From assembly GCF_017348835.2 (NCBI RefSeq), contig NZ_CP071375.1: 64,000 nt of DNA; one strand, given 5' to 3'. Source of the stretch: Escherichia coli. Its GTDB lineage: Bacteria > Pseudomonadota > Gammaproteobacteria > Enterobacterales > Enterobacteriaceae. The translations under genes were made by a program, and so were the position numbers. Under the pieces are notes generated by a model, which saw only the letters and a list, made by a program, of their open reading frames with translations, did no database searches and had not been told where the DNA came from. Positions 1-64,000 of the stretch are shown one piece after another (within the stretch, counting starts at the first letter, position 1; the number at the start of each line of letters is the position of its first letter).

Positions 1-9639: not shown

Positions 9640-10311
9640 TCAGGCAATATTTAGATATTTATGTGTTTGCATCGACAAACGCCAATTACGCGCAATGCAG
9701 GTTTCAATGCACAAACGTGTGGCATCATCCTTTTGGCTAATCGGCTGCAGTGCAATGACTCGCGGTTTATCATCGGTCAGCGTCGCCAAAAGTTCATCCA
9801 GTGCTTCAATATCACGTACGCGTCCCACTGGATGCTTGATTTCGTTGGCTCGCTCCAGTGCCTGTGACAACACTTCATAGCCGCCGCGCATGTTCAGCTT
9901 TGGCGATACGGTAACCCAGGTATTCGGTGTACAGCGTACTTCATGAGTACCACTGGTTTCGATCTGGCAGCTAAAACCGTTCTTTTCGAGCAGGTCAGTC
10001 AGTGGCAGCAAATCATGAATGCAAGGCTCACCACCCGTAATCACCACATGCCGCGCGGTATATCCCTGGCGACCAATGACAGCCAGCAAGTCTTCACTGC
10101 TCGCCGCCCCCCACTTATCACTCTCTTTGGTCTTCGCCAGAATGCTGAAAAGGGAGACTTCCCGATCCTCAAGCTTTTCCCAGGTGTGTTTGGTGTCGCA
10201 CCAGGCACAGCCAACCGGGCATCCCTGTAAACGAATAAAAATGGCGGGGACGCCGGTAAAGTAACCCTCACCTTGCAGGGTCTGGAACATCTCGTTAATC
10301 GGGTACTGCAT
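9640..10311 (-). CDS. queE: 7-carboxy-7-deazaguanine synthase (radical SAM, queuosine biosynthesis)
   Basis: 223-aa ORF MQYPINEMFQTLQGEGYFTGVPAIFIRLQGCPVGCAWCDTKHTW; CxxxCxxC-type radical SAM cluster motif. Confidence 0.95.
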   Translation of the reverse strand: MQYPINEMFQTLQGEGYFTGVPAIFIRLQGCPVGCAWCDTKHTWEKLEDREVSLFSILAKTKESDKWGAASSEDLLAVIGRQGYTARHVVITGGEPCIHDLLPLTDLLEKNGFSCQIETSGTHEVRCTPNTWVTVSPKLNMRGGYEVLSQALERANEIKHPVGRVRDIEALDELLATLTDDKPRVIALQPISQKDDATRLCIETCIARNWRLSMQTHKYLNIA

Positions 10312-10449
10312 AGCATTCTCTGTGAAGTGGATAATTGTTAATTATTGCAGATCCTGCCGCAACAATCATGTCTTATTAACATTCTGTTACATGCAGATTT
10401 AAAGAAAAATGCGAAACATATCGTTAATAATTAAAGGGAGTAACGTATT

Positions 10450-10590
10450 ATGTCAGAAGAAAATAAAGAAAATGGATTTAATCATGTCAAAATATTCACC
10501 AGAATTATATTTATTTTTTCTGTATTAGTTTTTAATGATAACGAATCTAAAATTACCTATGCCGCCGTCAATTTATTTATCCAGATTTAA
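10450..10590 (+). CDS. yqcG: Small protein, 46 aa ([46 protein letters not shown])
   Basis: Not in ORF track (below length cutoff); ATG at 10450 preceded by AAAGGGAG about 7 nt upstream; length and position between queE and ygcG match my recollection of yqcG (symbol assignment uncertain). Confidence 0.5.
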
Positions 10591-10603
10591 TGAGAAATTT
10601 ATA

Positions 10604-11473
10604 ATGCGCTATTTCATACTAATGTTCACTTTCGTGTGTTCCTTTGTTGCAGCCCAACCAACTATTTTCCCACAATTACAGCAACAAGTTACGGATCTTA
10701 CGAGTAACTTAAACTCACAAGAAAAGAAAGAACTGACGCACAAGTTAGAATCTATTTTCAATAATACCCAAGTGCAAATTGCTGTATTAATTGTTCCCAC
10801 AACCAAAGACGAGACAATTGAACAATATGCTACAAGAGTTTTTGACAATTGGCGTTTAGGAGATGCCAAACGTAATGATGGGATACTGATCATTGTTGCC
10901 TGGTCGGATCGTACTGTCCGCATCCAGGTAGGTTATGGGCTGGAAGAAAAGGTAACCGATGCTCTGGCTGGAGATATCATCCGTAGCAACATGATACCCG
11001 CATTTAAACAACAAAAATTAGCTCAGGGATTAGAGCTAGCTATAAACGCTTTGAATAACCAACTCACTTCACAACACCAATATCCGGCTAATCCTTCAGA
11101 AAGTGAATCAGCGTCTTCCAGTGATCATTATTACTTTGCTATTTTTTGGGTATTTGCAGTGATGTTCTTCCCTTTCTGTTTTTTTCATCAAGGCAGTAAT
11201 TTTTGTCGCGCATGTAAAAGTGGAGTCTGTATTTCAGCAATCTATCTTTTAGATTTATTCCTGTTCTCCGATAAAACTTTTTCCATTGCTGTATTTTCCT
11301 TCTTTTTTACTTTCACCATATTTATGGTCTTTACCTGTTTATGTGTACTTCAGAAAAGAGCATCTGGTAGAAGTTATCATTCAGACAACAGCGGTTCCGC
11401 TGGAGGCTCAGGCGGCGGGTTTAGCGGCGGTGGCGGTTCTTCTGGCGGTGGCGGCGCATCCGGCCGCTGGTAA
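10604..11473 (+). CDS. ygcG: TPM-domain membrane protein with Phe-rich hydrophobic segment and Gly-rich C-terminal tail
   Basis: ORF 10535..11473; start placed at [11 protein letters not shown]... (signal-peptide-like N-terminus). AT-rich relative to neighbours. Confidence 0.8.
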
Positions 11474-11482
11474 CTCAACCAT

Positions 11483-11512
11483 AAAAAATGCCAGCCCGAA
11501 GGCTGGCATTAT
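11483..11512. terminator. Bidirectional rho-independent terminator between ygcG (+) and eno (-)
   Basis: Perfect hairpin TGCCAGCC-cgaa-GGCTGGCA (11489-11508) flanked by A6 upstream and TTAT downstream, giving a U-tract on the eno strand. Confidence 0.7.
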
Positions 11513-11532
11513 CAAATCAAATAAAGTCAGAC

Positions 11533-12846
<1,314 letters not shown>

Positions 12847-12918
12847 TCACTAGTTAAACTGAAACTCCAGACAAACAACGCGTACCCAGGGTACGCGTTG
12901 CCGTTCTAACTTTTTTAC

Positions 12919-14571
<1,653 letters not shown>

Positions 14572-14783
14572 TTAGGTTGAAAAGACGATGGAATAACCAG
14601 GACGGGAAAGCAGTATACCCGAACATGACCTGTGCCACAAACTTTCATTATCCCTCCTCTTCGCCAGCGCACTATTGAAATCAGGAGTGAGAAAATAGCC
14701 CCTTTGGGGTAAATGTTTTTGACGCAAATCAAGCGCTTGTCATTTAAAAAATGACACAAATGGCGCTTGACCGCGTAATTCCC

Positions 14784-15575
14784 TTAGAGATCAATTTCCT
14801 GCCGTTTTACCTGTTGCCAGACTTCTTCCATTGTTTCGAGGTCAACACCTGTCATTTCCAGTCCACGCGCGGCAACAATACGCTCCACTTCGCGAAAACG
14901 ACGCTCGAATTTTTCGTTCGCTTTTTGCAATGCGATTTCCGCTTTTGTCCCTAAATGACGAGCCAGATTGACCGTGGCAAACAGCAGATCCCCCATTTCC
15001 TCCTCCAGTTTAGCCTGGTCGACAACAGCCTGCCGCGCTTCGTACATCACCTCGTCGATCTCTTCGTAGACTTTATCGACTACCGGACCAAGCGTCGTCC
15101 AATCGAAGCCAACGTTGGCGCAACGTTTCTGGATTTTTTGCGCACGCATTAAAGCCGGTAAACTACGAGGAATATCGTCCAGCGCCGAATGCTGCGCTTT
15201 CTGCGCGCGCTCTTCGGTTTTGATTTGCTCCCAACGGGCAAGCACTTCACTACTGTTTTCGGCAGAACTGTCAGCAAAAACATGCGGATGGCGACGCTCT
15301 AATTTATCGCTAATCGCAGCGCAAATATCATTAAAGTCAAAGCGCCCTTCTTCCTGAGCCATTTGGGCGTAAAACACCACCTGGAACAGCAGATCGCCGA
15401 GTTCACCGCGCAGATCGTCAAAATCTTCACGGGCGATGGCGTCCAGCACTTCGTAGGTTTCTTCAAGGGTGTAAGGCGCAATGGTGGCAAATGTCTGCTC
15501 TTTATCCCACGGGCAGCCGTTTTCCGGGTCGCGCAGGCGCTGCATAATAGTGAGCAAACGGTCGATTTGATTCAT
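14784..15575 (-). CDS. mazG: Nucleoside triphosphate pyrophosphohydrolase MazG
   Basis: 263-aa ORF MNQIDRLLTIMQRLRDPENGCPWDKEQTF... Confidence 0.95.
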   Translation of the reverse strand: MNQIDRLLTIMQRLRDPENGCPWDKEQTFATIAPYTLEETYEVLDAIAREDFDDLRGELGDLLFQVVFYAQMAQEEGRFDFNDICAAISDKLERRHPHVFADSSAENSSEVLARWEQIKTEERAQKAQHSALDDIPRSLPALMRAQKIQKRCANVGFDWTTLGPVVDKVYEEIDEVMYEARQAVVDQAKLEEEMGDLLFATVNLARHLGTKAEIALQKANEKFERRFREVERIVAARGLEMTGVDLETMEEVWQQVKRQEIDL

Positions 15576-15645
15576 TAGAATGTCCTGAAAATTGCGGGTC
15601 CGTCAGGTGGAAACCTGTGACCAGAATAGAAGTGAGTGAGTAACA

Positions 15646-15981
15646 CTACCCAATCAGTACGTTAATTTTGGCTTTAATGAGTTGTAATTCCTCTGGGGCA
15701 ACCGTTCCTTTCTTCGTTGCTCCTCTTGCCCGCCAGGCGATACTTTTTACCTGATCAGCTAACGCTACGCCATCACGTTCCTGACCGGATAAAACAACTT
15801 CGAACGGATATCCTTTTGATTGCGTTGTACAAGGAACACACAGACACATACCTGTTTTGTTGTTGTACATGAAAGGACTCAGGACAACAGCTGGACGATG
15901 TCCAGCTTGCTCGCTACCTTTTGTCGGGTCAAAATCAACCCAAATCAGATCGCCCATATCGGGTACGTATCGGCTTACCAT
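15646..15981 (-). CDS. mazF: Type II toxin MazF (mRNA interferase, ACA-specific endoribonuclease)
   Basis: 111-aa [39 protein letters not shown]... Confidence 0.95.
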   Translation of the reverse strand: MVSRYVPDMGDLIWVDFDPTKGSEQAGHRPAVVLSPFMYNNKTGMCLCVPCTTQSKGYPFEVVLSGQERDGVALADQVKSIAWRARGATKKGTVAPEELQLIKAKINVLIG

Positions 15982-16229
15982 TACCAGACTTCCTTATCTT
16001 TCGGCTCTCCCCAGTCGATATTCTCGTGGAGGTTTTCCGGCGTGATGTCGTTGACCAGTTCAGCAAGCGTAAATACGGGCTCTTTACGCACTGGCTCAAT
16101 AATTAATTTGCCATCCACCAGGTCAATCTTCACTTCATCATCAATATTCAGATTGAGCGCCTGCATTAACGTAGCCGGGATCCGCACCGCCGGTGAATTT
16201 CCCCAACGCTTTACGCTACTGTGGATCAT
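15981..16229 (-). CDS. mazE: Type II antitoxin MazE
   Basis: 82-aa [34 protein letters not shown]...; stop overlaps mazF start by 1 nt. Confidence 0.95.
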
Positions 16230-16255
16230 AACCCTTTCCTCAAACCGCTATCATA

Positions 16256-16292
16256 TGTAGATACAGTATATATCAATCTACATTGTAGATAC
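16256..16292 (-). promoter_or_regulatory. mazEF promoter-operator region (palindrome TGTAGAT-N13-ATCTACA plus second TGTAGATAC copy)
   Basis: Inverted repeat at 16256-16282 and direct repeat of TGTAGATAC at 16284-16292, immediately upstream of mazE; matches the described autoregulated mazEF operator. Confidence 0.5.
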
Positions 16293-16306
16293 GAGCAAAT
16301 TTCGGC

Positions 16307-18541
16307 CTAACTCCCGTGCAACCGACGCGCGTCGATAACATCCGGCACCTGGTTGAGTTTACCCAGCACGCGACCCAGCACCTGCAGGTTGTAAATCTCA
16401 ATGGTCATGTCGATGGTCGCCAGTTGCTGTTTGGTGTCGCTACGGCTGGCAACGCCAAGCACGTTCACTTTCTCATTGGCGAGAATGGTCGTGATATCAC
16501 GTAACAACCCACTACGATCATTAGCCACCACGCGGACCACCAGCGAATATCCGGCGGAGTAGCTCTCGCCCCATACCGCGTCAACAATGCGTTCTGGCGC
16601 ATGGGAGCGCAGTTCCGCCAGTTGTTCGCAATCGGCGCGGTGTACTGAAATACCGCGCCCCTGGGTAATGAAGCCGACAATCTCATCTCCAGGAATCGGC
16701 TGGCAGCAACGCGCGATGTGGTGCATCAGGTTACCGACACCTTCAACCACCACACGACCGTTATCTTTACTGCGGTTTTGCGGCGTGTAACTTTTTTGCT
16801 GAAGTTGCTTCAGCGCGGCGGCGTCCTGCTCTTCGGCACTCGGCTTATTAAATTGCGATTGCAGGAAGTTCACCATCTGATTGAGACGGATATCCCCGCC
16901 ACCAATCGCCGCCAGCAACTCGTCGACATCATTGAAGTTGTAACGCGGCAGCAGATGTTTTTCTGCTTCTTTCAGGCTGATCCCCAGATGTTCCAGCTCG
17001 TCGTCAAGGATTTGCCGCCCAGCCAGAATGTTTTTGTCACGGTCCTGTTTACGGAACCAGGCGTGAATTTTCGAACGCCCACGGCTGGTTGTGACGTAAC
17101 CGAGGTTTGGGTTTAACCAGTCACGGCTGGGGTTCGGCTGTTTCTGGGTGATAATTTCAATCTGGTCGCCCATCTGCAGCTGGTAGGTGAACGGCACAAT
17201 GCGCCCGCCAATTTTTGCCCCGATGCAGCGGTGTCCGACATCACTGTGGATGTGGTAAGCGAAGTCCAGCGGCGTTGATCCCGCAGGCAAATCAACGACA
17301 TCACCTTTCGGCGTAAAGACATACACCCGGTCGTCAAACACCTGACTACGTACTTCGTCGAGCATTTCGCCGGAATCAGCCATCTCTTCCTGCCACGCAA
17401 TCAGTTTACGCAGCCAGGCAATCCGGTCTTCATGTCCCGAACGTGCGCCGCCAGCAGCCGCGCCCTCTTTATATTTCCAGTGCGCAGCAACACCCAACTC
17501 TGCATCTTCATGCATCTGTTTGGTGCGGATTTGGATCTCAACGGTTTTTCCACCCGGCCCCAGAACCACGGTATGAATAGACTGATAACCGTTTGGTTTC
17601 GGGTTAGCGACGTAATCGTCAAACTCATCCGGCAGGTGGCGATAGTGAGTGTGCACTATCCCCAGTGCGGCATAACAATCCTGTAAACGCTCGGCGACAA
17701 TACGTACCGCACGCACATCAAACAGCTCATCGAAGGCGAGGTTCTTTTTCTGCATTTTGCGCCAGATGCTGTAGATGTGTTTCGGACGACCATACACTTC
17801 AGCTTTAACGCCTTCAGCTTTCATCTCAGCGCGCAGATGACCGACAAACTCTTCGATATAGTGTTCGCGGTCGAGACGGCGTTCATGCAACAGTTTTGCG
17901 ATGCGTTTGTATTCGGTCGGGTGGAGATAACGGAAGCAGTAATCTTCCAGCTCCCATTTCAGTTGCCCAATCCCAAGACGGTTTGCCAACGGCGCGTAGA
18001 TATTGGTGCACTCTTTTGCCGCCAGTACGCGTTCATCTTCCGGCGCATCTTTTACTTCACGCAGATGAGCAATACGCTCCGCCAGTTTGATGACCACGCA
18101 GCGAAAATCATCGACCATCGCCAATAACATCCGGCGAACGTTATCGACCTGTTCGGAGGAAACAGAATCAGTGTGCGTCGCTTTCAGTTGGCGGATCGCC
18201 GCCATATCACGCACGCCGTGAATAAGGTTAACGACCGACTTACCGACGCTCTCACGCAGCACATCTTCGCTGACTACGTTGGCATCCGCCAGAGGGAAAA
18301 GCAGCGCCGCCCGCAGCGTGTCAATGTCCATACTTAATGTCGAGAGGATCTCCACCATCTCAACACCACGCCACAATAACAGACTGGCATCCGGATGCCC
18401 CTGCGTCTGTTGCAGACAATACGCCCAGGTTTCGGCTAAGCACTCACACGACTTCTGGCTGGTAATACCCAGACTTGCGATCCATTTTTCCGGATCAAAT
18501 TCACCAGCCTTATTGATATGTGCACTTCTTACCGCAACCAT
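16307..18541 (-). CDS. relA: GTP pyrophosphokinase / (p)ppGpp synthetase I
   Basis: 744-aa ORF MVAVRSAHINKAGEFDPEKWIASLGITSQKSCE... Confidence 0.97.
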   Translation of the reverse strand: MVAVRSAHINKAGEFDPEKWIASLGITSQKSCECLAETWAYCLQQTQGHPDASLLLWRGVEMVEILSTLSMDIDTLRAALLFPLADANVVSEDVLRESVGKSVVNLIHGVRDMAAIRQLKATHTDSVSSEQVDNVRRMLLAMVDDFRCVVIKLAERIAHLREVKDAPEDERVLAAKECTNIYAPLANRLGIGQLKWELEDYCFRYLHPTEYKRIAKLLHERRLDREHYIEEFVGHLRAEMKAEGVKAEVYGRPKHIYSIWRKMQKKNLAFDELFDVRAVRIVAERLQDCYAALGIVHTHYRHLPDEFDDYVANPKPNGYQSIHTVVLGPGGKTVEIQIRTKQMHEDAELGVAAHWKYKEGAAAGGARSGHEDRIAWLRKLIAWQEEMADSGEMLDEVRSQVFDDRVYVFTPKGDVVDLPAGSTPLDFAYHIHSDVGHRCIGAKIGGRIVPFTYQLQMGDQIEIITQKQPNPSRDWLNPNLGYVTTSRGRSKIHAWFRKQDRDKNILAGRQILDDELEHLGISLKEAEKHLLPRYNFNDVDELLAAIGGGDIRLNQMVNFLQSQFNKPSAEEQDAAALKQLQQKSYTPQNRSKDNGRVVVEGVGNLMHHIARCCQPIPGDEIVGFITQGRGISVHRADCEQLAELRSHAPERIVDAVWGESYSAGYSLVVRVVANDRSGLLRDITTILANEKVNVLGVASRSDTKQQLATIDMTIEIYNLQVLGRVLGKLNQVPDVIDARRLHGS

Positions 18542-18588
18542 CGTCCTCTCCTTTAGGGACCAGACCTGCCGAAATCGGCAAATCGCAA

Positions 18589-19890
18589 CTATTTAACGCG
18601 CGAGAAAAGTACCATCGATTCCAGATGTCCCGTGTGTGGGAACATATCCAGCATCGCCAGTCGCGCAATGGTATATCCTGCTTTTAATAACGCTTCGCTA
18701 TCCCGAGCCAGCGTTGCAGGGTTACAGGATACATAAACTATACGAATAGGTTCCAGTTTTATAATTTGCTGCATAACACCTGCGGCACCTGCTCGCGCGG
18801 GGTCCAGCAACACTTTATCGAAGCCGTTTTTCGCCCACGGCTGCTTTGTGACATCTTCTTCAAGATTTTCGTGATAAAACGTTACATTCTGTAAGCCGTT
18901 AAGACGCGCATTCTGCTGGCCTTTTTCCACCAGCGCCGGAACACCTTCTACACCCACCACACTGGCAGCTTGTGTCGCCAATGGCAGTGTAAAGTTGCCC
19001 ATACCGCAGAACAGATCCAGTACGCGATCTTCAGGTTCCACATCCAGCCATTCCAACGCACGCGCTACCATTTTTTGGTTCACACCCGCATTAACCTGAA
19101 TAAAATCGCGCGGGCTAAAAGTTAAGCGCAACCCGTTTGAGTCATACCATGGCATCTCACCAGAGACGGTTTCGAGTATCTCACTATCGGGGGCAAGATA
19201 CAGATCCAGGCCTTCAGAATGCGAAAAGCGTTCCAGTTTTTCGCGATCTGCCGAACTTAGCGGTGCGGTATGGCGCAAAATCATCAGCGTGCCGCTGGTT
19301 GCCTGTACCAGTTCAACATGACCAAGATGGCGCATAGCTTGTAAGCTGCCCAGGCATGCCCTGACTTTGGGCAGCAATGCTTCAAGTTGGGGCACTAAAA
19401 TGGGGCATTGTTTAACGTCGACAATGTCACTGGAGCCCGCTTTGCGAAACCCCATCTGAAGTTGCTGTGTTTTCGGTAAGTAGTTCAGACTTAAACGCGC
19501 GCGACGGCGATAGCCCCAGGGAACATCGGCGATCACTTCAGAGACTTCGTGTTTCATTAATCGGGCAAGTGCCGCACTTTTGCTTCGCTGCTGTAAATCC
19601 ACGCTGGCGTGTTGTTGCTGACAGCCGCCGCATACGCCAAAATGAGGACAGCGTGGCGTTTCGCGTTCCGGGCTATCGCTTAACCGGCGTACGACTTTAG
19701 CGCGGGCATACTGTTTTTTATCTTCAGTAACAGTAACTTCCGCGTTTTCCTGCGGCAATAATCCGGGGATAAATAGCGTTTTGCCGTTATGTCGCGCCAC
19801 GCCCTGACCAAAAGAGTCGAGGTCGTTGACTGAAACGGTTATGATCTGACGCGTCGTCGTGCGTCGTTTTGCAGAGTAGAATTGCGCCAT
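18589..19890 (-). CDS. rlmD: 23S rRNA (uracil1939-C5)-methyltransferase
   Basis: 433-aa ORF with TRAM domain and 4-Cys cluster ([14 protein letters not shown]) and SAM-MTase fold. Confidence 0.95.
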
Positions 19891-19946
19891 TGGCGAGACT
19901 TTCTCAATTTAACAGTGTGACCTTAATTGTCCCATAACGGAACTCC

Positions 19947-22703
19947 ATGACCAACTACAGCCTGCGCGCACGCATGATGATTCTGATCCTGGCACCGACC
20001 GTCCTTATTGGTTTATTGCTGAGTATCTTTTTCGTCGTGCATCGCTATAACGACTTGCAGCGTCAACTGGAAGATGCCGGTGCCAGCATTATTGAGCCGC
20101 TTGCAGTTTCTACTGAATATGGCATGAGCCTGCAAAATCGCGAATCTATCGGTCAGTTAATAAGCGTACTGCATCGTCGCCATTCCGATATTGTTCGCGC
20201 GATTTCGGTTTATGATGAAAATAACCGACTCTTTGTCACCTCCAATTTTCATCTTGATCCCTCATCAATGCAGCTCGGCAGCAACGTGCCGTTTCCTCGC
20301 CAGCTCACTGTCACTCGTGACGGCGATATTATGATCCTCCGCACGCCGATTATTTCTGAGAGTTACTCCCCCGACGAATCGCCCAGTAGCGATGCCAAAA
20401 ATAGTCAAAATATGTTGGGATATATTGCGCTTGAGCTGGATCTTAAATCGGTTCGCTTGCAGCAATATAAAGAGATCTTTATTTCCAGCGTGATGATGCT
20501 GTTTTGTATCGGTATTGCGCTTATTTTTGGCTGGCGCTTAATGCGCGATGTAACCGGTCCGATTCGCAACATGGTGAATACCGTCGACCGCATCCGTCGC
20601 GGGCAACTCGACAGCCGGGTGGAAGGATTTATGCTCGGCGAGCTGGATATGCTGAAAAACGGTATCAACTCGATGGCAATGTCGCTGGCTGCTTATCACG
20701 AAGAGATGCAGCACAATATCGACCAGGCGACGTCCGATCTGCGTGAAACGCTGGAGCAGATGGAAATTCAGAACGTTGAGTTGGATCTGGCGAAAAAGCG
20801 CGCCCAGGAAGCGGCGCGTATTAAATCCGAGTTTCTGGCAAATATGTCACACGAGCTGCGTACACCACTGAATGGTGTTATTGGCTTTACCCGCCTGACG
20901 CTGAAAACAGAATTAACACCAACGCAGCGCGATCACCTGAATACGATTGAACGTTCGGCAAATAATTTGCTGGCAATTATTAATGATGTTCTCGACTTCT
21001 CGAAACTGGAAGCAGGTAAGCTGATTCTGGAAAGTATTCCATTCCCACTACGCAGCACGCTGGATGAAGTCGTTACTCTGCTGGCACATTCTTCTCACGA
21101 TAAAGGGTTGGAACTGACGCTCAATATTAAAAGCGACGTGCCTGATAACGTGATCGGCGACCCACTGCGATTACAGCAAATCATCACTAACCTGGTGGGG
21201 AATGCAATTAAATTCACCGAGAATGGCAACATTGATATTCTGGTAGAAAAACGTGCGCTGAGTAATACCAAAGTGCAGATTGAAGTGCAGATTCGGGATA
21301 CCGGCATTGGTATTCCTGAACGTGATCAATCGCGCTTATTCCAGGCCTTCCGACAGGCTGATGCCAGTATTTCCCGCCGTCATGGTGGCACCGGGCTGGG
21401 GCTGGTGATTACACAAAAACTGGTTAATGAAATGGGCGGCGATATTTCGTTCCATAGCCAGCCGAATCGCGGTTCAACTTTCTGGTTCCACATTAATCTC
21501 GATCTGAACCCGAACATTATTATTGAAGGGCCATCCACCCAGTGCCTCGCCGGTAAACGCCTGGCCTATGTCGAACCAAACTCCGCAGCAGCACAATGCA
21601 CGCTGGATATTTTAAGTGAAACGCCGCTGGAAGTGGTTTATAGCCCAACGTTCTCCGCGCTGCCTCCCGCGCATTACGACATGATGTTGTTAGGCATCGC
21701 GGTGACCTTCCGCGAGCCGTTAACAATGCAACATGAGCGATTAGCGAAAGCGGTATCGATGACCGATTTCCTGATGCTGGCACTTCCTTGCCATGCACAA
21801 GTCAATGCTGAAAAACTCAAGCAAGATGGTATCGGCGCGTGTCTGCTGAAACCATTAACACCTACGCGCCTGTTGCCTGCCCTGACGGAATTTTGTCATC
21901 ACAAACAAAACACGCTTTTGCCTGTAACCGATGAAAGTAAGCTGGCAATGACAGTCATGGCGGTTGATGACAACCCCGCTAACCTGAAACTTATCGGCGC
22001 ATTGCTGGAAGATATGGTGCAACATGTGGAACTTTGCGATAGCGGGCATCAGGCGGTTGAACGGGCGAAACAGATGCCGTTCGATTTGATCTTAATGGAT
22101 ATTCAAATGCCGGACATGGATGGCATTCGGGCCTGCGAACTCATCCACCAACTCCCCCATCAGCAACAAACGCCGGTTATCGCGGTAACGGCGCATGCAA
22201 TGGCCGGGCAAAAAGAGAAGCTGCTTGGCGCAGGGATGAGCGATTATCTGGCGAAACCGATTGAAGAAGAGCGATTGCATAATTTGTTGTTGCGCTACAA
22301 GCCTGGCAGCGGTATTTCGTCTCGCGTCGTGACGCCCGAAGTCAACGAAATTGTGGTGAACCCGAATGCGACCCTCGACTGGCAACTGGCACTACGCCAG
22401 GCAGCAGGAAAAACCGATTTAGCGCGCGATATGCTGCAAATGTTACTCGATTTCCTGCCTGAAGTTCGCAACAAAGTTGAGGAACAGCTGGTTGGAGAAA
22501 ACCCGGAAGGCCTGGTTGATTTGATTCATAAACTGCATGGCAGTTGCGGCTATAGCGGTGTGCCGCGTATGAAGAATCTCTGCCAACTGATCGAACAACA
22601 GCTACGTAGCGGTACTAAAGAAGAAGATTTGGAGCCGGAGCTGCTGGAACTGTTGGACGAGATGGATAATGTCGCGCGCGAAGCCAGCAAAATTCTCGGG
22701 TAA
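19947..22703 (+). CDS. barA: Hybrid sensor histidine kinase BarA (HAMP, HisKA, HATPase, receiver, HPt)
   Basis: 918-aa ORF; H-box [11 protein letters not shown], receiver [14 protein letters not shown]-terminal HPt. Confidence 0.97.
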
Positions 22704-22777
22704 CGGACGTCTTGTCGAGTAGCAATCGGCTTTTTATGACGCTGGTTTCAGATTGGTGACAAAGTGCCTGTGTTTAT

Positions 22778-22812
22778 GCCGGATGCGGCGTTAACGCCTT
22801 ATCCGGCCTACA
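22778..22812. repeat. REP (repetitive extragenic palindrome) between barA and gudD
   Basis: GCCGGATGCGGCG...CGCCTTATCCGGCCTAC palindromic unit typical of E. coli REP. Confidence 0.7.
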
Positions 22813-22934
22813 AAACCAATTAAATTCAATGAATTAAAAAATGATGTAGACTTGATACATAGCACAACAGGCTATTTTGCGTTTAGCATCAGTCTCAAAC
22901 CGGCTCCAGATAGAGCCGGTTTTGGTTTTCTGTC

Positions 22935-24275
22935 TTAACGCACCATGCACGGGCGCTTGTTATCGAACGTCCAGCCAGGAATCAGATACTGCATTCCCAT
23001 CGCATCGTCACGCGCGCCAAGCCCGTGTTTCTGATACAGCTCATGGGCTTTCATCACTTGATCCATATCGATTTCTACACCCAGCCCCGGTTTTTCTGGC
23101 ACCTGTACCAGCCCGCCTTTGATCTCAAACGGTTCTTTGGTCAGGCGCTGATTGCCTTCCTGCCAAATCCAGTGCGTATCAATAGCAGTAATTTTACCCG
23201 GTGCAGCGGCGGCAACATGGGTAAACATCGCCAGGGAAATATCGAAGTGGTTGTTAGAGTGTGAACCCCAGGTCAGGCCAAATTCATGGCACATTTGCGC
23301 CACACGTACCGAACCTTGCATCGTCCAGAAATGCGGATCCGCCAGCGGGATATCAACGGATTGTAACGAGAGCGTATGGCCCATCTGCCGCCAGTCGGTG
23401 GCGATCATATTGGTTGCTGTCGGCAGGCCAGTCGCGCGACGGAACTCTGCCATCACTTCACGCCCGGAGAAACCTTGCTCCGCACCACACGGATCTTCTG
23501 CATAAGCCAGCGAACCTTTCAGGTATTTACCAATTTTAATCGCTTCGTTCAGCGACCAGGCACCGTTAGGATCGAGCGTAATACGCGCCTGCGGGAAGCG
23601 TTGCGCCAGTGCCACAATAGACTCGGCCTCTTCTTCCCCGGCCAGTACACCGCCTTTCAGTTTGAAATCGTTGAAGCCATATTTTTCATACGCCGCTTCC
23701 GCCAGGCGCACCACCGCATCCGGCGTCATCGCTTCTTCATGACGCAGGCGATACCAGTCGCATGAGTCATCCGGCTGGCTTTGATACGGCAGAGGTGTGG
23801 CTTTGCGATTACCGACGAAGAACAGATAACCGAGCATTTCGACTTCGCTACGCTGTTGACCATCGCCCAGCAGGGATGCCACGTTAACCCCCAGATGCTG
23901 CCCCAGCAGATCCAGCATTGCCGCTTCTATCCCGGTAACTACATGAATAGTGGTACGCAAATCAAATGTCTGCAAACCGCGCCCGCCGGCATCACGATCG
24001 GCAAAAGTATTACGCACCAGCGTCAGAACGTTTTTGTATTCACCCAGCGTTTTACCCACTACCAGCGGAATCGCATCTTCCAGCGTTTTACGGATTTTCT
24101 CGCCGCCGGGAATTTCCCCTACGCCAGTGTGACCAGAATTATCTTTGATAATCACAATATTACGCGTGAAGAACGGTGCGTGTGCACCACTCAGATTCAT
24201 CAGCATACTGTCATGGCCCGCCACCGGGATGACCTGCATTTCAGTAACAACAGGCGTCGTAAATTGAGAACTCAT
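22935..24275 (-). CDS. gudD: Glucarate dehydratase
   Basis: ORF 22935..24299; start trimmed to [25 protein letters not shown] (446 aa); enolase-superfamily. Confidence 0.95.
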
Positions 24276-24295
24276 ATTTATGTCTTTTTTCAGAA

Positions 24296-25636
24296 TCAAT
24301 GACGGCCGAAAACGGGACGTTTACGGTCAAAGGTCCAGCCGGGGATCAGGTACTGCATCGGGCCTGCGTCGTTACGCGCACCGCCAGGCAGACGTTCATA
24401 GGCCTCATGTGCCTTTTGTACCTGTTCCCAGTCCAGTTCCACGCCCAGACCGGGCGCATCAGGAACGGCAATTTTTCCGTTTTTAATCTCCAGCGGATTT
24501 TTGGTCAGGCGACAGTCGCCCTCCTGCCAAATCCAGTGGGTATCGATAGCGGTAGGATTACCCGGTGCCGCCGCGCCCACATGGGTAAACATCGCCAGAG
24601 AGATATCGAAATGGTTATTAGAATGGCAGCCCCAGGTCAGCCCCCAGTCGTCGCAAAGCTGCGCCACACGGACTGCACCGGAAAGCGTCCAGAAGTGCGG
24701 ATCGGCAAGTGGAATATCTACCGCATTGAGCATCACCGCATGACCCATTTCGCGCCAGTTGGTGGCGATCATGTTAGTCGCGACGGGCAAGCCGGTCGCC
24801 CGCCGAAACTCCGCCATCACTTCACGTCCGGAGAAGCCCTGTTCTGCGCCGCATGGATCTTCGGCATAGGTAAGAACATCATTCAGCCCTTTGCACAGAG
24901 AAATGGCTTCATCAAGCAGCCATGCACCGTTGGGATCAACGGTAATCCGCGCATCCGGGAAGCGTTTCTTCAATGCACGAACAGTGTCGATTTCTTGCTC
25001 GCCAGGTAACACGCCGCCCTTAAGTTTGAAATCTTTAAAGCCGTAGCGATCCTGTGAGGCTTCCGCCAGACGCACAACGGCTTCGCTGTTCATCGCTTTC
25101 TGATGGCGCAACTGATACCACTCATGGTTGCCCGGCGTATTTTCCAGATAAGGAAGATCGGTTTTGGTCCGATCACCGATATAAAACAGATAACCGAGGA
25201 CGGTAATAGCATCGCGTTGTTTGCCTGGTCCTAATAGTTCGCAGACCGGAACATTCAGCGCCTTACCTAGCAGGTCAAGCAAGGCGGCTTCCAACGCCGC
25301 CACGGCATTAACGCGCAATTCAAAAGTCCAGGCTCCTTTACCGAAGGTATCAAAATCGGCGGCCTGATTACCTTTATGCACCTGCTGAACCACTTTATTC
25401 AGGCGCGCAACTTCCTGGCCCAGCACCATCGGAATAGCTTCGACCAGTGTTTGATAAATCACCTCTCCGCCCGGCGCTTCACCAATGCCGGTATGCCCGG
25501 CATTATCGGTGAGTACCACGATATTGCGGGTGAAGTATGCGTTATGCGCACCACCAATATTGAGCAACATGCTGTCATGTCCGGCGACCGGAATGACTTT
25601 CATATCAGTAATAACAGGACTGGATTGTGTCGTCAT
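24296..25636 (-). CDS. gudX: Glucarate dehydratase-related protein (enolase superfamily paralog)
   Basis: 446-aa [29 protein letters not shown]...; clear paralog of the downstream gudD. Confidence 0.95.
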
Positions 25637-26502
25637 CTTATTGCCCCGCGACAGGTTTCAGCTCGATACGCTTGATATCGCCCACCAGCACCAGGTAGCT
25701 CAGTACCGCGATTAAGGCATGAACACCAACATAAATCAGCGCCCCATTAAACGAGCCAGTCGTGCCAACGATATAACCAATTGCGATTGGCGTGACGATG
25801 CCAGAAATGTTACCGAACATGTTGAACAGGCCACCGGAAAGACCGCTGATCTCTTTTGGCGCGGTATCTGCCATTACTGCCCAACCCAGCGCCCCAATGC
25901 CCTTACCGAAGAAGGCCAGCGCCATAAAGCCGATGATCATCCACTCAACGTTGACGTAGTTGCAGAACACCATCACCATCGACAGCAACATGCCCATTAC
26001 GATCGGTGTTTTACGCGCAATGTTCAGCGATCCCGTGCGGCGCATCAGCCAGTCGGAAATAATCCCACCCAGCACACCACCGATAAAACCACAAACCGCC
26101 GGAACGGAAGCCACAAAGCCCGCTTTCAGAATCGACATCCCACGCGCCTGCACCAGATAAACCGGAAACCAGGTAATGAAAAAGTAAGTCAGGGCGTTGA
26201 TACAGTACTGACCGATATAAACGCCGATCATCATCCGTGACCCGAGCAGCTGTTTGATCTGCCCCCACTTCACGCTGAACGGCACTTTAACTTTGGTGTT
26301 TTGCTGATCCATATTGATCAGCGCGCCACCCGCGGCGATGTACTCCAGCTCTTTCTGATTTACCCCCGGATGTTGATTTGGCTCGTGGATGACTTTCAAC
26401 CAGATAAAGCTGATGACAATCCCCAGACCGCCCATAAAGAAGAAGACGTGAACCGCCCCGGAAATCCTGGAGACTAAACTCCCTGAGAAAGAGGTAAACA
26501 GG

Positions 26503-26829
26503 ATGACTAAAAATACTCGTTTTTCCCCCGAAGTCCGTCAGCGGGCGATTCGTATGGTTCTGGAAAGTCAGGATGAATATGACTCACAGTGGGCGGCAAT
26601 TTGTTCCATTGCCCCAAAGATTGGCTGTACGCCGGAGACTCTGCGTGTCTGGGTTCGCCAGCATGAGCGGGATACCGGGAGTGGTGATGGTGGACTCACC
26701 ACCGCTGAACGTCAGCGTCTGAAAGAGCTGGAACGTGAAAATCGTGAACTGCGCCGCAGTAACGATATCCTTCGCCAGGCTTCCGCTTATTTTGCGAAGG
26801 CGGAGTTCGACCGCCTCTGGAAAAAATAA
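26503..26829 (+). CDS. IS3-family transposase OrfA (HTH DNA-binding, leucine-zipper-like C-terminus)
   Basis: 108-aa [29 protein letters not shown]...; ends at an A6 run (26821-26826), the presumed -1 frameshift site. Confidence 0.9.
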
Positions 26830-27716
26830 TGCCACTGCTGGATAAGCTGCGTGAGCAGTACGGGGTCGGACCGGTATGCAGCGAACTGCATATTGCCCCG
26901 TCAACGTATTACCATTGTCAGCAACAGCGACATCATCCGGATAAACGCAGTGCCCGTGCGCAGCACGATGACTGGCTGAAGAAAGAGATACAGCGCGTAT
27001 ACGATGAAAATCACCAGGTATACGGTGTGCGTAAAGTCTGGCGTCAGTTGTTACGGGAAGGTATCAGAGTGGCCAGATGCACTGTGGCACGTCTCATGGC
27101 AGTTATGGGACTTGCCGGTGTTCTCCGGGGTAAAAAGGTCCGCACTACCGTCAGCCGGAAAGCCGTTGCCGCATGCGACCGCGTAAACCGTCAGTTCGTG
27201 GCAGAACGTCCAGACCAGTTGTGGGTGGCTGATTTTACCTGGGTAAGCACATGGCAGGGCTTCGTTTATGTGGCGTTCATCATTGATGTGTTCGCCGGAT
27301 ACATCGTGGGATGGCAGGTCTCATCATCCATGGAAACAACATTCGTGCTGGATGCACTGGAGCAGGCGTTGTGGGCCCGTCGGCCGTCCGGCACAATCCA
27401 TCACAGTGATAAAGGTTCTCAGTATGTATCGCTGGCCTACACGCAGCGGCTTAAGGAAGCCGGATTACTGGCATCAACAGGGAGTACTGGCGACTCGTAT
27501 GACAACGCGATGGCTGAGAGCATCAATGGTCTTTACAAAGCGGAGGTAATACACCGTAAGAGCTGGAAAAACCGTGCAGAAGTGGAACTGGCCACACTCA
27601 CGTGGGTGGACTGGTATAACAATCGACGATTGCTGGAAAGGCTGGGCCATATTCCTCCGGCAGAAGCAGAAAAAGCTTATTATGCTTCCATCGGAAATAA
27701 TGATCTGGCAGCCTGA
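26829..27716 (+). CDS. IS3-family transposase OrfB (DDE integrase-core / rve domain)
   Basis: 295-aa ORF in -1 frame relative to orfA; ...YGVRKVWRQLLREGIRVARCTVARLM...HSDKGSQYVS...YDNAMAESINGLYKAE. Confidence 0.9.
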   Translation: MPLLDKLREQYGVGPVCSELHIAPSTYYHCQQQRHHPDKRSARAQHDDWLKKEIQRVYDENHQVYGVRKVWRQLLREGIRVARCTVARLMAVMGLAGVLRGKKVRTTVSRKAVAACDRVNRQFVAERPDQLWVADFTWVSTWQGFVYVAFIIDVFAGYIVGWQVSSSMETTFVLDALEQALWARRPSGTIHHSDKGSQYVSLAYTQRLKEAGLLASTGSTGDSYDNAMAESINGLYKAEVIHRKSWKNRAEVELATLTWVDWYNNRRLLERLGHIPPAEAEKAYYASIGNNDLAA

Positions 27717-28629
27717 GTTCACAGATAAAACACTCTCCAGGAAACCCGGGGCGGTTCAGACGTGTGACCAGCCCACTTCATGCGTCAGCCAGCCCATAAT
27801 CGGCGCGAAGATCACCGTTGCGAAGTATTGAGCGGAGTTAAAAATCGACACCGCCGTTCCCCTTTCCTGCGCCGGAAACCAGGCCGCAACAATGCGACTG
27901 TTGCCGGGGAAAGATGGCGCTTCAGCAAGCCCGACCAGGAAGCGCAGAGTAAACAGGGCAACGATAATGCCGAATCCACTAAAGATATCGACGAAGCCTT
28001 GCAGCAAGGTAAACATCGACCAGATAAAGATCGACCAGAAGTAGACGCGTTTTGAACCAAAACGATCCAGCAACCAACCACCAGGGATCTGCCCGATAAC
28101 ATAAGCCCATGAGAAGGCAGAGAACACATAGCCCATTCCCACGGGATCAAGGCCGATATCTTTGGCCATTTCCGAACCGGCAATAGAAAGCGTAGCGCGG
28201 TCGCCGTAGTTGAAGGATGTGACGATAAACAACATCACCACTATCCAGTAACGAGCATTCGTGCGTTTTTCCACACTGCTCGCAGCCTGACTTAAAGAAC
28301 TCATTGTTGCACTCCTGAAAATTCGCGTTAGCCACGCTCACTCTGGACTGCGACATCGCCAGGAAATCAGAGGTGACGTAGGGTGTTTTTTGCCGTTTTT
28401 ATAGGTCGTTCGCCGAATACGGCGCGTGTTTATATCTGGCAATAGCAGTATAAAAAGCGCGCCATAGCGGCTCACCGTGCAACAACACAACATTAATGCG
28501 TTCAATGAGGCCCGATTTTGGCATTAGCCCTGGACGGTGGAATCCACTTCACGGAAATGAAAACAAGAACAAGAAAGGAAGGGTTAAAACGAAGAAATAA
28601 AGAAGAGTATGAAATGGATCGCTTGACTC

Positions 28630-28686
28630 CAGGCAAACGCCAGTAAAAATCCGCGCTATGAAGCAGTTTTTACTGGCATTTGCCTG
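28630..28686. other. Long imperfect palindrome (20-nt arms, 17-nt loop) in the yqcA-gudP intergenic region
   Basis: CAGGCAAACGCCAGTAAAAA (28630-28649) pairs with TTTTTACTGGCATTTGCCTG (28667-28686), 19/20 complementary. Confidence 0.6.
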
Positions 28687-28738
28687 AAAAGATTCGATTC
28701 AGCACCGCTAAAACGACATTTACCGCTCGCTGAACATA

Positions 28739-29188
28739 TCAGGACAACAGCGTGCCCCACTGTTCGACCCACGGATTTGATTCCGTTTCCGGTTCCGGGT
28801 TCTCACTGGCGTCAATCAACAGCATTTCGCCAACCCGCTGAGCGCTCTGTTCCTGCAACAAGGCATCGAACTGTTTGCCGCCATTGCAGAAATTTACATA
28901 ACTGCTGTCGCCGAGCGCAATCACGCCATAACGCAGATTCGGCTGGAAGCCCAGACTATCTTTGATTCCCTGAAAGAGCGGCACAATGCTATCAGGAAGG
29001 TCGCCCTGCCCGGTCGTGGACGTAACCACCAGAACATACTTATCCTGATAGGGCAGCCAGTCGCTTAATTCAGGATCTTCAAATACCGTTGCTTTGTGGC
29101 CCTGTGCGGTCAGAATTGCTTCTGCTTCTTCCGCCACTAACAGCGAATTTCCGTACATGGTGCCGACAAAAATACCAATTTCCGCCAT
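28739..29188 (-). CDS. yqcA: Flavodoxin-like protein
   Basis: 149-aa [29 protein letters not shown]...; flavodoxin FMN-binding N-terminus. Confidence 0.9.
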
Positions 29189-29205
29189 ACCGTTTTCTCC
29201 CTGGA

Positions 29206-29988
29206 TTAGGAACTTATCTCTCCATCCTGACCCGATGGCGCACTGAACTCAACCCTTTCATTTTCAGGAAGCAGACCCCGCCAGCCAAATTGTGATAACG
29301 CCTGCATCCAGGTGTCGTCCAGGCCCGCGTGAATAGTCAGCGGCTCGCCAGTAAAAGGATGCGTCAATGACAACTGACTGGCATGCAGCATTAAGCGCTG
29401 AAGGCCAAAATGCTCAGCACCGCTGCGATTCTGGCGTAAATCGCCATGTTTGCTATCGCCAATAATCGGATGACGCAAATGGGCAAGATGGCGACGGAGC
29501 TGGTGCTTGCGTCCGGTTTTCGGCTCCAGTTCCACCAGGCCGTAGCGCGTGGTCGGGTAACGTCCGGTCGCGACCGGCATTTCTACGGTCGCCAGACCGC
29601 GATAATGCGTCACTGCTGGCTGCGGGCCTTTATCTTCGCGGGCAAATTTATCAGCGATTTTGTCCAGTTCTTCCACCAGTGGATAATCCAGCACCGCTTC
29701 TTCCATCAACCAGCCGCGCACAATCGCATGGTAACGTTTCTGGATTTGGTGCTGTTCAAACTGTTGTGCCAGCAGCCGTCCGGCCTCGCTGGATAATCCC
29801 ATCAACAACACACCAGAAGTTGGTCGGTCCAGACGATGAGCAGTAAAAACATGCTGTCCTATCTGGTCACGCACGGTTTGCATGACCACTACTTTCTCGT
29901 CGCGATCCAGCCAGCTGCGGTGAACCAGCCAGCCGGAGGGTTTATTTACCGCAACCAGCCATTCATCCTGATAGAGTATTTCCAGCAT
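29206..29988 (-). CDS. truC: tRNA pseudouridine(65) synthase
   Basis: 260-aa ORF, RluA-family catalytic motif ([13 protein letters not shown]). Confidence 0.93.
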
Positions 29989-30317
29989 TAGCTCGCATCA
30001 TCCGCAAAAAGAGCATCCAGTTTTTCCAACTCAGTCAGAATAAGCGCGCGTTGCGGATGGTCCGTCGCCAGCGCCATTTCATAATAGGGTGCAACGGCAA
30101 AAGCGCCCGGTAACGGCTGGTTGTTATCTAACAAATCGTGCATTCGTGGGATCAGCACCCACTGCAACCACTCCAGTGGTTCCATGGTGTCCATAAAGAA
30201 CGGTTGGGTACTGTTAAATTGATGCGGCTGGGGTTCATCGTTTCGCCAGTGCTGATGTTCACGCAGTAACGCTTCAAGCGCCTGCAACTGGAGACGAACG
30301 CGGTCATGAGTGGTCAT
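29988..30317 (-). CDS. yqcC: DUF446-family protein
   Basis: 109-aa ORF MTTHDRVRLQLQALEALLREHQHWRNDEPQ...; stop overlaps truC start. Confidence 0.85.
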   Translation of the reverse strand: MTTHDRVRLQLQALEALLREHQHWRNDEPQPHQFNSTQPFFMDTMEPLEWLQWVLIPRMHDLLDNNQPLPGAFAVAPYYEMALATDHPQRALILTELEKLDALFADDAS

Positions 30318-30360
30318 AAAGCAACCTCAATAAGAAAAACTGCCGCGAAGGATAGCAGGA

Positions 30361-30719
30361 ATAAAAAAAGGGAGCACTGTATTCACAGTGCTCCCGGTTC
30401 GTTTCGCAGCATTCCAGCTACTTTTGTTGCTCCCTGCTCATCCTTGACAACTTTTCCTCTGGCCTTGCGGCCAATCGTTCATCCTGAACTATTGCTTCCT
30501 GCTCACACCACCCCGATGTGATACTTCATCCTGAAGTGTCCCTGGCCTTCCTGACCCACCGAATCATCCTGACCGGTTCTCATTCTCCATCCTGGAGGTG
30601 TCCTTTAACGCGTCCTGCGTCATCCTCTTCGCTTCATCCAGAAGCCTTTCCCTGAAACACCATCCTGGTGTGTCCTTCAGAAGTGTCATCATCCTGATGT
30701 TCACTTCGTTGTCTGACTC
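30361..30719 (-). ncRNA. csrB: CsrB small regulatory RNA (CsrA-sequestering)
   Basis: Minus-strand transcript with about 18 GGA-containing motifs (CAGGATG/AGGATG family, seen as CATCCTG on the plus strand), ending in hairpin GGGAGCACTG-loop-CAGTGCTCCC plus U-tract (30363-30395); 5' end approximate. Confidence 0.85.
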
Positions 30720-30938
30720 CCTGTCGACGAAGATAGAATCGTCTTTTTCGCGAAGTCTTACAAGGCGCTTACAGACAATGCCTTAAGGAAAATTTCATAT
30801 GAAAGTTAAGAATTAACAAGCAACATATTGATTTTAAATGAAAATAACGATTCTTATCTTTTTAAGTATTCGCTTATTTCCTGGCGATCTCCTACAGAGT
30901 CTGTAAGAGATCTCTCACAACCAGATGGGGTATTTGGA

Positions 30939-31484
30939 TTACAGAAGAGGCTTAAGTTGATTAAGGAATTCCGCAAGATTTGAGGCTAAATGCGTCCGTT
31001 TACGTGTTCCCAGCGTCTCTTTACACACTTCACCGGAGAGATTACACACCGAGATGACCTCTAACTCTTCTTCCAGCGTCGCGATAAATAGCGTGGGCGG
31101 CAGTTTTAGCCTTTTCTGAGTCACCAGATGACCAATCAGATTTTCCTGCACCCGACGGAAGTCGTCTTCACTCCAGGTTTGCAGCAATGTCAGTTTGATA
31201 TCGCCAAACTGCGCGTGCATATCCCCGGCAAACTGAGTCGTATAAAAGGTATGAATTGTGGGTTGTATCACAATATCAAAAGCGCGTTCAACCGCGTTTA
31301 CATTTTGTTCCCCGGTAAACGGCTGGGGTTGCCAGTATACGGCATCTTCAGTAGTTGAAATAATGCACGGTGAAGGAACGCCGTACAGTTCCTCACTTAA
31401 CGGCCAGCTTTTATGCTCTTCCTGCCACGCATCGCAGTAGCGTGCAGTAAAATCTTTCAGGGCTTGTGCGGTCAAATCGTCCAC
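30939..31484 (-). CDS. syd: SecY-interacting protein Syd
   Basis: 181-aa [42 protein letters not shown]... Confidence 0.93.
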
Positions 31485-31551
31485 TAATTTCTCTCTTCAC
31501 TTAAACCAGATACACTTGTCGTTTAGTTTATCTGGTTTATGACGGTGAAAC

Positions 31552-32400
31552 ATGTCTTCTTATGCAAACCATCAGGCACTTGCGGGCCTGACTCTTGGAA
31601 AATCAACCGATTACCGGGATACCTATGACGCCAGCCTACTGCAAGGCGTTCCACGCAGCCTGAATCGCGACCCGCTGGGTCTGAAAGCGGATAACCTGTC
31701 TTTTCACGGTACGGATATCTGGACGCTGTATGAACTTTCCTGGCTGAATGCGAAAGGGTTGCCGCAGGTCGCTGTCGGTCATGTTGAACTTGATTACACC
31801 AGCGTAAATCTGATTGAGTCGAAGAGTTTTAAGCTCTATCTCAACAGTTTTAACCAGACGCGTTTTAATAACTGGGATGAGGTGCGCCAGACGCTGGAGC
31901 GCGACTTAAGCACTTGCGCTCAGGGTGAGGTTAGCGTGGCGTTATATCGTCTTGATGAACTGGAAGGCCAGCCGATAGGTCATTTCAATGGCACTTGCAT
32001 TGATGACCAGGATATCACTATCGATAACTATGAATTCACTACTGACTATCTGGAGAATGCCACCAGTGGTGAAAAAGTAGTGGAAGAGACGCTTGTCAGC
32101 CACCTGCTGAAATCAAACTGCCTGATCACCCATCAACCAGATTGGGGGTCGATCCAAATTCAGTATCGTGGACGCCAAATTGACAGAGAAAAACTGCTGC
32201 GTTACCTGGTCTCTTTCCGCCATCACAACGAGTTCCACGAACAGTGCGTGGAACGCATCTTTAATGACCTGTTACGCTTCTGCCAGCCAGAGAAATTGAG
32301 CGTTTACGCACGTTATACCCGTCGTGGCGGTCTGGACATTAACCCGTGGCGCAGTAATAGCGATTTTGTCCCATCGACCACAAGACTGGTTCGGCAATAA
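31552..32400 (+). CDS. queF: NADPH-dependent 7-cyano-7-deazaguanine reductase
   Basis: 282-aa [34 protein letters not shown]... Confidence 0.95.
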
Positions 32401-32511
32401 ATTTTTTCTCAATTTTGCGTGCTGGATTCACGCAGAAGGTTGTGAAAGGTCATCAGGCAGGGCTATTGTAATCAAAGGGAATGACGATATTCGTCCCATA
32501 AGGAGTTTTTC

Positions 32512-33876
32512 TTGATTACACATATTAGCCCGCTTGGCTCCATGGATATGTTGTCGCAGCTGGAAGTGGATATGCTTAAACGCACCGCCAGCAGCGACCT
32601 CTATCAACTGTTTCGCAACTGTTCACTTGCCGTACTGAACTCCGGTAGTTTGACCGATAACAGCAAAGAATTGCTGTCTCGTTTTGAAAATTTCGATATT
32701 AACGTCCTGCGCCGTGAACGCGGCGTAAAGCTGGAACTGATTAATCCCCCGGAAGAGGCTTTTGTCGATGGGCGAATTATTCGCGCTTTGCAGGCCAACT
32801 TGTTCGCGGTTCTGCGAGACATTCTCTTCGTTTACGGGCAAATCCATAATACCGTTCGTTTTCCCAACCTGAATCTCGACAACTCCGTCCACATCACTAA
32901 CCTGGTCTTTTCCATCTTGCGTAACGCTCGCGCGCTGCATGTGGGTGAAGCGCCAAATATGGTGGTCTGCTGGGGCGGTCACTCAATTAACGAAAATGAG
33001 TATTTGTATGCCCGTCGCGTTGGAAACCAGCTGGGCCTGCGTGAGCTGAATATCTGCACCGGCTGTGGTCCGGGAGCGATGGAAGCGCCGATGAAAGGTG
33101 CTGCCGTCGGACACGCGCAGCAGCGTTACAAAGACAGTCGTTTTATTGGTATGACAGAGCCGTCGATTATCGCCGCTGAACCGCCTAACCCGCTGGTCAA
33201 CGAATTGATCATCATGCCGGATATCGAAAAACGTCTGGAAGCGTTTGTCCGTATCGCTCACGGCATCATTATCTTCCCTGGCGGTGTGGGTACGGCAGAA
33301 GAGTTGCTGTATTTGCTGGGAATTTTAATGAACCCGGCCAACAAAGATCAGGTTTTACCATTGATCCTCACCGGCCCGAAAGAGAGCGCCGACTACTTCC
33401 GCGTACTGGACGAGTTTGTCGTACATACGCTGGGCGAAAACGCGCGCCGCCATTACCGCATCATCATTGATGACGCCGCTGAAGTCGCTCGTCAGATGAA
33501 AAAATCGATGCCGCTGGTGAAAGAAAATCGCCGCGACACTGGTGACGCTTACAGCTTTAACTGGTCAATGCGCATTGCACCAGATTTGCAAATGCCGTTT
33601 GAGCCGTCTCACGAGAATATGGCTAATCTGAAGCTTTACCCGGATCAACCTGTTGAAGTGCTGGCTGCCGACCTGCGCCGTGCGTTCTCCGGTATTGTGG
33701 CGGGTAACGTAAAAGAAGTCGGTATTCGCGCCATTGAAGAGTTTGGTCCTTACAAAATCAACGGCGATAAAGAGATTATGCGTCGTATGGACGACCTGCT
33801 ACAGGGTTTTGTTGCCCAGCATCGTATGAAGTTGCCAGGCTCAGCCTACATCCCTTGCTACGAAATCTGCACGTAA
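32512..33876 (+). CDS. ppnN: Pyrimidine/purine nucleotide 5'-monophosphate nucleosidase (LOG-family)
   Basis: 454-aa [39 protein letters not shown]... Confidence 0.93.
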
Positions 33877-34432
33877 TCTCCCCTCCCCCGGTGACGTTTG
33901 TTGCCGGGTTTTCTCGTTTTTGGTCACTTACTCATCAACTCATTTCATTTGTTATATGAATGTTTCTTACCACCCTCACGCGACAAATATCATCACAGTT
34001 AATATGTCATACAATTTATATTGCAACGCAAACGTTTCCCTATTTTCATAAACCGTATTTTATCGCTATGAAAAAGAAATTATCGCCATGATTAACTAAA
34101 AGTATTGATTTTTTCAGTTCAACCTACATATATTGCGCGCCCCGGAAGAAGTCAGATGTCGTTTAATGGGCAAATATTGCCTTTAAATTCTCTTTTACTT
34201 TTGATTTACAGAGTAAAGCGTTGGGATAATCTATCTTCCAAGTAGATTATTGTATTTGGGATCAAGATCACTGATAGATACATAACTTGTGTGTATCTTT
34301 CCGCCCTCAAATTATTACGGCGGTAAATGATTAAGCCATCGCCGATAGACAGATTTCATTTTTACGGTCAGGCACCTTCCCGGGCTGAACTGGCTAAAAG
34401 CTGAATTATTTGCATTCCTCCAGGAGAAATAG

Positions 34433-35722
34433 ATGGAAACGACTCAAACCAGCACGATTGCGTCGAAAGACTCTCGTAGTGCCTGGCGCAAGACAGACAC
34501 CATGTGGATGCTGGGCCTTTACGGCACGGCAATCGGCGCGGGCGTGCTGTTCCTGCCAATCAACGCCGGTGTTGGCGGTATGATCCCGCTGATCATCATG
34601 GCTATCCTTGCGTTCCCGATGACGTTTTTTGCTCACCGCGGCCTGACTCGCTTCGTACTGTCTGGTAAAAACCCGGGCGAAGACATCACCGAGGTTGTAG
34701 AAGAACACTTTGGTATTGGCGCAGGTAAACTGATTACCCTGCTCTACTTCTTCGCTATCTACCCGATCCTGCTGGTTTATAGCGTGGCAATCACCAATAC
34801 CGTTGAAAGCTTCATGTCTCACCAGCTGGGTATGACGCCACCGCCGCGTGCGATTCTGTCGCTGATCCTGATCGTGGGTATGATGACCATCGTTCGCTTC
34901 GGTGAGCAGATGATCGTTAAAGCGATGAGTATTCTGGTATTCCCGTTTGTTGGCGTACTGATGCTGCTGGCTCTGTACCTGATCCCGCAGTGGAACGGCG
35001 CAGCACTGGAAACGCTGTCTCTGGACACTGCATCTGCAACCGGAAACGGTCTGTGGATGACCCTGTGGCTGGCAATTCCGGTAATGGTGTTCTCGTTCAA
35101 CCACTCTCCGATCATCTCTTCTTTCGCCGTTGCGAAGCGTGAAGAGTACGGCGATATGGCAGAACAGAAATGCTCGAAGATCCTGGCATTCGCACACATC
35201 ATGATGGTGCTGACCGTAATGTTCTTCGTCTTCAGCTGTGTACTGAGCCTGACTCCGGCAGACCTGGCTGCGGCTAAAGAGCAGAACATCTCGATTCTGT
35301 CTTACCTGGCTAACCACTTTAACGCACCGGTTATCGCGTGGATGGCTCCGATTATCGCGATTATCGCTATCACCAAATCCTTCCTCGGCCACTACCTGGG
35401 CGCACGTGAAGGCTTCAACGGTATGGTGATTAAATCTCTGCGTGGTAAAGGTAAGTCTATCGAAATCAACAAGCTGAACCGTATCACTGCGCTGTTCATG
35501 CTGGTAACGACCTGGATTGTTGCCACCCTGAACCCGAGCATCCTGGGTATGATTGAAACCCTGGGCGGCCCAATCATCGCGATGATCCTGTTCCTGATGC
35601 CGATGTACGCAATTCAGAAAGTACCGGCAATGCGTAAGTACAGCGGTCACATCAGCAACGTATTCGTTGTCGTGATGGGTCTGATTGCAATCTCCGCAAT
35701 CTTCTACTCTCTGTTCAGCTAA
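34433..35722 (+). CDS. sdaC: Serine:H+ symporter (HAAAP family)
   Basis: 429-aa [49 protein letters not shown]...; RBS GGAGAAA upstream. Confidence 0.97.
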
Positions 35723-35779
35723 GTCCTTTCGCGCCGCTTTCGGGCGGCGCTTCCTCCGTTTTAACGCGATGTATTTCCT

Positions 35780-37147
35780 ATGATTAGCGTATTCGATATT
35801 TTCAAAATCGGCATTGGCCCTTCCAGTTCTCATACCGTTGGACCAATGAAAGCGGGTAAACAATTTACCGACGATCTGATTGCCCGTAACCTGCTTAAAG
35901 ACGTGACCCGCGTGGTGGTTGACGTGTACGGCTCGCTCTCTCTGACTGGTAAAGGCCACCACACTGATATCGCCATTATTATGGGCCTGGCGGGTAACCT
36001 GCCGGATACCGTGGATATCGATTCCATCCCTGGTTTTATTCAGGATGTGAATACTCATGGTCGCCTGATGCTGGCAAACGGTCAGCATGAAGTGGAGTTC
36101 CCGGTTGATCAGTGCATGAACTTCCATGCCGACAACCTTTCTCTGCATGAAAACGGTATGCGCATTACCGCGCTGGCGGGTGATAAAGTCGTTTACAGTC
36201 AGACTTACTACTCTATTGGCGGTGGCTTTATCGTTGATGAAGAGCATTTTGGCCAGCAGGATAGCGCACCGGTTGAAGTTCCTTATCCGTACAGTTCAGC
36301 AGCCGATCTGCAAAAACATTGTCAGGAAACCGGGCTGTCACTCTCTGGCCTGATGATGAAAAACGAGCTGGCGCTGCACAGCAAAGAAGAGCTGGAACAG
36401 CACCTGGCGAACGTCTGGGAAGTCATGCGCGGCGGTATTGAGCGCGGTATTTCCACCGAAGGCGTGTTGCCTGGCAAACTGCGCGTTCCACGCCGTGCTG
36501 CGGCACTACGCCGGATGCTGGTCAGCCAGGATAAAACCACCACTGACCCGATGGCGGTTGTTGACTGGATCAACATGTTTGCACTGGCAGTGAACGAAGA
36601 GAACGCCGCTGGCGGTCGCGTGGTGACTGCGCCGACTAACGGTGCGTGCGGGATTATCCCGGCTGTGCTGGCGTACTACGATAAGTTTATCCGCGAAGTG
36701 AACGCTAACTCACTGGCTCGTTACCTGCTGGTAGCCAGCGCCATTGGTTCTCTTTATAAGATGAACGCGTCGATTTCTGGTGCTGAAGTGGGTTGCCAGG
36801 GTGAAGTTGGCGTGGCGTGCTCAATGGCGGCGGCTGGTCTGGCAGAACTATTAGGCGCAAGCCCGGCGCAGGTGTGCATCGCGGCGGAAATCGCCATGGA
36901 GCACAACCTCGGTCTGACGTGTGACCCGGTCGCCGGACAGGTACAGGTGCCATGCATCGAGCGTAACGCCATTGCGGCAGTAAAAGCGGTGAACGCCGCA
37001 CGTATGGCGCTGCGCCGTACCAGCGAGCCGCGCGTCTGCCTCGATAAAGTTATCGAAACCATGTACGAAACAGGTAAAGATATGAACGCCAAGTACCGCG
37101 AAACCTCTCGCGGCGGCCTGGCAATGAAGATCGTTGCCTGCGATTAA
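35780..37147 (+). CDS. sdaB: L-serine dehydratase 2 (Fe-S dependent)
   Basis: 455-aa ORF MISVFDIFKIGIGPSSSHTVGPMKAGKQFTDDL... Confidence 0.97.
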   Translation: MISVFDIFKIGIGPSSSHTVGPMKAGKQFTDDLIARNLLKDVTRVVVDVYGSLSLTGKGHHTDIAIIMGLAGNLPDTVDIDSIPGFIQDVNTHGRLMLANGQHEVEFPVDQCMNFHADNLSLHENGMRITALAGDKVVYSQTYYSIGGGFIVDEEHFGQQDSAPVEVPYPYSSAADLQKHCQETGLSLSGLMMKNELALHSKEELEQHLANVWEVMRGGIERGISTEGVLPGKLRVPRRAAALRRMLVSQDKTTTDPMAVVDWINMFALAVNEENAAGGRVVTAPTNGACGIIPAVLAYYDKFIREVNANSLARYLLVASAIGSLYKMNASISGAEVGCQGEVGVACSMAAAGLAELLGASPAQVCIAAEIAMEHNLGLTCDPVAGQVQVPCIERNAIAAVKAVNAARMALRRTSEPRVCLDKVIETMYETGKDMNAKYRETSRGGLAMKIVACD

Positions 37148-38014
<867 letters not shown>

Positions 38015-38020
38015 CGGCGA

Positions 38021-38050
38021 GCCGGATACGCCGCAAACGTCGTATCCGGC
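38021..38050. repeat. REP-like perfect palindrome between xni and fucO (probable bidirectional terminator)
   Basis: GCCGGATACG-ccgcaaacgt-CGTATCCGGC, 10-bp perfect arms. Confidence 0.7.
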
Positions 38051-38068
38051 ATTATCACATCAGCGCAT

Positions 38069-39217
38069 TTACCAGGCGGTATGGTAAAGCTCTACAATAT
38101 CCTCAAGCGTTGCTTCACGCGGGTTGCCACCGGTACAAACATCATCCAGTGCCGCCTGAGCCAGTGCCGGAATGTCTTCCTTGCGTACACCAACATCACG
38201 CAAATGTGGCGGAATACCGACATCACGGTTGAGAGCAAACACCGCTTCAACAGCGGCATTACGCGCCTCTTCCAGGCTCATACCTTCCACTTTCACGCCC
38301 ATAACGCGCGCGATATCGCGGTACTTCTCACCGGTAAAGTCAGCGTTATAGCGCATGACATGCGGTAACAGGATGGCGTTCGCAACACCGTGTGGAGTGT
38401 TGTAAAACGCGCCCAGTGGATGCGCCATACCATGCACCAACCCTAACCCAACATTCGAGAAGCCCATACCCGCAACATACTGCCCGAGCGCCATTTCTTC
38501 TCCGGCATCCTTATCACCAGCAACCGATCCTCGCAGCGCCCCAGCAATGATTTCAATCGCTTTAATGTGCAGCGCATCAGTTAGCGCCCACGCGCCACGG
38601 GTAATATACCCCTCAATAGCATGAGTGAGCGCATCGACACCCGTCGCAGCTTTCAGCGCTGGAGGCATACCATCCATCATGTCAGCGTCAATAAACGCCA
38701 CCTGCGGGATATCATGCGGATCAACGCAAACAAACTTGCGCCGTTTTTCTTCGTCAGTGATCACGTAGTTAATGGTCACTTCTGCCGCAGTGCCTGCTGT
38801 GGTGGGGATTGCCAGAATCGGTACACTGGGTTTATTGGTCGGGGAAAGTCCTTCCAGGCTACGCACATCGGCAAACTCCGGGTTGTTGCTGATAATGCCA
38901 ATCGCTTTACAAGTATCCTGTGGAGAACCACCACCAATAGCGATCAGATAATCCGCGCCGCTATTCTGGAATACACCGAGCCCTTCTTTGACGACAGTAA
39001 TTGTTGGGTTGGGTACTACGCCGTCATAAATCGCCCATGCCAGCCCTGCAGCATCCATCTTATCGGTCACTTTCGCCACCACGCCGCATTGCACCAGCGT
39101 TTTATCGGTGACGATCAGCGCCTTCTGATAACCACGGCGTTTCACCTCATCGGTTAAAGCCCCAACAGCACCCCGACCAAACCATGCCGTTTCGTTCAGA
39201 ATCATTCTGTTAGCCAT
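38069..39217 (-). CDS. fucO: L-1,2-propanediol oxidoreductase (lactaldehyde reductase, iron-containing ADH)
   Basis: ORF 38069..39220 begins MMANRMILNETAWFGRGAVGAL...; start taken at second Met. Confidence 0.95.
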   Translation of the reverse strand: MANRMILNETAWFGRGAVGALTDEVKRRGYQKALIVTDKTLVQCGVVAKVTDKMDAAGLAWAIYDGVVPNPTITVVKEGLGVFQNSGADYLIAIGGGSPQDTCKAIGIISNNPEFADVRSLEGLSPTNKPSVPILAIPTTAGTAAEVTINYVITDEEKRRKFVCVDPHDIPQVAFIDADMMDGMPPALKAATGVDALTHAIEGYITRGAWALTDALHIKAIEIIAGALRGSVAGDKDAGEEMALGQYVAGMGFSNVGLGLVHGMAHPLGAFYNTPHGVANAILLPHVMRYNADFTGEKYRDIARVMGVKVEGMSLEEARNAAVEAVFALNRDVGIPPHLRDVGVRKEDIPALAQAALDDVCTGGNPREATLEDIVELYHTAW

Positions 39218-39244
39218 CATCCTACTCCTTGTTGCTTTACGAAA

Positions 39245-39892
39245 TTACTCTTCAATCCGTAACCCATAGGTTTTGAATTTCTCCAGCACTACGGCAATTT
39301 CTTCATCGCTCAGCACTGGCACCGGGTCCGTAATCGCCAGGGTCGTCAGGTAAAGTTGCGCCAGCACTTCAACTTCATGCGCCAGCCATAACGCTTTTTC
39401 CAGATTCACCTCACAAGCGATAAGCCCATGATGTTGTAACAAAGTTGCCTTACGATTTTTGAGAGCCAGCGCAACATGTTCAGAAAGTTCGCGTGTTCCA
39501 AAGGTCGCATAAGGCGCGCAAGGAATAGAATTACCGCCAGCCGCCGCAATCATGTAGTGAATAGCGGGGATCGGTCGGTTAAGAATGGAAACTGCTGTGC
39601 AATGAACGGCATGATTGTGAACAACCGCGTTGGCATCCGGTCTGCTTTGATAGGCCGCCATATGGAAACGCCATTCGCTTGAGGGGAGCTTTCCTTCCTC
39701 ATGTTTACCGTTGCCATCAATAAAGACAATATGCGACTCCGTCAGTTTTTCATATGGAATGCCTGTAGGCGTAATCAGCATCCCATCCTGATAACGTACA
39801 CTGACGTTCCCCGCGGTCCCCTGGTTCAGTCCCAGGCGGGTCATTTCCAGGCATGTGTCAATAATCTGACGAGCAAGTTTATTTCGTTCCAT
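39245..39892 (-). CDS. fucA: L-fuculose-phosphate aldolase
   Basis: 215-aa ORF MERNKLARQIIDTCLEMTRLGLNQGTAGNVSVRY... Confidence 0.97.
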   Translation of the reverse strand: MERNKLARQIIDTCLEMTRLGLNQGTAGNVSVRYQDGMLITPTGIPYEKLTESHIVFIDGNGKHEEGKLPSSEWRFHMAAYQSRPDANAVVHNHAVHCTAVSILNRPIPAIHYMIAAAGGNSIPCAPYATFGTRELSEHVALALKNRKATLLQHHGLIACEVNLEKALWLAHEVEVLAQLYLTTLAITDPVPVLSDEEIAVVLEKFKTYGLRIEE

Positions 39893-40080
39893 TAGCTACC
39901 TCTCTCTGATTCAAAACAGGGCAATAATGTTGTTCCTTTCACACTATTGAATTAGCCGTTTAATTACCCAACATCTTCTTCCTGATTAACCAGAAAGAAA
40001 TTCACAAGCTTATATTTTGTGACCTGGTTCAACTAATCACAGTAAATAACTGCAAGTTCTCTTTTTATAACCCCATTAAA

Positions 40081-40176
40081 AATGACCGCTCTTAAAAATA
40101 TTTATCAAAACGGTCATTTTTCTATTCACCTAAGCCAGGAATGACCGTTTTCGGCATAAACAATTAATACGGTCAT
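40081..40176. promoter_or_regulatory. fucAO / fucPIKUR divergent control region: two inverted-repeat pairs of TGACCG / CGGTCA half-sites (candidate FucR operators)
   Basis: AATGACCG at 40081-88 with CGGTCATT at 40111-18; AATGACCG at 40140-47 with CGGTCAT at 40170-76; a fifth TGACCG at 40278-83. Assignment to FucR is inference. Confidence 0.4.
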
Positions 40177-40438
40177 CTGTTTTGTGTTTTTTATGATTTA
40201 TTTTCTGAAACGGGCATGAAATTTCGATTATTAAAGTGATGGTAGTCACATAAAGTCACCTTCCAGCTAATAAGTGTGACCGCCGTCATATTACAGAGCG
40301 TTTTTTATTTGAAAATGAATCCATGAGTTCATTTCAGACAGGCAAATATTCACTGATATGAAGCCCGAACTCGCTGGTTTTGCACTTTTGAAAACATAAC
40401 CGATTACGTGCTTAAGCTTCTGAACCTAAGAGGATGCT

Positions 40439-41755
40439 ATGGGAAACACATCAATACAAACGCAGAGTTACCGTGCGGTAGATAAAGATGCAGGGCAAAG
40501 CAGAAGTTACATTATTCCATTCGCGCTGCTGTGCTCACTGTTTTTTCTTTGGGCGGTAGCCAATAACCTTAACGATATTTTATTACCTCAATTCCAGCAG
40601 GCTTTTACGCTGACAAATTTCCAGGCTGGCCTGATCCAATCGGCCTTTTACTTTGGTTATTTCATTATCCCAATCCCTGCTGGGATATTGATGAAAAAAC
40701 TCAGTTATAAAGCAGGGATTATTACCGGATTATTTTTATATGCCTTGGGCGCTGCATTATTCTGGCCCGCTGCAGAAATAATGAACTACACCTTATTTTT
40801 AGTTGGCCTATTTATTATTGCAGCCGGATTAGGTTGTCTGGAAACTGCCGCAAACCCTTTTGTTACGGTATTAGGGCCGGAAAGCAGTGGTCACTTCCGC
40901 TTAAATCTTGCGCAAACATTTAACTCATTTGGCGCAATTATCGCGGTTGTCTTTGGGCAAAGTCTTATTTTGTCTAACGTGCCACATCAATCGCAAGACG
41001 TTCTCGATAAAATGTCTCCAGAGCAATTGAGTGCGTATAAACACAGCCTGGTATTATCGGTACAGACACCTTATATGATCATCGTGGCTATCGTGTTACT
41101 GGTCGCCCTGCTGATCATGCTGACGAAATTCCCGGCATTGCAGAGTGATAACCACAGTGACGCCAAACAAGGATCGTTCTCCGCATCGCTTTCTCGCCTG
41201 GCGCGTATTCGCCACTGGCGCTGGGCAGTATTAGCGCAATTCTGCTATGTCGGCGCACAAACGGCCTGCTGGAGCTATTTGATTCGCTACGCTGTAGAAG
41301 AAATTCCAGGTATGACTGCAGGCTTTGCCGCTAACTATTTAACCGGAACCATGGTGTGCTTCTTTATTGGTCGTTTCACCGGTACCTGGCTCATCAGTCG
41401 CTTCGCACCACACAAAGTCCTGGCCGCCTACGCATTAATCGCTATGGCACTGTGCCTGATCTCAGCCTTCGCTGGCGGTCATGTGGGCTTAATAGCCCTG
41501 ACTTTATGCAGCGCCTTTATGTCGATTCAGTACCCAACAATCTTCTCGCTGGGCATTAAGAATCTCGGCCAGGACACCAAATACGGTTCGTCCTTCATCG
41601 TTATGACCATTATTGGCGGCGGTATTGTCACTCCGGTCATGGGTTTTGTCAGTGACGCGGCGGGCAACATCCCCACTGCTGAACTGATCCCCGTACTCTG
41701 CTTCGCGGTCATCTTTATCTTTGCCCGTTTCCGTTCTCAAACGGCAACTAACTGA
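40439..41755 (+). CDS. fucP: L-fucose:H+ symporter (MFS)
   Basis: 438-aa ORF MGNTSIQTQSYRAVDKDAGQSRSYIIPFALLCSLFFLWAVANNLNDILLPQFQ... Confidence 0.97.
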   Translation: MGNTSIQTQSYRAVDKDAGQSRSYIIPFALLCSLFFLWAVANNLNDILLPQFQQAFTLTNFQAGLIQSAFYFGYFIIPIPAGILMKKLSYKAGIITGLFLYALGAALFWPAAEIMNYTLFLVGLFIIAAGLGCLETAANPFVTVLGPESSGHFRLNLAQTFNSFGAIIAVVFGQSLILSNVPHQSQDVLDKMSPEQLSAYKHSLVLSVQTPYMIIVAIVLLVALLIMLTKFPALQSDNHSDAKQGSFSASLSRLARIRHWRWAVLAQFCYVGAQTACWSYLIRYAVEEIPGMTAGFAANYLTGTMVCFFIGRFTGTWLISRFAPHKVLAAYALIAMALCLISAFAGGHVGLIALTLCSAFMSIQYPTIFSLGIKNLGQDTKYGSSFIVMTIIGGGIVTPVMGFVSDAAGNIPTAELIPVLCFAVIFIFARFRSQTATN

Positions 41756-41787
41756 ACATATTTTCCGAATAAAGTGAGGAATCTGTA

Positions 41788-43563
41788 ATGAAAAAAATCA
41801 GCTTACCGAAAATTGGTATCCGCCCGGTTATTGACGGTCGTCGCATGGGTGTTCGTGAGTCGCTTGAAGAACAAACAATGAATATGGCGAAAGCCACGGC
41901 CACACTGCTGACCGAGAAACTGCGCCATGCCTGCGGAGCTGCCGTCGAGTGTGTCATTTCCGATACCTGTATCGCGGGTATGGCTGAAGCCGCTGCTTGC
42001 GAAGAAAAATTCAGCAGTCAGAATGTAGGCCTCACCATTACGGTAACGCCTTGCTGGTGCTATGGCAGTGAAACCATCGACATGGATCCAACCCGCCCGA
42101 AGGCCATTTGGGGCTTTAACGGCACTGAACGCCCCGGCGCTGTTTACCTGGCTGCGGCTCTGGCAGCTCACAGCCAGAAAGGCATCCCGGCATTCTCCAT
42201 TTACGGTCATGACGTTCAGGATGCCGATGACACATCGATTCCTGCTGATGTTGAAGAAAAACTGCTGCGCTTTGCCCGCGCCGGTTTGGCCGTCGCCAGC
42301 ATGAAAGGTAAAAGCTATCTGTCGCTGGGCGGCGTTTCGATGGGTATCGCCGGTTCTATTGTTGATCACAACTTCTTTGAATCCTGGCTGGGAATGAAAG
42401 TCCAGGCGGTGGATATGACCGAACTGCGTCGCCGTATCGATCAGAAGATTTACGACGAAGCCGAACTGGAAATGGCACTGGCCTGGGCTGATAAAAACTT
42501 CCGCTATGGCGAAGATGAAAATAACAAACAGTATCAACGTAATGCCGAGCAAAGCCGCGCAGTTCTGCGCGAAAGTTTACTGATGGCGATGTGTATCCGC
42601 GACATGATGCAAGGCAACAGCAAACTGGCCGATATTGGTCGCGTGGAAGAATCACTTGGCTACAACGCCATCGCTGCGGGCTTCCAGGGGCAACGTCACT
42701 GGACCGATCAATATCCCAATGGTGACACCGCCGAAGCGATCCTCAACAGTTCATTTGACTGGAATGGCGTGCGCGAACCCTTTGTCGTGGCGACCGAAAA
42801 CGACAGTCTTAACGGCGTGGCAATGCTAATGGGTCACCAGCTCACCGGCACCGCTCAGGTATTTGCCGATGTGCGTACCTACTGGTCACCAGAAGCAATT
42901 GAGCGTGTAACGGGGCATAAACTGGATGGACTGGCAGAACACGGCATCATCCATTTGATCAACTCCGGTTCTGCTGCGCTGGACGGTTCCTGTAAACAAC
43001 GCGACAGCGAAGGTAACCCGACGATGAAGCCGCACTGGGAAATCTCTCAGCAAGAGGCTGACGCTTGCCTCGCCGCTACCGAATGGTGCCCGGCGATCCA
43101 CGAATACTTCCGTGGCGGCGGTTACTCTTCCCGCTTCCTTACCGAAGGCGGCGTCCCGTTCACCATGACTCGTGTCAACATCATCAAAGGCCTGGGACCG
43201 GTACTGCAAATCGCGGAAGGCTGGAGCGTGGAATTGCCGAAGGATGTGCATGACATCCTCAACAAACGCACCAACTCAACCTGGCCAACCACCTGGTTTG
43301 CACCGCGCCTCACCGGTAAAGGGCCGTTTACGGATGTGTACTCGGTAATGGCGAACTGGGGCGCTAACCATGGGGTTCTGACCATCGGCCACGTTGGCGC
43401 AGACTTTATCACTCTCGCCTCCATGCTGCGTATCCCGGTATGTATGCACAACGTTGAAGAGACCAAAGTGTATCGTCCTTCTGCCTGGGCTGCGCACGGC
43501 ATGGATATTGAAGGCCAGGATTACCGCGCTTGCCAGAACTACGGTCCGTTGTACAAGCGTTAA
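41788..43563 (+). CDS. fucI: L-fucose isomerase
   Basis: 591-aa [38 protein letters not shown]... Confidence 0.97.
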
Positions 43564-43671
43564 TACATTACTCCCTGATGTGATGCCCGGTCGCTCCGGC
43601 TGCCGGGCCTGAACAAGCAAGAGTGGTTAGCCGGATAAGCAATGTTATCCGGCTATATTGCAGGAGCGATC

Positions 43672-45090
43672 ATGAAACAAGAAGTTATCCTGGTACTCGA
43701 CTGTGGCGCGACCAATGTCAGGGCCATCGCGGTTAATCGGCAGGGAAAAATTGTTGCCCGCGCCTCAACGCCTAATGCCAGCGATATCGCGATGGAAAAC
43801 AACACCTGGCACCAGTGGTCTTTAGACGCCATTTTGCAACGCTTTGCTGATTGCTGTCGGCAAATCAATAGTGAACTGACTGAATGCCACATCCGCGGTA
43901 TCGCCGTCACCACCTTTGGTGTGGATGGCGCTCTGGTAGATAAGCAAGGCAATCTGCTCTATCCGATCATTAGCTGGAAATGTCCGCGAACAGCAGCGGT
44001 TATGGACAATATTGAACGGTTAATCTCCGCACAGCGGTTGCAGGCTATTTCTGGCGTCGGAGCCTTTAGTTTCAATACGTTATATAAGTTGGTGTGGTTG
44101 AAAGAAAATCATCCACAACTGCTGGAACGCGCGCACGCCTGGCTCTTTATTTCGTCGCTGATTAACCACCGTTTAACCGGCGAATTCACTACTGATATCA
44201 CGATGGCCGGAACCAGCCAGATGCTGGATATCCAGCAACGCGATTTCAGTCCGCAAATTTTACAAGCCACCGGTATTCCACGCCGACTCTTCCCTCGTCT
44301 GGTGGAAGCAGGTGAACAGATTGGTACGCTACAGAACAGCGCCGCAGCAATGCTCGGCTTACCCGTTGGCATACCGGTGATTTCCGCAGGTCACGATACC
44401 CAGTTCGCCCTTTTTGGCGCTGGTGCTGAACAAAATGAACCCGTGCTCTCTTCCGGTACATGGGAAATTTTAATGGTTCGCAGCGCCCAGGTTGATACTT
44501 CGCTGTTAAGTCAGTACGCCGGTTCCACCTGCGAACTGGATAGCCAGGCAGGGTTGTATAACCCAGGTATGCAATGGCTGGCATCCGGCGTGCTGGAATG
44601 GGTGAGAAAACTGTTCTGGACGGCTGAAACACCCTGGCAAATGTTGATTGAAGAGGCTCGTCTGATCGCGCCTGGCGCGGATGGCGTAAAAATGCAGTGT
44701 GATTTATTGTCGTGTCAGAACGCTGGCTGGCAAGGAGTGACGCTTAATACCACGCGGGGGCATTTCTATCGCGCGGCGCTGGAAGGGTTAACCGCGCAAT
44801 TACAGCGCAATCTACAGATGCTGGAAAAAATCGGGCACTTTAAAGCCTCTGAATTATTGTTAGTCGGTGGAGGAAGTCGCAACACATTGTGGAATCAGAT
44901 TAAAGCCAATATGCTTGATATTCCGGTAAAAGTTCTCGACGATGCCGAAACGACCGTCGCAGGAGCTGCGCTGTTCGGTTGGTATGGCGTAGGGGAATTT
45001 AACAGCCCGGAAGAAGCCCGTGCACAGATTCATTATCAGTACCGTTATTTCTACCCGCAAACTGAACCTGAATTTATAGAGGAAGTGTGA
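43672..45090 (+). CDS. fucK: L-fuculokinase (FGGY family)
   Basis: ORF 43642..45090; start taken at [21 protein letters not shown]... (472 aa), with a 10-codon upstream extension possible. Confidence 0.9.
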
Positions 45091-45091
45091 A

Positions 45092-45514
45092 ATGCTGAAA
45101 ACAATTTCGCCGTTAATTTCTCCCGAACTATTGAAAGTGCTGGCAGAGATGGGACATGGAGATGAAATTATTTTTTCCGATGCTCACTTTCCCGCCCATT
45201 CGATGGGACCGCAGGTGATCCGCGCTGATGGCCTGTTGGTGAGCGACTTGCTCCAGGCGATTATCCCGTTATTTGAGCTGGACAGTTATGCACCGCCGCT
45301 GGTGATGATGGCGGCGGTAGAAGGTGACACTCTCGATCCTGAAGTAGAACGACGTTACCGTAATGCGCTTTCACTACAAGCCCCGTGTCCTGACATCATC
45401 CGCATCAATCGTTTTGCGTTTTATGAACGGGCGCAAAAAGCCTTTGCGATCGTTATCACAGGCGAACGAGCGAAGTACGGGAATATTCTTTTAAAAAAAG
45501 GGGTAACACCGTAA
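45092..45514 (+). CDS. fucU: L-fucose mutarotase
   Basis: 140-aa [38 protein letters not shown]... Confidence 0.95.
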
Positions 45515-45571
45515 TCTCATACCGGTACGCCCGCATGACGCGGGCGGTTATCGAATGATGGGGTGAAAAAT

Positions 45572-46303
45572 ATGAAAGCGGCACGCCAGCAAGCGATAGT
45601 CGACCTGCTGCTGAACCATACCAGCCTGACCACGGAAGCTCTCTCTGAACAGCTAAAGGTCAGTAAAGAAACCATTCGTCGCGATCTCAATGAATTACAG
45701 ACGCAGGGTAAAATTCTGCGCAATCATGGGCGCGCTAAATATATCCACCGTCAAAATCAAGACAGTGGCGATCCCTTTCACATCCGGCTGAAAAGCCATT
45801 ATGCGCATAAAGCAGATATCGCGCGCGAGGCGCTCGCGTGGATTGAAGAAGGGATGGTGATAACCTTAGACGCCAGTTCAACTTGCTGGTATCTGGCACG
45901 CCAGTTGCCTGACATCAACATTCAGGTCTTCACCAATAGCCATCCGATTTGCCATGAACTCGGTAAACGCGAACGCATTCAACTGATCAGTTCCGGCGGC
46001 ACACTTGAGCGCAAATATGGCTGTTACGTCAATCCCTCGCTGATTTCCCAACTTAAATCGCTGGAAATCGATCTGTTTATTTTTTCTTGTGAAGGGATCG
46101 ATAGCAGCGGCGCACTGTGGGACTCCAATGCCATCAACGCTGATTACAAATCGATGCTATTAAAACGTGCCGCGCAATCGTTGTTATTGATTGATAAAAG
46201 TAAATTTAATCGTTCAGGGGAAGCCCGCATCGGGCATCTGGATGAGGTAACGCACATTATTTCTGATGAGCGCCAGGTTGCAACTTCTTTGGTAACAGCC
46301 TGA
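45572..46303 (+). CDS. fucR: DeoR-family transcriptional activator of the fuc regulon
   Basis: ORF 45563..46303; start at MKAARQQAIVDLLLNHTSLTTEALSEQLKVSKETIRRDL (HTH). Confidence 0.93.
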   Translation: MKAARQQAIVDLLLNHTSLTTEALSEQLKVSKETIRRDLNELQTQGKILRNHGRAKYIHRQNQDSGDPFHIRLKSHYAHKADIAREALAWIEEGMVITLDASSTCWYLARQLPDINIQVFTNSHPICHELGKRERIQLISSGGTLERKYGCYVNPSLISQLKSLEIDLFIFSCEGIDSSGALWDSNAINADYKSMLLKRAAQSLLLIDKSKFNRSGEARIGHLDEVTHIISDERQVATSLVTA

Positions 46304-46346
46304 CGGAAAGGGTAGCAGGCCGGAGACGACGCCCCGGCCTTGCCTG

Positions 46347-47447
46347 TTATCGCTCGTCGCGACGACCACCCACCGCAGCCCAGATGCGGCGGACGTGCAC
46401 CGTCACTTCTTCGCGATCGTGATACAACTGCCGCGCCTGAATCTGAGCATTTATGCCATGTTCATCAAGCTGTGCCTGAATATACGCCAGATTGTGTGAT
46501 ACTTCTTCGTAGCGTTTTTTCATCGGCAGTTTGAGGTTGAAAATGGTTTCACGGCACCAGCCATTAACCAGCCACTGCGCCATCAATGCCGCAACTTTCG
46601 CCGGTTTTTCAACCATATCGCATACCATCCAGGAGATATTGCTGCGTGTCGGACGGAATTTGAACCCGTCTTCCCGTAGCCACGTCACCTGCCCGGTATC
46701 CATCAGACTTTGCGCCATCGGGCCGTTGTCGACGGAATAAACCCACATGTTGCGCTTCACCAGTTGGTAGGTCCAGCCGCCTGGGCAAGCGCCCAAATCC
46801 ACCGCCCACATCCCGTTCGCCAGGCGTTCATCCCACTCATCCGCAGGAATAAACACATGAAATGCCTCTTCCAGTTTGAGCGTGGAACGACTCGGCGCAT
46901 CTGCCGGAAATTTCAGGCGCGGAATGCCCATATAGAACGGCGAATTATTGTTGCTGTATGAGTAACCGGTATAGCAGCAGCCTGGTGCAATGAAGAATAC
47001 ATGCACTACCGGACGCTTCGGCGTTTCATAGTTCGCCAGCACCCCAGCATCGCGCAAGGCAGCGCGTAGCGGCACGGTGAATTTACGGCAGAATTTCAGC
47101 AACTCTTTGCTTTCGTTGGTATCGGCAACTTCAACACGCAGTTCACCGCCCTTCTCTACTACACCCTGTAACATGCCGACAATGGGGGTAATACGATCTT
47201 CTGGCGGCAAATGCTGCAAGAGTTCCCCCACCACAAACCACTGGCGGGCAAAAATTAATGAACTGAACGGCAGCTCACGGATTAACTTATCGCCATCATC
47301 AGGTTGATAACATTCATAAATGACATAACCCGCATTCTCTTTCACGCGGGCAAAACCGAAAATTTCCCGCTGGCCGGCTTTATCGGTAATTTCTGCGGCG
47401 CACTCTTTTTCAAAGCCCGGACGGCACAGCAATACAACCTTATTCAT
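46347..47447 (-). CDS. rlmM: 23S rRNA 2'-O-ribose C2498 methyltransferase
   Basis: 366-aa [38 protein letters not shown]... Confidence 0.93.
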
Positions 47448-47835
47448 GACTTACGCCCTTGCGCTTTAAACGGATAGCACCAACTAACATTAACGCCCAG
47501 CCCGCAAGGAAGCTCACGCCGCCAACCGGAGTGACAAACGCCCACAAACGCAGATGGGACAGTGCCAGGCAATAAAGGCTGCCGCTGAACAGCACCGTGC
47601 CTAACGCGAGGAAAACGCTACTCCAGTAAAACCAGATACTGATGCGACGCTGCATTGCCACCGCCAGACCTAAGATCGCCAGCGTATGAAACGCCTGGTA
47701 TTCGAGACCGGTCTGGATCCAGCCCATCTCAACGGCCCCCATGGTTTTACTTAACACATGCGCGCCAAAAGCGCCCAGTGCCACAAAAATGAAGCCGCTA
47801 ATGGCGGCGAAAATCAGCATAAAACGGCTGGTCAT
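47440..47835 (-). CDS. ygdD: DUF423 inner-membrane protein
   Basis: 131-aa hydrophobic [31 protein letters not shown]...; overlaps rlmM start by 8 nt. Confidence 0.85.
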
Positions 47836-47853
47836 GGTCGTACCCTACGTAAA

Positions 47854-48771
47854 TTATTGTTCATAACGAAAGCGGAATTTTTCTTGTTCAGCAGCGGCTT
47901 TCGCCAGGATCCATTGGCGAAAGGCGGCTATTTTACCCAGTTCTGCCTGGCTGTCATGACAAACCAGATAAAAAGCGTTTTTACTGACCAGAACATCATT
48001 AAACGGGCAAACAAGACGTCCAGCTTCAATTTCAGATTGCGCCATCACGTTATTTGCCAGCGCCACTCCCTGCCCGTGGATAGCCGCTTGCAGCACCATG
48101 GCGCTATGGCTAAAAATTGGCCCTTGCTGAACGTTGATATGATTTAACCCCAACTGTCGGGTATATGTCTGCCAGTCACGGCGCGAAGCATCATGTAATA
48201 ACGTATGTTTAGCCAGATCTTCCGGGGTCTTCAAGGGTTTTTCGCCAGTCAGCAGTAGCGGCGAACACACCGGCAATAAATATTCGGCGTACAGTTTTTC
48301 CACCCGTAGCCCCGGCCAGTTGCCCCGACCATAAAATATCGCCACATCAACATCATCCGCCAGCTTATCTTCCTGACGATCAACCGCCTGGATTCGAACG
48401 TCAATTCCCGGATAAGCTGAATTAAAGCTGGAAAGTCGCGGAACCAACCAATGAATGGCGAAACTGGGGAGTAAACTGACCGTCAACGCCCCCTTGGCGC
48501 TACGGGCCTGGAGTTTACGCGTCGCTTCGGTTAATTGCGAAAATATCTCTTTGATATCGAGGAAATAGCTTTGCCCTTCCTCGGTCAGCAGGAGTGAACG
48601 ATTACGGCGGCGGAACAGTTTTAGCCCCAAAAAATCCTCAAGAGACTTGATTTGATGACTTACTGCGGCCTGGGTCACAAAAAGCTCTTCTGCTGCGCGA
48701 GTGAAACTTAAATGGCGTGCTGCGGCATCAAAAACTCGTAAGGCATTTAGCGGTGGTAATCGTTTAGACAT
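47854..48771 (-). CDS. gcvA: LysR-family regulator of the glycine cleavage system
   Basis: 305-aa ORF MSKRLPPLNALRVFDAAARHLSFTRAAEELFVTQAAVSHQIKSLE... Confidence 0.96.
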   Translation of the reverse strand: MSKRLPPLNALRVFDAAARHLSFTRAAEELFVTQAAVSHQIKSLEDFLGLKLFRRRNRSLLLTEEGQSYFLDIKEIFSQLTEATRKLQARSAKGALTVSLLPSFAIHWLVPRLSSFNSAYPGIDVRIQAVDRQEDKLADDVDVAIFYGRGNWPGLRVEKLYAEYLLPVCSPLLLTGEKPLKTPEDLAKHTLLHDASRRDWQTYTRQLGLNHINVQQGPIFSHSAMVLQAAIHGQGVALANNVMAQSEIEAGRLVCPFNDVLVSKNAFYLVCHDSQAELGKIAAFRQWILAKAAAEQEKFRFRYEQ

Positions 48772-48899
48772 GGCTTTTAAACTTTGATGTTAAATGAATT
48801 TAACAATTAGATCACACTGTGTAACCTATTAGTTTTTTTAATCTGAGCCATTATAAATTGTCCGTTGAGCTTCTACCAGCAAATACCTATAGTGGCGGC

Positions 48900-49105
48900 A
48901 CTTCCTGAGCCGGAACGAAAAGTTTTATCGGAATGCGTGTTCTGGTGAACTTTTGGCTTACGGTTGTGATGTTGTGTTGTTGTGTTTGCAATTGGTCTGC
49001 GATTCAGACCATGGTAGCAAAGCTACCTTTTTTCACTTCCTGTACATTTACCCTGTCTGTCCATAGTGATTAATGTAGCACCGCCTAATTGCGGTGCTTT
49101 TTTTT
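48900..49105 (+). ncRNA. gcvB: GcvB small regulatory RNA (Hfq-dependent, GU-rich R1 region)
   Basis: Divergent from gcvA; begins ACTTCCTGAGCCGGAACGAAAAGTTTTATCGG, contains GTTGTGATGTTGTGTTGTTGTGTTTG, ends at hairpin GCACCGC-ctaatt-GCGGTGC plus T8 (49098-49105). Promoter -35 TTGAGC (48865-70), -10 TATAGT (48888-93). Confidence 0.85.
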
Positions 49106-49121
49106 ACCTTGCGATCGCGAA

Positions 49122-49352
49122 TTACTGATCCAGTTCGACCATCTCTTTCACGTCGGTACGGTTGATCTGCTGTTTGTTGCCATTAGCGTCTTTATACGAA
49201 ATCATACCGGTATCGTTATCAGTCTGTGGTTTGCCGTCAGAGACGATGGTACGTCCGTCATTGGTGTGCATCACATAGTTCGAACCGGAACAGGCGCTCA
49301 GGGCAAAAGTCAGCATACAGGCAGAAATAATTGCGGCAGTCTTTTTCATCAT
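49122..49352 (-). CDS. ygdI: DUF903-family lipoprotein
   Basis: 76-aa [30 protein letters not shown]...; lipobox LSAC. Confidence 0.88.
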
Positions 49353-49540
49353 CTTCTCCTTAAAGCGATTAATAAATCTTAATAGTATTGATTAACAGGC
49401 TAAAATTAACGCCTAACACTATTCAGCATATGTTACTGACGCGGCTTCGCCAGGATATCCAGATAATTCTGATGGTTAGCACTCTCCTTGTATCAAAGTG
49501 AATTTTGCGTCACGATCGGTGCATCAAGCCGAGGAGTACC

Positions 49541-50746
49541 ATGAACGTTTTTAATCCCGCGCAGTTTCGCGCCCAGTTTCCCGCACTACAGGATGCGGGC
49601 GTCTATCTCGACAGCGCCGCGACCGCGCTTAAACCTGAAGCCGTGGTTGAAGCCACTCGGCAGTTTTACAGCCTGAGCGCCGGAAACGTCCATCGCAGCC
49701 AGTTTGCCGAAGCCCAACGCCTGACCGCGCGTTATGAAGCTGCGCGGGAAAAAGTGGCACAATTACTGAATGCATCGGATGACAAAAATATCGTCTGGAC
49801 GCGCGGCACCACTGAATCCATCAACATGGTGGCACAATGCTATGCGCGTCCGCGTCTGCAACCGGGCGATGAGATTATTGTCAGCGTGGCAGAACACCAC
49901 GCCAACCTCGTCCCCTGGCTGATGGTCGCCCAACAAACTGGAGCCAAAGTGGTGAAATTGCCGCTTAATGCGCAACGACTGCCGGATGTCGATTTGTTGC
50001 CGGAACTGATTACTCCCCGTAGTCGGATTCTGGCGTTGGGTCAGATGTCGAACGTTACTGGCGGTTGCCCGGATCTGGCGCGAGCGATTACCTTTGCTCA
50101 TTCAGCCGGGATGGTGGTGATGGTTGATGGTGCTCAGGGGGCGGTGCATTTCCCCGCAGATGTTCAACAACTGGATATCGATTTCTATGCTTTCTCTGGT
50201 CACAAACTGTATGGCCCGACGGGTATCGGCGTGCTGTATGGCAAATCAGAACTGCTGGAAGCGATGTCGCCCTGGCTGGGCGGCGGCAAAATGGTTCACG
50301 AAGTGAGTTTTGACGGCTTCACGACTCAATCTGCGCCGTGGAAACTGGAAGCAGGAACGCCAAATGTGGCTGGTGTCATAGGATTAAGCGCGGCGCTGGA
50401 ATGGCTGGCAGATTACGATATCAACCAGGCCGAAAGCTGGAGCCGTAGTTTAGCAACACTGGCGGAAGATGCGCTGGCGAAACGTCCAGGCTTCCGTTCA
50501 TTCCGCTGCCAGGATTCCAGCCTGCTGGCCTTTGATTTTGCTGGCGTTCATCACAGCGATATGGTGACGCTGCTGGCGGAGTATGGTATTGCCTTGCGGG
50601 CCGGGCAACATTGCGCTCAGCCGCTACTGGCAGAATTAGGCGTAACCGGCACACTGCGCGCCTCTTTTGCGCCATATAATACAAAGAGTGATGTGGATGC
50701 GCTGGTGAATGCCGTTGACCGCGCGCTGGAATTATTGGTGGATTAA
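49541..50746 (+). CDS. csdA: Cysteine desulfurase / sulfinate desulfinase (PLP-dependent, class V)
   Basis: ORF 49505..50746; start at [35 protein letters not shown] (401 aa). Confidence 0.93.
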
Positions 50747-51189
50747 TGACGAACCCGCAATTCGCCGGACATCCGTTCGGCACAACCGTAACCGCAGAAA
50801 CGTTACGCAATACCTTCGCACCGTTGACGCAATGGGAAGATAAATATCGCCAGTTGATCATGCTGGGGAAACAGCTTCCGGCTTTGCCAGACGAGTTAAA
50901 AGCGCAGGCTAAAGAGATTGCCGGATGCGAAAACCGCGTCTGGCTGGGATATACCGTGGCTGAAAACGGTAAAATGCACTTCTTTGGCGACAGCGAAGGA
51001 CGTATAGTACGCGGCCTGCTGGCGGTGCTGTTGACTGCCGTTGAGGGGAAAACCGCCGCCGAATTGCAGGCACAGTCGCCGCTGGCATTGTTTGATGAGC
51101 TGGGATTGCGTGCGCAACTTAGCGCCTCACGCAGCCAGGGGTTAAATGCGTTAAGCGAGGCGATTATCGCTGCGACGAAGCAGGTTTAA
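50746..51189 (+). CDS. csdE: Sulfur acceptor protein CsdE (SufE-like)
   Basis: 147-aa [41 protein letters not shown]...; start overlaps csdA stop (TAATG). Confidence 0.93.
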
Positions 51190-51239
51190 GCACAGAACCG
51201 GGTCGGATAAGACGTTCGCGTCTCATCCGACCTGATTGT

Positions 51240-52046
51240 TTACCCCTGACGCGCCGCTTTCGCCATCATCTTCTTCAGCGCATGAGAAACCGCAACAAAC
51301 CCAAAGGTGGCGGTCACCATCGTTGCCGCGCCAAATCCAGATGCACAATCCATCCGCTTTGGTCCTTCCGCCGTGGCTTTCATCGCACACACCGTGCCGT
51401 CTGACTGCGGGTACACCAATGCTTCGGTAGAGAACACGCAATCCACGCCGAGCTTACCTTTACTGTTTTTCACTACGCCAAAATCGCTTTTCAGGCGCTC
51501 ACGCAACTTCGCCGCCAGCGGGTCCTGAATCGTTTTCGCCAGATCGGTAACCTGAATCTGCGTTGGGTCAATCTGCCCACCCGCGCCACCGGTCGTGACC
51601 AGCGGGATTTTATTGCGCCGACAATAAGCAATCAGCGCCGCTTTGGGTCGTACACTATCAATGGCATCAATCACGTACGAATAACCGGCACTCATATATT
51701 GCGCTACGTTATCCGGCGTCACGAAATCATCCACCACCGTTACACGGCACTCCGGGTTAATCTGGCGAATACGCTCCGCCATTACTTCCGCTTTTGCCTG
51801 CCCGACGTTATCGCGCAGAGCGTGAATTTGCCGATTGGTATTGGTGACGCACACATCATCCATATCGATAAGCGTGATTGCGCCAATCCCCGTGCGCGCC
51901 AGCGCTTCCGCCGCCCAGGAACCGACACCGCCAATACCGACCACACAAATATGCGCGTCAGCAAACAGTTGCAGCGCTTTTTCACCATACAGACGCGCTG
52001 TGCCACCAAAACGCTGACGCCATGCATCACTAATTACCACAGACAT
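51240..52046 (-). CDS. tcdA: tRNA threonylcarbamoyladenosine dehydratase (ThiF/MoeB-like E1 fold)
   Basis: 268-aa ORF MSVVISDAWRQRFGGTARLYGEKALQLFADAHICVVGIGGVGSWAAEALARTG... Confidence 0.93.
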   Translation of the reverse strand: MSVVISDAWRQRFGGTARLYGEKALQLFADAHICVVGIGGVGSWAAEALARTGIGAITLIDMDDVCVTNTNRQIHALRDNVGQAKAEVMAERIRQINPECRVTVVDDFVTPDNVAQYMSAGYSYVIDAIDSVRPKAALIAYCRRNKIPLVTTGGAGGQIDPTQIQVTDLAKTIQDPLAAKLRERLKSDFGVVKNSKGKLGVDCVFSTEALVYPQSDGTVCAMKATAEGPKRMDCASGFGAATMVTATFGFVAVSHALKKMMAKAARQG

Positions 52047-52064
52047 AGCACCTCAGAATAAAAA

Positions 52065-52247
52065 GGGCGAGGTTATCCCTCACCCTAAACGCATAAATGC
52101 CTGATGCGCTACGCTTATCAGGCCTACATAACTCCTGCAATATTTTGGATTTGCATGATTTGTAGGCCGGATAAGGCGTTCACGCCGCATCCGGCATGAA
52201 CAACGCGCACTTAGTCAATAATCAGGATGTGAGGTTACCCCTCACCC
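52065..52247. repeat. Composite REP cluster (BIME-like): two REP units bracketed by two small GC hairpins with near-identical sequence
   Basis: Hairpin GGGCGAGGTTATCCCTCACCC (52065-85); REP GCCTGATGCGCTACGCTTATCAGGC (52099-123); REP GCCGGATAAGGCGTTCACGCCGCATCCGGC (52166-95); hairpin GTGAGGTTACCCCTCACCC (52229-47). Confidence 0.7.
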
Positions 52248-52283
52248 TGTCATATCCGTAAAAACGGCATACAGAATATCACA

Positions 52284-53381
52284 TCAGCCACTAAAGACGT
52301 TACCTGCGCCCGGAGCCGTTTTCAGCACCCAAACCCGTCCATAGTGGTTGTACCAACCTGCGCGGTGTCCGGCTTCCGGCCCGATCCCTTGATAGATATC
52401 GAAGTGTTGGCCTTTGATTGCGCCACCGACATCCAGCGCCACCATCAGACGCAATTCGTACTGACCATTAAATTTGCCGTTATTATCCAGCAGCGGCACT
52501 TCTGCCAGCAAGGTTGTACCTGGCGGAATAATGGAACGATCAGAGGCAACAGAAGCACGGCCAACCAGCGGCACCGCACTTGCCCCTTTCACCGGTGCAA
52601 AAGATTGAGGTTTAAAGAAGACGAAAGACGGGTTCTGTTCCAGCAGCTCGCGAACCTCGGCTTCACTGTGTGTTTCGCCCCAGTGACGAATCGCCTGCAT
52701 CGACATGTCTTCTTTTTTCACTTCGCCACGGTCGATCAGCACCTTACCAATGCTGCGATAGGCATGACCGTTTTTCCCTGCATAGCTGAAAAAGTTAAGC
52801 GGACTGCCATCACCAAAGTCGATATACCCACTACCCTGCACATCCATAATGAAGTTATCCATCAGAGAGTTGCTGTAAGCGAGGATGTATTTATCGCCCA
52901 ATGCCCCTGCGTAGATCTCCGCACGAGACGGCAGACGACCACGTTTTGGCGGCATACGGTAAATAGGATACTGGAACTCGCCCTGGCGGGTATGGCGCGC
53001 CTGAATTACCGGCGTGTAATAGCCTGTAAACTGCACGTTACCATAGTTGTCGGCACCTTCCATCTGCCAGGCATCAATGCCGAACTGGCGCATATTGCGG
53101 GTATCACCGCCTGCGCGCAGCCACTCTTGCACCGCGTTATAAACATTACTCTGGTTGCCATACAGACGCGGTGACGAATTACGGATATGGTTAATTTGCT
53201 CGGCAAAATCACCGGCGTTAATCGGCGCGCCAACGGCATCTGGCTGGTTCACCAGAGAGAAAGGCTGGGTAAATTTCCCGTCTTTATATTGCTGTCCGCG
53301 ATCGGTTGGTTTGGAAGAGCAGGCGGCAAGCATTGCCACAACCGTGCCCATAAGAAGGTACTTTACCCAACGTCCTTTCAT
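52284..53381 (-). CDS. mltA: Membrane-bound lytic murein transglycosylase A
   Basis: ORF 52284..53480; start at MKGRWVKYLLMGTVVAMLAACSS (lipobox LAAC; 365 aa). Confidence 0.93.
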   Translation of the reverse strand: MKGRWVKYLLMGTVVAMLAACSSKPTDRGQQYKDGKFTQPFSLVNQPDAVGAPINAGDFAEQINHIRNSSPRLYGNQSNVYNAVQEWLRAGGDTRNMRQFGIDAWQMEGADNYGNVQFTGYYTPVIQARHTRQGEFQYPIYRMPPKRGRLPSRAEIYAGALGDKYILAYSNSLMDNFIMDVQGSGYIDFGDGSPLNFFSYAGKNGHAYRSIGKVLIDRGEVKKEDMSMQAIRHWGETHSEAEVRELLEQNPSFVFFKPQSFAPVKGASAVPLVGRASVASDRSIIPPGTTLLAEVPLLDNNGKFNGQYELRLMVALDVGGAIKGQHFDIYQGIGPEAGHRAGWYNHYGRVWVLKTAPGAGNVFSG

Positions 53382-53548
53382 TGTTCTCTTCTTCAGGTTA
53401 AAAAATAAGGCGCAACGAAGATAACAAACCGCCGCGTTTAATGAAATGAGCAGCCTCTCCCTGACGCAAATTTTGCACAAAAAATAGCCTTTAGTGATTT
53501 GTTTTTGTTCAAAATCATGCTAAATCCGTGATCGGGGTAAAAAAAAGG

Positions 53549-53576
53549 TTGCATGAAAACGCGAGCGGAGTATAGT
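53549..53576 (+). promoter_or_regulatory. Putative sigma70 promoter of the tRNA-fMet cluster (-35 TTGCAT, 16-bp spacer, -10 TATAGT, GC-rich discriminator)
   Basis: TTGCAT at 53549-54 and TATAGT at 53571-76, followed by GCGC; first tRNA starts at 53590. Confidence 0.6.
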
Positions 53577-53589
53577 GCGCTTCCACGGA

Positions 53590-53666
<77 letters not shown>

Positions 53667-53699
53667 ATTAAAATTTGATGAAGTAAAGCAGTACGGTGA

Positions 53700-53776
<77 letters not shown>

Positions 53777-53809
53777 ATCAAATTTGATGAAGTAAAAGCA
53801 GTACGGTGA

Positions 53810-53886
<77 letters not shown>

Positions 53887-53895
53887 ATTATTGAA

Positions 53896-53916
53896 CGCCC
53901 TAACGGGTGTTTTTTT
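53896..53916 (+). terminator. Rho-independent terminator after the tRNA cluster
   Basis: CGCCC-taac-GGGTG hairpin followed by T7 (53910-53916). Confidence 0.6.
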
Positions 53917-53961
53917 GTTTCTGGTCTCCCATAAAAAAAAGCGCCATTCAGCGCCTTTTTA

Positions 53962-55215
53962 TCATCCCCTTCTCGCCAGCGTCGCCCCATCGGCAAAATA
54001 CGCTTTAATCCCCGCAAGAATAGACTCCGCAACTTCCTGCTGGAAAGTCGCCGTTTTCAGTTTACGCTCTTCCTCAACGTTACTGATAAACGCCGTTTCG
54101 ACCAGAATGGAGGGAATATCTGGTGCCTTTAGTACGGCAAACCCGGCCTGTTCAACTTGATTTTTATGCAGCTTGTTGATTTTACCGAGCTTATTCAGTA
54201 CCGCTTTACCAAACTTCAGGCTGTCGGCAATGGTCAGCGACTGCACCATATCGAACATGGTGTGGTCGACATAGCGGTCACCGCTTTTGCTCACGCCACC
54301 AATCAAGTCCGAGGCGTTCTGGGTTTGTGCCAGATATTTTGCCGCAGTACTGGTTGCGCCTTTGGTTGAGAGCGCAAACACCGAGGAACCGCTCGGCTGG
54401 CGACTGGTAAAGGCGTCGGCATGGATAGAGACAAACAGGTCAGCACGCTGTTTCTGGGCTTTTGCTACGCGCACTTGCAACGGAATGAAGATGTCTTCAT
54501 TGCGCGTCATGTACACCTTCATATTGCCCTCTTTCTCGATCAGAGAGCGCAAACGGCGAGCTATTTGCAATACCACATCTTTTTCGCGCGTTTTGTATTT
54601 CCCCACCGCACCGGAGTCTTCGCCACCGTGGCCAGGGTCAAGCATAATGACAATCGGACGATCGCGCCCTGCTTTACCCGGTTGTGGACCACTTTGCGCT
54701 GGCGGCACCTGCTTTTCGAGGTCGCCTTTGTTGTAATCCTCCAGCAGCGCCAGCAGCGGATCCTGCATATCCTGTGCATTGGCCGGATAGAGGTCCATCA
54801 CCAGACGCTCTTTAAACCCGGCGACCGGCGCAAGGGCAAACAGCTGCGGTTTTACGTTTTGCTTTAATTCAAAAACCATCCGTACGGTTTGCGGGTCAAA
54901 TTGCCCGACGCGCGCCGACTTGATGAACGGGTCGTCTGCACGAATTTGTGCCGCCATCCCCTTGAGTACCGAGTTCAGGTTTACATCTTCGATATCCACC
55001 ACCACGCGTTCAGGGTTACTCAACGCGAACTGCTTATATTTCAGCTGACGATTTGATTCTACCGTCACGCGGGTGTAGCTGGACGCAGGCCAGACGCGCA
55101 CCGCCACGACCTGGCTGACCGCAGCCAGGCTGACCTGACTTACGCTCAATAGCCACATGGCGCCCGCGCCTTGCAGTAAACGACGACGGCTGATTGCAGT
55201 GTTGGATCCTGACAT
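53962..55215 (-). CDS. amiC: N-acetylmuramoyl-L-alanine amidase AmiC (Tat-exported)
   Basis: ORF 53962..55305; start at [23 protein letters not shown] (twin-arginine signal; 417 aa). Confidence 0.93.
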
Positions 55216-55446
55216 GCCTCTCCCGAGCAAAAGAAATCTAAGCTGTGTAACAAGTAAACGACTAATTTGACCGGAAACTTTAGCGAAAGACGCATAATCT
55301 GTCATCTAATAAACGGTAAACATTCTTTTTATATTCACGGCATTACTGATAAAAAAGTCGCTCTCGCATAAAATTTGCACTTGCGCACGGCGAAAAAACA
55401 GAATAAAAATACAATAATTTCGAATAATCATGCAAAGAGGTGTGCC

Positions 55447-56778
55447 GTGGTAAAGGAACGTAAAACCGAGCTGGTCGAGGGATTCCGCCATTCGGTTCCC
55501 TATATCAATACCCACCGGGGAAAAACGTTTGTCATCATGCTCGGCGGTGAAGCCATTGAGCATGAGAATTTCTCCAGTATCGTTAATGATATCGGGTTGT
55601 TGCACAGCCTCGGCATCCGTCTGGTGGTGGTCTATGGCGCACGTCCGCAGATCGACGCAAATCTGGCTGCGCATCACCACGAACCGCTGTATCACAAGAA
55701 TATACGTGTGACCGACGCCAAAACACTGGAACTGGTGAAGCAGGCTGCGGGAACATTGCAACTGGATATTACTGCTCGCCTGTCGATGAGTCTCAATAAC
55801 ACGCCGCTGCAGGGCGCGCATATCAACGTCGTCAGTGGCAATTTTATTATTGCCCAGCCGCTGGGCGTCGATGACGGCGTGGATTACTGCCATAGCGGGC
55901 GTATCCGGCGGATTGATGAAGACGCGATCCATCGTCAACTGGACAGCGGTGCAATAGTGCTAATGGGGCCGGTCGCTGTTTCAGTCACTGGCGAGAGCTT
56001 TAATCTGACCTCGGAAGAGATTGCCACTCAACTGGCCATCAAACTGAAAGCTGAAAAGATGATTGGTTTTTGCTCTTCCCAGGGCGTCACTAATGACGAC
56101 GGTGATATTGTCTCAGAACTTTTCCCTAACGAAGCGCAAGCGCGGGTAGAAGCCCAGGAAGAGAAAGGTGATTACAACTCCGGTACGGTGCGCTTTTTGC
56201 GTGGCGCAGTGAAAGCCTGCCGCAGCGGCGTGCGTCGCTGTCATTTAATCAGTTATCAGGAAGATGGCGCGCTGTTGCAAGAGTTGTTCTCACGCGACGG
56301 TATCGGTACGCAGATTGTGATGGAAAGCGCCGAGCAGATTCGTCGCGCAACAATCAACGATATTGGCGGTATTCTGGAGTTGATTCGCCCGCTGGAGCAG
56401 CAAGGTATTCTGGTACGCCGTTCTCGCGAGCAGCTGGAGATGGAAATCGATAAATTCACCATTATTCAGCGCGATAACACGACTATTGCCTGCGCCGCGC
56501 TCTATCCGTTCCCGGAAGAAAAGATTGGGGAAATGGCCTGTGTGGCAGTTCACCCGGATTACCGCAGTTCATCACGGGGCGAGGTTCTGCTGGAACGCAT
56601 TGCCGCTCAGGCGAAGCAGAGCGGCTTAAGCAAATTGTTTGTGCTGACCACGCGCAGTATTCACTGGTTCCAGGAACGTGGATTTACCCCAGTGGATATT
56701 GATTTACTGCCCGAGAGCAAAAAGCAGTTGTACAACTACCAGCGTAAATCCAAAGTGTTGATGGCGGATTTAGGGTAA
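55447..56778 (+). CDS. argA: N-acetylglutamate synthase
   Basis: ORF 55375..56778; GTG start placed at 55447 ([36 protein letters not shown]..., 443 aa). Confidence 0.9.
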
Positions 56779-56790
56779 GCGATGAAAATC

Positions 56791-56832
56791 GCCGGATGCG
56801 GCAGGCGTAACACTCGTGCGTCGCATCCGGCA
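56791..56832. repeat. REP element between argA and recD
   Basis: GCCGGATGCG...CGCATCCGGC imperfect palindrome. Confidence 0.65.
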
Positions 56833-56839
56833 ATTACGT

Positions 56840-58666
56840 TTATTCCCGCGAACTAAACAACGCCGCCAGACCACTGCGCCGCTCAGTACGAGTGGCGATT
56901 GCCGCACTTAATATACGCTCATCGGCATACAGCGACAGACGGCGACGCGCGCGGGTCACCGCGGTGTATACCAGCTCTCGCGTTACTACCGGCGTGCGTT
57001 GGCTCGGTAAAATCAACGCCGCATGGTCGAACTCCGATCCCTGCGATTTATGTACCGTCATCGCCCACGTAGTTTCGTGCTCTGGCAAGCGACTCGGTTG
57101 CACAGACTTAATATTGCCGTCCGGCATCGCAAACCAGACGCGCGTCCCCTGCCCGCGATCCAGCGCAATACCGATATCGCCATTAAACAACCCAAGCGCG
57201 CTGTCATTACGGGCAATCATCACCGGTCGGCCTTCGTACCAACGAGAGTGCAGATGACGATGAATTTTGCGCTTCTGTTGCATAAACTGCTCAATTCGTT
57301 CATTCAGTCCAGCTACGCCAAACGGCCCTTCCCGCAGGGCGCACAAAAGCTGGTACTCATTGAACGCCTGAATGATTAAATCCGGCTCGGCACGCGCTTG
57401 CAGCAGATCCAGATAACGTCCGTAACCCGCAAGAGCTTCCTCAAGCATCGCAATATAATCTTCGCCGCTCTGTAAAAGTCGTTTTTCGATATCAGTAAAA
57501 TCCTGCTGAAAAACGGTTTTCACTGCCGTTTTATCACCACGGTTGATCGCCGCAGCTAACTGACCAATGCCAGAATCGTTGCCGAAACGATAGCTTTTTT
57601 GCAGCAGGCAGAGACTGTCGCGCAAAGATGCCGCTTCTGTGCCAGTTCCTGCCGGAACGTGAGTCCCCGTCAGGCGGCTTAGCTGCCTGGCACGCTCGGC
57701 GGTAAAGCCCGCGTTGGCATAAGCGCAGATATCGCCCAGCACAGCCCCAGCCTCAACCGAGGCCAGTTGATCACGATCGCCGAGAAAGATCACTCGCGCA
57801 TGATCTGGCAAGGCGTCGATCAGTCTCGACATCATAGGCAGATCGATCATTGACGCTTCATCTACCACCAGCACATCAAGATGCAGCGGGTTACCGGCAT
57901 GATGACGTAAACGCTGGCTACCCGGCTGCGCGCCCAGCAATCGGTGCAAAGTGCTGGCATCTTCCGGAATGCGTTTCTTTTGTTCATCGGTCAGCGGTAA
58001 CTGTCGCAAAGCCTTGCCGAGAGATTCGGTTAAGCGCGCGGCAGCTTTACCCGTTGGTGCAGCCAGACGGATACGGCAGCGTTCGCCGTCGGCCATTTGA
58101 ATTAACGCTGCCAGCAACTTCGCCACGGTGGTCGTTTTACCGGTGCCTGGGCCGCCGGAAATCACCGAGATCCGCCGCGTCAGCGCCACTGCCGCTGCAA
58201 CTTTTTGCCAGTTAATTTCATCGCTTACTGGAAAAAGTTTGTCCAGGGTTTGCGCCAGTAGAGCTTCATCAACCTCGATGGCATGATTCACCTCATTGAA
58301 GAAGCGCGCTACCGTCCGCTCGTTACACCACATGCGATTCAAATAAAGACGATCGCCACAGAGGATCATCGGCGTGGGTTCATCTCCCCTGCTGACCGCT
58401 TGAGAAGCCAACAAGCATTCTTCCCAATTTTGTAGCTCACCGATTTCACTGACACAGGTCGCCAACAGCGGATGCGACGCCTCGTTATTTTCCAGTCGTG
58501 AAAGCGGCAAACAAACGTGTCCCTCTCCGGCATCATGACTTAACAGTGCCGCCGCGAGGGTGACGGCAGGATGTTCATCTCCCGCCACGGTCAGGGCAAA
58601 TTGCACATCCAGCGGGCGTAGCTGTTTGTGCTCCACAGCTTCCAGTAATTGCTTTTGCAATTTCAT
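56840..58666 (-). CDS. recD: Exodeoxyribonuclease V alpha subunit (RecD helicase)
   Basis: 608-aa [30 protein letters not shown]...; Walker [10 protein letters not shown]. Confidence 0.97.
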
Positions 58667-61600
58667 TACGCCTCCTCCAGGGTCATACCGGCAAACATCT
58701 CATCCATCAAGGCAATCAACCCGGCGTTGGGTCGGGTTGTGTAAATCCCCTGTTGCGGATGTTCTTTATCAACGCCACGCAGGAACAGATAAATAACGCC
58801 GCCAAAGTGGTGCTCATAGTCGTAATCAGCAATGCGATGGCGCAGATAACGATGCAGCGCCAGGGTATAAAGCTGATATTGCAGATCATAGCGGTGTGCC
58901 TGCATTGCCGCTGCCATAGCCTGTTGGGTGTAAGCCGAACTGTCTTCACCCAACCAGTTGGATTTATAGTCGAGCAGGTAATAACGCCCTTCGTGGCGGA
59001 ACACCAGGTCGATAAAGCCTTTTAACATGCCACGTACCTGCATGAACTCCAGCGGCGGGCAGCCTGCGGATAGCGGGTCAAACTGGCGGATTAACGTATC
59101 AAGCTGACTGGCGATAAGCGGTTCACTAATCGGCAGATAAAACTCCATCTCCACCTGTTTATTGCGGGCGGAAAGTTGACTCAGGCTTACGCCGGTTTCA
59201 TTGAGAGGTGCCTGGAGGACAGCCGTGATCCACTCGGTCAATACCGGTTCCCACTGCGATTCAAAGCCGCCGAGTTCCAGTTTTTCCCGCACCCAGTTCG
59301 GGTCAACCGGCTGGGTAAAATCCAGGTCTTCAAACAAACTGTGCAAGAACGTCCCCGGTGACGCACCGCGCGGAAACTGATGTGGTGTTAACGTCGGTTC
59401 TTCAACGACGCTGGCAACGCCTGCAGCATCGACATCCAGCCGAGGCATCAAATCCTGGGCGATACCGTGACCACGCTGTTGCAAACCAGAGTAGCTGGTG
59501 ACGCGCCAGTTATCGCCGGGCAATCGTTGTAACGTCTTCGCATTCAGCTCTGCTGTAGAAACATCATTAACCTGCCAGGGTTGGTTATCACCAGTTTGTG
59601 CCGTTTGCCAGGCAATATCATCATCGCATAACGCTTCAATACAGGTGCGAAGCCCTGCCGCATCTTGCGGTTCCCCTTTTTGCAGCAAACGCCCGAGCGC
59701 ACTTTGGTGGACGTCGGTGTCACCTTTTTTATCGCCACGACGGCGCACCAGCGGTGCAACGCCGAGACTACAATGCCAAACCGAACGCGTCAGCGCCACG
59801 TAAAGCAAACGCAGATCTTCCGCCAGACGTTCGGCCTCCGCGAGATCGACACTTTCTGGCGCAGCGTTAAGATCCAGAACAGCCTCAAACGAGTGGCGAT
59901 CGTGATAAAACGCCTGTTCCTGGACGCGGAAATTGGTAATAAATGGCAACCAGACAAGCGAATATTCCAGCCCTTTTGATTTATGGATCGTGACAATCTG
60001 CACCAGATGTTTATCACTTTCGAGGCGCATTTGTTGGCTGGAGGCATTACTGTCTGGCTCGAGGATATGTTGCGATAACCAGCGTACCAGCGCATGTTCA
60101 CTTTCCAGCTGCGTTCCGGCTTCTTGTAGCAGTTCGCTGATATGCAAGATATCGGTAAGACGCCGCTCACCGCCTGCCGTTGCCAGCAAGTTTTCTGCAA
60201 TGTTACGCGCCGACATCAGCGCCCGCAGCATCGGCATAACGCCACGTTTGCGCCAGATTTGCCGATAACCATCGAACTCTTCGACCACCGCGTCCCACGC
60301 ATGTTCGTCATTATTCAGCGTTTCGATATCCAGCGCGTTCAGCCCCATCATTGACGTTGCCAGCGCACTACGCAGGGTGTTCTCACGTTCGGGCGTCATC
60401 ACCGCCTGCAACAACCAAAGCATTTCCTGCGCTTCCAGAGTTTCAAAAACACTGTCGCGGTTCGAAAGGTAAACGGAAGGGATTTCCAGCAACGTTAAGG
60501 CATCGCGCACCTGGGCAGCCTCCTGGCGGCTGCGCACCAGCACACTGATGTCCGAAGCACGCACCGGACGCGCTTCGTCGCCGTTCATCAGCAACGCTTC
60601 GCCCCGCTGTCCGGCTTGTAGCCAGTCGCGGATTTGCGCAGCACATACCTGCGCCATGGTACTTTGATAGTCGCCAACGCCGCAGCTTTCGCCTTCCATC
60701 AGCCACATTTTCATCGCAGGCTGCGTTTCACCTTTAAATACAAAACGTAACGCCTGATTTTTCCCGGCTGATTTCACTGGAATAAACGGTATTTCGCGAA
60801 ACATGAACGCGTCATCAGTCTGGCTGAAAAGCTTGTTCACGCTGTTCACCATTCCTGGTGCGGAACGCCAGTTGGTGTCTAAAGTGTAGTGGGCGTGAAC
60901 TTCGCTACGCGCCTTCATATAAGTGAAGATATCCGCACCCCGGAATGCATATATGGCCTGCTTCGGGTCGCCAATTAGCAACAATGCGGTTTCCGGCTGA
61001 TGGTGCCAGATACGGCGAAAAATTCGGTACTGCTGGGGGTCGGTATCCTGAAATTCATCGATCATTGCCACCGGGAATCGCGTACGGATCGCCGCTGCCA
61101 ACACCTCACCGCTTTCGCTACGCAGCGCGGAATCGAGCCGACTTAACATGTCATCAAAACCCAATTCGCCACGGCGGCGTTTTTCACGCGCTACTGTTTC
61201 GCGGATCTCAGCCAATGCGCGGGTGATCACCAGATCGCGGATCGACAATGGTTCTGCAAGCAGTTGATCGATCGCCTCAAACAGTGGATGTCGCGGGGTT
61301 TCCCCCCCGGCCTTCGTGCGATCTTCTAAGAAACGCTGGGAGAATTTTTCCAGCGACTCCGGCAACTGATAACTGTTTGTCTCTTCTTCTGCCCAGGCGC
61401 TGATCTTGTCGATCCATTTAGCCTGATTGCTACGGTTAAACTTGCGTCGATCAATACCAGAAGATTCGATCAGCGCATCCAGTTCACCCACTGCGTCGCG
61501 CCACTGCTGTTTTACCGTATCAATACGCGCCACAATTTGCGCGTGACGGGAAGCCAGCGTTTCATCATCGGGCGGCGGTGCTTTGATAACCGGCGCTTCG

Positions 61601-62208
61601 CCTTGCAGATAACGATTAATATCGCGCAGCAACGCCTGCGGCCCTTTCCAGGTTTCAAAGACGACCTGGGCTATTTCACGCGGCAGCGGGTAGCAGTGGC
61701 GACGCCAGAAATCGGCGCAGGCCTGGTAGCGTAGCAGAGACTCATCTTCAATCAGCTGCTGCTCAAACAGCATGCCGGATTCAAAGGCATTCAGGTTGAG
61801 CATGCGCTGGCAAAAGCCGTGAATAGTAAAGACTGCCGCTTCATCCATCTGCCGTTCGGCTAACAACAACCACTGCGCGGCTTGCGCTTTATCGTCGATC
61901 TCTTCCAGCAGGCGTTCGTACAGTGGATTGTCGGTGGTTTCACGCAGACAGGCGATGCGCAACTCGTGGATATTGCTACGGATACGACCGCGCAATTCTG
62001 CCGTGGCAGCCTCGGTAAAGGTGACCACCAGCAGTTCTTCAACGGTCAGCGGGCGGGGAAAGGCGGCGGAACCGCCTAGTCCAAGTAACAGGCGCAAATA
62101 GAGCGCCGCAATCGTAAAGGTTTTGCCTGTGCCGGCAGAGGCTTCAATCAGGCGCTCGCCCTGTAAGGGCAAGCGCAAAGGATCTAGTGTCTCGGCGACA
62201 TCACTCAT
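58666..62208 (-). CDS. recB: Exodeoxyribonuclease V beta subunit (RecB helicase-nuclease)
   Basis: ORF 58666..62217; start at [41 protein letters not shown] (1180 aa); stop overlaps recD start (TAATG). Confidence 0.97.
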
Positions 62209-64000
62209 TCTTTTCACTCATCAGGGGCATTGTTTGCTGCAACGCGCTGACGTTCTCCCACACTTTCCAGCCTTCAGGATGCACATATTCGGCTTTCCCG
62301 TTCTGGCTGCCGGAAATCTGCGACAGAATAGCCATGCCTTGCGGCTCGACCACCGCCTGATGGAAGAAATCAGCAAGTTTTTGCGGCGTCAGCAGTTTTA
62401 TCTGGGCCACGATTTTATCACGCGAATCGAAGCGCATATTGCCGCGATCGAAATCTTTACTTAACTTCGATGCTTCTTCGCCGAGCGTTTGCGGTGCCTG
62501 CAGCATCTGGGTAATTACCGCCTGCTGGATTTGCGCAAACTCATCTGGCTTCATCGCCCGCAATTTTGCCTCTGCGGTTGGGAAAAACGCCTTGTAACGC
62601 TCCCACAAGAATGAAGGCTGTTTATCATTGCTTTGCAAAAGGAAGCCCATGCCCCACTGACGCCCCACGCTCATTGGAAACGCAAACACGGCATAGCCCA
62701 ATTGTTCTTCGGTACGCAACTGATTGTAGAACCACGGCTGTACGATCTGCCCCAACAGAGAGCTATAGGCTGAGCTGGTGTATTCATCGTAGCCAGTCGG
62801 TACAAATACCGCTGCCAGTGCGGAGTCGGTGCTGTTACCGGCTTTTTCAAAGATGACGGATTGTTTTTTATCGACCACTACATCTTTGTTTCGACACCAC
62901 TCTGAACCATCAGCGCCCAACTGTTTTTGCACATCGCGTGCCAGCGTTGTTGCCTGGGCCTCGGTCATGTTGCCGATAACCATAAACTCTGGTCGAGCCC
63001 CTGATTTTAAGGCGTCGCGATAGGCCAGCACCTCTTTCAACGTAATGGAGGGCAAAATTTTACGCCGTTCATCTCGCGAGAAGTACGGCACTTGCGAGAG
63101 CATCTGCGCGGGCATAATCGCCTGCTCAAACGCTTTACCCTTTTCTGCGGAATCCATCATCTGGTTATACCAGGACTTCGCCTGCTCAAGCTGATCTTCC
63201 GTAGCGGTATAGCTAAAGTACCCCTCGAGCAATGCCTGGAACAGCTGCGGCAGACGCTGGGTGTAACCATTAGCATTAACCATAAGGCCGTTGTTAGCGT
63301 TGGTGGAAAAACTTATGCCACCAACCGACGCCTGGTTGCTTAACTGACCAAGCGCCAGCCCTGCGAGATAATCATTGAGCGCAAACATCACCTGATTGCG
63401 GGCGCTGTCCATGGCTTTCGGATTACGCAAAATCAGGCTGACATCAGCTTTGGGTTCGCTGGAAAAATAACGGCTTGGCGCATACACCACGCGCAGATTC
63501 GACTCATCAACAATCAGCTCTGGATGGTCATATTTCTTCTCTGACTTAATCAGCGAGAAATCGTCAGGAATATAGGGGTTAAGCTCCGGTAAGGAGAGCG
63601 CAATATTGGCAGCTTTTTGCTGCCAGTCAGCGAAAGTTTGTGCGCTAATTTTATCGACCTGATACGGCGCATCGACAAAATAAGCCGTTTTATTGTGCGG
63701 CTCTTTCGGGCTGATATACCAGATACGCGCATTCTGCGGCGTCATCATCGCCAGACGTTCCTTTACTGCTTTAGCATCGTACCGATCGGCAATATTGACT
63801 GCATCCAGCGTATGCTCAACAGGAACGCGAATCATAGTATCTGCCAGCCATTCGACGTAATCCATATCACGGGTGATTGACGGATAACGGAAGTCGATAT
63901 CCAGCACATTCGCCAGTTCATCGAAGTATTGTTTATCGATCCCTTTTTCACGCAACAGATTGAGGTAGCTAAAAATGGCCGCCACAACCTGATCACGATT
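62201..64000 (-). CDS. ptrA: Protease III (pitrilysin, M16 family); 5' end lies beyond the window
   Basis: Minus-strand frame open to the window end; the track ORF 62201..63985 is only the portion from an internal Met; stop at 62201-62203 overlaps recB start by 8 nt. Confidence 0.9.
   Translation of the reverse strand, partial: NRDQVVAAIFSYLNLLREKGIDKQYFDELANVLDIDFRYPSITRDMDYVEWLADTMIRVPVEHTLDAVNIADRYDAKAVKERLAMMTPQNARIWYISPKEPHNKTAYFVDAPYQVDKISAQTFADWQQKAANIALSLPELNPYIPDDFSLIKSEKKYDHPELIVDESNLRVVYAPSRYFSSEPKADVSLILRNPKAMDSARNQVMFALNDYLAGLALGQLSNQASVGGISFSTNANNGLMVNANGYTQRLPQLFQALLEGYFSYTATEDQLEQAKSWYNQMMDSAEKGKAFEQAIMPAQMLSQVPYFSRDERRKILPSITLKEVLAYRDALKSGARPEFMVIGNMTEAQATTLARDVQKQLGADGSEWCRNKDVVVDKKQSVIFEKAGNSTDSALAAVFVPTGYDEYTSSAYSSLLGQIVQPWFYNQLRTEEQLGYAVFAFPMSVGRQWGMGFLLQSNDKQPSFLWERYKAFFPTAEAKLRAMKPDEFAQIQQAVITQMLQAPQTLGEEASKLSKDFDRGNMRFDSRDKIVAQIKLLTPQKLADFFHQAVVEPQGMAILSQISGSQNGKAEYVHPEGWKVWENVSALQQTMPLMSEKNE

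Follow-up and report, generated by a model that had tools for sequence, protein, structure and literature searches.

In class II FNR promoters, examples of which are those of narG, nirB, yfiD and dmsA, the FNR box lies at -41.5 and IHF sites are found nearby; at class II promoters RNA polymerase makes contact through its alpha-CTD on the upstream side of the activator, and IHF wraps approximately 35 bp of DNA. CTP synthase, the product of pyrG, is essential, and to our knowledge the transcriptional control of the Escherichia coli enzyme is poorly described. Described elements of other kinds also resemble parts of the region upstream of pyrG. Stem-loops at the 3′-ends of Rho-terminated mRNAs have been described by Dar and Sorek 2018 (PMC6061677), and E. 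coli thyA and lacZ reporters contain quasi-palindrome hotspots, for which a template-switch mechanism was described by Klaric, Perr and Lovett 2020 (PMC7202029).

The mazG-pyrG spacer considered here is located in a 64,000-nucleotide stretch of an E. coli genome (contig NZ_CP071375.1; the window), in which the gene order on the minus strand is relA-mazEFG-pyrG-eno (Table 1). The gene coordinates confirm the placement of a palindrome downstream of mazG and upstream of pyrG on this strand, as given in the original prediction. The spacer is 227 bp long. Among 5426 complete E. coli genomes, 5425 have it in (near-)identical form, always single-copy and chromosomal, and 3636 of 5422 carry its 58-bp hairpin region unchanged; a dispersed repeat of the REP/BIME or ERIC type was ruled out, since the element occupies one place per genome (5425 and 5422 genomes) and gives one match in the window. 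Window coordinates are converted to those of MG1655 (NC_000913.3) by adding 2,895,110, and U00096.2 coordinates are 1,978 lower. A MazG-based scan of species-representative genomes yielded 80 loci, from which the mazG-pyrG spacers were extracted and aligned, in a first alignment (A1) and in one of 43 Enterobacteriaceae spacers (A2). A search of positions 14000–15500 against Rfam with a permissive E-value returned no match, and the literature search on this spacer returned nothing beyond two FNR ChIP studies (Myers 2013; Federowicz 2014).

Table 1. Features of the mazG-pyrG region, in window coordinates.
Feature	Position	Strand	Details
eno	11533–12831	minus	
pyrG	12919–14556	minus	ATG 14556–14554
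Upstream ORF (uORF), 31 codons	14553–14648	minus	Shine-Dalgarno (SD) GAGGAGG; ATG 14648→14646
P1 start	14606	minus	49-nt pyrG leader
Main pyrG promoter P1	14612–14640	minus	-35 TTGTGG 14640→14635; 17-bp spacer; -10 TATACT 14617→14612
Putative P2 -10, TATTTT	14697→14692	minus	predicted start ~14684–14685
Small CCCCAAAGGGG hairpin	14699–14709	minus	in the spacer between FNR box and -10-like element
FNR box	14719–14732		TTGACGCAAATCAA on plus strand = TTGATTTGCGTCAA in pyrG sense (14732→14719); 9/10 versus TTGAT-N4-ATCAA
Full predicted stem-loop, mazG-sense RNA	14776→14722	minus	~22 bp; 6x1 internal loop
IHF core	14727–14739	plus	AATCAAGCGCTTG, exact match to WATCAANNNNTTR
Outer arm, pyrG-proximal	14729–14736		TCAAGCGC on plus strand; GCGCUUGA in mazG-sense RNA
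Inner perfect inverted repeat (core)	14738–14756		TGTCATTT-AAA-AAATGACA; arms 14738–14745 and 14749–14756
Outer arm, mazG-proximal	14763–14770		GCGCTTGA on plus strand; UCAAGCGC in mazG-sense RNA
mazG	14784–15575	minus	stop (TAA) 14784–14786
mazF, mazE, relA		minus	same strand as mazG and pyrG

The pyrG-proximal end of the palindrome is a composite FNR/IHF binding site, for which FNR occupancy and IHF enrichment in vivo are known from published ChIP data. In Table S6 of Myers 2013 (PMC3688515), the box TTGACGCAAATCAA is entered for the gene pyrG (start 2907851 in U00096.2, which is window position 14719; ln p -13.29, PatSer score 14.73), with the notes that it lies at an FNR ChIP-seq peak and overlaps IHF ChIP-chip enrichment; the alignments had revealed the identical box independently. 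The peak was called by all four peak callers (Table S5), in a dataset from which peaks shared with the delta-fnr control are excluded. In the same study, pyrG showed no FNR-dependent change of expression in anaerobic glucose medium, was recorded with “three known TSS” (Table S9), and its peak was placed under “other potential regulatory mechanisms,” with no known co-regulator. An Fnr ChIP-chip region at 2907727–2908047 was assigned to eno and pyrG under nitrate and scored as “Repression” by Federowicz 2014 (PMC3974632; Table S4). The ChIP summits (2907811 and 2907750) are located 46–107 bp pyrG-ward of the FNR box, nearer to P1. Three FNR-like matches are present in the window versus 3.0 expected, and seven IHF cores versus 2.6 expected; chance alone would yield motif matches of such quality in 64 kb, and the evidence therefore consists of the conservation pattern together with the published binding.

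In the 43 Enterobacteriaceae, no variation is seen in the FNR half-sites TTGAT and TCAA, the N4 between them is TTGC, TTAC or TTGA, and position 10 of the box is G or A, with a perfect TTGAT-N4-ATCAA box in two loci (one metagenome-assembled genome and strain LSJC7). The IHF-specified bases are also invariant in these species (columns 48–50 and 55–60), which accounts for the invariant CAA outside the FNR box, as this is the TTG of the IHF core. All of the invariant columns (CAA, TTGATTT, TCAAAA.CATTT and TA.TTTC) are on the pyrG side, and AAAACATTT is invariant as well. The pyrG-proximal outer arm (columns 51–58) is invariant or at least 90% conserved, except for column 54 (70–90%), and overlaps both an FNR half-site and the IHF core; the latter also shares bases with the FNR box and with the palindrome core, of which it covers the first 2 nt, and an A/T-rich tract, AAATGTTTTT, is positioned 6 nt upstream of it. 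Of the palindrome as originally described, the FNR box and IHF core share only the GC-rich extension on the pyrG side and 2 nt of the core. The mazG-proximal arm was rejected as the site of a second FNR box (TTTTTTGCGATCAA, 8/10 in the Enterobacter group; AATTACGCGGTCAA, 4/10 in E. coli; not conserved) and of an IHF core, for which the W and TTR positions fail.

The palindrome itself is real. Its core, originally predicted with an AAA loop, is exact in both position and sequence, its two arms being 100% complementary over 8 bp around a loop of 3 nt (8-3-8). The GC-containing extensions proposed on both sides are present and form a perfect 8-bp pair, TCAAGCGC/GCGCTTGA, which is asymmetrically placed (1 nt versus 6 nt from the core); the proposed interval of 14731–14766 clips both of these arms. 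In mazG-sense RNA, the predicted stem-loop begins 8 nt past the mazG TAA stop and folds at -31.9 kcal/mol in a 111-nt context (z = -3.4; 1 of 200 shuffles as good) and at -24.2 kcal/mol in a 70-nt context (z = -3.9). When both strands of the 64 kb were folded in sliding segments of 60 nt, the composite hairpin ranked in the raw top 1% and was the 8th most stable locus when adjusted for GC content. Perfect 8-bp inverted repeats with loops of 0–8 nt occur 33 times in the window, with each of several overlapping registers within the same hairpin counted individually, versus ~9.7 times in first-order Markov simulations; hence the 8-bp core by itself is unremarkable, and it is the composite structure that stands out.

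A GC-containing stem-loop immediately after mazG is reminiscent of intrinsic terminators, but differs from these in that no U-tract directly follows the main stem, as originally noted; the sequence after the stem reads CAAAAACAUUUA. It is only 25 nt beyond the stem, past the small CCCC/GGGG hairpin (Table 1), that a U-rich run (CUAUUUUCU) is found; for this small hairpin, 60% of cells are paired across species, with a few compensatory changes. An intrinsic terminator was therefore rejected, given a stem lacking a U-tract, a scan with no minus-strand terminator and a sole U-rich run that follows a separate 4-bp hairpin; the only terminator-like site in the consensus scan is on the plus strand, at this small hairpin.

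Conservation among close relatives, by which the original prediction proposed to judge the palindrome, does not extend to the core. The core is perfect only in Escherichia, being invariant in the sampled E. coli genomes and E. albertii, and its central pair (columns 34–46) is standard in four of the 43 Enterobacteriaceae, among which the two half-sites and their symmetry are not kept. Outside Escherichia, the arms read TGTGATTT and AAATRACA, which leaves a mismatch of the G.G or G.A type; the corresponding region is TGTGATTT...AAATAACA in Citrobacter, Salmonella and Klebsiella and TGTGATTT...AAATGACA in Enterobacter, Raoultella and Leclercia, the central pair being mismatched in Citrobacter, Salmonella, Klebsiella and Enterobacter, and unrelated sequence occupies the position in Buttiauxella, Cedecea, Siccibacter and Mangrovibacter. 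An operator at which a dimeric transcription factor recognizes TGTCATTT-N3-AAATGACA and controls pyrG or mazG is suggested by the perfect, intergenic 8-3-8 dyad and its invariance in E. coli and E. albertii. This reading is nevertheless very improbable, because no genus but Escherichia has the dyad, perfect 8-bp dyads would arise several times in 64 kb through chance alone, and the geometry is neither that of FNR nor that of CRP, the E. coli sequence having TGTCA in place of TGTGA and lacking a TCACA half. A CRP site was rejected separately, as relatives carry TGTGA-N6-AAATR, a good left half alone, and E. coli has TGTCA. The comparison thus largely refutes the operator reading of the core, the perfect form of which is specific to Escherichia. 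What holds of the operator originally suggested is that FNR and IHF sites adjoin and overlap the palindrome; it belongs to this adjacent, overlapping and already published FNR/IHF site and not to the core, which is not conserved as a dyad.

Variation within E. coli indicates how such a core could arise. In six of 5426 genomes (strain 8479 and five others), GCG[CCATTTGTG]TCA is changed to GCG[CTTG]TCA, a complex replacement of 9 nt by 4 nt rather than a simple deletion, which gives a perfect 17-3-17 palindrome by making the arm on the mazG side exactly reverse-complementary to that on the pyrG side. At least three haplotypes bear the variant, and its carriers are separated by as many as 41 SNPs over 6 kb of flanking sequence. 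One carrier, MB06233, differs by 2 SNPs per 6 kb from K-12, a non-carrier, and by 18–41 SNPs from the other carriers, which indicates that the event has recurred. A recurrent templated change is the signature of a quasi-palindrome template-switch hotspot, and points to a process that is still active at the site. The Escherichia-specific G to C change that perfected the core would be of the same kind, and the core is probably a mutational by-product. As at the thyA and lacZ hotspots (PMC7202029), an imperfect repeat has been perfected from the template of the other arm, repeatedly and on different haplotypes; unlike those cases, the mazG-pyrG example comes from natural variation among wild genomes instead of the reversion of a selected reporter. 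All of the SNPs in the sampled E. coli genomes are located in the mazG-proximal arm/outermost helix or the internal loop, and none in the FNR/IHF end.

The main promoter of pyrG, P1, is strongly conserved: its hexamers are invariant with a spacer of variable sequence, and the TTGTGG-17-TATACT arrangement is retained out to Pectobacterium and Lonsdalea, together with the start at 14606 and the entire leader of 49 nt. The primer for the “entire 5′ UTR” pyrG construct of Adams 2021 begins with CCCGTC, in agreement with this start. Upstream of P1, the TATTTT element is also conserved, with T90, A91, T93–95 and C96 invariant in the 43 Enterobacteriaceae, and the centre of the FNR box falls at -40.5 to -41.5 relative to the start predicted from this element (putative P2). 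The spacing between the FNR box and TATTTT is constant in all of the loci (at least 43), including nine species that carry insertions of 56–126 bp between this block and P1. The insertions appear ERIC-like in at least three lineages (ATGTGACTGGGGTGAGTG-type core) and extend the box-to-P1 distance from ~120 to 176–245 bp, leaving the box, its flanks and the TATTTT spacing untouched. In Erwiniaceae, a GTGAY-N4-RTCAA box is followed at the same spacing by TAnnnT (GGTAnnCT), the sequence between them being unalignable, and the box-to-P1 spacing is 110.5–115.5 in the three measurable loci. Because the box-TATTTT spacing is kept both despite the insertions and in Erwiniaceae, P2 is favored over long-range action on P1, and the FNR box most likely drives an upstream class II promoter of pyrG, the predicted P2. 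A sigma-70 consensus scan found no promoter at P2; the scan is uninformative here, as it missed P1 as well. No match for a start in the pyrG upstream region was found in the supplements of Ettwiller 2016. An antisense class II promoter on the same FNR box was rejected, its -10 position reading CACAAA. As a separate observation, TTGACG-16/17-(T/C)ATTTA is plausible as an antisense promoter in relatives and poor in E. coli.

Transcripts that begin upstream of P1, and only these, contain the uORF, the TGA stop codon of which overlaps the pyrG ATG (ATGA). This uORF has 30–31 codons, owing to an in-frame 3-nt indel, in most core Enterobacteriaceae, and the pyrG entry in Supplementary file 3 of Adams 2021 is tagged “uORF.”

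The pyrG site shares with class II FNR promoters a 14-bp box matching 9/10 that is occupied in vivo, conserved half-sites around a variable spacer, a poor -35, a TAnnnT element at class II distance and IHF enrichment. It differs in that the P2 start is predicted from sequence and that the IHF core overlaps the FNR box instead of lying further upstream. In addition, a stronger, FNR-independent promoter, P1, is located 79 bp downstream of P2, and the box doubles as the downstream arm of a long quasi-palindrome located after a stop codon. The reported effects on pyrG, which are none (Myers 2013) or repression (Federowicz 2014) and not class II activation, are a further difference and count against the P2 model, as does the P1-ward displacement of the ChIP summits. 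On balance, we lean toward the reading in which the conserved end of the palindrome is the FNR/IHF site of a predicted class II promoter, P2, and the core is a product of templated mutation. The FNR box would then be the activator site of a pyrG promoter with TATTTT as its -10 and a predicted start at ~14684, and IHF may compete with FNR or bend the DNA at the box. The A/T-rich centre of the palindrome would span roughly positions -54 to -72 relative to P2 (centre -62, 14747), within the reach of IHF wrapping, and could serve as alpha-CTD-contacted or IHF-wrapped DNA, the role of alpha-CTD being one that we infer from textbook class II geometry. At the RNA level, mazG read-through transcripts would fold into the stem-loop lacking a U-tract, which may protect mazG 3′-ends. 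The FNR/IHF account leaves a gap, namely the conserved mazG-proximal arm ATCAAGCGC and an outer helix that is kept in ~32 of the 43 species.

This gap is addressed by the main rival, which we regard as doubtful: the stem-loop would be a 3′-UTR hairpin of the relA-mazEFG mRNA that blocks 3′-5′ exonucleases and sets the mazG 3′-end. Since the stem-loop lacks a U-tract, it would not terminate transcription itself; a hairpin of this kind would act after Rho-dependent termination or processing further downstream, with the C/U-rich CUAUUUUCUCACUCC as part of a Rho loading region, a proposal that we hold with the same reserve. The position of the hairpin 8 nt past the stop codon and its GC-adjusted stability rank agree with such a function, and the prediction of the outer helix persists in genera with an unrelated interior (Mangrovibacter, Cedecea and Pseudescherichia). 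In 38 of 43 species, the fold of the sense strand is the more stable of the two (median -17.7 versus -14.6 kcal/mol for the antisense), and many one-sided changes are of the A-U/G-U or C-G/U-G type. The mazG-proximal arm, (G/A)TCAAGCGC, is conserved in most genera, more so than its flanks, but is freer to vary than the pyrG-proximal arm, and no DNA motif explains it; its wobble-preserving changes hint at selection at the RNA level. The class to which such a hairpin would belong is that of Dar and Sorek 2018, and the mazG element resembles those stem-loops in being stable, devoid of a U-tract, near the stop and followed by C/U-rich, G-poor sequence. It is unlike them in that one half of the stem doubles, in the DNA, as a protein-binding site and covariation support is lacking: pairs with two-sided changes number 7 versus 7.0 in shuffles, 75.1% versus 73.8% of cells are paired, RNAalifold returns the self-complementarity of the FNR box alone and not the helix, and the single-species folds have a median z of -1.6. 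Furthermore, the Term-seq data of Adams 2021 contain no 3′-end at 2909667–2909893 under any condition, although mazG is absent from that dataset and may be below its threshold. For a processing site, which the original prediction offered as the alternative to an operator, these data likewise show no 3′-end in the spacer. The pyrG-proximal arm is already accounted for by the FNR/IHF site, and templated mutation could keep the arms alike without selection. A protective 3′-hairpin is in any case compatible with FNR/IHF function at the DNA level.

Somewhat less probable, and in our view unlikely, is action of the box on P1: FNR bound at -119.5/-120.5, together with bending by IHF, would repress or modulate P1, and the palindrome would be mere flanking DNA. 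The “Repression” scored for eno-pyrG by Federowicz 2014 fits this arrangement, as do the ChIP summits shifted toward P1 and a distance from the box to the P1 start of 119.5–120.5 in most species. Against it, the nine insertion-bearing species keep the box and TATTTT together, which argues for the nearby element, rather than P1, as the partner of the box, and Erwiniaceae preserve the box-TAnnnT spacing with a different spacing to P1. A more elaborate variant of the P2 reading, to which we give little credence, is an anaerobic switch from P1 mRNA, for which initiation would be weak, to P2 mRNA, on which translation of pyrG would be coupled to the uORF. An oxygen-responsive P2 would produce a long-leader mRNA with a well-translated 31-codon uORF, preceded by the GAGGAGG SD and ending in a stop that overlaps the pyrG AUG (AUGA); such a switch would alter total pyrG mRNA little, which would explain the null transcriptomics. 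The quasi-palindrome could then have a dual use, as the alpha-CTD/IHF region of P2 in DNA and as the mazG 3′-hairpin in RNA, its shape being upheld by recurrent template switching.

Overall, the element is an ordinary, neatly layered intergenic region, with nothing surprising in kind, and may be viewed as an FNR/IHF module of class II type combined with a quasi-palindrome hotspot and, possibly, a 3′ stem-loop. For scans based on sequence only, it carries the caution that a perfect dyad may be a mutational by-product situated beside a real operator. The site provides a clean natural case of a quasi-palindrome that has been perfected repeatedly in wild E. coli. What is new here is that the FNR box, the IHF core and a -10-like element at fixed distance are invariant across Enterobacteriaceae and have a counterpart in Erwiniaceae, which turns a previously unexplained ChIP peak at pyrG into a testable promoter model.

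The main pyrG promoter, P1, gives rise to a short leader that hardly varies in the alignment of spacers, all the way from Escherichia out to Pectobacterium and Lonsdalea, and contains a weak Shine-Dalgarno sequence. Judged from this alignment, its conservation is far above what a coding-adjacent spacer would need, and near-invariance combined with a weak Shine-Dalgarno sequence suggests a so far unrecognised function for the 49-nt leader. A Rho-dependent 3′ end has been mapped 36 nt inside the pyrG ORF (MG1655 2909630; Adams 2021).

An upstream ORF (uORF) with a strong Shine-Dalgarno sequence ends at pyrG, its TGA stop codon overlapping the pyrG ATG (ATGA). The P1 start lies inside this frame, and the uORF is therefore present on longer transcripts only. 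Escherichia, Citrobacter, Salmonella, Klebsiella, Enterobacter, Kosakonia and others retain it with 30–31 codons, the difference being a 3-nt indel that preserves the frame. In Buttiauxella and Cedecea it carries a frameshift, and in Siccibacter and Pectobacterium it lacks an ATG. The pyrG entry of the Term-seq dataset carries the tag "uORF" (Adams 2021, Supplementary file 3).

Features of the pyrG region and of the wider window
Feature	Position	Strand	Description
pyrG uORF	14553-14648	minus	31 codons, upstream of pyrG; Shine-Dalgarno GAGGAGG
pyrG 5′ UTR	14557-14606	minus	49-nt leader
Terminator-like site	14698-14720	plus	small hairpin GCCCCTTTGGGGT then AAATGTTTTT; terminator scan
Variant allele	14757-14765		complex replacement; loci L083 and L089-L094
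aMEF (ameF, b4844)	15941-16340		400-nt antisense RNA; MG1655 RefSeq annotation
Insertions	conserved block to P1		56-126 bp; loci L014, L018, L024, L025, L028, L037, L019, L046, L047
Top GC-adjusted stable 60-nt hairpins of the window	~28631, ~5326, ~11486, ~2926, ~51186	minus	folding

Several compared spacer loci carry insertions between P1 and the conserved block (the pyrG-proximal FNR box, the overlapping IHF core and TATTTT), directly downstream of the predicted start of P2, the putative upstream FNR promoter. The insertions of Citrobacter wls619, Kosakonia and K. pneumoniae resemble ERIC/IRU elements or their remnants, with a ATGTGACTGGGGTGAGTG core; ERIC elements typically reside in transcribed spacers. 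The terminator-like site on the plus strand could stop antisense transcription from pyrG; it shares its DNA with the spacer of the proposed P2. Elsewhere in the window, aMEF is antisense to mazE-mazF and the relA-mazE spacer, and the stable hairpin near 11486, just downstream of eno, is probably the eno terminator.

In 6 of 5426 E. coli genomes, a complex replacement converts the quasi-palindrome, the imperfect inverted repeat of the mazG-pyrG spacer, into a perfect 17-3-17 palindrome. The allele occurs on at least three flanking haplotypes, and one carrier and K-12, which is without the replacement, are separated by 2 SNPs per 6 kb; together these observations indicate recurrent templated mutation at the quasi-palindrome.

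The genome-wide ChIP-seq study of FNR (Myers 2013, PMC3688515, Table S5) places peaks at many nucleotide-metabolism promoters besides pyrG, namely carA, pyrD, pyrL, upp/purM, guaB, purA, purR, nrdA and nrdD, and the box in carA (TTGATTTACGTCAT) is very similar to the pyrG FNR box (Myers 2013). The number of such promoters with FNR peaks hints that oxygen is linked more broadly to nucleotide synthesis.

Follow-up and report, generated by a model that had tools for sequence, protein, structure and literature searches.

A textbook mazEF toxin-antitoxin operon between relA and mazG on an Escherichia coli chromosome

No chromosomal toxin-antitoxin module was described before the mazEF operon of Escherichia coli, and few have been studied better; a further copy of it has little discovery value. 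MazF is an endoribonuclease with single-stranded RNA as its substrate and ACA as its cleavage site (PMC5888573), and the C-terminal tail of MazE binds and neutralises it (PMC4333400). The two proteins assemble into a heterohexamer, MazE is degraded by ClpAP or Lon, and MazF cleaves its own message, in which two ACA sites lie in mazE and nine in mazF (PMC5888573). The antitoxin degraded in this way is less stable than the toxin (PMC5888573; PMC8749433). Transcription is repressed by MazE and by the MazE-MazF complex with conditional cooperativity (PMC4333400; PMC4803016). The operator covers 47 bp and offers three sites, c, a and b, to MazE dimers (Zorzini et al., PMC4333400); it was named the 'alternating palindrome' by Marianovsky et al. 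(2001) and overlaps the promoters P2 and P3, further upstream of which lies a Fis site from which Fis activates the promoter (review PMC4803016). The levels of the MazE and MazF proteins fell about two-fold, and the balance between the mazE and mazEF transcripts shifted, when the promoter of the antisense RNA aMEF was mutated (PMC8749433). The downstream gene mazG has been reported as the third cistron of a mazEFG transcript (review PMC4803016), but this transcript was not reproducibly detected by the authors of the aMEF study (PMC8749433). The molecular mechanism is secure, but the physiological role is disputed: mazEF has variously been credited with programmed cell death, a reversible arrest of growth under stress, persistence and defence against phage (PMC7167474).

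The copy treated here lies in a 64-kb stretch of DNA that was analysed as a whole (hereafter the window). Judged from its sequence, it is almost certainly the chromosomal E. coli mazEF (chpA) type II toxin-antitoxin operon in intact, wild-type form. The locus is already known and is an ordinary textbook operon; the original prediction of a well-known mazEF system is confirmed, both by identity to the crystallised proteins and by the published operator, and the locus leaves the list of candidates. That description was incomplete rather than wrong, omitting the ATATAT-containing operator site a, the antisense RNA aMEF, the gene mazG and the presence/absence polymorphism of the cassette, all four of which are already known.

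Toxin, antitoxin and operator

Table 1. Features of the mazEF locus in window coordinates.
Feature	Position	Strand	Basis
mazG, nucleoside triphosphate pyrophosphohydrolase	14784..15575	-	PF03819, 134.5 bits; annotation
mazEF cassette, extent relative to mazEF-less E. coli	15612..16306	-	alignment with empty-site loci L004 and L005
mazF, toxin, 111 aa, PemK/MazF-family ACA-specific endoribonuclease	15646..15981	-	ORF, Pfam, NCBIfam, PDB identity
aMEF (ameF, b4844), antisense RNA of about 400 nt	15941..16340	+	K-12 annotation 2911051-2911450, offset 2895110
mazE, antitoxin, 82 aa	15981..16229	-	ORF, Pfam, NCBIfam, PDB identity
Putative mazF Shine-Dalgarno (AAGGA), within the 3' end of mazE	15991..15995	-	read from sequence
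Putative Shine-Dalgarno GAGGA for mazE, 7 nt upstream of the ATG	16237..16241	-	read from sequence
mazEF operator-promoter region ('cab' fragment, 'alternating palindrome')	16245..16295	-	published oligonucleotides (PMC4333400), mapped
Operator site b	16253-16271	-	mapped oligonucleotides of PMC4333400
Downstream copy of the 9-nt direct repeat TGTAGATAC	16256..16264	+	repeat search
Operator site a, with ATATAT at 16268-16273	16263-16276	-	mapped oligonucleotides of PMC4333400
Operator site c	16274-16292	-	mapped oligonucleotides of PMC4333400
Central arm ATCTACAT (+ strand), pivot of the alternating palindrome	16276..16283	.	inverted to both flanking copies
Upstream copy of the 9-nt direct repeat TGTAGATAC (GTATCTACA in gene sense)	16284..16292	+	repeat search

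The open reading frames are exactly those of the original prediction, which had given a MazE of 82 residues and a MazF of 111 residues overlapping by 1 nt: base 15981 is common to both genes within a TAATG stop/start (Table 1). The antitoxin gene stands directly upstream of the toxin gene, and the two are small, overlapping and on the same strand, the layout of a type II operon. The Pfam searches proposed as a check recovered both expected families above their cut-offs. MazF matched PF02452 (PemK_toxin) with 84.8 bits over residues 10-109 (cut-off 23.1) and the equivalog NF007386, 'endoribonuclease MazF', with 227.4 bits over residues 1-111 (cut-off 120). MazE, whose N-terminal part is an AbrB/SpoVT-type DNA-binding domain and whose C-terminal tail binds MazF, matched PF04014 (MazE_antitoxin, the AbrB/SpoVT-type domain) with 52.9 bits over residues 6-51 (cut-off 24.7) and the equivalog NF007312, 'antitoxin MazE', with 196.2 bits (cut-off 113).

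Comparison with solved structures showed that MazF is 100% identical over its full length to the E. coli MazF chains of PDB entries 3NFC and 5CK9, and MazE likewise to the E. coli MazE chains of 1MVF and 1UB4 (chain C). Residues 1-82 of MazE are those of the chain crystallised with MazF in 1UB4, the C-terminal tail included. The active-site residues E24, R29 and T52 are all present in the translated MazF, R29 and T52 being residues that we take to belong to the active site of the E. coli enzyme. The variant E24A is inactive (PMC5888573).

At the nucleotide level, K-12 and the window agree throughout mazE, the operator and the ribosome-binding sites, and the sole difference within mazE, mazF and the operator is found at codon 93 of mazF (window base 15703), where the window has ACG and K-12 has ACA, both encoding Thr. 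This synonymous change removes one of the nine MazF self-cleavage sites in mazF, so that the ACA counts of mazE and mazF are 2 and 8 in the window, against 2 and 9 in K-12. Among the matches listed, 100% identity over the mazEF locus was seen only in the pig isolate PE164, which of the 5426 complete genomes matched best (100% over 15560-16330); this pig-associated lineage carries a mazF allele with one self-cleavage site fewer, which would be a small refinement of a known system.

The putative Shine-Dalgarno sequence of mazF lies 9 nt upstream of the TAATG of the mazE-mazF junction, and the overlap, together with the placement of GAGGA and AAGGA, suggests that translation of mazF is coupled to that of mazE.

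The palindrome and direct repeat that had been described in the promoter are both present, as two copies of TGTAGATAC that flank a central inverted arm. This arm (16276-16283) is a perfect 8-nt inverted repeat of 16255-16262 and a perfect 7-nt inverted repeat of 16284-16290. The 9-mer occurs exactly twice in the whole window, against a chance expectation of 0.27 per window, and two or more matches to it arose anywhere in the window in 2 of 100 shuffles. A three-arm layout was defined as two copies of a 7-mer within 60 nt that enclose its reverse complement. The window contains three of these, and 20 Markov-1 random sequences of equal length contained 0.4 on average; the direct repeat at the mazEF site is a 9-nt exact one, and the other two sites were measured as 7-mers. 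The repeat anatomy of the operator is beyond chance.

Mapping of the published oligonucleotides showed that the 51-nt 'cab' fragment aligns to 16245-16295 on the minus strand with a single mismatch, at the last base of the oligonucleotide, and the relA-mazE spacer is identical to that of K-12 over its entire length. The three-arm repeat (16255-16292) coincides with the c, a and b MazE sites, in line with the autoregulation of a type II operon. By sequence match, the repeat and palindrome of the promoter are the published mazEF operator, and MazE binding has been measured on identical operator DNA (PMC4333400). A consensus promoter scan of 15400-16700 did not recover the published P2 and P3, and promoter- and terminator-like matches in this interval occurred at the rate seen in shuffled sequence. 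The one scan match near the operator was discarded because it overlaps the mazE start codon.

Others have demonstrated the steps of the mechanism with proteins and DNA of the same sequence as in the window. Accepting this transfer, MazF would act as a dimeric, ribosome-independent endoribonuclease, and cleavage of single-stranded RNA at ACA may be carried over to it from the identical K-12 protein (PMC5888573). MazE would be a labile dimeric antitoxin whose disordered C-terminal tail wraps MazF, leading to an inactive MazF2-MazE2-MazF2 complex in which one MazE dimer sandwiches two MazF dimers. Through its N-terminal AbrB-type domain, MazE would bind the adjacent sites c, a and b of the 47-bp operator over P2/P3, and Fis would activate the promoter from its site further upstream. 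MazF at balanced ratios would strengthen this operator binding and in large excess would abolish it, so autorepression would depend on the toxin:antitoxin ratio. Once MazE had been degraded by ClpAP or Lon, free MazF would cleave bulk mRNA including its own message, and aMEF, with its start inside mazF, would tune the mazE:mazEF transcript ratio and the protein levels.

Antisense RNA, mazG and the surrounding chromosome

The window is chromosomal E. coli DNA and runs collinear with positions 2894973-2957795 of K-12 MG1655, to which it is about 98% identical. Over 5.5 kb around mazEF the alignment contains no indels and 82 substitutions, which validates the conversion used for this stretch (K-12 coordinate = window coordinate + 2895110). 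RefSeq labels on identical DNA name mazF, mazE, relA and mazG. The position downstream of relA that the original prediction had given to mazEF agrees with these labels: relA, encoding 744 residues with the Pfam domains HD_4, RelA_SpoT, TGS and ACT, ends at 16307 and is followed after 77 nt by mazE; mazG starts 70 nt downstream of mazF. The claim that mazEF is the only toxin-antitoxin locus of the window also agrees, at the level of annotation, with the collinear K-12 region. The module differs from K-12 at one position in 661 nt, and its flanks at about 1.5% of positions; a special meaning of this low SNP density was considered and dropped, since the alignment also contains other runs of 500-600 nt without a single SNP, among them 16790-17321 and 18188-18799.

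The aMEF stretch, which spans the 5' end of mazF, the whole of mazE, the operator and the 3' end of relA, aligns to K-12 with no differences. Upstream of its annotated 5' end, a candidate promoter can be read with a weak -35 element (TTGCTC, 15907-15912) and a -10 element (CAAAAT, 15930-15935) separated by a 17-nt spacer; this pair is too weak to appear in the list of the consensus promoter scan. aMEF has no Rfam family. A search of 15500-16450 at a permissive E-value returned no Rfam match, and the whole-window search at the gathering score placed nothing within the mazEF locus.

The spacer between mazF and mazG folds no better than its shuffles (z = -0.5). Because no good terminator lies between the two genes, the operon may read through into mazG, a reading with which the sequence is consistent and against which the failure to detect a mazEFG transcript reproducibly (PMC8749433) stands.

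Several observations concern other parts of the window. gudP is split by a 1310-bp IS3-family element (26449-27758) that is bounded by the inverted ends TGAACCGCCCCGG and CCGGGGCGGTTCA and by a GACG target duplication (26445-26448 and 27759-27762). It encodes OrfA (26503-26829, HTH_Tnp_1) and OrfB (26829-27716, rve), with an Rfam match to the ALIL frameshift pseudoknot at 26784-26900. OrfA presumably resembles IS629/IS1203, and a related record is annotated as 'IS3-like element IS1203 family transposase'. A query spanning this insertion was covered to at least 80% in 3 of the 5426 complete genomes: the pig isolates F2_81 and PE164 gave contiguous matches at 99.8-99.9% identity, and WP7-S17-ESBL-04 matched in three pieces at 97.0%.

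The putative transporter gene yqcE carries a 73-nt deletion relative to K-12 at 6235/6236 and is split into ORFs of 215 aa (5620-6267) and 176 aa (6294-6824); on this reading frame evidence it is probably a pseudogene in the strain of the window. The ygcE-queE intergenic region (8963-9415 on the plus strand, and 8968-9299) aligned to K-12 at only about 94% identity, with many gaps and an overlapping block, a pattern that suggests repeats. Pfam gave no match to a 150-aa ORF in this region, for which no feature is entered in the K-12 table. RNA genes were located at 30360-30719 (-), 48900-49105 (+), 53590-53883 (+) and 52120-52162 (-). The RNAs expected from the K-12 region are present, namely CsrB, GcvB and the three tandem initiator tRNA-Met genes (metZWV), and a match to the Rfam sRNA family ES036 (CssrF) adjoins mltA.

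Presence or absence of the cassette and physiological role

Searched with mazEF alone at a threshold of at least 95% identity, 4415 of 5426 complete E. coli genomes (81%) carry the module, always on the chromosome and with the annotation mazE and mazF. A query made from the relA-mazG junction of a mazEF-less strain found the empty junction in 1007 genomes (19%), so that occupied and empty sites account for 5422 of the 5426. In the empty allele, exemplified by loci L004 and L005, relA and mazG are 95 nt apart. Alignment with these loci shows that the cassette begins with the first base behind the relA stop codon and ends approximately 36 nt upstream of the mazG ATG. Fraikin et al. described relA-mazG as an undisturbed operon in mazEF-less strains such as UTI89 (PMC7167474). 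Since relA and mazG join cleanly in 19% of E. coli genomes, mazEF appears to be an accessory cassette inserted there and not to belong to the core of the relA operon. The count supports an accessory cassette over an integral part of the stringent response, a conclusion that the literature already holds in qualitative form.

The empty spacer (L004:2517-2611, and likewise in L005) corresponds to 15612-16306 of the window. In the 1007 genomes without mazEF it contains a strong hairpin with a 12-bp stem, GCUGGAUAUGGC/GCCGUAUCCAGC, and the whole spacer folds at -33 kcal/mol (z = -5.2 against shuffles); the hairpin sequence is absent from the mazEF-bearing allele. The cassette stands in place of about 60 nt that form this hairpin. 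It is conceivable, though unlikely, that the insertion thereby removed a structured relA-mazG element and rewired mazG onto the mazEF promoter, which would be a small refinement of the known system if true.

As to function, the role is most likely a reversible growth inhibition with some anti-phage benefit, borne by an addictive accessory cassette. The biallelic distribution fits best an addictive accessory cassette with a conditional benefit, most plausibly against phage, and fits less well an integral arm of the stringent response.

A purely selfish reading is a credible, if tentative, alternative. The cassette would persist mainly because its loss frees the stable toxin; it would have no dedicated host function, and its link to relA would be positional. 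The near-complete partition of genomes into occupied sites and intact relA-95 nt-mazG sites points in this direction, as do the sharp junctions at the relA stop codon and before mazG, the undisturbed operon of strains without mazEF and the report that deletion of five toxin-antitoxin systems caused no fitness defect under stress (PMC7167474). It is harder to reconcile with a module that is always chromosomal and very uniform (at least 95% identity), with its layered regulation by Fis, aMEF and self-cleavage, or with the modest protection against RNA phages that has been reported (PMC12151602). Selfishness of this kind is compatible with the molecular mechanism and is no alternative to it.

Phage defence as the role in itself is possible but on the unlikely side. 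Infection would perturb the supply of MazE, and free MazF would degrade phage and host RNA and limit the yield. Native mazEF moderately lowered susceptibility to two RNA phages, and ACA is under-represented in the genomes of RNA coliphages (PMC12151602); deletion of mazEF raised P1 infection loads (as cited in PMC7167474), and infecting T4 phage modifies MazF (PMC4803016). However, only moderate effects have been reported, and the annotated neighbours of mazEF in K-12 (relA, mazG, pyrG and eno) are housekeeping rather than defence genes. Neither MazE nor MazF matched any defence model in a PADLOC search, a library result that neither supports nor excludes a defence role.

Altruistic programmed cell death is improbable. 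It holds that ppGpp made by RelA, or other stresses together with the extracellular death factor peptide, stop mazEF transcription, after which MazE decays and MazF kills most of the cells. The place of mazEF directly downstream of relA suits this proposal, as does the series of studies summarised in PMC7167474. The same review speaks of 'total disagreement' with data for a bacteriostatic, reversible and ppGpp-independent activation and notes that strains with multiple toxin-antitoxin deletions have no phenotype (PMC7167474), and the pairing with relA is not obligatory, about 19% of E. coli genomes having relA without mazEF. A decayed or inactive remnant, considered since chromosomal toxin-antitoxin modules often decay, has a negligible chance given full-length reading frames and a K-12-identical operator and ribosome-binding sites, and a decayed or divergent allele is refuted by the 100% identity to the active, crystallised proteins.

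Comparison with known systems

The closest system is mazEF of K-12 (chpAI/chpAK, b2783/b2782), which shares the locus and its flanks, with relA upstream and mazG downstream. Proteins, operator, relA-mazE spacer and aMEF stretch are identical between the two; K-12 differs at codon 93 of mazF (ACA there), with nine ACA sites in mazF against eight in the window, and its mazF-mazG spacer differs from that of the window by five substitutions.

The E. coli chpBIK system (ChpS/ChpB) consists of an AbrB-type antitoxin and a paralogous toxin of the PemK/MazF type. The proteins of the window gave weak NCBIfam cross-matches of 55 and 35 bits to ChpB and ChpS, for which the cut-offs are 129 and 101, and a chpB identity was ruled out by these far lower scores. 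chpB is presumably a different chromosomal locus.

At high identity, the cassette of the window was found on chromosomes only and at no plasmid site. A diverged mazEF-like pair was seen on seven E. coli plasmid records, at 60-80% (about 70%) DNA identity over part of the query; on plasmid NZ_CP046026.1 (61242-61489) it is annotated as MazF and an AbrB/MazE/SpoVT protein. These seven records are the only non-chromosomal relatives of mazEF observed.

The plasmid systems parD/pem (Kis-Kid of R1 and PemI-PemK of R100) share the toxin fold and the antitoxin-first logic of the operon. Kid was found in the PDB search with MazF (E = 7.6e-09), and the Pfam family PemK_toxin is common to both. They differ from the locus described here in being distant in sequence, plasmid-borne and engaged in post-segregational killing.

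Follow-up and report, generated by a model that had tools for sequence, protein, structure and literature searches.

The closest described relatives of the element considered here are IS629, IS1203 and IS3411, members of the IS51 subgroup of the IS3 family, which are 1310 bp long, end in TG...CA within imperfect 25-bp inverted repeats, and carry orfA in frame 0 and orfB in frame -1. Few insertion sequences of E. coli and Shigella are as abundant as IS629/IS1203, whose frameshift signal is represented in Rfam by the family ALIL (RF01497; Mazauric et al. 2008), in which a slippery motif in the upstream frame precedes a first stem-loop (SL1) whose loop is complementary to an internal loop of a second stem-loop (SL2), this partner lying about 44-104 nt 3' (PMC5009743). 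In IS3, IS911 and IS150 the -1 shift likewise falls in the overlap of the two frames, within the last heptad of a leucine zipper, and is accompanied by a structure that follows 3' at a distance of 5 nt and possibly by an upstream Shine-Dalgarno-like element; these elements, however, use an A_AAA_AAG heptamer decoded by tRNA-Lys, and their structure is an adjacent compact H-type pseudoknot or stem-loop rather than the long-range ALIL. Across the IS1 and IS3 families A_AAA_AAG or A_AAA_AAA is the commonest type and accounts for 72% of the motifs, while in the E. coli ranking of tetramers U_UUU stands above A_AAA, the weakest active one, and tetramers that have no correctly placed structure are close to background (PMC4066793).

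The window analysed here, a stretch of 64,000 nucleotides of Escherichia coli DNA, contains a complete element of the IS629/IS1203 type (Table 1). It shows the organization of the IS3 family throughout: two consecutive open reading frames that partly overlap, orfB lying in the -1 frame relative to orfA; imperfect inverted repeats with the termini TGAACC...GGTTCA and thus 5'-TG...CA-3' ends; a target duplication within the 3-4 bp of the family; and, according to Pfam, a helix-turn-helix DNA-binding domain in OrfA and a DDE (rve) core in OrfB, the protein of the orfB frame matching rve (E 3.6e-26) and HTH_21 (E 1.1e-18) and also rve_3 and rve_2. E. coli PE164 has copies that are 100% identical to it along all 1310 bp, and the same length is matched at 95-100% identity in 4482 records, where most copies lie at 95-99% and are named by PGAP as IS3, IS1203 or IS629 family; only 144 records reach at least 99%, so that the copy is a minor sequence variant of an element present in 4260 of the 5426 complete genomes searched. 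Set against IS629, IS1203 and IS3411, to which its nucleotide identity is 95-100%, it differs in nothing substantive.

Table 1. Coordinates of the insertion sequence, its frameshift region and its target gene in the window.
Feature	Position	Strand	Basis
Complete IS629/IS1203-type insertion sequence, IS3 family, 1310 bp	26449..27758	+	Nucleotide identity; TG...CA ends
IRL, left terminal inverted repeat, 25 bp	26449..26473	+	22/25 match to reverse complement of right end
IRR, right terminal inverted repeat, 25 bp	27734..27758	+	Paired with IRL
Target-site duplication GACG, left copy	26445..26448		Empty-site reconstruction
Target-site duplication GACG, right copy	27759..27762		Empty-site reconstruction
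gudP 3' part, interrupted; host target, outside the element	25638..26448	-	ORF list; gudP annotation in matching genomes
gudP 5' part, interrupted	27759..28304	-	ORF list; gudP annotation in matching genomes
orfA, 108 aa, HTH_Tnp_1 domain	26503..26829	+	ORF list; Pfam PF01527, E 2.9e-12
orfB, ATG-initiated, 295 aa	26829..27716	+	ORF list
Predicted -1-frame part of fusion transposase, from re-read base 26793; HTH_21 and DDE integrase core	26793..27716	+	Translation; Pfam
SD-like AGG, 10 nt upstream of slippery motif; possible stimulator	26777..26779	+	Position kept in relatives
U_UUU slippery tetramer, formed by codon UUU-97 and the last U of UAU-96; putative principal -1 frameshift site	26790..26793	+	Rfam ALIL 5' end; 50/50 relatives; NCBI fusion
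Spacer GCGAA, 5 nt, slippery codon to SL1	26794..26798	+	5 nt after UUY codon in nearly all relatives
SL1 of ALIL, GGCGG-AGUUCGA-CCGCC	26799..26815	+	Rfam structure line; -10.5 kcal/mol; 96.3% of cells paired (50 relatives)
Apical-loop GUUCGA, predicted to pair with SL2 internal loop	26805..26810	+	Complementary to 26866-26871
SL2 of ALIL, 6-nt internal loop UCGGAC at 26866-26871	26861..26900	+	Rfam; folding
A6 run, codons AAA-107 and AAA-108, 0-frame G_AAA_AAA_UAA; at most a secondary 'shifty stop' site	26821..26826	+	Sequence
UAAUG, orfA stop overlapping orfB-frame AUG; probable termination-reinitiation start for free OrfB	26827..26831	+	Sequence

The junction of the two frames had been singled out by the original prediction, which placed a programmed -1 frameshift site at a run of six A. 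Its description of the letters is accurate: orfA terminates in ...TGG AAA AAA TAA, with the stop codon at 26827-26829 (positions 26815-26831 read CTCTGGAAAAAATAATG), and shares one A of this stop with the ATG at 26829-26831, the orfB frame being -1 because (26829-26503) mod 3 = 2. The further statement that the run lies exactly at the overlap is right in so far as the run is inside it; the frame of orfB, however, is open from 26763, following a TAA at 26760-26762, so that the overlap comprises 64 nt (26763-26826), of which the A-run forms only the 3' edge. The expectation of an OrfAB fusion transposase of the IS3 family agrees with PGAP, which labels a copy of identical sequence 'IS3 family transposase, programmed frameshift', and with the score of the fusion against NCBIfam NF033516 (367.7 bits, cutoff 160). 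What does not hold is the choice of the A-run as the conserved programmed site, or of the A_AAA_AAG type of arrangement that is usual in the IS1 and IS3 families and is not used by the IS629-type subgroup. In the reading that best explains the locus, to which we assign a probability of about 0.85, this is an IS629/IS1203-type element whose transposase is produced by a -1 shift at U_UUU aided by an ALIL pseudoknot, and whose A-run belongs to a stop/start junction. Since the conserved, structure-assisted shift site is thus a U_UUU motif, situated 31 bases before the A-run, the element is an ordinary and already described IS3-family insertion sequence of the IS629/IS1203 type, and both site and element are already known.

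The evidence for this reading begins with the match of positions 26784-26900 to the Rfam ALIL model, which extends over the full model (1-117 of 117) and, at 120.3 bits (E 2.6e-32), exceeds the gathering score of 50. The model, which starts at ...UAUUUUGC, leaves the stretch separating SL1 from SL2 unpaired, and the A-run falls in that stretch. As in the ALIL of Mazauric et al. (2008), the U_UUU stands 5 nt before SL1, a 45-nt spacer leads to SL2, and the loop and the internal loop form a 6-bp helix, GUUCGA/UCGGAC, composed of five Watson-Crick pairs and one G-U pair; the family consensus is GCUCGA/UCGAGC, from which the clade of this copy departs by a compensatory C-G to U-A change and by a U-A to U-G change. 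SL2 folds with -21.1 kcal/mol and a z of -3.67, with 0 of 200 shuffles as good.

Conservation was assessed in 50 distinct relatives with 52-98% OrfB identity, retrieved from a scan of genome contigs by OrfB protein similarity only, those with a truncated or disrupted frameshift region (L005, L020, L021, L024, L031, L054-L056, L062, L076 and L079) being left out. U_UUY stands in the orfA frame of all 50 (28 U_UUU and 22 U_UUC, 17 of them full U_UUU_UUY heptamers), a conservation that is inflated because the conserved bases are also held by two overlapping reading frames. The orfA/orfB overlap windows of all relatives intersect from -13 to +30 nt around the UUY codon, and within this interval U_UUY is the sole slippery motif that they have in common. 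The helix between loop and internal loop is paired in 98.3% of cells, with compensatory changes at two of its six pairs (G-C/C-G/A-U and C-G/U-A), and SL2 has compensatory changes at 7 of 14 pairs; pseudoknot cells as a whole are paired in 91.9%, a share that drops to 33-45% once the partners are slid. Upstream, no fewer than 40 of 49 relatives carry an AGG at the SD-like position, its bases being constrained also by Lys/Gln-Ala codons, and the internal SD stimulators of dnaX and IS3 act at a spacing of 10-11 nt (PMC6938710). The protein is in keeping with the same site: the spacing read from the translation gives OrfA a heptad series L76-L83-L90-F97, whose fourth and last member is the shift codon, in line with the IS3-family scheme in which the leucine zipper's last heptad contains the frameshift.

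Public annotation points the same way. The exact fusion joined at U_UUU exists at NCBI as an 'IS3 family transposase' protein found on 16 contigs, and in a tally of junctions from an OrfB protein similarity search that was saturated with 98-99% identical proteins, 114 of 125 public fusions were joined at U_UUU and 11 at the A-run and stop, where annotators write ...WKK-L-MPLL... The NF033516 score of a fusion joined at the A-run is 362.9 bits, and the gap of 4.8 bits to the U_UUU fusion is too little to decide alone. Taken together, the Rfam model, the invariance in 50 of 50 relatives, the 5-nt spacing, the covariation of the pseudoknot and the fusion annotations identify U_UUU at 26790-26793 as the principal -1 shift site, and the Rfam model and a review lead us to regard it as probably the site that was mapped experimentally. 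A full-text literature search on IS629 frameshifting returned secondary mentions only, and the supplements of PMC4066793 make no mention of IS3411, IS629 or IS1203.

These computed data (anatomy, family conservation, covariation and database annotation) are what the proposed mechanism is built on, and from them we infer the slip and its efficiency, as well as reinitiation and whatever activity the A-run may have. In this mechanism, tRNA-Phe on codon UUU-97 (26791-26793) would slip back by one base onto U_UU (26790-26792), after which reading would go on with UGC GAA GGC..., giving the junction ...AYF-CEGGVR... and, by programmed -1 ribosomal frameshifting, an OrfA-OrfB fusion transposase of 404 aa. 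As a tetramer U_UUU is only moderately efficient, and the slip would be stimulated by the ALIL pseudoknot, with SL1 placed 5 nt past the slippery codon and GUUCGA pairing with the SL2 loop UCGGAC; on sequence and structural modelling the pseudoknot is a candidate for this stimulatory role in vivo. Ribosomes that do not shift would stop at the UAA at 26827 and release the 108-aa regulator OrfA, part of them probably reinitiating at the overlapping UAAUG to give free OrfB, and the lineage-specific A6 run (A_AAA and then a stop) may in addition give rise, at a low level, to another shift product, ...LWKK-IMPLL...

Beyond correct annotation the locus has little to offer, and it is in annotation that the distinction matters. 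The correct fusion junction is at U_UUU, where base 26793 is read twice, and not at the A-run, and public annotations are inconsistent on this point; for the IS51 subgroup, with its U-based motif and long-range pseudoknot, looking for an A-run where orfA meets orfB is a rule of thumb that misleads.

The role of the A-run nevertheless deserves closer consideration, in the first place in a two-site model that is compatible with the U_UUU reading and to which we would give rather less than an even chance. In this model U_UUU and its pseudoknot form the main site, and the A-run and stop of enterobacterial IS629 would yield a second fusion of the same length, with a different 11-residue linker, that modulates transposition. 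Chen and Hu are said to have reported in 2006 a weak secondary shift at the A-run and stop, or two fusion products, for IS629. Some annotators, as described above, join the proteins there, and an A-run lies beside the orfA stop (as A_AAA or A_AAG) in 11 of the 12 close enterobacterial relatives, 10 of which have at least five A; six have A6, L004 reads AUAAAA, and L072 has A5G and thereby A_AAG, the most shift-prone tetramer. This retention in 11 of 12 suggests, from sequence, that the site may matter in the enterobacterial clade, where the A-run may be a minor second site. Against the model, the run is held by double coding too, as WKK in frame 0 and EKI/EKM in frame -1, and folding finds no stimulatory structure at it. 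A narrower version, in which the A-run would be a second, structure-independent -1 site in the enterobacterial IS629 lineage only, placed atop the ancestral U_UUY/ALIL and giving two fusions of which one regulates the other, strikes us as a shade more doubtful than the model itself. Even if true, the two-site reading has reportedly been described for IS629 already (Chen & Hu 2006), and only its restriction to a clade (a slippery tetramer in 11 of 50 relatives) would be a small addition.

Equally tentative is a reading in which UAAUG with its A-rich leader would not be a frameshift signal and the overlap of stop and start would couple the initiation of free OrfB (295 aa) to the termination of orfA. 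The single base shared by the two codons fits it, as does the finding that 43 of the 50 relatives have an orfB-frame start codon (ATG, GTG or TTG) immediately next to the orfA stop or overlapping it, and public databases contain a 295-aa 'IS629 transposase OrfB'; moreover, a passage of PMC5771124 that cites Chen & Hu reports that IS629 transposes less in the presence of free OrfB. Upstream of the AUG, however, the sequence has no clear Shine-Dalgarno element, and the conserved Met could be just a residue of the fusion protein.

A reading in which the A6 run itself supplies the principal, or even the sole, programmed -1 site, with tRNA-Lys slipping on A_AAA (or G_AAA_AAA) as the ribosome pauses at the UAA to give the ...LWKK-IMPLL... 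junction, is in our view very improbable. A-rich heptamers are indeed the commonest type in these families, some public fusions are joined at the run, and the run is retained in close relatives and abuts a stop codon. Weiss et al. reportedly described in 1987 such 'shifty stops', in which a stop codon next to a run favours slippage; with A_AAA directly followed by UAA the locus resembles these cases of low-level frameshifting, here as a secondary route at best. The 0-frame, however, reads G_AAA_AAA, with X being G and not A, so that the canonical X_XXZ_ZZN phase is absent and only an A_AAA tetramer, the weakest active one, is in phase; compared with IS3, IS911 and IS150, the A-run is thus out of phase and has no adjacent structure. 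The original prediction had proposed RNA folding as a check for a downstream stimulatory structure, and the segment just 3' of the run (26827-26862) folds no better than shuffles (-8.6 kcal/mol, z = -0.54, 60 of 200 shuffles as good), SL2 starting 34 nt downstream instead of at 5-9 nt. Nor could the ALIL pseudoknot act on a ribosome at the A-run, since that ribosome would already have melted SL1. A run of at least five A is missing in 40 of the 50 relatives with the same two-frame layout, the 10 that have it being all enterobacterial with at least 83% OrfB identity, and in the 38 more distant relatives an A-run beside the stop is absent. An A-run as main site would, finally, explain neither why U_UUY is invariant and followed by a 5-nt spacer nor why the pseudoknot covaries.

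Bacterial transcriptional slippage is generally productive from about nine or more identical bases, so that an A6 is too short for it, and with the run missing in most relatives, the idea that RNA polymerase gains or loses an A here and brings orfB into the orfA frame is close to negligible. Realignment on A/T runs is used by some IS elements, according to a passage in PMC3711429.

Some minor features of the junction may be recorded here. A 5-bp CUGCU/AGCAG helix can be drawn 3' of the A-run; it was rejected, its fold being no better than shuffles and the pairing being lost in L006, L007 and L019. Runs of at least six A number 29 on the + strand of the window, so that an A6 alone is not rare. 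The orfA of this copy ends in AAAAAA-UAA, and that of many other copies in AAAAAA-UGA.

As to the insertion itself, the intact ends and reading frames, the target duplication and a complement of 25-32 copies per genome lend indirect support to transposition activity, which for this element would proceed by copy-out/paste-in via a circle. When the flanks are rejoined with one GACG, the resulting 296 bp match the intact gudP of other E. coli genomes without interruption and at 100% identity, and the GACG duplication is borne out against the empty site in 5418 genomes. The copy inactivates gudP, the glucarate/galactarate transporter gene, in a lineage with two pig isolates as its representatives, and it is in the two genomes sharing this insertion that the 25-32 copies of the element are found.

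We place the principal -1 frameshift site joining orfA and orfB, with a probability of roughly 85%, at a U_UUU tetramer followed by an apical loop-internal loop (ALIL) pseudoknot. The Rfam scan gives a full-length match to the ALIL family (RF01497) at 26784-26900, beginning at CGCUUAUUUUGC, with 120.3 bits against a gathering score of 50 (E 2.6e-32), and in the identical copy of E. coli PE164 PGAP annotates the same ALIL element and flags the adjoining CDS as 'programmed frameshift', so that the general mechanism first proposed, an OrfAB fusion made by -1 frameshifting, holds. The tetramer is the sole slippery motif directly 5' of stem 1 in the window and is followed by a 5-nt spacer (GCGAA), while the loop of stem-loop 1 (SL1; GUUCGA, 26805-26810) pairs with UCGGAC (26866-26871) through five Watson-Crick pairs and one G-U, and stem-loop 2 (SL2) folds at -21.1 kcal/mol, far more stably than shuffled sequence (z = -3.67). 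ALIL devices are described for IS3411 and at least 27 other IS elements (Atkins et al. review, PMC5009743). The residues L76, L83, L90, and F97 form a heptad series with seven-residue spacing, and since F97, the shift codon, closes this series, the site fits the IS3-family scheme of a shift in the last heptad of the leucine zipper.

Features of the insertion sequence and other Rfam matches in the window
Feature	Coordinates	Strand	Remarks
Complete insertion sequence	26449-27758	+	1310 bp
GACG target duplication	26445-26448 and 27759-27762		flanks of the IS
orfA	26503-26829	+	108 aa; stop TAA 26827-26829
U_UUU	26790-26793	+	last U of UAU-96 plus codon UUU-97
Stem-loop 1	26799-26815	+	GGCGG-AGUUCGA-CCGCC; Rfam ALIL model
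Unpaired spacer, SL1 to SL2			45 nt; holds A-run and orfA stop; Rfam ALIL model
A6 run	26821-26826	+	sequence
orfB, ATG-initiated	26829-27716	+	295-aa ORF; ATG and orfA stop have one base in common
Stem-loop 2	26861-26900	+	6-nt internal loop; Rfam ALIL model
CsrB sRNA	30360-30719	-	Rfam
GcvB sRNA	48900-49105	+	Rfam
ES036 sRNA	52120-52162	-	Rfam
Three tandem tRNA genes	53590-53883	+	Rfam; identical scores

In outline this arrangement resembles those of IS3, IS911, and IS150, namely a slippery site, a 5-nt spacer, and a 3' structure, whereas it differs from them in its U-based tetramer with tRNA-Phe and in its long-range loop/internal-loop pseudoknot. A Shine-Dalgarno-like AGG (26777-26779) 10 nt 5' of U_UUU is possibly a further likeness; it is shared by at least 40 of 49 relatives, a conservation that may be purely protein-coding, as the AGG lies within conserved Lys/Gln-Ala codons. 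In dnaX and IS3, SD stimulators of -1 frameshifting have been reported at the same 10-nt distance upstream.

The assignment to the IS3 family is borne out by the 25-bp ends (22 of 25 positions matching, TG...CA termini), the target duplication, and the domains, with HTH_Tnp_1 in OrfA and HTH_21 plus the rve DDE core in the orfB part, as well as by a score of 367.7 bits for the 404-aa fusion against NCBIfam NF033516 'IS3 family transposase' (cutoff 160). IS copies in PE164 are 100% identical, and thousands more, at 95-99% identity, carry the PGAP names IS3, IS1203, or IS629 family transposase. All defining features of the IS and ALIL families open to test were found: the element belongs to IS629/IS1203 (IS3 family, IS51 subgroup) and carries a recoding signal of the ALIL type, both already known, with nothing new in either. 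The insertion splits gudP (25638-28304, - strand), a galactarate/glucarate/glycerate transporter gene; the flanks rejoined through a single GACG are 100% identical to intact gudP of other E. coli, with coverage of 80% or more of the rejoined sequence in 5418 of 5426 genomes. Among the 5426 complete E. coli genomes, 5418 have the empty site and only two show the gudP::IS junction: PE164 and F2_81, which come from pigs and each carry roughly 25-32 IS copies.

Relatives were gathered by OrfB protein similarity alone, as a guard against circularity, yielding 80 loci at 52-98% identity from GTDB contigs (one genome per species), which span Enterobacterales, Nitrosomonas, Rhodobacterales, Chloroflexi, and others; leaving out truncated, disrupted, and duplicate copies gave 50 distinct frameshift regions. 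All 50 carry U_UUY in the orfA frame at the same position (U_UUU in 28, U_UUC in 22; 17 as full U_UUU_UUY heptamers), with T invariant in columns 7-9 of alignment A1 and the 5-nt spacer to stem 1 retained in nearly all. When every in-phase Z_ZZN motif was tallied within each element's own orfA/orfB overlap, this U_UUY was the only one common to all 50 overlap windows, whose intersection runs from -13 to +30 nt around the U_UUY codon. Since these bases are coding in both frames, their conservation says little by itself, and compensatory changes together with a slide control carry more weight. The named ALIL structure has 91.9% of cells in standard pairs, versus 33-45% after shifting the partners by 1-3 columns; pairing reaches 98.3% in the loop/internal-loop helix, where two of the six pairs vary in a compensatory way (one is G-C, C-G, A-U, or G-U, the other C-G or U-A), as do seven pairs of SL2.

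The original prediction had instead placed the shift at the A-run. Positions 26815-26831 read CTCTGGAAAAAATAATG, and the window sequence and ORF list confirm the A6 run, the orfA stop, and the orfB ATG in the -1 frame ((26829-26503) mod 3 = 2) where they had been claimed. The frame of orfB opens before its ATG, at 26763, directly after a TAA (26760-26762), so the run, described as exactly at the overlap, does lie inside it but marks only the 3' edge of a 64-nt overlap; runs of at least six A are common, with 29 on the + strand of the window. As the orfA frame reads UGG AAA AAA UAA here (G_AAA_AAA), the run is out of heptamer phase and leaves only the tetramer A_AAA. Measured in E. coli with a strong pseudoknot, the full set of tetramers ranks A_AAG >> U_UUC > U_UUU > C_CCY > A_AAA, and those without structure barely exceed background (Sharma et al. 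2014, PMC4066793); A_AAA is thus the weakest active motif in that order. The stimulatory structure expected 3' of the run did not emerge on folding, 26827-26862 being no better than shuffles (z = -0.54), and the significant fold, SL2, starts 34 nt downstream; by the time a ribosome decodes the run, stem 1 has been opened, so the ALIL pseudoknot cannot act there. At the orfA stop, 11 of the 50 relatives have a slippery tetramer (A_AAG in one, otherwise A_AAA) and 10 have runs of at least five A; all belong to the enterobacterial clade, with identities of 83% or higher, while orfA in the 38 others has ends such as CGACCGAAGUGA. Within that clade the junction motif varies (A_AAA or A_AAG; stop UAA, UGA, or UAG), with Enterobacter asburiae (L072:653-774) having AAAAAG-UAG and an in-phase A_AAG.

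Public annotation mostly, though not unanimously, favors the upstream site. The exact fusion obtained by re-reading base 26793 is NCBI's 'IS3 family transposase' on 16 contigs, and among 125 annotated fusions in near-identical matches (from records P0001-P0135), 114 are joined at U4G, as ...AYF-C-EGG... (43+3) or ...AYF-G-EGG... (65+3), the C or G spelling being the annotator's choice of re-read base, and 11 at the A-run/stop, as ...LWKK-L-MPLL.... The slightly higher IS3 profile score of the U_UUU fusion (367.7 versus 362.9 bits) backs this join weakly.

The A-run may nevertheless support a low level of shifting as a second, 'shifty stop' site; that it yields a minor product is possible, if on balance somewhat doubtful, and its restriction to the enterobacterial clade fits a late, lineage-specific addition. 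Chen and Hu are said to have described, in 2006, two IS629 frameshift products, from a TTTTG motif and an A-rich motif near the orfA stop, one reportedly assisting the other. That the A-run is the principal site is highly improbable given its phase, its lack of adjacent structure, and its narrow conservation.

Most likely, the flagged bases close orfA and open the ATG-initiated orfB. In 43 of the 50 relatives the orfA stop overlaps or adjoins an orfB-frame start codon, which suggests termination-reinitiation coupling that would make free OrfB. OrfB of IS629 lowers transposition, according to the statement in PMC5771124 that cites Chen and Hu 2006.

Two alphaproteobacterial relatives, Labrys miyagiensis (L028:615-700) and Pseudorhodobacter antarcticus (L060:616-700), have a palindromic insert of about 40 nt between U_UUU and SL1 (GGCGCAUGC-AAGC-AUGCGCC and GGCGAUGC-AAGC-AUCGCC, respectively), through which both frames stay open. 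It forms a strong hairpin starting almost at the slippery site (85-nt segments, -33 and -38 kcal/mol) and may be either a substitute stimulator or a small, mobile palindromic repeat. Copies 95-98% identical to the E. coli element (L002-L005) lie on three contigs of about 1-1.4 kb and one of 6.4 kb, in assemblies labeled Clostridia MAG, Acinetobacter idrijaensis, Clostridiaceae MAG, and Terrisporobacter mayombei; E. coli contamination or mis-binning is more likely here than real horizontal transfer. The Rfam scan found no second IS629/ALIL copy in the window, and its other gathering-level matches, listed in the table, are ordinary E. coli chromosomal context.

Follow-up and report, generated by a model that had tools for sequence, protein, structure and literature searches.

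The inverted repeat that lies between yqcA and gudP in the stretch of E. coli DNA analysed here (64,000 nucleotides, hereafter the window) is a real, non-random, single-copy and conserved element, which most likely works as RNA read from the minus strand, and not as DNA. In our view it is probably, with a confidence a little better than even, the stem-loop that protects the transcript end at a terminator depending mainly on Rho. It would insulate the gudPXD operon from read-through of yqcA and might in addition be a substrate of RNase III. Most likely, then, this is a conserved and fairly ordinary transcript-end element, so far unannotated, that marks the boundary before the glucarate operon.

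On the + strand the palindrome reads CAGGCAAACGCCAGTAAAAA (28630-28649), followed by a loop of 17 nt and by TTTTTACTGGCATTTGCCTG (28667-28686), and inspection of the sequence shows 19 of the 20 arm positions to be complementary. The arms, the match, the loop and the coordinates had all been given correctly in an earlier note on this DNA, and the gene coordinates agree with its placement of the palindrome downstream of yqcA and upstream of gudP. The element begins 53 nt past the stop codon of yqcA (a flavodoxin gene, 28739..29188, minus strand), the upstream gene whose transcript would bear the hairpin, and about 325 nt ahead of the ATG of gudP, the 5' part of which (27756..28304, minus strand, start codon at 28304) comprises the first 182 codons of a gene that is cut by an IS3-family insertion in this strain. 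The gap between the two genes measures 434 bp and is identical in sequence to that of K-12 MG1655, whose annotation has no feature at the hairpin site; window positions are converted to NC_000913.3 positions by adding 2,893,796.

In an inverted-repeat scan, the palindrome was the top-ranked local inverted repeat of the whole 64-kb window. The arm pattern is matched within the window by the two arms only (0.02 matches expected from shuffles), and a back-of-envelope estimate of the chance of finding in 64 kb a 20-nt inverted repeat with at least 19/20 complementary positions and a loop of at most 40 nt gives ~1e-4. A weaker outer inverted repeat, imperfect and with 35-nt arms of 77% complementarity, widens the element to 28615..28701 (minus strand), and in it two of the conserved blocks described below come to face each other, anchor 1 opposing part of anchor 2. 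A U5 run lies within the 3' arm, beside the loop, on both strands, so that the statement of the earlier note that neither strand carries a U-tract holds for the sequence past the full hairpin, but not for the hairpin itself.

The sole mismatch between the arms reads C:A on the + strand. On the minus strand, the sense strand for both yqcA and gudP, it becomes a G:U wobble. In the sense RNA, the 5' arm CAGGCAAAUGCCAGUAAAAA (28667..28686, minus strand) and the 3' arm UUUUUACUGGCGUUUGCCUG (28630..28649, minus strand), which starts with the internal U5 run, enclose an apical part of the form CUGC-UUCAUAGC-GCGG-A (28650..28666, minus strand), with a 4-bp stem, an 8-nt loop and a 1-nt bulge. The helix of the minus-strand RNA is uninterrupted and extends beyond the arms to 28627..28689, giving a stem-loop with 23 contiguous pairs (U:G, U:A and U:G at the base), the bulged A and the four apical pairs. 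The fold of the 63-nt segment has a predicted energy of -40.1 kcal/mol in sense orientation versus -31.7 kcal/mol in antisense, and in a context of 151 nt the values are -57.6 kcal/mol (z -6.8) for the sense strand versus -41.7 kcal/mol for the + strand. In six Escherichia lineages, the sense fold is likewise more stable than the antisense one, by 4-12 kcal/mol.

The substitutions found between sequences point to the same strand. Within Escherichia, 26 alignment cells carry a G:U pair on the sense strand, versus two that do so on the antisense strand only, and over all taxa the numbers are 96 and 44, respectively. Four variant E. coli alleles were examined, and apart from one change, which breaks the terminal pair, their differences are either located in the loop, bulge or flanks or replace a G-C by a sense G:U. 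The apical part is the most variable portion among both the Escherichia species and the other genera. Given the bias towards sense G:U pairs and the more stable sense fold, we read the RNA structure from the minus strand. These results, together with a covarying pair (see below), uphold the structured RNA element that the earlier note had offered as one of its possibilities, although the functional strand had escaped it.

The element is present in 5425 of the 5426 complete E. coli genomes, at one place per genome (E <= 1e-3), and 77 nt of it are 100% identical in ~80% of the complete genomes. One search returned two places per genome, most likely because the palindrome also matches its own opposite strand. 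The generic genome-wide repeat, which the earlier note had named as an outcome that would count against the element, is thus ruled out by the single copy, and the conservation that it had proposed to look for was found both in E. coli and across related genera.

In order to follow the element outside the species, we compared the DNA downstream of yqcA at 80 loci, taking one genome per species. A homologous hairpin is found in every other sampled Escherichia species with the exception of E. albertii, where gudP is not adjacent to yqcA, and also in part of Citrobacter, in Salmonella arizonae/diarizonae, in Superficieibacter, in Raoultella and in some others. No hairpin was found in Enterobacter, Leclercia, Lelliottia and the C. 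freundii group, though gudP stays beside yqcA in these, and among the sampled loci the element was seen only where gudP comes after yqcA. In an alignment of 29 sequences, the E. coli structure leaves 69% of the cells paired, versus 29-45% when the partners are slid, and columns 49/81 form a covarying pair (CG in nine sequences, AU in seven and UA in three). RNAalifold, run on all 29 sequences, predicted no consensus hairpin, probably due to the misaligned apical part and to the loss of the lower stem in some genera, and because of this null result on the same alignment we consider the cross-genus support for the structure moderate. In Kosakonia and Phytobacter the lower stem is gone and the left-arm sequence GGCnnnTGCC is retained, which hints at a constraint acting at the level of the sequence. 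A search of Rfam 15 gave no match with E <= 1 in window positions 26000-32000 or in four loci from other genera, save for CsrB and the pseudoknot of the insertion element.

Small open reading frames running through the hairpin (such as MDRLTPGKRQ and MKQFLLAFA on the + strand, MPVKTAS on the minus strand) were rejected, as their start codons are not conserved, and so was a + strand promoter across the arm (TTGACT-16-AAAAAT), the -10 of which is not conserved in other genera. A 42-codon reading frame with a TTG start (28518-28646, + strand) ends within the palindrome arm, and at least in the RefSeq genome of strain VE-T9 it is annotated as a hypothetical protein (WP_001296328.1). Being antisense to the pyrimidine spacer, the sequence of which is not conserved, it is probably spurious.

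The homologous hairpins of Citrobacter, Raoultella and Superficieibacter have an apical GC stem of 4-7 bp followed by U5-6, and from their sequence look like intrinsic terminators, and in several genera UUUUCA comes directly after the whole hairpin. In E. coli the full stem is followed by GAGUCAAG / GAGUCAAGCG, with no U-tract; its only U5 sits in the 3' arm, where it pairs with A5, and the stem ahead of this U5, CUGC/GCGG, has just 4 bp, one of them G:U, and an 8-nt loop, within a whole helix of 27 bp. In Escherichia the outer U-run has been absorbed into the stem (GUUUGCCUG pairs with CAGGCAAAU) and the apical stem is weak. At -40 kcal/mol, the E. coli stem has ~1.4 to 3 times the stability of the homologues outside Escherichia (-11 to -28 kcal/mol). 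A consensus terminator scan did not call the E. coli hairpin, and a d'Aubenton-type terminator score, which is negative for all taxa and usable as a ranking only, is poor for E. coli and far better for the Citrobacter, Raoultella and Superficieibacter homologues. The earlier note had described the palindrome as not being a typical intrinsic terminator, a view that is supported by the GAGUCAAG after the stem, by the weak CUGC/GCGG inner stem and by the miss in the scan. By comparison with the other genera, the internal U5 is probably the remnant of a terminator U-tract, and the E. coli element as a whole a vestigial terminator turned into a long and very stable stem.

Past the hairpin, the minus strand of E. 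coli continues with a pyrimidine-rich stretch of 62 nt (28557..28618), in which C exceeds G (C 0.26, G 0.05, T 0.58) and which is a candidate Rho loading (rut) region. Its length is 62-63 nt in 28 of 31 loci, and the mean composition over the 31 loci is C 0.32 and G 0.13; the C>G bias and the length are conserved across these loci, and the sequence is not. According to Dar and Sorek (2018), Rho-dependent E. coli transcripts end just past stable stem-loops that have no U-run, these stem-loops protect against PNPase and RNase II, and rut sites are found directly downstream of them. The yqcA-gudP gap presents a stable stem-loop (-40 kcal/mol for 63 nt) with no U-run after it, a C-rich and G-poor stretch directly downstream, and Rho-sensitive termination further downstream on the same strand, the latter seen at low resolution. 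The anatomy thus agrees in every point with the class delineated by Dar and Sorek (2018), and the likeness covers the position after a gene, the stem-loop, the composition of the stretch and the sensitivity to bicyclomycin. The present stem, at 27 bp, is of unusual length, and the A5/U5 tract within it seems to be the vestige of an intrinsic terminator; it is by this anatomy that yqcA is likened to the class.

The termination signal is a minus-strand Rho termination region with its peak at position 2922118, a Rho score of 3.98 and p 9e-8 (Adams et al. 2021, Supplementary file 2). The downstream/upstream reads amount to 23/114 in untreated cells and 90/112 with bicyclomycin, i.e. the ratio rises from 0.20 to 0.80 (Adams et al. 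2021), as measured in 800-nt windows, which are of low resolution, and with a peak that lies ~300 nt downstream of the hairpin. Since bicyclomycin raises the read ratio, the hairpin alone does not stop most transcription, and at the scale of the 800-nt windows minus-strand transcription crosses the gap and is mostly stopped by Rho rather than by the hairpin. No RNA 3' end is listed at the hairpin in the curated Term-seq tables (Adams et al. 2021), nor in the SMRT-Cappable-seq supplements (Yan), which amounts to absence of evidence only, because yqcA is weakly expressed. The Rho signal could also correspond to attenuation of transcripts begun at the gudP promoter.

From these observations we propose that yqcA transcripts (probably yqcC-truC-yqcA) would fold the stem-loop of 23+4 bp at 53 nt past the stop codon. 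This hairpin would derive from an intrinsic-terminator-like hairpin, of the kind seen at the same position in other Enterobacteriaceae, and in Escherichia the base of the stem would have been extended, both U-runs would have been swallowed by the helix and the apical stem would have been weakened, with the consequence that the hairpin alone would terminate poorly. The polymerase would then enter the C-rich, G-poor 62-nt stretch, where Rho would load and halt transcription before or around the start of gudP, and 3'-exonucleases would trim the RNA back to the hairpin, which would both set and protect the 3' end of the yqcA mRNA. The net effect would be that the inducible gudPXD operon is insulated from upstream read-through. 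If correct, this makes the element a clear example, and one of unusual length, of how a weakly expressed E. coli operon is ended in the absence of a canonical terminator, by a vestigial intrinsic terminator serving as protective hairpin, a rut-like stretch and Rho, and of how an inducible sugar-acid operon is kept from being driven by a constitutive neighbour. No new principle would be involved.

A related design is the lambda sib/tI retroregulator, in which a terminator is reportedly embedded in a longer RNase III hairpin. The two share a U-run terminator placed inside a longer dyad, a full duplex that arises only in read-through RNA, and a length sufficient for RNase III; in the present case, a coverage difference dependent on rnc is reported 1 nt from the stem. 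The present case differs in that its inner terminator is weak and its cleavage putative, in that it is not known to have an antitermination system, and in that the published signal consists of 48 reads in a non-validated list. RNase III accommodates a duplex of ~22 bp (Altuvia et al. 2018), a size that is reached by the helix with its 23 contiguous pairs plus 4, and given this near-perfect duplex of more than 22 bp, RNase III may also cut the read-through RNA, in a manner similar to sib/tI. Position 2922422, listed as 'gudP-yqcA', has 48 reads in the rnc deletion versus 0 and 1 in the wild type (Gordon et al. 2017, Table S1), a low count at a site that was not validated in vitro; it corresponds to window position 28626, 1 nt 3' of the extended stem. 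The same table lists gudP (2921482), garP (3274632) and cdaR (182886) as well, with higher read numbers in the rnc deletion than in the wild type, which suggests that the glucarate/galactarate regulon is up in this mutant. As the three genes appear in the same list, the 2922422 entry may only reflect the higher gud/gar expression.

The hairpin is flanked by conserved blocks, which we call anchor 1 (CUGAAUCG, 28695-28702), anchor 2 (GTCAAGCGATCCATTTCATACTC, 28605..28627, directly 3' of the stem) and anchor 3 (TTTTCATTTCCGTGAAGTGGATTCCAC, 28537..28563, the start of the gudP regulatory region), all on the minus strand. From anchor 1 (CTGAATCG) to anchor 3 (TTTTCATTTCCGTGAAG), the genera align nearly without gaps, with indels found only in the apical loop, and the spacings are fixed, with 75 nt between anchors 1 and 2 and 74 nt between anchors 2 and 3. 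Across genera, no block varies less than anchor 2 (TCAAGnGA-N5-TTCAnAnT), and anchor 3 opens a gudP regulatory region that is common to most genera having gudP beside yqcA. On the opposite strand, anchor 2 has the CRP-like sequence TGTGA-N6-TCnCT-TGAC. The region upstream of gudP (28537-28702) is in this way a mosaic of invariant blocks at fixed spacing, which is shared by many genera of enterobacteria and seemingly unannotated, and as such relevant where the gudP promoter and CdaR serve as a glucarate biosensor. Because the element occurs only beside gudP, and within a module of fixed geometry, it may serve the control of gudP and not the formation of the yqcA 3' end.

In Salmonella arizonae/diarizonae and three Citrobacter (loci L008, L019, L022, L023 and L024), anchor 1 (ACUGAAUCGUGUUAGCU), situated ~80-100 nt past the yqcA stop codon, is complementary over at least 16 nt to the gudP 5' UTR by the Shine-Dalgarno sequence (-40 to -15 of gudP). 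The duplex has an energy of -20 to -25 kcal/mol (z -2.9 to -5.1) and ranks 2-6 of ~400 windows. No complementarity between anchor 1 and the gudP UTR was found in Escherichia, where the duplex has ~-8 kcal/mol and a positive z. The match could represent an sRNA-target pair, a long-range pairing or a coincidence.

These observations bear on the possibility that anchor 1, the hairpin and anchor 2 together make up a larger conserved cis-regulatory or small RNA, with the hairpin as its core, that would control gudP post-transcriptionally. It would be either a long leader of gudP or an sRNA that derives from the yqcA 3' UTR and has its end at the internal U-run, with anchor 1 and/or anchor 2 pairing with the gudP ribosome-binding region. 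We find this unlikely, though it has several points in its favour: the near gap-free alignment from anchor 1 to anchor 3 with its spacings of 75 and 74 nt, the strong anchor 1:gudP 5' UTR duplex in the Salmonella and Citrobacter loci just mentioned, the occurrence of the module only beside gudP, and the presence in anchor 2 of many genera of CACUCCUG, the exact complement of the gudP Shine-Dalgarno sequence CAGGAGUG. In the RNAalifold prediction, moreover, the two anchors are paired around the hairpin, but these pairs never vary and are therefore uninformative either way. Against it, the complementarity is missing in Escherichia, and the UTR motif GCUAAC is kept in Raoultella, which has no anchor 1, and lost in Citrobacter L007, which has it, so that the two occur independently and no co-variation exists between them. 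Likewise, no conserved promoter was seen upstream of anchor 1 on reading the sequence, the region has no Rfam family, and we found no paper naming an RNA here, nor any that names both yqcA and gudP, the papers on yqcA being concerned with the protein or unrelated. A more elaborate version, which we hold to be quite improbable, sees the hairpin as the centre of an undescribed non-coding module of ~250 nt upstream of gudPXD (anchor 1, hairpin, anchor 2, a spacer of 62/63 nt and anchor 3) that would silence leader or read-through RNA in two ways, by a sib-like switch in which RNase III would cut the long stem formed only past the embedded terminator, and by the pairing of anchors 1 and 2 with the gudP ribosome-binding region; if true, only transcripts begun at the CdaR-dependent promoter would be translated. 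Doubtful to a similar degree is that the element still works as an intrinsic, possibly bidirectional, terminator at the internal U5, with an incidental complementarity of the lower stem. The A5 - short GC stem - U5 layout is that of such a terminator, Phytobacter has a T-run on the opposite strand, and the likeness to intrinsic terminators extends to the gene-end position and to the A-tract, GC stem and U-tract of the homologues in other genera, where stems of 4-7 bp with U5-6 in Citrobacter, Raoultella and Superficieibacter rank far better as terminators. The E. coli element differs in having merely CUGC/GCGG with an 8-nt loop before its U5, which the consensus scan missed, and GAGUCAAG after the full stem. 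Its read-through, moreover, is largely limited by Rho, with a downstream/upstream read ratio of 0.80 across the yqcA-gudP boundary once Rho is inhibited, and the tables of Adams et al. list no Term-seq 3' end at the internal U5. Finally, the lower stem is under selection in Escherichia and is therefore not incidental.

Two further explanations place the function of the palindrome in the DNA. The arms (GGCAAATGCC / GGCGTTTGCC), which are 43 bp apart, could serve as operator-like boxes at which CdaR or some other regulator acts, far upstream of the gudP promoter, an idea close to the protein-binding site that the earlier note had put forward and one that we consider very unlikely. It would account for the retention of the left-arm sequence even where the pairing is lost and for the resemblance of this arm to the promoter-proximal GGGCTWATGCC box of most genera examined, and the fixed spacings also suggest a DNA architecture. 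The arm core GCAAATGC resembles words in other CdaR-linked regions, and the core GCWWWTGC has three occurrences in the gud gap (434 bp), two between garP and garD and one upstream of cdaR, compared with 0.34 per kb in the window; the words common to the gud and gar gaps are at chance level for 8-mers. A matrix that we constructed from the boxes conserved in the garP-garD gaps of seven genera, for which CdaR binding is putative, gives only 3.1 bits at the arm and 7 bits at the promoter-proximal gud box. The training sites themselves reach 11.5-21.8 bits and an independent match upstream of cdaR 13.2 bits, and from 6 bits upwards the window background amounts to ~2 matches per kb. The substitutions are in addition strand-asymmetric, favouring sense G:U, and one position covaries, neither of which is expected for a protein site, and the CdaR operator is undefined in the papers found. 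From the matrix score, the strand-asymmetric substitutions and the genera that have gudP beside yqcA and no hairpin (Enterobacter, Leclercia, Lelliottia and the C. freundii group), we conclude that the arms are not supported as CdaR sites; this test covers one motif, the putative CdaR box, and another protein stays a possible candidate. The palindrome could also descend from a dispersed repeat or a small mobile element (REP/BIME, ERIC or MITE), as a copy or a remnant. The length of the inverted repeat, the conservation of its outer arms and the variability of its centre would fit such an origin, and REP-like sequences occur at the same spot in other genera. However, each of the 5425 E. coli genomes has the element at a single place, the window has no further copy, and the element is syntenic across genera and bears no likeness to REP, which does occur elsewhere in the window (e.g. 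22775-22810), making this origin extremely improbable. The reading that we retain as the most likely is that of a stem-loop protecting the transcript end at a terminator that depends mainly on Rho.

The comparison with the galactarate genes gave observations of separate interest. The garP-garD gaps of seven genera (MG1655, L083:6909-7282; the others, L090-L095) contain two to three conserved boxes, TTGnGCATATGCAC and GGGCGCTAATGCAC, which are ~22 bp apart, and ATTGTGCAAATGC, 42 bp upstream. The match of the derived matrix near cdaR, TTGTGCAAATGCCTAA (13.2 bits), lies 67 nt upstream of this gene, within the upstream region taken from L089:1810-1963. Judged by sequence, the gar and cdaR boxes are a candidate CdaR operator, which is not described in the biosensor papers found.

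In the strain analysed here, gudP is split into two pieces (25638-26435 and 27756-28304) by the IS3-family element at window positions 26440-27755, and for this reason the operon downstream of the hairpin is probably non-functional. The insertion carries orfA (26503-26829), orfB (26829-27716) and an ALIL frameshift pseudoknot (26784-26900), and among 5426 complete E. coli genomes no more than 3, the pig strains F2_81 and PE164 being examples, cover at least 80% of the 2-kb stretch formed by the element and its gudP flanks. Two more strong inverted repeats of the hairpin type are found ~200 nt apart at 5334-5373 and 5548-5587, one of them with 16-nt arms that match at 100% and an 8-nt loop, and the other with 17-nt arms that match at 88% and a 6-nt loop. 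The small RNA CsrB is present as a full-length Rfam match of 383 bits (30360-30719, minus strand), in its expected place between yqcC and syd.

Follow-up and report, generated by a model that had tools for sequence, protein, structure and literature searches.

The csrB gene in the intergenic region between syd and yqcC of an Escherichia coli chromosome

In the stretch of Escherichia coli DNA analysed here, which is 64,000 nucleotides long and is called the window below, a reading based on open-reading frames would meet an unexplained gap of 621 bp between the stop codon of syd (30939..30941) and the start of yqcC (30317). What does this gap hold, and is the element in it intact? A preliminary description, made from the sequence alone, had put the gap at 620 bp, a figure that the measurement bears out, and had assigned it to the small RNA gene csrB. 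CsrB, a non-coding RNA that sequesters the global regulator CsrA, is a central switch of the carbon-storage (Csr) network, which governs glycogen, biofilm, motility, and virulence. The gap is bounded on one side by syd, the gene of a SecY-interacting protein (30939..31484, minus strand; NF003439, 287 bits), which bears this name in the K-12 and PE164 annotations. On the other side lies yqcC (DUF446, 109 aa; 29988..30317, minus strand), an open-reading frame that is likewise named in the K-12 and PE164 annotations and for which no NCBIfam match was found. The next gene after yqcC is truC (NF008321, 500 bits).

Identity and boundaries of csrB

A scan of the whole window with Rfam 15 placed CsrB (RF00018) at 30360..30719 on the minus strand with a score of 382.9 bits (E 2.2e-111; gathering score 71), and the cmscan match covers model positions 1-356 of 356 and is not truncated. 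The preliminary description had named this covariance search as the test that could refute its csrB call, and the full-length match instead bears the call out. An alignment to K-12 csrB, which it had also proposed, agrees with this result. In the annotation of K-12 MG1655, csrB (b4408) is a 369-nt ncRNA between yqcC and syd, and when mapped onto the window it falls at 30360..30728 with 367 of 369 positions identical, while the whole syd-yqcC intergenic region is identical to that of K-12 at 617 of 621 positions. The K-12 locus has the same neighbors, syd and yqcC-truC-yqcA, with barA nearby, and the K-12 gene has the same 369-nt length, 22 GGA motifs, terminator architecture, and distance to the UvrY palindrome. 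No sequence evidence speaking against the csrB identity was seen.

With boundaries taken from the K-12 annotation of b4408, the gene is a 369-nt ncRNA at 30360..30728 on the minus strand. The coordinates first proposed, 30361-30719, located the gene correctly and missed both ends, as the 3′ end is at 30360 and the annotated 5′ end at 30728. The earlier boundary at 30719 thus falls 9 nt short of the transcript start; this position is where the Rfam model begins and not where the transcript does. The distance of the UvrY palindrome from 30728, given below, agrees with the published distance, providing independent support for 30728 as the transcription start.

The trinucleotide GGA occurs 22 times on the minus strand of the full 369-nt gene and 21 times in 30360..30719, the extra 9 nt at the 5′ end contributing the remaining one, and only twice on the opposite strand of 30360..30719. 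Across the window, the minus strand carries a mean of 4.8 ± 2.5 GGA per 360 nt, and the csrB locus is the window-wide maximum; shuffles with the G/A-rich composition of the region itself gave 12.0 ± 2.7. Of the 27 copies of the longer repeat CAGGA[U/C/A]G that the minus strand of the window carries, nine are at csrB. A dense minus-strand array had been described previously and is confirmed, whereas the number attached to it, about 18 motifs, was an under-count relative to the raw 21-22. Eighteen is the classical count of imperfect repeats in CsrB. The count of 22 GGA has been reported for E. coli CsrB (Vakulskas 2016, PMC5027483).

GGA repeats and a terminator are features of the members of clan CL00106 in general, and a superficial confusion is conceivable in which another member (CsrC, RsmB, or similar), or a chance purine-rich tract, has been mislabelled as CsrB. 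After competition within this clan, however, CsrB is the match that cmscan keeps, at 382.9 bits over the full model, and the 99.5% identity with K-12 csrB and the csrB-specific position between syd and yqcC also argue against another member. The strand specificity of the GGA excess (21 vs 2) speaks against a chance tract. A perfect 18-nt palindrome, TGTGAGAGATCTCTTACA, is present upstream, as is the case only for CsrB and not for CsrC (PMC4682653). CsrC resembles CsrB in having multiple GGA sites that sequester CsrA, in being activated by UvrY, and in decaying through CsrD and RNase E (PMC4682653, PMC5027483), but it differs in locus and sequence, its upstream repeat TGTGAGACATTGCCGATA is only weakly symmetric, and it does not need IHF (PMC4682653). 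No CsrC match was returned by the Rfam scan of the window. A mislabelled clan member or chance tract is refuted by the Rfam match and the K-12 alignment, and we consider it extremely improbable.

These results leave next to no doubt that the region is the chromosomal csrB of E. coli, intact, ordinary, and near-identical to the K-12 copy, and csrB explains the gap between syd and yqcC. It is a known gene, with nothing new about it; its earlier listing as a known element identified the gene correctly and was rated appropriately.

The csrB locus was found in 5425 of 5426 complete E. coli genomes, and the region is 100% identical to that of two pig isolates, PE164 and F2_81. A plasmid collection yielded seven csrB matches, in records of 0.57-5.4 Mb that are all typed as non-mobilizable. 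Three of the seven were inspected and used as orthologues (NZ_LN868944.1, LR134122.1, and NZ_CP129771.1), and each has the normal chromosomal neighbors. A plasmid-borne csrB was rejected on these grounds, and the seven plasmid-labelled records are mis-typed chromosomes or chromosome pieces.

Predicted fold, conservation, and the 3′ decay module

The 369-nt RNA is predicted to form 14 hairpins with a minimum free energy (MFE) of −119.9 kcal/mol (z = −4.4 vs shuffles). In the MFE fold, nine of the 22 GGA motifs lie wholly inside hairpin loops, and in 19 no more than one of the three nucleotides is paired, with mean unpaired probabilities mostly above 0.7. The RNA would thereby show about 20 GGA in hairpin loops and single-stranded linkers. 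A CsrA dimer would bind each of these motifs through one of its RNA-binding faces, and one CsrB molecule would hold many CsrA dimers away from their lower-affinity mRNA targets. We infer this binding and sequestration of CsrA from the near-identity of the gene to the characterised K-12 RNA.

Orthologues of Salmonella enterica, K. aerogenes, and K. pneumoniae were compared with this gene. All three have the gene order queF/syd-csrB-yqcC-truC-flavodoxin, as here, and their csrB genes give full-length CsrB model matches of 326-370 bits, with 81-87% nucleotide identity to the gene in the window; the Klebsiella genes differ in having 24-25 GGA. In an alignment of five sequences from four genera, 19 of the 22 GGA stay in register throughout, and the share of invariant columns is 91% within GGA and 67% elsewhere. 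Some stems in Salmonella and Klebsiella differ from those in the window by compensatory changes, and RNAalifold on the five sequences, a small sample that is supportive only, gave 88 pairs, in five of which both partners have changed in such a way that pairing is maintained. The features that mark membership in the CsrB/RsmB family, namely the model match, many exposed GGA, a terminator, and covariation, are thus all found in the sequence.

The alignment also bears on whether the region might encode a small protein, with the RNA-level signals being secondary. The gap had been called ORF-free; a mechanical search for open-reading frames lists several of 45-71 aa there, among them a GTG ORF of 46 aa (30564..30704, minus strand) and an ORF of 71 aa (30306..30521, plus strand). 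None of these is annotated in K-12 or PE164, and conservation tracks the GGA motifs and hairpin stems, with scattered indels of 1-3 nt that would break the frames. The short ORFs were rejected as coding on the annotation and on this pattern of indels and conservation, and a small-protein gene is the least probable of all the readings considered here.

At the 3′ end of the csrB RNA gene, a terminator scan found an intrinsic terminator hairpin at 30370..30395 on the minus strand, with a 4-nt loop and an 11-bp stem in which seven pairs are G-C, followed by a run of seven U residues (U7) at 30363..30369. This agrees with the strong intrinsic terminator of the preliminary description, and transcription would end at this hairpin and U7, 30395..30363. 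No change in the stem is seen in Salmonella or Klebsiella, and GGA site 22 sits within the hairpin.

Decay of CsrB in K-12 has been described as a cut by RNase E just upstream of the terminator, which CsrA shields and CsrD unmasks (PMC5027483). CsrA sites 20 and 21 reportedly keep RNase E from its entry site (Vakulskas 2016, PMC5027483), and the 3′ module formed by these sites and the unpaired segment controls RNase E entry and CsrD dependence (PMC5027483). In the window, GGA site 20 is at 30431..30433 (minus strand; RNA position 296) and GGA site 21 at 30413..30415 (minus strand; RNA position 314), a numbering consistent with the placement of site 19 at about 286 in that paper (PMC5027483), and both sites are kept in all five sequences compared. 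Between site 21 and the terminator lies the segment AUGCUGCGAAACGAAC (30397..30412, minus strand), which is unpaired in the MFE fold, identical to K-12, and would be the counterpart of the "necessary cleavage site" region for RNase E (PMC5027483). From RNA position 296 through the terminator, the sequence is the same as in K-12 except at stem position 340. The decay module, with sites 20 and 21 beside an unstructured segment upstream of the terminator, is therefore present at the level of sequence. By analogy with K-12, RNase E would begin the removal of CsrB by cutting within the unpaired segment just upstream of the terminator; CsrA at GGA sites 20 and 21 would protect this position, and CsrD would overcome the protection.

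Promoter elements and differences from K-12

An 18-nt palindrome of the UvrY (GacA/SirA) type, TGTGAGAGATCTCTTACA, lies at 30902..30919 on the minus strand, centred at −182.5 from 30728. It is the sole match in the window on both strands and is invariant in the four genera. Zere et al. 2015 described an identical palindrome, centred at −183/−182, to which UvrY binds at E. coli csrB (PMC4682653). The element 5 bp downstream of the palindrome that is described in the same paper, a partial extra UvrY half-site with the sequence TGTAGGAGA, is found at 30888..30896 (minus strand), and Klebsiella has TGTAAGAGA in its position. A putative IHF site, AATCAATATGTTG (30821..30833, minus strand), starts at −105 and matches perfectly the consensus WATCAANNNNTTR, a consensus matched only seven times on the two strands of the window; in the alignment, Salmonella and Klebsiella do not share it. 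A putative IHF site has been placed between the upstream and the promoter-proximal UvrY crosslinking regions (PMC4682653), and the match at 30821..30833 falls where that candidate is located and may be the one drawn there.

Closer to the transcription start, two conserved blocks, CTTAAGGnATTGTC and TTGTAAGA, lie within 30756..30787 on the minus strand, with TTGTAAGA at −35..−28. Their columns are invariant across the four genera, whereas the neighboring AT-rich spacer is not conserved. The stretch contains TGTAAG-like half-sites and lies at the upstream edge of, and partly inside, the published −56..+25 crosslink region (PMC4682653). A second, downstream UvrY crosslinking region known from ChIP-exo overlaps the −35 region (PMC4682653), and judging from position and conservation, the two blocks are probably the −35 region plus this downstream UvrY contact region. 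A scan of 30250..31000 found no consensus sigma-70 promoter for csrB or yqcC on either strand, a result that fits activator-dependent transcription of csrB. In the alignment as a whole, the UvrY palindrome, CTTAAGGnATTGTC...TTGTAAGA, the transcription start GTCGACAGG, and the segment from GGA 20 to the terminator are invariant or nearly so, with one substitution in the last of these.

In K-12, BarA-UvrY drives the synthesis of CsrB and IHF assists; the sensor kinase BarA activates csrB transcription by phosphorylating UvrY (PMC4682653). The barA gene is encoded in the same window (19947..22703, plus strand; NF008318 BarA equivalog, 1623.9 bits, cut-off 890), while csrA, uvrY, and csrD lie outside it. 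In the mechanism proposed here, csrB would be transcribed from the minus strand with a start at about 30728, phosphorylated UvrY at the −182.5 palindrome would activate it, IHF would bend the intervening DNA, and BarA would supply the phosphate for UvrY. This dependence on UvrY and IHF, like the decay pathway above, is carried over from the literature on the K-12 RNA and may be expected to apply here; the BarA-UvrY promoter elements (palindrome, half-site, and IHF consensus) are present as sequences only. Identity, family membership, the count and exposure of the motifs, and the presence and conservation of the published cis elements were computed directly.

The distance from barA to csrB is about 7.7 kb, and the layout is like that of K-12 except for an insertion sequence in gudP, the galactarate/glucarate transporter gene, between them. 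This IS3-family insertion of 1310 bp (26449..27758) splits gudP, which in K-12 is without it. Its terminal inverted repeats (TGAACCGCCCCGG...) are imperfect, a target duplication of 4 bp, GACG, flanks it at 26445..26448 and 27759..27762, and the locus is 1314 bp longer than in K-12. Within it are an Rfam ALIL frameshift pseudoknot (26784..26900) and an IS3 transposase orfB (26829..27716). The element may resemble IS629/IS3411. The insertion in gudP is also annotated in the pig strain PE164. Elsewhere in the window, the Rfam scan placed the GcvB sRNA at 48900..49105 (plus strand, 199 bits), adjoining gcvA, which is its neighbor in K-12 too, three equally scoring tRNA genes with a spacing of 110 bp at 53590..53883 (plus strand), and a short match to the ES036 (CssrF) sRNA at 52120..52162 (minus strand, 46.5 bits vs a gathering score of 37.6).

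Four positions in the intergenic region differ from K-12, and all four differences leave the known motifs intact. Two are in the AT-rich promoter spacer, at 30827, which is a degenerate N position of the IHF consensus, and at 30820. The other two are within the gene. At 30677 (RNA position 52), an A here replaces the C of K-12, changing CAGGAC to AAGGAC at GGA site 3, and at 30389 (RNA position 340), an A replaces G, so that a G.U pair in the terminator of K-12 becomes A-U and the stem is fully Watson-Crick. These two substitutions raise the question of whether this csrB has decayed or changed in function, with a different capacity for CsrA or different termination. Exact 60-mers around the two positions, however, were found in 2220 of 5424 (30677) and 1792 of 5419 (30389) complete E. 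coli genomes, and as both alleles are frequent, these are ordinary polymorphisms. The GGA at site 3 is retained, as are all 22 GGA and every regulatory element. The A in the terminator is shared with Salmonella, both Klebsiella species, and the Rfam consensus, indicating that K-12 is the odd one out, and the predicted stability of the hairpin is −16.6 kcal/mol compared to −16.2 for the K-12 allele with its G.U pair. An unusual or damaged copy was thus rejected, as both substitutions are common E. coli alleles, and we regard an altered csrB as very improbable.

yqcC and the annotation of csrB

The first gene downstream of the intact csrB is yqcC, on the same strand. Its ATG (30317..30315) lies 42 nt beyond the annotated 3′ end of csrB (30360) and 45 nt beyond the U-run, in line with the distance of about 45 nt given in the preliminary description. 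Salmonella and Klebsiella retain this tight co-oriented layout, the ATG following the U-run by 42-57 nt (57 nt in Klebsiella vs 45 nt here). Given a co-oriented yqcC only 42 nt from the csrB 3′ end and a gap with no sigma-70 consensus, a dependence on read-through could follow, in which yqcC-truC-yqcA would be expressed partly through the csrB terminator; we hold this to be doubtful. Directly after the terminator (about 30349..30357), E. coli, Salmonella, and Klebsiella share the conserved sequence TG(C/T)TAT(C/T)CT, which looks like an extended −10 element and could be a promoter for yqcC, the alternative to read-through. In the literature library searched, nothing relevant to read-through of the csrB terminator or to yqcC transcription was found. 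If such read-through did occur, yqcC-truC-yqcA would be under BarA-UvrY control, and a tRNA pseudouridine-65 synthase operon would be tied to the Csr circuit.

In the RefSeq (PGAP) records that were checked, K-12 excepted, there is no feature at csrB, with only yqcC and syd being annotated there. The gene is therefore invisible in these automated annotations although it is present in nearly every complete E. coli genome. The identification matters as annotation only, showing that this strain has an intact csrB with all of the known control elements.

Follow-up and report, generated by a model that had tools for sequence, protein, structure and literature searches.

What occupies the long gap between ppnN and sdaC in Escherichia coli, and which of its sequence features bear on the expression of sdaCB, the serine import and deamination operon that follows? 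We addressed this question in a window, by which we mean the whole analyzed stretch of 64,000 nucleotides of E. coli DNA, where queF, ppnN (ygdH), the ppnN–sdaC spacer, sdaC, sdaB, and xni follow one another in that order. An earlier note, made from the sequence of the window, had described the spacer as a long AT-rich leader of complex regulatory character and had singled out a tiny ORF and a palindrome within it. As that note claimed, the gap before sdaC is non-coding and AT-rich: it extends over 556 bp from the ppnN stop codon to the sdaC ATG (33877–34432), its GC content is 37.8%, compared with approximately 48–59% in the flanking genes, and the RefSeq annotation contains no feature inside it. 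The spacer is 100% identical to that of strain EC1515, differs at four of its 556 positions from K-12 MG1655 (U00096.3; K-12 coordinate = window coordinate + 2,893,796), and is found in 5425 of 5426 complete E. coli genomes. The suggestion of a complex regulatory region is borne out by the literature, in which YieP, PurR, CRP, Lrp, and ArcZ all act there. The spacer is a known and already studied multi-regulator control region of the sdaCB operon, transcriptional as well as post-transcriptional. We consider it quite probable that sdaCB is served by a composite control region, made up of these published elements together with a predicted proximal CRP-dependent promoter, in which the tiny ORF and the perfect palindrome are incidental.

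For footprinting, a scan with SdaC gave 80 loci from different Enterobacteriaceae species, 76 of which have ppnN directly upstream with spacers of 436–648 bp; all counts below refer to these 76 other Enterobacteriaceae with conserved ppnN–sdaC synteny. Conservation was mostly low in the 5′ half of the spacer. Conserved islands were found at a PUR box, in the surroundings of a distal promoter, and at the ribosome-binding site, and a near-invariant block spans approximately 34240–34330.

The upstream part of the spacer holds elements that can be placed with the help of published data. The terminator scan identified a plus-strand intrinsic terminator of ppnN at 33887–33913, with a 9-bp GC-rich stem followed by a T-run. 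Its hairpin has a folding energy of −14.9 kcal/mol (z = −4.13), and the primary 3′ end of ygdH mapped by Term-seq (PMC7815308 supplement) is K-12 position 2927709, corresponding to window position 33913. A GC-rich hairpin, a U-tract, and a mapped RNA 3′ end thus coincide at this site. Farther downstream lie two sites for the activator YieP, ATTTGTTATATGAAT (33947–33961) and ATATGTCATACAATT (34002–34016), which we located in the window from the sequences given in the Methods of PMC8282354. That study combined IPOD-HR and pull-down with gel shift and reporter mutagenesis to define both sites, and the second is at an IPOD-HR/ChIP-exo peak. The first is conserved within Escherichia, and the second is invariant across four Escherichia sequences. 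Next to them is a PurR operator, or PUR box, ACGCAAACGTTTCCCT (34026–34041), which has zero mismatches to ANGCAAACGTTTNCNT; the naive expectation of an exact match is approximately 0.002 per 64 kb. Table 1 of Cho 2011 assigns the same 16-mer, written on the other strand as AGGGAAACGTTTGCGT, to the “sdaC-sdaB” PurR ChIP-chip region (2925514–2926070 in U00096.2), which had a log2 ratio of 2.08 with adenine and 0.83 without it. The 16-bp palindromic box is thus present here, and the literature documents its occupancy in vivo. A PUR-box-like sequence is retained in many of the 76 genomes' genera, though not in all.

Downstream of the PUR box, the promoter scan detected a distal sigma-70 promoter on the plus strand at 34105–34134 (TTGATT-18 bp-TATATT, 9/12 consensus positions), whose −35 element begins at 34105 and whose −10 element (34129–34134) is followed by a GC-rich discriminator, GCGCGCCCC. 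Genetic data agree with this match. Insertions at K-12 positions 2927924 (+A) and 2927928 (+ATT), which were selected in a cya (cAMP-deficient) strain, raise sdaC expression and permit growth on serine; they correspond to window positions 34128 and 34132 and so fall inside or beside the distal −10 element. According to Frendorf et al., no sdaC promoter has been experimentally verified, and the accessible portions of the start-site supplements of Kim 2012 and Ettwiller 2016 yielded no entry for the sdaC locus. From the position of the −10 element, we infer a start near 34141 and hence a 5′ UTR of approximately 290 nt. The distal promoter is identical in four Escherichia sequences, except for one spacer base in E. 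whittamii, and within the 76-species set its −35 element is conserved in Escherichia and Salmonella only. The description of the spacer as one long leader can therefore not be maintained, as 33887–33913 is the ppnN terminator and the −35 element of the genetically located promoter appears only at 34105.

The near-invariant block contains a CRP site at 34254–34275, whose core TGGGATCAAGATCACT occupies 34257–34272 and is centered at 34264.5. In a CRP ChIP-seq table for ETEC, the motif given for sdaC is AGTGATCTTGATCTCA, the reverse complement of window positions 34257–34272 with the A that K-12 and ETEC carry at 34259. The window strain has G in place of this A, at position 3 of the left CRP half-site, which varies across the family. 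The core matches 8/10 positions, and the window holds two-mismatch cores of this kind at chance frequency; the standing of the site derives from ChIP-seq and conservation: the CRP pattern TGnGATC-N3-GATCACT is present in 75 of the 76 species, and the published data place CRP on the site in vivo. Activation of sdaC by CRP has been reported for the gene as a whole, with no assignment to a proximal promoter. The same ChIP-seq table contains a second CRP-like motif, TGATAGATACATAACT (34272–34287), which we rejected, as conservation across genera does not extend to its right half.

The arrangement of sequences around the CRP site suggests a second promoter. At 34271–34299 on the plus strand, a −35-like CTGATA (34271–34276) is separated by 17 bp from a −10-like TATCTT (34294–34299). 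The latter hexamer is TATCTT in 68 of the 76 species, TACATT in five, and TATCGT in three, and the TGA of CTGATA is invariant or nearly so. Counting back from the start that TATCTT implies, the CRP center at 34264.5 is at a distance of exactly 41.5 bp. Because the CRP site, CTGATA, the 17-bp spacing, and TATCTT match class II geometry, the sequence suggests that a second, proximal CRP-dependent class II promoter serves sdaC, with a predicted start near 34306 and a predicted 5′ UTR of approximately 127 nt. This putative promoter agrees with the consensus at only 8/12 positions and was absent from the promoter scan output. The longest inverted repeat of the spacer, GATAGATACA / TGTATCTTTC (34273–34301), spans the interval from the proximal −35 to the proximal −10. 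In its family form, GATACAT-N11-ATGTATC, 81% of alignment cells are complementary among 59 distinct sequences, and slid registers mostly give 2–42%, with 68% at +4.

Post-transcriptional control enters at the 3′ end of the spacer. The Shine-Dalgarno region CCAGGAGAAATA (34420–34431, plus strand) covers −13 to −2 of the sdaC AUG and is the pairing site of ArcZ; base pairing of ArcZ with −13 to −2 of sdaC mRNA was described by Papenfort 2009, as relayed by PMC11331407 and PMC3546686. In the footprinting, TCCTCCAGGAG at the Shine-Dalgarno region is highly conserved.

The two promoters may have separate tasks. Growth in rich medium would depend on the distal promoter, which has the YieP and PurR inputs, and the proximal promoter would serve cAMP-CRP conditions, in which carbon is limited; the CRP site would then act on the proximal class II promoter. 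In glucose-rich medium, with its low cAMP, sdaC is expressed at an approximately 20-fold higher level (PMC8282354). Together with the CRP-independent up-mutations in the distal −10 element of a cya strain, this rise is consistent with two promoters. We found no explicit description of a two-promoter sdaCB architecture in the literature. A fuller version of the proposal holds that sdaCB has tandem promoters with separate logic, the distal one associated with YieP and PurR and the proximal one family-wide, and that the block GTGGATTATTGCA and a CCAC dyad constitute an operator that gates CRP-dependent serine catabolism, with Lrp or another factor as the candidate gating regulator. We regard this combined scheme as unlikely and put it forward tentatively.

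The dyad just mentioned is the inner part of the palindrome. As the earlier note reported, ATAATCTA-N9-TAGATTAT is present at 34226–34250, with arms of 8 bp. It abuts the CRP site and lies at approximately −80 to −56 relative to the predicted proximal promoter; in the distal transcript it would span approximately +85 to +110. Of 2000 dinucleotide-preserving shuffles of the spacer, 18.5% contained one or more perfect 8-bp inverted repeats with a loop of 3–20 nt. The spacer itself also has a second perfect 8-bp repeat and a longer imperfect one.

Lack of conservation had been named as the observation that would speak against the palindrome, and here the outcome was divided. The right arm is conserved, falling within a block with the family consensus AAGTGGATTATTGCA, but the left arm is much less so. 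A core of CCAC-N7-GTGG (34231–34234 with 34242–34245) is found family-wide, with each pair complementary in 63–72% of species, and the three outer pairs of the 8-bp arms are confined to Escherichia. Moreover, A34228T breaks the left arm, with no compensating change, in two divergent E. coli strains that we compared and likewise in E. whittamii. Across the alignment, 61.3% of cells were paired compared with 59.9% after shuffling (11 of 500 shuffles reached the observed value), the covariation score was 0.159 compared with 0.146 (36 of 500), and slid registers of the palindrome had 28–52% of cells paired. These figures indicate a register-specific consensus dyad, yet one with almost no covariation. 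The C-G to T-A replacement at 34232/34244 is the single double change and occurred in the Escherichia lineage, and ten sequences have the right-arm A with no matching T in the left arm. We conclude that the perfect 8-bp palindrome of E. coli is incidental and that selection bears only on the right arm, contained in GTGGATTATTGCA, and perhaps on the 4-bp inner dyad. The block GTGGATTATTGCA, next to CRP, is most likely a protein contact surface at the level of DNA, for Lrp, the C-terminal domain of the RNA polymerase alpha subunit, or another factor.

Lrp is known from ChIP to bind upstream of sdaC, where it is treated as a repressor, and the published binding is resolved to the level of the region only. 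Scanning the spacer with the Lrp SELEX consensus YAGHAWATTWTDCTR gave a single match with three or fewer mismatches, the candidate 15-mer AAGTAGATTATTGTA (34240–34254, plus strand, 12/15), which overlaps the right arm of the palindrome. Matches of this quality number 84 in the window compared with 81 expected. As this is chance frequency, we treat Lrp on the right arm as a lead rather than a result.

Could a dimeric transcription factor use the dyad as its operator and so gate activation by CRP? The dyad often extends to ATCCAC-N7-GTGGAT, both arm cores are present in approximately 63–72% of species in a fixed register (slid registers have 28–52% of alignment cells paired), and it directly adjoins the CRP site in the most conserved block of the spacer. 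Lrp, which binds and represses at sdaC, would be one candidate; others would be a CytR-like anti-activator, DnaA, or some other regulator. We take ATTGCATT, beside the CRP site, to resemble a CytR octamer, and TTATCCACA, found in Salmonella and Citrobacter, presumably resembles a DnaA box. The reverse complement of AAATGTATCTT in genera other than E. coli's own likewise looks, in our estimation, like an NsrR half-site. We set the CytR and DnaA readings aside, as both resemblances are weakest in E. coli, and rejected the NsrR reading on account of its wrong spacing and the loss of the match in E. coli; a literature link was not found either. The accessible literature likewise gave no support for CytR and DnaA. 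An operator for any of these factors is further at odds with the much lower conservation of the left arm than of the right, with the changes to both arms in E. coli itself, and with the chance frequency of the 12/15 Lrp match, and the right arm could owe its conservation to contacts of the polymerase alpha C-terminal domain or of the CRP flank instead. A dimeric operator at this dyad is possible, if doubtful.

A second alternative dispenses with the proximal promoter. The distal promoter, starting near 34141, would alone drive sdaCB, and 34240–34330 with the CRP site would act within the leader, the conserved block serving as a roadblock or an element of DNA architecture. In its favor, the distal promoter is the only one with genetic support. 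In addition, a register-shifting complementarity, CCGCC...GGCGG (34301–34323), forms a conserved stem-loop-like feature across the predicted proximal start, which hints that transcripts initiated upstream matter or that the start is elsewhere. Against these points, CRP activates sdaC, yet a CRP site at +124 of the distal transcript would be expected to hinder transcription. The CRP center, the −35-like hexamer, the 17-bp spacing, and TATCTT (68 of 76 species, the rest having −10-like variants) fit a class II promoter exactly, and these proximal elements are family-wide, whereas the distal −35 element is confined to Escherichia and Salmonella. We therefore judge a single distal promoter to be decidedly unlikely and retain the two-promoter arrangement as the preferred reading.

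The palindrome might also function as RNA, forming a hairpin in the approximately 290-nt distal leader that affects stability or processing or that provides a platform for a protein or small RNA. It does lie downstream of the inferred distal start, the isolated hairpin folds at −9.1 kcal/mol (z = −2.17), and Escherichia has T-A at 34232/34244 where other genera have C-G. This exchange, however, is a double change in one lineage only, set against the ten sequences whose right-arm A is unmatched, and the hairpin is not formed in the minimum free energy fold of the 305-nt distal leader (z = −1.31). The small excess of pairing and covariation over shuffles, the far stronger conservation of the right arm, and the uncompensated A34228T in two divergent E. 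coli strains also count against it. The proximal leader gave a fold with z = +0.27. An Rfam scan of 33000–35500 returned three chance-level snoRNA matches only, all outside the spacer, and RNAalifold, applied from approximately 34288 to the AUG, a span that leaves out the palindrome, recovered no consensus helix other than a trivial pairing of 3 bp next to the Shine-Dalgarno sequence. The spacer has neither the family match nor the covariation or stability that characterizes a structured cis-regulatory RNA. Given the weak covariation in particular, an RNA hairpin is not supported, and we consider it improbable.

The tiny ORF remains. The earlier note had pointed to ATGAAAAAGAAATTATCGCCATGA (34068–34091, plus strand), which encodes MKKKLSP followed by a stop codon, and had noted the lack of a clear Shine-Dalgarno sequence; both statements are correct, and the 20 nt before the ORF (ATAAACCGTATTTTATCGCT) have no Shine-Dalgarno-like purine run. 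Four ATG-initiated mini-ORFs of up to 15 codons occur in the spacer, compared with 4.7 ± 2.0 in 2000 dinucleotide-preserving shuffles. The ORF, at approximately −74 to −50 relative to the inferred distal start, precedes both the −35 (34105) and the −10 (34129–34134) of the nearest located promoter and so is outside that transcript. Conservation, the property on which the functional claim had been staked, is lacking: the ATG aligns with an ATG in one of the 76 other species, and the two closest sister species have replaced it, E. whittamii by GCA and another Escherichia species representative by GTA, and have lost the stop codon too. The adjoining distal promoter is almost unchanged in these sister species, with one spacer base differing in E. 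whittamii. No terminator or antiterminator follows the ORF, the ppnN terminator being the sole terminator-like site in the scan of the spacer, and the Term-seq data set (PMC7815308) lists no 3′ end within the sdaC leader. We conclude that the seven-codon ORF is a chance ORF located upstream of both promoters and not a functional uORF. Two longer ORFs in the possible leader, at 34156–34245 (29 codons) and 34327–34404 (25 codons), were rejected as well, for their ATGs are not conserved outside Escherichia; Salmonella has ATA and ATT at the corresponding positions. Long leaders with small ORFs do occur in enterobacterial amino-acid operons, and this ORF has an ATG and an in-frame stop, but with no Shine-Dalgarno sequence, a chance-level mini-ORF count, a genetically located promoter downstream of it, a start codon lost next to a promoter that is identical or nearly so, and neither terminator nor antiterminator nor RNA 3′ end behind it, the idea that the spacer is one long 5′ leader in which translation of MKKKLSP regulates sdaC by attenuation or uORF coupling is exceedingly improbable.

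Control of serine uptake and deamination through sdaCB affects survival of glucose exhaustion, growth on serine, and gut colonization, and the control region is an existing test case for YieP, CRP, Lrp, PurR, and ArcZ. Beyond annotation, our analysis matters little: it removes a spurious uORF call, makes clear that no conserved RNA element underlies the flagged palindrome, and directs attention to 34240–34330 as the most conserved part of the spacer, which holds the predicted class II CRP promoter and an unassigned conserved block. The explicit two-promoter proposal and the recognition of a family-wide conserved block with an unassigned element beside the CRP site are modest and provisional increments.

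How does this region compare with known systems? Its likeness to the trpL, thrL, ilvL, and tnaC attenuators is superficial, consisting of a very short ORF before an operon related to amino acids. Unlike in those systems, the ORF upstream of sdaC has no Shine-Dalgarno sequence, no run of regulatory codons, no terminator or antiterminator, and no conservation, and it is outside the known transcript. The sdaC region is thus neither a leader-peptide attenuator nor a riboswitch, as the defining features of both were tested and were absent. The likeness to class II CRP promoters such as galP1 and melR, with CRP at −41.5, is closer. The predicted sdaC proximal promoter likewise combines a weak −35 element overlapped by CRP, a 17-bp spacer, and a −10 element; it differs in that its start is predicted, its discriminator is GC-rich, and another promoter lies approximately 165 bp upstream. 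Among PurR operators (16-bp, ACGNAAACGTTTGCNT), the sdaC box fully matches the degenerate consensus and has published, adenine-enhanced binding in vivo. Whereas 44% of PurR sites sit over the −35 or −10 element, this one precedes the inferred distal start by approximately 108 bp. The closest counterpart is the E. coli sdaCB region of the literature, sdaCp, which is the same locus. That promoter region is activated by CRP, repressed by Lrp, activated by YieP, bound by PurR, and repressed by ArcZ; all of its published sites map onto the spacer analyzed here, and the window shows no essential difference from it.

The longest inverted repeat in the ppnN-sdaC spacer, GATAGATACA / TGTATCTTTC (window 34273-34301), runs from the -35 to the -10 of the inferred proximal promoter. 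Its family form is GATACAT-N11-ATGTATC, and across 59 distinct sequences the repeat is 81% complementary, a higher conservation than that of the palindrome flagged in the earlier note (34226-34250). The repeat could be a repressor operator, or it could simply reflect chance complementarity between the -35-like and -10 elements. A stem-loop-like complementarity, TTTCCGCC...GGCGG(T/A)AAA (window 34297-34326), straddles the predicted proximal start. Its 5′ arm is invariant; the 3′ arm varies among species, yet stays complementary in shifting registers, and within E. coli the pairing survives or becomes longer with the SNPs C34321T and T34324A. Among 56 distinct sequences its median z was -1.5, with half of them below -1.5. 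Transcription starting at ~34306 would leave this complementarity unexplained.

The flagged palindrome itself, a dyad adjoining the CRP site, takes a different form in Salmonella and Citrobacter. In loci L010, L012, L021, L028, L035, L044, and L053 of these genera, the left arm (aligned to window ~34226-34236) reads TTATCCACA, a perfect match to the DnaA-box consensus. On the opposite strand, the conserved right arm of the same loci reads TAATCCACT or TAATCCACC where the arm is GTGGAT; three of them carry variants of this arm, namely GCGGAT (L010 and L012) and GTGAAT (L053). The DnaA-box match is lost in E. coli. At ~34160-34190, a position within the distal leader, a conserved block containing ...TCGTTAATGGTAGCCTTCGCGCCCGTAAATTC... 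is common to many non-Escherichia genera (aligned region in loci L006-L082); in Escherichia its core is swapped for a different small palindrome, GGCAAATATTGCC.

Two repeats overlap the 7-codon ORF MKKKLSP (34068-34091) that the earlier note had pointed out. A direct repeat, TTATCGCTATGA / TTATCGCCATGA (window 34060-34091), has a 20-bp spacing, equal to two helical turns, and the start and stop codons of the ORF both fall within it. Only E. coli and a single close relative (L004) have this repeat; conservation extends further for a TTATC(A/G) core at ~34058-34064. The right arm of a second perfect 8-bp inverted repeat, TTTTCATA-N16-TATGAAAA (window 34043-34074), overlaps the ATG of the ORF. 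Conservation of this repeat is absent beyond Escherichia, and 5.9% of shuffles contain two perfect 8-bp inverted repeats together.

In E. coli 23AR0151 (NZ_CP195448.1), a sputum isolate, an IS903B element is inserted in the ppnN-sdaC spacer (1838-2894 of locus L085), and the annotation treats sdaC as a pseudogene with a truncated N terminus. This looks like a naturally occurring loss-of-function allele of the serine transporter. Term-seq places an RNA 3′ end inside sdaC at window 34554 (K-12 2928350), 121 nt into the coding sequence (PMC7815308 supplement).

A PurR box (window 34026-34041) sits shortly 3′ of ppnN, whose product is a purine-nucleotide nucleosidase. The inferred distal and proximal starts lie ~108 bp and ~270 bp, respectively, downstream of the box. 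Compared with PurR repressor sites, its distance from either start is unusually large.

What the first reader, a model, noticed from the sequence alone, without database searches (positions are those of the whole stretch)
40081..40283. Two evenly spaced inverted-repeat pairs of TGACCG half-sites in the divergent fuc control region
AATGACCG...CGGTCATT occurs twice with about 22 bp between half-sites (40081-40118 and 40140-40176), with a fifth TGACCG at 40278-40283. The phased arrangement between divergent operons looks like tandem operators for a dimeric regulator; FucR (DeoR family) is the obvious candidate, but I cannot confirm the assignment from sequence.
Basis: partly seen in the sequence, partly recalled or inferred. 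Interest (0 to 1): 0.4.

Follow-up and report, generated by a model that had tools for sequence, protein, structure and literature searches.

The report
Known FucR operators, arranged as pairs
The four paired TGACCG/CGGTCA repeats between the E. coli fucose operons are binding sites of the fucose activator FucR, already published in essence; the fifth copy belongs to a CRP site, and the only new detail is that the sites sit in rigid 28-bp inverted pairs conserved across enteric bacteria.

Summary
ATGACCG-N22-CGGTCAT occurs twice (40082-40117 and 40141-40176), against 0 expected.

The FucR interpretation is right but already published. Zhang et al. 2024 (PMC11011485) named and mutated the two left half-sites as OFucR3 (40081-40095, >50-fold loss of PfucAO) and OFucR2 (40140-40154, about 30% loss). 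They used a DAP-seq FucR motif, ..AAAACGG(T/G)CAT.. Zhou et al. 2025 (PMC11894529) speak of four known FucR sites.

The fifth TGACCG lies inside the mutationally validated CRP site OCrp0 (40272-40293). Its G varies in orthologues and within E. coli.

My footprinting of 50 fucA-fucP regions, from Escherichia to Yersinia and Photorhabdus, adds four points:
- Core-to-core offset within a pair is always 28-29 bp.
- The linker between the two pairs varies from 20 to 53 bp, so the pairs are not phased to each other.
- There is a further conserved site F (40204-18), with a conserved degenerate partner E' (40183-91).
- Each group lies at a fixed distance from its own CRP sites. This suggests an A/B unit for fucAO and a C/D+E'/F unit for fucPIKUR.

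Verdict: ordinary, known regulation, with a modest new architectural detail.

The parts
40081..40095 (-). FucR site A = published OFucR3/OR3 (ttaagagCGGTCAtt on the - strand; core TGACCG 40083-40088)
   Evidence: The sequence is identical to OFucR3 of PMC11011485, whose mutation lowers fucose-induced PfucAO more than 50-fold. It scores 12/15 against the DAP-seq consensus. It is conserved as TG[ACT]CCG in orthologues.
40104..40118 (+). FucR site B, inverted partner of A (atcaaaaCGGTCAtt; core 40111-40116)
   Evidence: It scores 15/15 against the published consensus, the best match in the region. It is conserved 28-29 bp from A in all genera. It is not named or mutated in the text of PMC11011485.
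40140..40154 (-). FucR site C = published OFucR2/OR2 (ccgaaaaCGGTCAtt on the - strand; core 40142-40147)
   Evidence: The sequence is identical to OFucR2, proposed from DAP-seq. Its mutation lowers induced PfucAO by about 30%. It scores 14/15.
40163..40177 (+). FucR site D, inverted partner of C (attaataCGGTCAtc; core 40170-40175)
   Evidence: It scores 14/15. The C-to-D offset is 28 bp in 41 loci. D lies outside the minimal PfucAO fragment V5 (-270, window 40162), which keeps full activity.
40183..40191 (.). E': conserved TGTGTTTTT (orthologues TGTGG[CG]TTT), 28 bp left of F; possible degenerate partner half-site
   Evidence: The columns are conserved. Photorhabdus has a canonical TGACCG at this position. 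E' scores only 7/15 against the consensus, so its role is unproven.
40204..40218 (+). FucR site F (tctgaaaCGGGCAtg; core CGGGCA 40211-40216)
   Evidence: It scores 12/15. Most orthologues have a perfect AAACGGTCAT here. F lies a fixed 40-42 bp from D and 24-25 bp from CRP site OCrp1.
40272..40293 (.).
   Evidence: It is the reverse complement of the OCrp0 sequence given in PMC11894529. Mutation of OCrp0 was used there to show CRP dependence. TGTGAC and TCAT are invariant in orthologues, but the G of TGACCG varies.
40235..40250 (.). CRP site, inferred to be OCrp1 (AGTGAtggtagTCACA)
   Evidence: It matches the CRP consensus, is invariant in orthologues and lies 39-40 bp from OCrp0. It is on the fucA side of the IS5 target, which the paper places between OCrp0 and OCrp1. 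The published sequence of OCrp1 itself was not seen.
40015..40036 (.). CRP site OCrp2 (tttTGTGAcctggtTCAactaa), centre 40025.5 = -70.5 from the PfucAO start
   Evidence: It is the reverse complement of the OCrp2 sequence in PMC11011485, whose mutation lowers PfucAO 14- to 350-fold. It lies a fixed 64-65 bp from site A.
39926..39947 (.). CRP site OCrp3, in the fucA leader
   Evidence: It is the reverse complement of the OCrp3 sequence in PMC11011485, whose mutation has about a 30% effect.
39955..39955 (-). PfucAO transcription start (5'RACE, 63 nt upstream of the fucA ATG)
   Evidence: From PMC11011485. Base 39955 is G on the + strand, which is the published 'C' on the - strand.
40267..40270 (.). 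IS5 target (CTAA), between OCrp1 and OCrp0
   Evidence: PMC11894529 gives insertion at -374.5, about -374 to -371 from the fucA ATG, between OCrp0 and OCrp1. The window position is approximate, within +/-3 bp.
45572..46303 (+). fucR, the DeoR-family activator that reads the sites
   Evidence: RefSeq annotation 'L-fucose operon activator'. Pfam HTH_DeoR 6.8e-23 and DeoRC 1.9e-45.
39245..39892 (-). fucA (first gene of fucAO)
40439..41755 (+). fucP (first gene of fucPIKUR)

Best explanation
The four paired half-sites are recognition elements of FucR, the fuculose-1-phosphate-activated DeoR-family activator. The motif is AAAACGG(T/G)CAT.

The elements are arranged as long inverted repeats. The cores lie 28 bp apart and are separated by an AT-rich 22-bp spacer, whose inner 4 bp on each side form the A/T tract of the motif.

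The region holds three such units: A/B (40081-40118), C/D (40140-40177), and E'/F (40183-40218), whose left half is degenerate.

Each unit keeps a fixed distance to the CRP sites of one promoter.
- The A/B dyad lies 74 bp (about 7 helical turns) from OCrp2, which is at -70.5 of PfucAO.
- The C/D, E'/F, OCrp1 and OCrp0 dyads follow one another at 41, 43 and 40 bp (about 4 turns each), leading into PfucPIKUR.

With fucose present, FucR occupies these units and, as Zhang et al. proposed, helps CRP occupy its weak promoter-proximal sites. CRP then recruits RNA polymerase.

The fifth TGACCG is only the overlap of a CRP half-site (TGTGA) with the following bases in OCrp0.

Shown: motif identity, the function of A and C (published), conservation, and the rigid geometry. 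Inferred: that one FucR dimer, or half of a tetramer, reads one pair; that B, D and F are occupied; and the assignment of the units to the two promoters.
For: **Published function**
- OFucR3 (= A) and OFucR2 (= C) were mutated with >50-fold and about 30% loss of fucose-induced PfucAO. The motif came from DAP-seq with FucR.
- Zhou et al. speak of four known FucR sites, all on the fucA side of the IS5 site.

**Match to the motif**
- The sites score A 12, B 15, C 14, D 14 and F 12 of 15 against the consensus.

**Footprinting of 50 fucA-fucP regions**
- The core is TG[ACT]CCG / CGG[TGA]CA, with invariant CGG and CA.
- The only '> then <' offsets within 80 bp are 28 (79 cases), 29 (11 cases) and 68-71 (43 cases, the C-to-F distance).
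- Distances: OCrp2-to-A 64-65, A-to-B 28-29, C-to-D 28, D-to-F 40-42, F-to-OCrp1 24-25, OCrp1-to-OCrp0 39-40. B-to-C varies from 20 to 53.

**Specificity**
- There are 88 pairs in the fuc intergenic regions against 5 in the other ~1.25 Mb of the loci.
- 30 of 31 FucA-paralogue loci without fucR have no pair.
- The one exception, Serratia sp. DD3 (L059), has a single pair plus an OCrp2-like site at the same distance, in front of fucA/fucO-like genes and with no fucPIKUR nearby.

**Other support**
- Spacers are 83% AT, against 64% for the intergenic regions.
- The minimal fragment V5, which lacks D, E' and F, keeps full PfucAO activity.
- IS5 insertion between OCrp1 and OCrp0 makes cells Fuc-.
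- Fifth site: it is identical to the published OCrp0, and its G varies.
Against: - No footprint or gel shift at B, D, E' or F is available. Baumgart 2021 could not be read.
- I could not see Fig. 1 of Zhou 2025, so I do not know which sites are its 'putative OR0 and OR1'. B, D and/or F may therefore already be drawn there.
- Mutation of C costs PfucAO about 30%, so the two modules are not fully independent.
- A 28-bp core spacing is 2.7 helical turns. The two cores face about 120/240 degrees apart, which is awkward for a compact dimer.
- The oligomeric state of FucR is unknown, and no solved relative with DNA exists.
- Half-sites can decay singly: E' in most genera, and A in Kosakonia and Photorhabdus.
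- The fucP transcription start used for the phasing argument on that side is inferred, not read from a source.
Confidence: 0.8

Rival explanations
1. Each 15-bp element is an independent FucR site, and orientation decides which promoter it serves. Elements that read towards fucA (A, C) serve PfucAO; those that read towards fucP (B, D, F) serve PfucPIKUR. On this view the inverted pairing is only a by-product of packing two sets of sites into one divergent region.
For: The published naming treats the sites singly and splits them into OR0/OR1 for fucPIKR and OR2/OR3 for fucAO. A and C, which have the same orientation, both affect PfucAO. The DAP-seq motif is asymmetric.
Against: The 28-29 bp offset inside each pair is fixed from Escherichia to Photorhabdus, while the B-to-C linker changes by more than 30 bp. 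Interleaved independent sets would not need this. Serratia sp. DD3 keeps both A and B in front of fucA/fucO alone, with no fucPIKUR next to it. Fragment V5 retains B and has full activity, but B was never mutated on its own.
Confidence: 0.25
2. All five TGACCG copies, including 40277-40282, are FucR half-sites.
For: The hexamer is exact. It lies in the same control region, and many orthologues also have TGACCG there.
Against: The hexamer is embedded in TGTGAccgccgTCATA, the published and mutated CRP site OCrp0. It lacks the A-tract and the CAT and scores 10/15, a score that 6304 of ~128,000 15-mers in the window reach exactly, with about 2,800 more scoring higher. Its last G is A or T in E. 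albertii, Salmonella and another E. coli, whereas CCG is invariant in true sites. It has no partner at +28. The IS5-borne fusion promoter that uses this site is FucR-independent.
Confidence: 0.04
3. The inverted repeats act as DNA or RNA hairpins or cruciforms, or are bound by a regulator other than FucR.
For: As single strands, the arms fold better than shuffles do (z = -6.1 and -2.8).
Against: The region lies upstream of both transcription starts, so it is not transcribed from either known promoter. At the one variable core position, partner arms are complementary in 40 of 82 units against 33.6 expected by chance, so there is no compensatory change. The arms are conserved as sequence. FucR DAP-seq and the fucose-specific mutant phenotypes point to FucR.
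Confidence: 0.03

Closest known systems
E. coli FucR binding sites OFucR2/OFucR3 (OR0-OR3) of the fucPIKUR/fucAO intergenic region (Zhang et al. 2024, PMC11011485; Zhou et al. 2025, PMC11894529; motif from Baumgart et al. 2021)
   Same: It is the same locus, the same sequences (A = OFucR3, C = OFucR2), the same regulator and the same co-dependence on CRP.
   Different: The papers' texts treat the sites as single 15-bp elements. The words inverted repeat, palindrome, dimer and tetramer do not occur in the 2024 paper. The fixed 28-bp pairing, site B as partner of A, the E'/F unit, and the two rigid promoter-specific modules come from the comparison made here.
Operators of other E. coli DeoR-family regulators (DeoR, GlpR, AgaR, UlaR); from general knowledge, not tested here
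   Same: The regulator family is the same (HTH_DeoR + DeoRC). The effectors are sugar phosphates, and there are several cooperating sites per control region.
   Different: Those regulators are repressors. Their sites are short palindromes or tandem repeats that overlap or flank the promoter. FucR is an activator whose sites lie 110-240 bp upstream, with cores 28 bp apart.
BusR (GntR family) 'molecular ruler' operator: two motifs separated by a fixed 22 bp (PMC8517857)
   Same: The recognition sequence is bipartite, with an obligatory long fixed spacer of 22 bp between the elements.
   Different: The protein family is unrelated, and BusR is a repressor. There a tetramer with a coiled-coil spacer was shown by cryo-EM and by +5 bp spacer tests. 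For FucR nothing comparable has been measured.
CRP co-activated sugar promoters with a specific activator upstream of CRP (e.g. araBAD, rhaBAD, melAB, malE/malK); from general knowledge
   Same: A pathway-specific activator and CRP are both required. The sites are helically phased, and the promoter-proximal CRP sites are weak.
   Different: There the specific activator usually sits between CRP and the polymerase, or next to the -35 element. Here CRP is promoter-proximal and FucR lies 60-150 bp further upstream.

Membership tests
FucR binding site of the fuc regulon | Match to the experimentally derived FucR motif G(A)C(T)C(G)A(C)A(G)A(TC)A(T)CGGT(G)CAT(A)T(CG) | tested here: met
   A scores 12/15, B 15/15, C 14/15, D 14/15 and F 12/15. 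The fifth TGACCG scores only 10/15, and E' 7/15. On its own the degenerate consensus is weak: 19 hits of 14 or more in the window.
FucR binding site of the fuc regulon | Loss of fucose induction when the site is mutated | not testable with these tools
   Published for A (>50-fold) and C (about 30%) in PMC11011485. No mutation of B, D, E' or F was found in the papers I could read.
FucR binding site of the fuc regulon | Direct binding of FucR at the position (footprint, EMSA or DAP-seq peak) | not testable with these tools
   According to PMC11011485, DAP-seq (Baumgart 2021) proposed OFucR2. The primary paper is not held. No footprint is known to me.
FucR binding site of the fuc regulon | Conserved in orthologous control regions and co-occurring with fucR | tested here: met
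   All 49 orthologous loci with fucR next to fucA/fucP, plus the window, carry the sites. 30 of 31 FucA-paralogue loci without fucR carry none. There are 88 pairs inside the intergenic regions against 5 elsewhere.
Inverted-repeat operator read as one unit by a symmetric oligomer | Fixed spacing between the two arms across evolution | tested here: met
   The offset is 28 bp in 79 cases and 29 bp in 11 cases, with no other offset. The neighbouring linker varies from 20 to 53 bp.
Inverted-repeat operator read as one unit by a symmetric oligomer | Both arms required, and spacing changes abolish binding | not testable with these tools
   This needs mutagenesis or EMSA. Single arms can be degenerate in some genera (E', and A in Kosakonia and Photorhabdus).
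CRP binding site (for the fifth TGACCG) | TGTGA-N6-TCACA dyad | tested here: met
   TGTGAccgccgTCAtA at 40275-40290 matches 9 of 10 dyad positions. It is identical to the published OCrp0.
CRP binding site (for the fifth TGACCG) | Conservation follows the CRP half-sites rather than the FucR core | tested here: met
   TGTGAC and TCAT are invariant. The base that completes TGACCG is G, A or T among orthologues, and A in another E. coli.
   The cores lie 128-220 bp upstream of the PfucAO start at 39955, and more than 100 bp upstream of the conserved -10-like hexamer of PfucPIKUR. Published genetics show FucR is an activator.
Structural hairpin / cruciform | Compensatory changes that keep the arms complementary | tested here: not met
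   40 of 82 units are complementary at the variable position, against 33.6 expected if the arms were independent.

The most novel reading that the evidence does not exclude
FucR does not read isolated 15-bp sites. It reads long inverted repeats whose cores are held exactly 28 bp apart, a ruler-like operator new for the DeoR family.

The fuc control region would then consist of two autonomous activation modules.
- An A/B unit is phased 7 turns from CRP site OCrp2 and serves fucAO. This module exists alone in Serratia sp. DD3.
- A C/D + E'/F array is phased with OCrp1 and OCrp0 and serves fucPIKUR.

This would reassign the published OFucR2 mainly to fucPIKUR. It would also make the unmutated site B, the best consensus match, essential for fucAO.
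Probability: 0.45. Interest if true: 0.4.

Novelty: already known. Interest (0 to 1): 0.25.

Why it matters
It matters little beyond the fuc system. FucR sites in this region, and their cooperation with CRP, are published.

The comparative result would refine that picture in four ways:
- Arm spacing within a pair is fixed.
- The linker between the pairs is variable.
- There is a third, half-degenerate unit.
- Both groups are phased with CRP sites.

The result also gives concrete mutants to make: B, D, F, E' and spacer +5 bp. If it is borne out, it would be a first description of how an activator of the structurally unsolved DeoR family spaces its DNA-binding domains. It would also help to explain why IS5 insertion between OCrp1 and OCrp0 silences fucPIKUR.

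Tried and rejected
**Fifth TGACCG as a FucR site.** Rejected. It is part of the published CRP site OCrp0 and is not conserved as TGACCG.

**Phasing between the two pairs.** The 59-bp repeat distance in E. coli is not conserved.

**Hairpin or cruciform role.** Rejected for lack of covariation.

**Promoter and terminator scan of 39850-40480.** Nothing was found. This fits activator-dependent promoters but is uninformative.

**Solved structures.** PDB sequence searches with FucR found nothing at E <= 0.001. At E <= 10 they found only the E. coli DeoR C-terminal domain at E = 0.2. No relative is solved with DNA, so the binding geometry could not be modelled. I did not run structure prediction, because a monomer model would not settle dimer spacing.

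**Papers not held.** Baumgart 2021, Zhang 2010, Podolny 1999 and Chen 1989 could not be read.

**Positions of 'OR0/OR1'.** They could not be recovered from the text or the supplements of Zhou 2025.

**Other searches.** A search for DeoR-family operator architecture and the MtnR paper gave nothing specific to FucR.

**FucR helix-turn-helix conservation.** The invariant S.ETIRRDL segment is a family-wide feature and does not discriminate.

**Single-motif scan of the window.** AAACGGKCAT gives 17 matches against 9.9 expected. Single sites are barely above chance; only the clustering and pairing are significant.

Full report
**Where we are.** The window is E. coli chromosome. The 546-bp stretch 39893-40438 is 100% identical to strain PE164 and is present in 5,012 of 5,426 complete E. 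coli genomes. RefSeq annotation places it between fucA (39245-39892, minus strand, followed by fucO) and fucP (40439-41755, plus strand, followed by fucI, fucK, fucU and fucR). FucR has Pfam HTH_DeoR and DeoRC domains.

**The observation.** The sequence reads AATGACCG (40081-88) ... CGGTCATT (40111-18) and AATGACCG (40140-47) ... CGGTCATc (40170-77). Each pair has 22 bp between the hexamer cores.
- ATGACCG-N18-26-CGGTCAT matches only these two places in the window, with none in 100 shuffles.
- The hexamer alone is common: 59 copies in 64 kb.

**What is already published.** Zhang et al. 2024 (PMC11011485) took the FucR motif G(A)C(T)C(G)A(C)A(G)A(TC)A(T)CGGT(G)CAT(A)T(CG) from the DAP-seq study of Baumgart et al. 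2021. They named two sites:
- OFucR2, ccgaaaaCGGtCAtt, is the reverse complement of window 40140-40154.
- OFucR3, ttaagagCGGtCAtt, is the reverse complement of window 40081-40095.

Mutating OFucR3 lowered fucose-induced PfucAO more than 50-fold, and mutating OFucR2 lowered it by about 30%. They mapped the PfucAO start 63 nt upstream of the fucA ATG, which is window 39955. They validated CRP sites OCrp2 (window 40015-40036, centre -70.5) and OCrp3 (39926-39947). They proposed that FucR helps CRP to bind.

Zhou et al. [quoted passage not shown] They also refer to 'all four known binding sites' on the fucA side of the IS5 insertion point, which is about window 40266-40270, between OCrp1 and OCrp0.

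The 2024 text contains none of the words inverted repeat, palindrome, dimer, tetramer or DeoR. I could not see the figures, so I do not know which sequences OR0 and OR1 are.

**The fifth copy.** Zhou et al. give OCrp0 as taaTaTGAcggcggTCACActt, the reverse complement of window 40272-40293. They mutated it to show CRP dependence of the IS5 fusion promoter, which is FucR-independent.
- The fifth TGACCG is the overlap of the CRP half-site TGTGA with the next three bases.
- Read as a FucR site it scores 10/15. It has no A-tract, no CAT and no partner 28 bp away.
- In orthologues TGTGAC and TCAT are invariant, but the last base of TGACCG is G, A or T. It is A in another E. coli.
- OCrp2 likewise reads TGTGACCG in some genera and TGTGACCT in E. 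coli. The hexamer therefore arises repeatedly inside CRP sites.

**Phylogenetic footprint.** A scan of species-representative genomes with FucA gave 80 loci. Of these, 49 have fucA and a divergent fucP-type transporter gene with fucR downstream. The other 31 carry a FucA paralogue without fucP or fucR.

In an alignment of 24 intergenic regions the conserved blocks are the four half-sites, a fifth FucR-type site F, three CRP sites and the fucP promoter/leader. Site F is window 40204-40218. It reads CGGGCA in E. coli and AAACGGTCAT in most genera. The true core is CGG[T/G/A]CA, and Salmonella uses CGGGCA throughout.

With that core, the only offsets within 80 bp between a TGNCCG and a following CGGNCA in the 50 regions (49 loci plus the window) are 28 (79 cases), 29 (11 cases) and 68-71 (43 cases, which is C to F).

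Every distance in the region is fixed to within one or two base pairs, except one:

| Interval | Distance (bp) |
|---|---|
| OCrp2 to A | 64-65 |
| A to B | 28-29 |
| B to C | 20-53 (variable) |
| C to D | 28 (29 in one locus) |
| D to F | 40-42 |
| F to OCrp1 | 24-25 |
| OCrp1 to OCrp0 | 39-40 |

Even within E. coli, 13 of the 54 differences between two strains fall in the 18-bp B-C linker. Each is locked to its own side.

**A third unit.** Exactly 28 bp to the left of F lies a conserved TGTGG[C/G]TTT, which is TGTGTTTTT at 40183-91 in E. coli. In Photorhabdus a canonical TGACCG occupies that position. I read this as a degenerate partner half-site, E'. Its conservation as TGTGG is unexplained, and it scores only 7/15.

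**Geometry.** The dyad centres are OCrp2 40025.5, A/B 40099.5, C/D 40158.5, E'/F 40199.5, OCrp1 40242.5 and OCrp0 40282.5.
- The steps are 74 bp (7.0 turns), then the variable 59 bp, then 41, 43 and 40 bp (about 4 turns each).
- Where D-to-F is 42 bp, OCrp1-to-OCrp0 is 39 bp, so the total is kept.
- The spacers are 83% A+T against 64% for the intergenic regions. The four inner bases on each side are 93% A+T, the A-tract of the motif.

**Specificity and controls.**
- The relaxed pair pattern occurs 88 times in the fuc intergenic regions and 5 times in the other ~1.25 Mb of the loci. Four of those five are G+C-rich coding matches.
- Thirty of 31 FucA-paralogue loci have no pair, even allowing one mismatch.
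- The exception is informative. Serratia sp. DD3 (L059) has one canonical pair (AAATGCCCGTTT...TAAACGGGCATTTT) 190 bp upstream of fucA/fucO-like genes. An OCrp2-like site (aTTGAgctttgTCACA) lies at the same 48-bp distance as in true fuc loci. There is no fucPIKUR within 8 kb. The A/B unit with OCrp2 thus behaves as a self-contained fucAO module. This argues against the idea that B is there to serve fucP.
- At the one variable core position, the two arms are complementary no more often than chance (40 of 82 against 33.6 expected). The arms are protein-recognition sequences, not a hairpin. The single strands do fold better than shuffles.

**Mechanism.**
- *Shown (published):* FucR and CRP are both needed. 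A is essential and C contributes to PfucAO. A fragment ending at window 40162, which lacks D, E' and F, has full PfucAO activity. IS5 insertion between OCrp1 and OCrp0 makes cells Fuc-.
- *Shown here:* the conservation and the rigid geometry.
- *Inferred:* fuculose-1-phosphate-bound FucR binds each long inverted repeat as a symmetric unit. That unit would be a dimer, or half of a tetramer, with flexible linkers on bendable AT-rich DNA. It would sit on the same helical face as the CRP dimers and stabilise CRP on the weak promoter-proximal sites. OCrp2 has TCAAC and OCrp0 has TCATA in place of TCACA. CRP then recruits RNA polymerase. A/B would serve fucAO, and C/D plus E'/F would serve fucPIKUR.

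**Weak points.**
- A 28-bp spacing is 2.7 turns, so the cores do not face the same way.
- The oligomeric state of FucR is unknown, and no relative is solved with DNA.
- C does contribute about 30% to PfucAO.
- The fucP start (about 40323) is my inference from the conserved GAAAAT at 40311-16.

**Comparison and verdict.** The feature is the known set of FucR binding sites of the E. coli fuc regulon. It differs from the operators of the DeoR-family repressors DeoR and GlpR (general knowledge) in position, orientation and spacing. In its fixed 22-bp gap it resembles the BusR 'molecular ruler' operator, but without any shared ancestry. Novelty: already known. The paired architecture and the module assignment are modest, testable additions. 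Interest 0.25.

Noticed in passing
window 40183-40191: A conserved TGTG[G/T]nTTT block (TGTGTTTTT in E. coli) lies exactly 28 bp left of FucR site F. Photorhabdus has a canonical TGACCG at this position. It is not clear why the degenerate form is itself conserved.
   Followed up: partly
L059:7806-7915 (Serratia sp. DD3): A single FucR-type inverted pair and an OCrp2-like CRP site, at the E. coli spacing, lie upstream of fucA/fucO-like genes (8001-8648, 8696-9844). The upstream ORFs (2968-7716) look like a sugar ABC transporter. No fucPIKUR or fucR lies within 8 kb.
   Followed up: partly
window 40303-40335 and 40367-40372: The fucP promoter/leader holds blocks conserved across genera. One is TTTATTTGAAAATGAATCCATGAGTTCATTTC, which includes the small palindrome ATGAGTTCAT. 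A second is GAACTC. Zhang et al. mention a predicted SrsR site in this leader, but its function is unknown.
   Followed up: no
window 40104-40118: Site B is the only 15/15 match to the published FucR consensus in the control region. It lies between OFucR3 and OFucR2 but is not named or mutated in the text of the 2024 paper.
   Followed up: yes
window 40122-40139: The linker between the two pairs is a polymorphism hot spot within E. coli. It holds 13 of the 54 differences between this window and another E. coli (L003). The FucR cores change only at their one tolerant position (40144).
   Followed up: yes
window 40015-40036 and 40272-40293: The two promoter-proximal CRP sites, OCrp2 and OCrp0, both start TGTGACC and have weak right halves (TCAAC, TCATA). 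In Raoultella and Enterobacter they are nearly identical 14-mers (TGTGACCGCCATCA). The upstream OCrp1 is near-consensus.
   Followed up: partly
L042, L048, L054 (Edwardsiella): The intergenic region is about 1 kb, and the divergent transporter is only 40% identical to FucP. The A/B, C/D and F sites and their spacing are nevertheless kept.
   Followed up: no
L025, L032-L039, L043-L045, L047, L049, L051-L053, L055-L058, L060-L064, L066-L068, L071: Thirty species carry an 81-88% identical FucA paralogue in a context without fucP, fucR or FucR sites. Some of these genera (e.g. Citrobacter, Buttiauxella) also have species with the true fuc locus in this set. The pathway of the paralogue was not examined.
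   Followed up: no
L030, L014: Records titled Martelella alba (an alphaproteobacterium) and Serratia marcescens carry Enterobacteriaceae-type fuc loci with 88-92% FucA identity. This suggests mislabelling or contamination of those assemblies.
   Followed up: no

Follow-up and report, generated by a model that had tools for sequence, protein, structure and literature searches.

The window analysed here is a 64,000-nt stretch of one strand of the Escherichia coli contig NZ_CP071375.1 (NCBI RefSeq assembly GCF_017348835.2). Close to position 49,000 it holds a 350-bp interval between two minus-strand protein genes, gcvA and ygdI, and this interval is made up of a 128-bp control region reaching from the gcvA ATG to the gcvB +1, the 206-bp gcvB gene, and a 16-bp spacer that separates the 3' end of gcvB from the stop codon of ygdI. 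The principal features are laid out as follows.

47854 to 48771, minus strand: gcvA, the LysR-type regulator controlling gcvB, divergent from it (NCBIfam NF008352, 512.8 bits against a cut-off of 288; gcvA in the K-12 and O157:H7 annotation)
48772 to 48899, no strand assigned: gcvA-gcvB divergent control region of 128 bp (sequence and K-12 comparison)
48900 to 49105, plus strand: gcvB, gene of the 206-nt GcvB sRNA (full-length RF00022 match and identity to K-12 b4443)
49122 to 49352, minus strand: ygdI, a convergent lipoprotein gene (NF033216, 113.2 bits against a cut-off of 42; K-12 and O157:H7 annotation)

Since the control region, gcvB and the spacer fill all 350 bp, the gcvA-ygdI gap is fully accounted for. 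The preliminary description had ascribed this gap to a known element divergent from gcvA, and both parts of that claim agree with the layout found here. Farther out, ygdD and rlmM lie beyond gcvA, and the next gene on the plus strand is csdA (NF008126, 813 bits); the order rlmM-ygdD-gcvA / gcvB / ygdI-csdA equals the arrangement in K-12 and O157:H7. Within this arrangement ygdI is a mere neighbour that stands outside the GcvB system and marks its 3' boundary.

In a search of the full window with the Rfam 15 models at their gathering thresholds, the GcvB covariance model, RF00022, matched 48900-49105 on the plus strand from end to end (model positions 1-204 of 204, E = 1.1e-46). The score was 199.0 bits against a gathering score of 42, a ratio of about 4.7, and posterior probabilities were about 1 along the entire alignment. 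A search with this model was the check named in the preliminary description, with a missing match as the disproof; the full-length match left its claim of a 206-nt gcvB sRNA at exactly these coordinates unrefuted. Direct comparison further showed that all 206 nucleotides are the same as those of K-12 MG1655 gcvB (b4443, NC_000913.3 2942696-2942901), which the K-12 record annotates as the ncRNA gcvB, "small regulatory RNA GcvB", flanked by gcvA and ygdI. The predicted fold is also unusually stable, with a minimum free energy of -62.1 kcal/mol against -47.1 +/- 4.1 kcal/mol for dinucleotide shuffles (z = -3.63; none of 200 shuffles was as stable). An E-value of 1e-46, taken together with this z-score and the lack of any equally stable shuffle, places the GcvB match far beyond chance. 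On its sequence, the stretch at 48900-49105 is almost certainly gcvB, the E. coli gene for the trans-acting, Hfq-dependent sRNA GcvB, where Hfq dependence is taken from the K-12 literature. Judged by its identity to the reference, the element is one already known and not new.

We mapped the structural elements and seed regions of GcvB onto the window by combining the Rfam alignment, ViennaRNA folds, a terminator scan and sequence composition, with the following result.

48908 to 48958, plus strand: SL1, the 5' hairpin (Rfam consensus structure; ViennaRNA MFE and centroid folds, nt 7-61)
48962 to 48988, plus strand: R1, a G/U-rich single-stranded seed and the main target-pairing site (composition and folds; role from PMC9299463)
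48993 to 49011, plus strand: SL2 stem-loop (Rfam alignment, MFE fold)
49013 to 49033, plus strand: t1 (SL3), internal Rho-independent terminator, GGTAGC-AAA-GCTACC at 49013-49027 followed by T6 at 49028-49033 (terminator scan, Rfam structure)
49034 to 49043, plus strand: R2, the conserved CACUUCCUGU motif, RNA nt 135-144 (exact match to an invariant stretch of the Rfam consensus)
49044 to 49076, plus strand: SL4, with the R3 seed in its loop (Rfam structure)
49077 to 49105, plus strand: t2 terminator, hairpin at 49077-49098 and U8 tail at 49098-49105 (terminator scan, Rfam structure, sequence)

This order follows the Rfam layout of GcvB (SL1, a long unpaired linker, SL2, SL3/t1, an unpaired stretch, SL4 and t2), and ViennaRNA independently recovered SL1, SL2, SL3, SL4 and t2. 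The R1 seed, located between SL1 and SL2, is unpaired in both the Rfam consensus and the centroid fold. The richest 25-nt G/U stretch of the RNA falls here, at nt 65-89 (48964-48988), where 24 of the 25 nucleotides are G or U, in keeping with the GU-rich target-binding region that had been noted from the sequence. The R2 seed has a published role in cycA repression (PMC9299463). For R3, the loop of SL4 holds G156, G160 and C162 (49055, 49059 and 49061), the positions that were mutated to define this seed (PMC9299463), and because the identities of nt 156, 160 and 162 match that study, counting from 48900 gives the same nucleotide numbers as in the published work. The two plus-strand intrinsic terminators detected at gcvB by the terminator scan match the published t1 and t2, where the short form of about 130 nt and the 206-nt form end, respectively (PMC1557403). 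The terminator hairpin with its T8 run that closed the preliminary description of the gene is t2; its hairpin reads AGCACCGC-CTAATT-GCGGTGCT, with eight pairs, six of them G-C, and a loop of six. In sRNAs of this class, Hfq usually binds a 3' module of this kind, a hairpin with a U tail. Each feature named in the preliminary description (promoter, GU-rich region, terminator and neighbouring genes) was found again by a separate tool. The preliminary description had passed over t1 (49013-49027 plus T6), R2 and R3, all of which are likewise known features of GcvB.

Part of this region could also be read as coding for a small protein, instead of or besides an RNA, since the open reading frame list contains a 46-aa ORF with an ATG start at 48933-49073 (+) and a 37-aa ORF with a TTG start at 48953-49066 (+). 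However, no Shine-Dalgarno sequence stands at a suitable distance before either start: the ATG at 48933 is preceded by AAGTTTTATCGGA (AAGTTTTATCGGA-ATG), and the TTG at 48953 lies inside SL1. Both frames moreover cut across helices and seeds that are conserved in the RNA and fully accounted for by its covariance model, and E. coli GcvB has been reported to be untranslated (PMC1557403). We therefore rejected the small ORFs within gcvB as coding sequences, given the missing Shine-Dalgarno sequences and the published lack of translation, and we regard a protein product from this locus as wildly improbable.

Upstream of the RNA, a consensus scan recovered a single promoter-like site on the plus strand, a TTGAGC hexamer and a TATAGT hexamer set 17 bp apart, at exactly the coordinates where putative promoter elements had previously been proposed.

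48865 to 48893, plus strand: gcvB sigma-70-type promoter, -35 TTGAGC at 48865-48870, 17-bp spacer, -10 TATAGT at 48888-48893 (consensus scan, 9 of 12 matches)

The +1 position, A48900, lies 6 nt past the end of the -10 hexamer and coincides with the annotated 5' end of K-12 gcvB. The legend to Fig. 1 of PMC1557403 places the GcvA binding region in the gcvA-gcvB interval. A motif search of the control region in the window found ATTAG, the complement of CTAAT, at 48806-48810 (-94/-90) and at 48828-48832 (-72/-68). A LysR-type T-N11-A dyad is present at 48812-48824, starting at -88 from the gcvB +1; like the ATTAG copies, it is described here as a sequence motif and not as a GcvA site.

The K-12 MG1655 gene equals the copy described here in all 206 nucleotides, the R1, R2 and R3 seeds and the terminators t1 and t2 included, and also in its promoter hexamers, its orientation and the genes on either side. 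Across the 350-bp gcvA-ygdI interval the two differ only at positions 48776 and 48819, both located in the gcvA-gcvB control region, upstream of the RNA. At 48776, 5 nt upstream of the gcvA ATG, K-12 has A and the window T; at 48819, which is at -81 from the gcvB +1 and within the T-N11-A dyad at 48812-48824, K-12 has A and the window G. The 350-bp allele carrying 48776 T and 48819 G is 100% identical in many strains, including O157:H7 PV15-279. These substitutions could in principle affect regulation, but they are expected to be neutral, because the allele is widespread.

The closeness of ygdI, whose stop codon is just 16 bp from the 3' end of gcvB, raises the question of whether the region is a gene of its own or belongs to a neighbour, as an extended 3' UTR or terminator region of ygdI or as a leader of gcvA, with the Rfam match being incidental. 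Consistent with transcripts extending out of ygdI, the terminator scan found no minus-strand intrinsic terminator in 48650-49450, the space between ygdI and gcvB included. Against this, the structured RNA is on the plus strand, opposite both gcvA and ygdI, it has its own promoter and two plus-strand intrinsic terminators, and the K-12 annotation treats it as an independent ncRNA gene; a full-length covariance-model match of 199 bits is, in addition, too strong to be incidental. We thus give this untranslated-region reading practically no credence and retain the independent gcvB gene. The same observations do make antisense read-through from ygdI possible, given the 16-bp spacing, the lack of a minus-strand terminator, and the minus-strand sequence past the t2 hairpin, which reads ACAUUAAUCACUAU instead of a U-tract. 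As a speculation that we consider very unlikely, ygdI transcripts might continue in antisense through SL4/R3 and R2, in the 3' half of gcvB, and alter GcvB levels or termination; a second and weaker idea of the same kind is that the substitutions at 48776 and 48819 might shift gcvA/gcvB regulation in this lineage.

We then compared the locus with complete E. coli genomes. The 350-bp intergenic region was matched in 5425 of 5426, with 100% identity in many, and the 206-nt gcvB sequence alone was found at an identity of at least 99% in 5389 of them. One of the 5426 had no match to the gcvB locus at all, and one match was plasmid-borne. In the bovine strain OkiPb01677 (NZ_AP042483.1, locus 3001-4560), the gcvB match ends after nt 125, and the gene of an IS4-like ISVsa5 family transposase lies between this point and ygdI. 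This arrangement suggests that gcvB has been disrupted in OkiPb01677 by a natural insertion. As likened from the literature, the GcvB RNAs of Salmonella and Yersinia pestis belong to the same family, with the same divergence from gcvA, two terminators and regulon logic (PMC9299463, PMC1557403). The Salmonella RNA differs from that of E. coli by 10 nt, and Y. pestis gcvB is 77% similar with a weaker t1 (PMC9299463, PMC1557403); in contrast to these orthologues, the copy in the window is the E. coli form of GcvB. Identity, position, motifs, predicted structure, gene context and conservation of gcvB are all established in this analysis.

For expression, regulation, Hfq binding and target repression in this strain, we infer the behavior of GcvB from published work on K-12, where its sequence is identical. 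In that work, gcvB is divergent from gcvA, whose product activates it at high glycine; under other conditions GcvA and GcvR jointly repress it (PMC9299463, PMC1557403). The RNA is untranslated (PMC1557403) and pairs, assisted by Hfq, with more than 50 mRNAs, mostly through R1, also through R3 and rarely through R2 (PMC9299463). Its targets are mainly mRNAs for amino-acid and peptide transporters and for amino-acid metabolic enzymes, which are repressed post-transcriptionally (PMC9299463), dppA and oppA among them (PMC1557403); the genes of these targets are located beyond the window. GcvB levels are in turn limited by the sponge RNA SroC, a product of the gltI 3' UTR that pairs in SL1 and SL4 and leads to decay of GcvB by RNase E (PMC9299463). 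The main text of PMC9299463, the paper on the regulon, mentions none of five genes of the window, argA, sdaC, ygdI, csdA and mltA.

Carried over to the window, this knowledge suggests the following sequence of events. Transcription would begin at A48900 from the sigma-70 promoter at 48865-48893, which GcvA would activate when glycine is abundant and which GcvA and GcvR would repress otherwise. Termination at t1 would give the form of about 130 nt, and termination at t2 the 206-nt form. The full-length RNA would then pair through R1, or less often through R2 or the SL4 loop with R3, with C/A-rich sites near the ribosome-binding sites of mRNAs such as dppA, oppA, cycA and gdhA, which represent amino-acid and peptide transporters and biosynthetic enzymes. 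Pairing would block translation and promote decay of the mRNA, and GcvB itself would be removed by RNase E cleavage upon pairing of SroC in SL1 and SL4.

Apart from gcvB, the window contains several further RNA features and an insertion sequence. A full-length CsrB sRNA gene was found at 30360-30719 on the minus strand (RF00018, 382.9 bits against a gathering threshold of 71), about 18 kb from gcvB, as an expected neighbour as in K-12. An Rfam match to the ES036 (CssrF) sRNA lies at 52120-52162 on the minus strand (46.5 bits against a gathering threshold of 37.6), just upstream of a 268-aa ORF at 51240-52046 (-), and could belong to the gene upstream, as a terminator or UTR element. Three tandem tRNA-Met (CAU) genes with a spacing of 110 bp occupy 53590-53886 on the plus strand, each scoring 61.4 bits against the Rfam tRNA model. 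At 26449-27758, an IS3-family element of 1310 bp is inserted in gudP, which it splits into ORF fragments at 25638-26435 (-) and 27756-28304 (-). The element carries ORFs at 26503-26829 (108 aa) and 26829-27716 (295 aa), terminal inverted repeats of 25 bp (26449-26473 and 27734-27758, 88% complementary), and an Rfam ALIL frameshift pseudoknot at 26784-26900 on the plus strand (120 bits). Among the best matches, only two other complete genomes, those of the pig strains F2_81 and PE164 (99.8% identity), span the full query in one aligned piece, and in these gudP is split around the element. In WP7-S17-ESBL-04 the query is covered in three pieces at 96.5%, with an IS1203-family element beside gudP, and the remaining matches listed are to the insertion sequence itself, at other sites.

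Among the matches listed for gcvB, every non-K-12 RefSeq genome is without a feature at the gene (for example, NZ_AP018488.1 at 3764602-3764807), and an ncRNA feature is present only in the K-12 reference record, while the records that leave gcvB bare do annotate the AL1L pseudoknot. The missing RefSeq/PGAP annotation of gcvB is an annotation gap and not evidence that the gene is absent. The 350-bp gcvA-ygdI gap is explained by a textbook sRNA gene that leaves nothing to account for, and it matters for bookkeeping only: with gcvB unannotated in the non-K-12 RefSeq genomes listed, annotation-based scans will keep flagging this locus as an empty gap.
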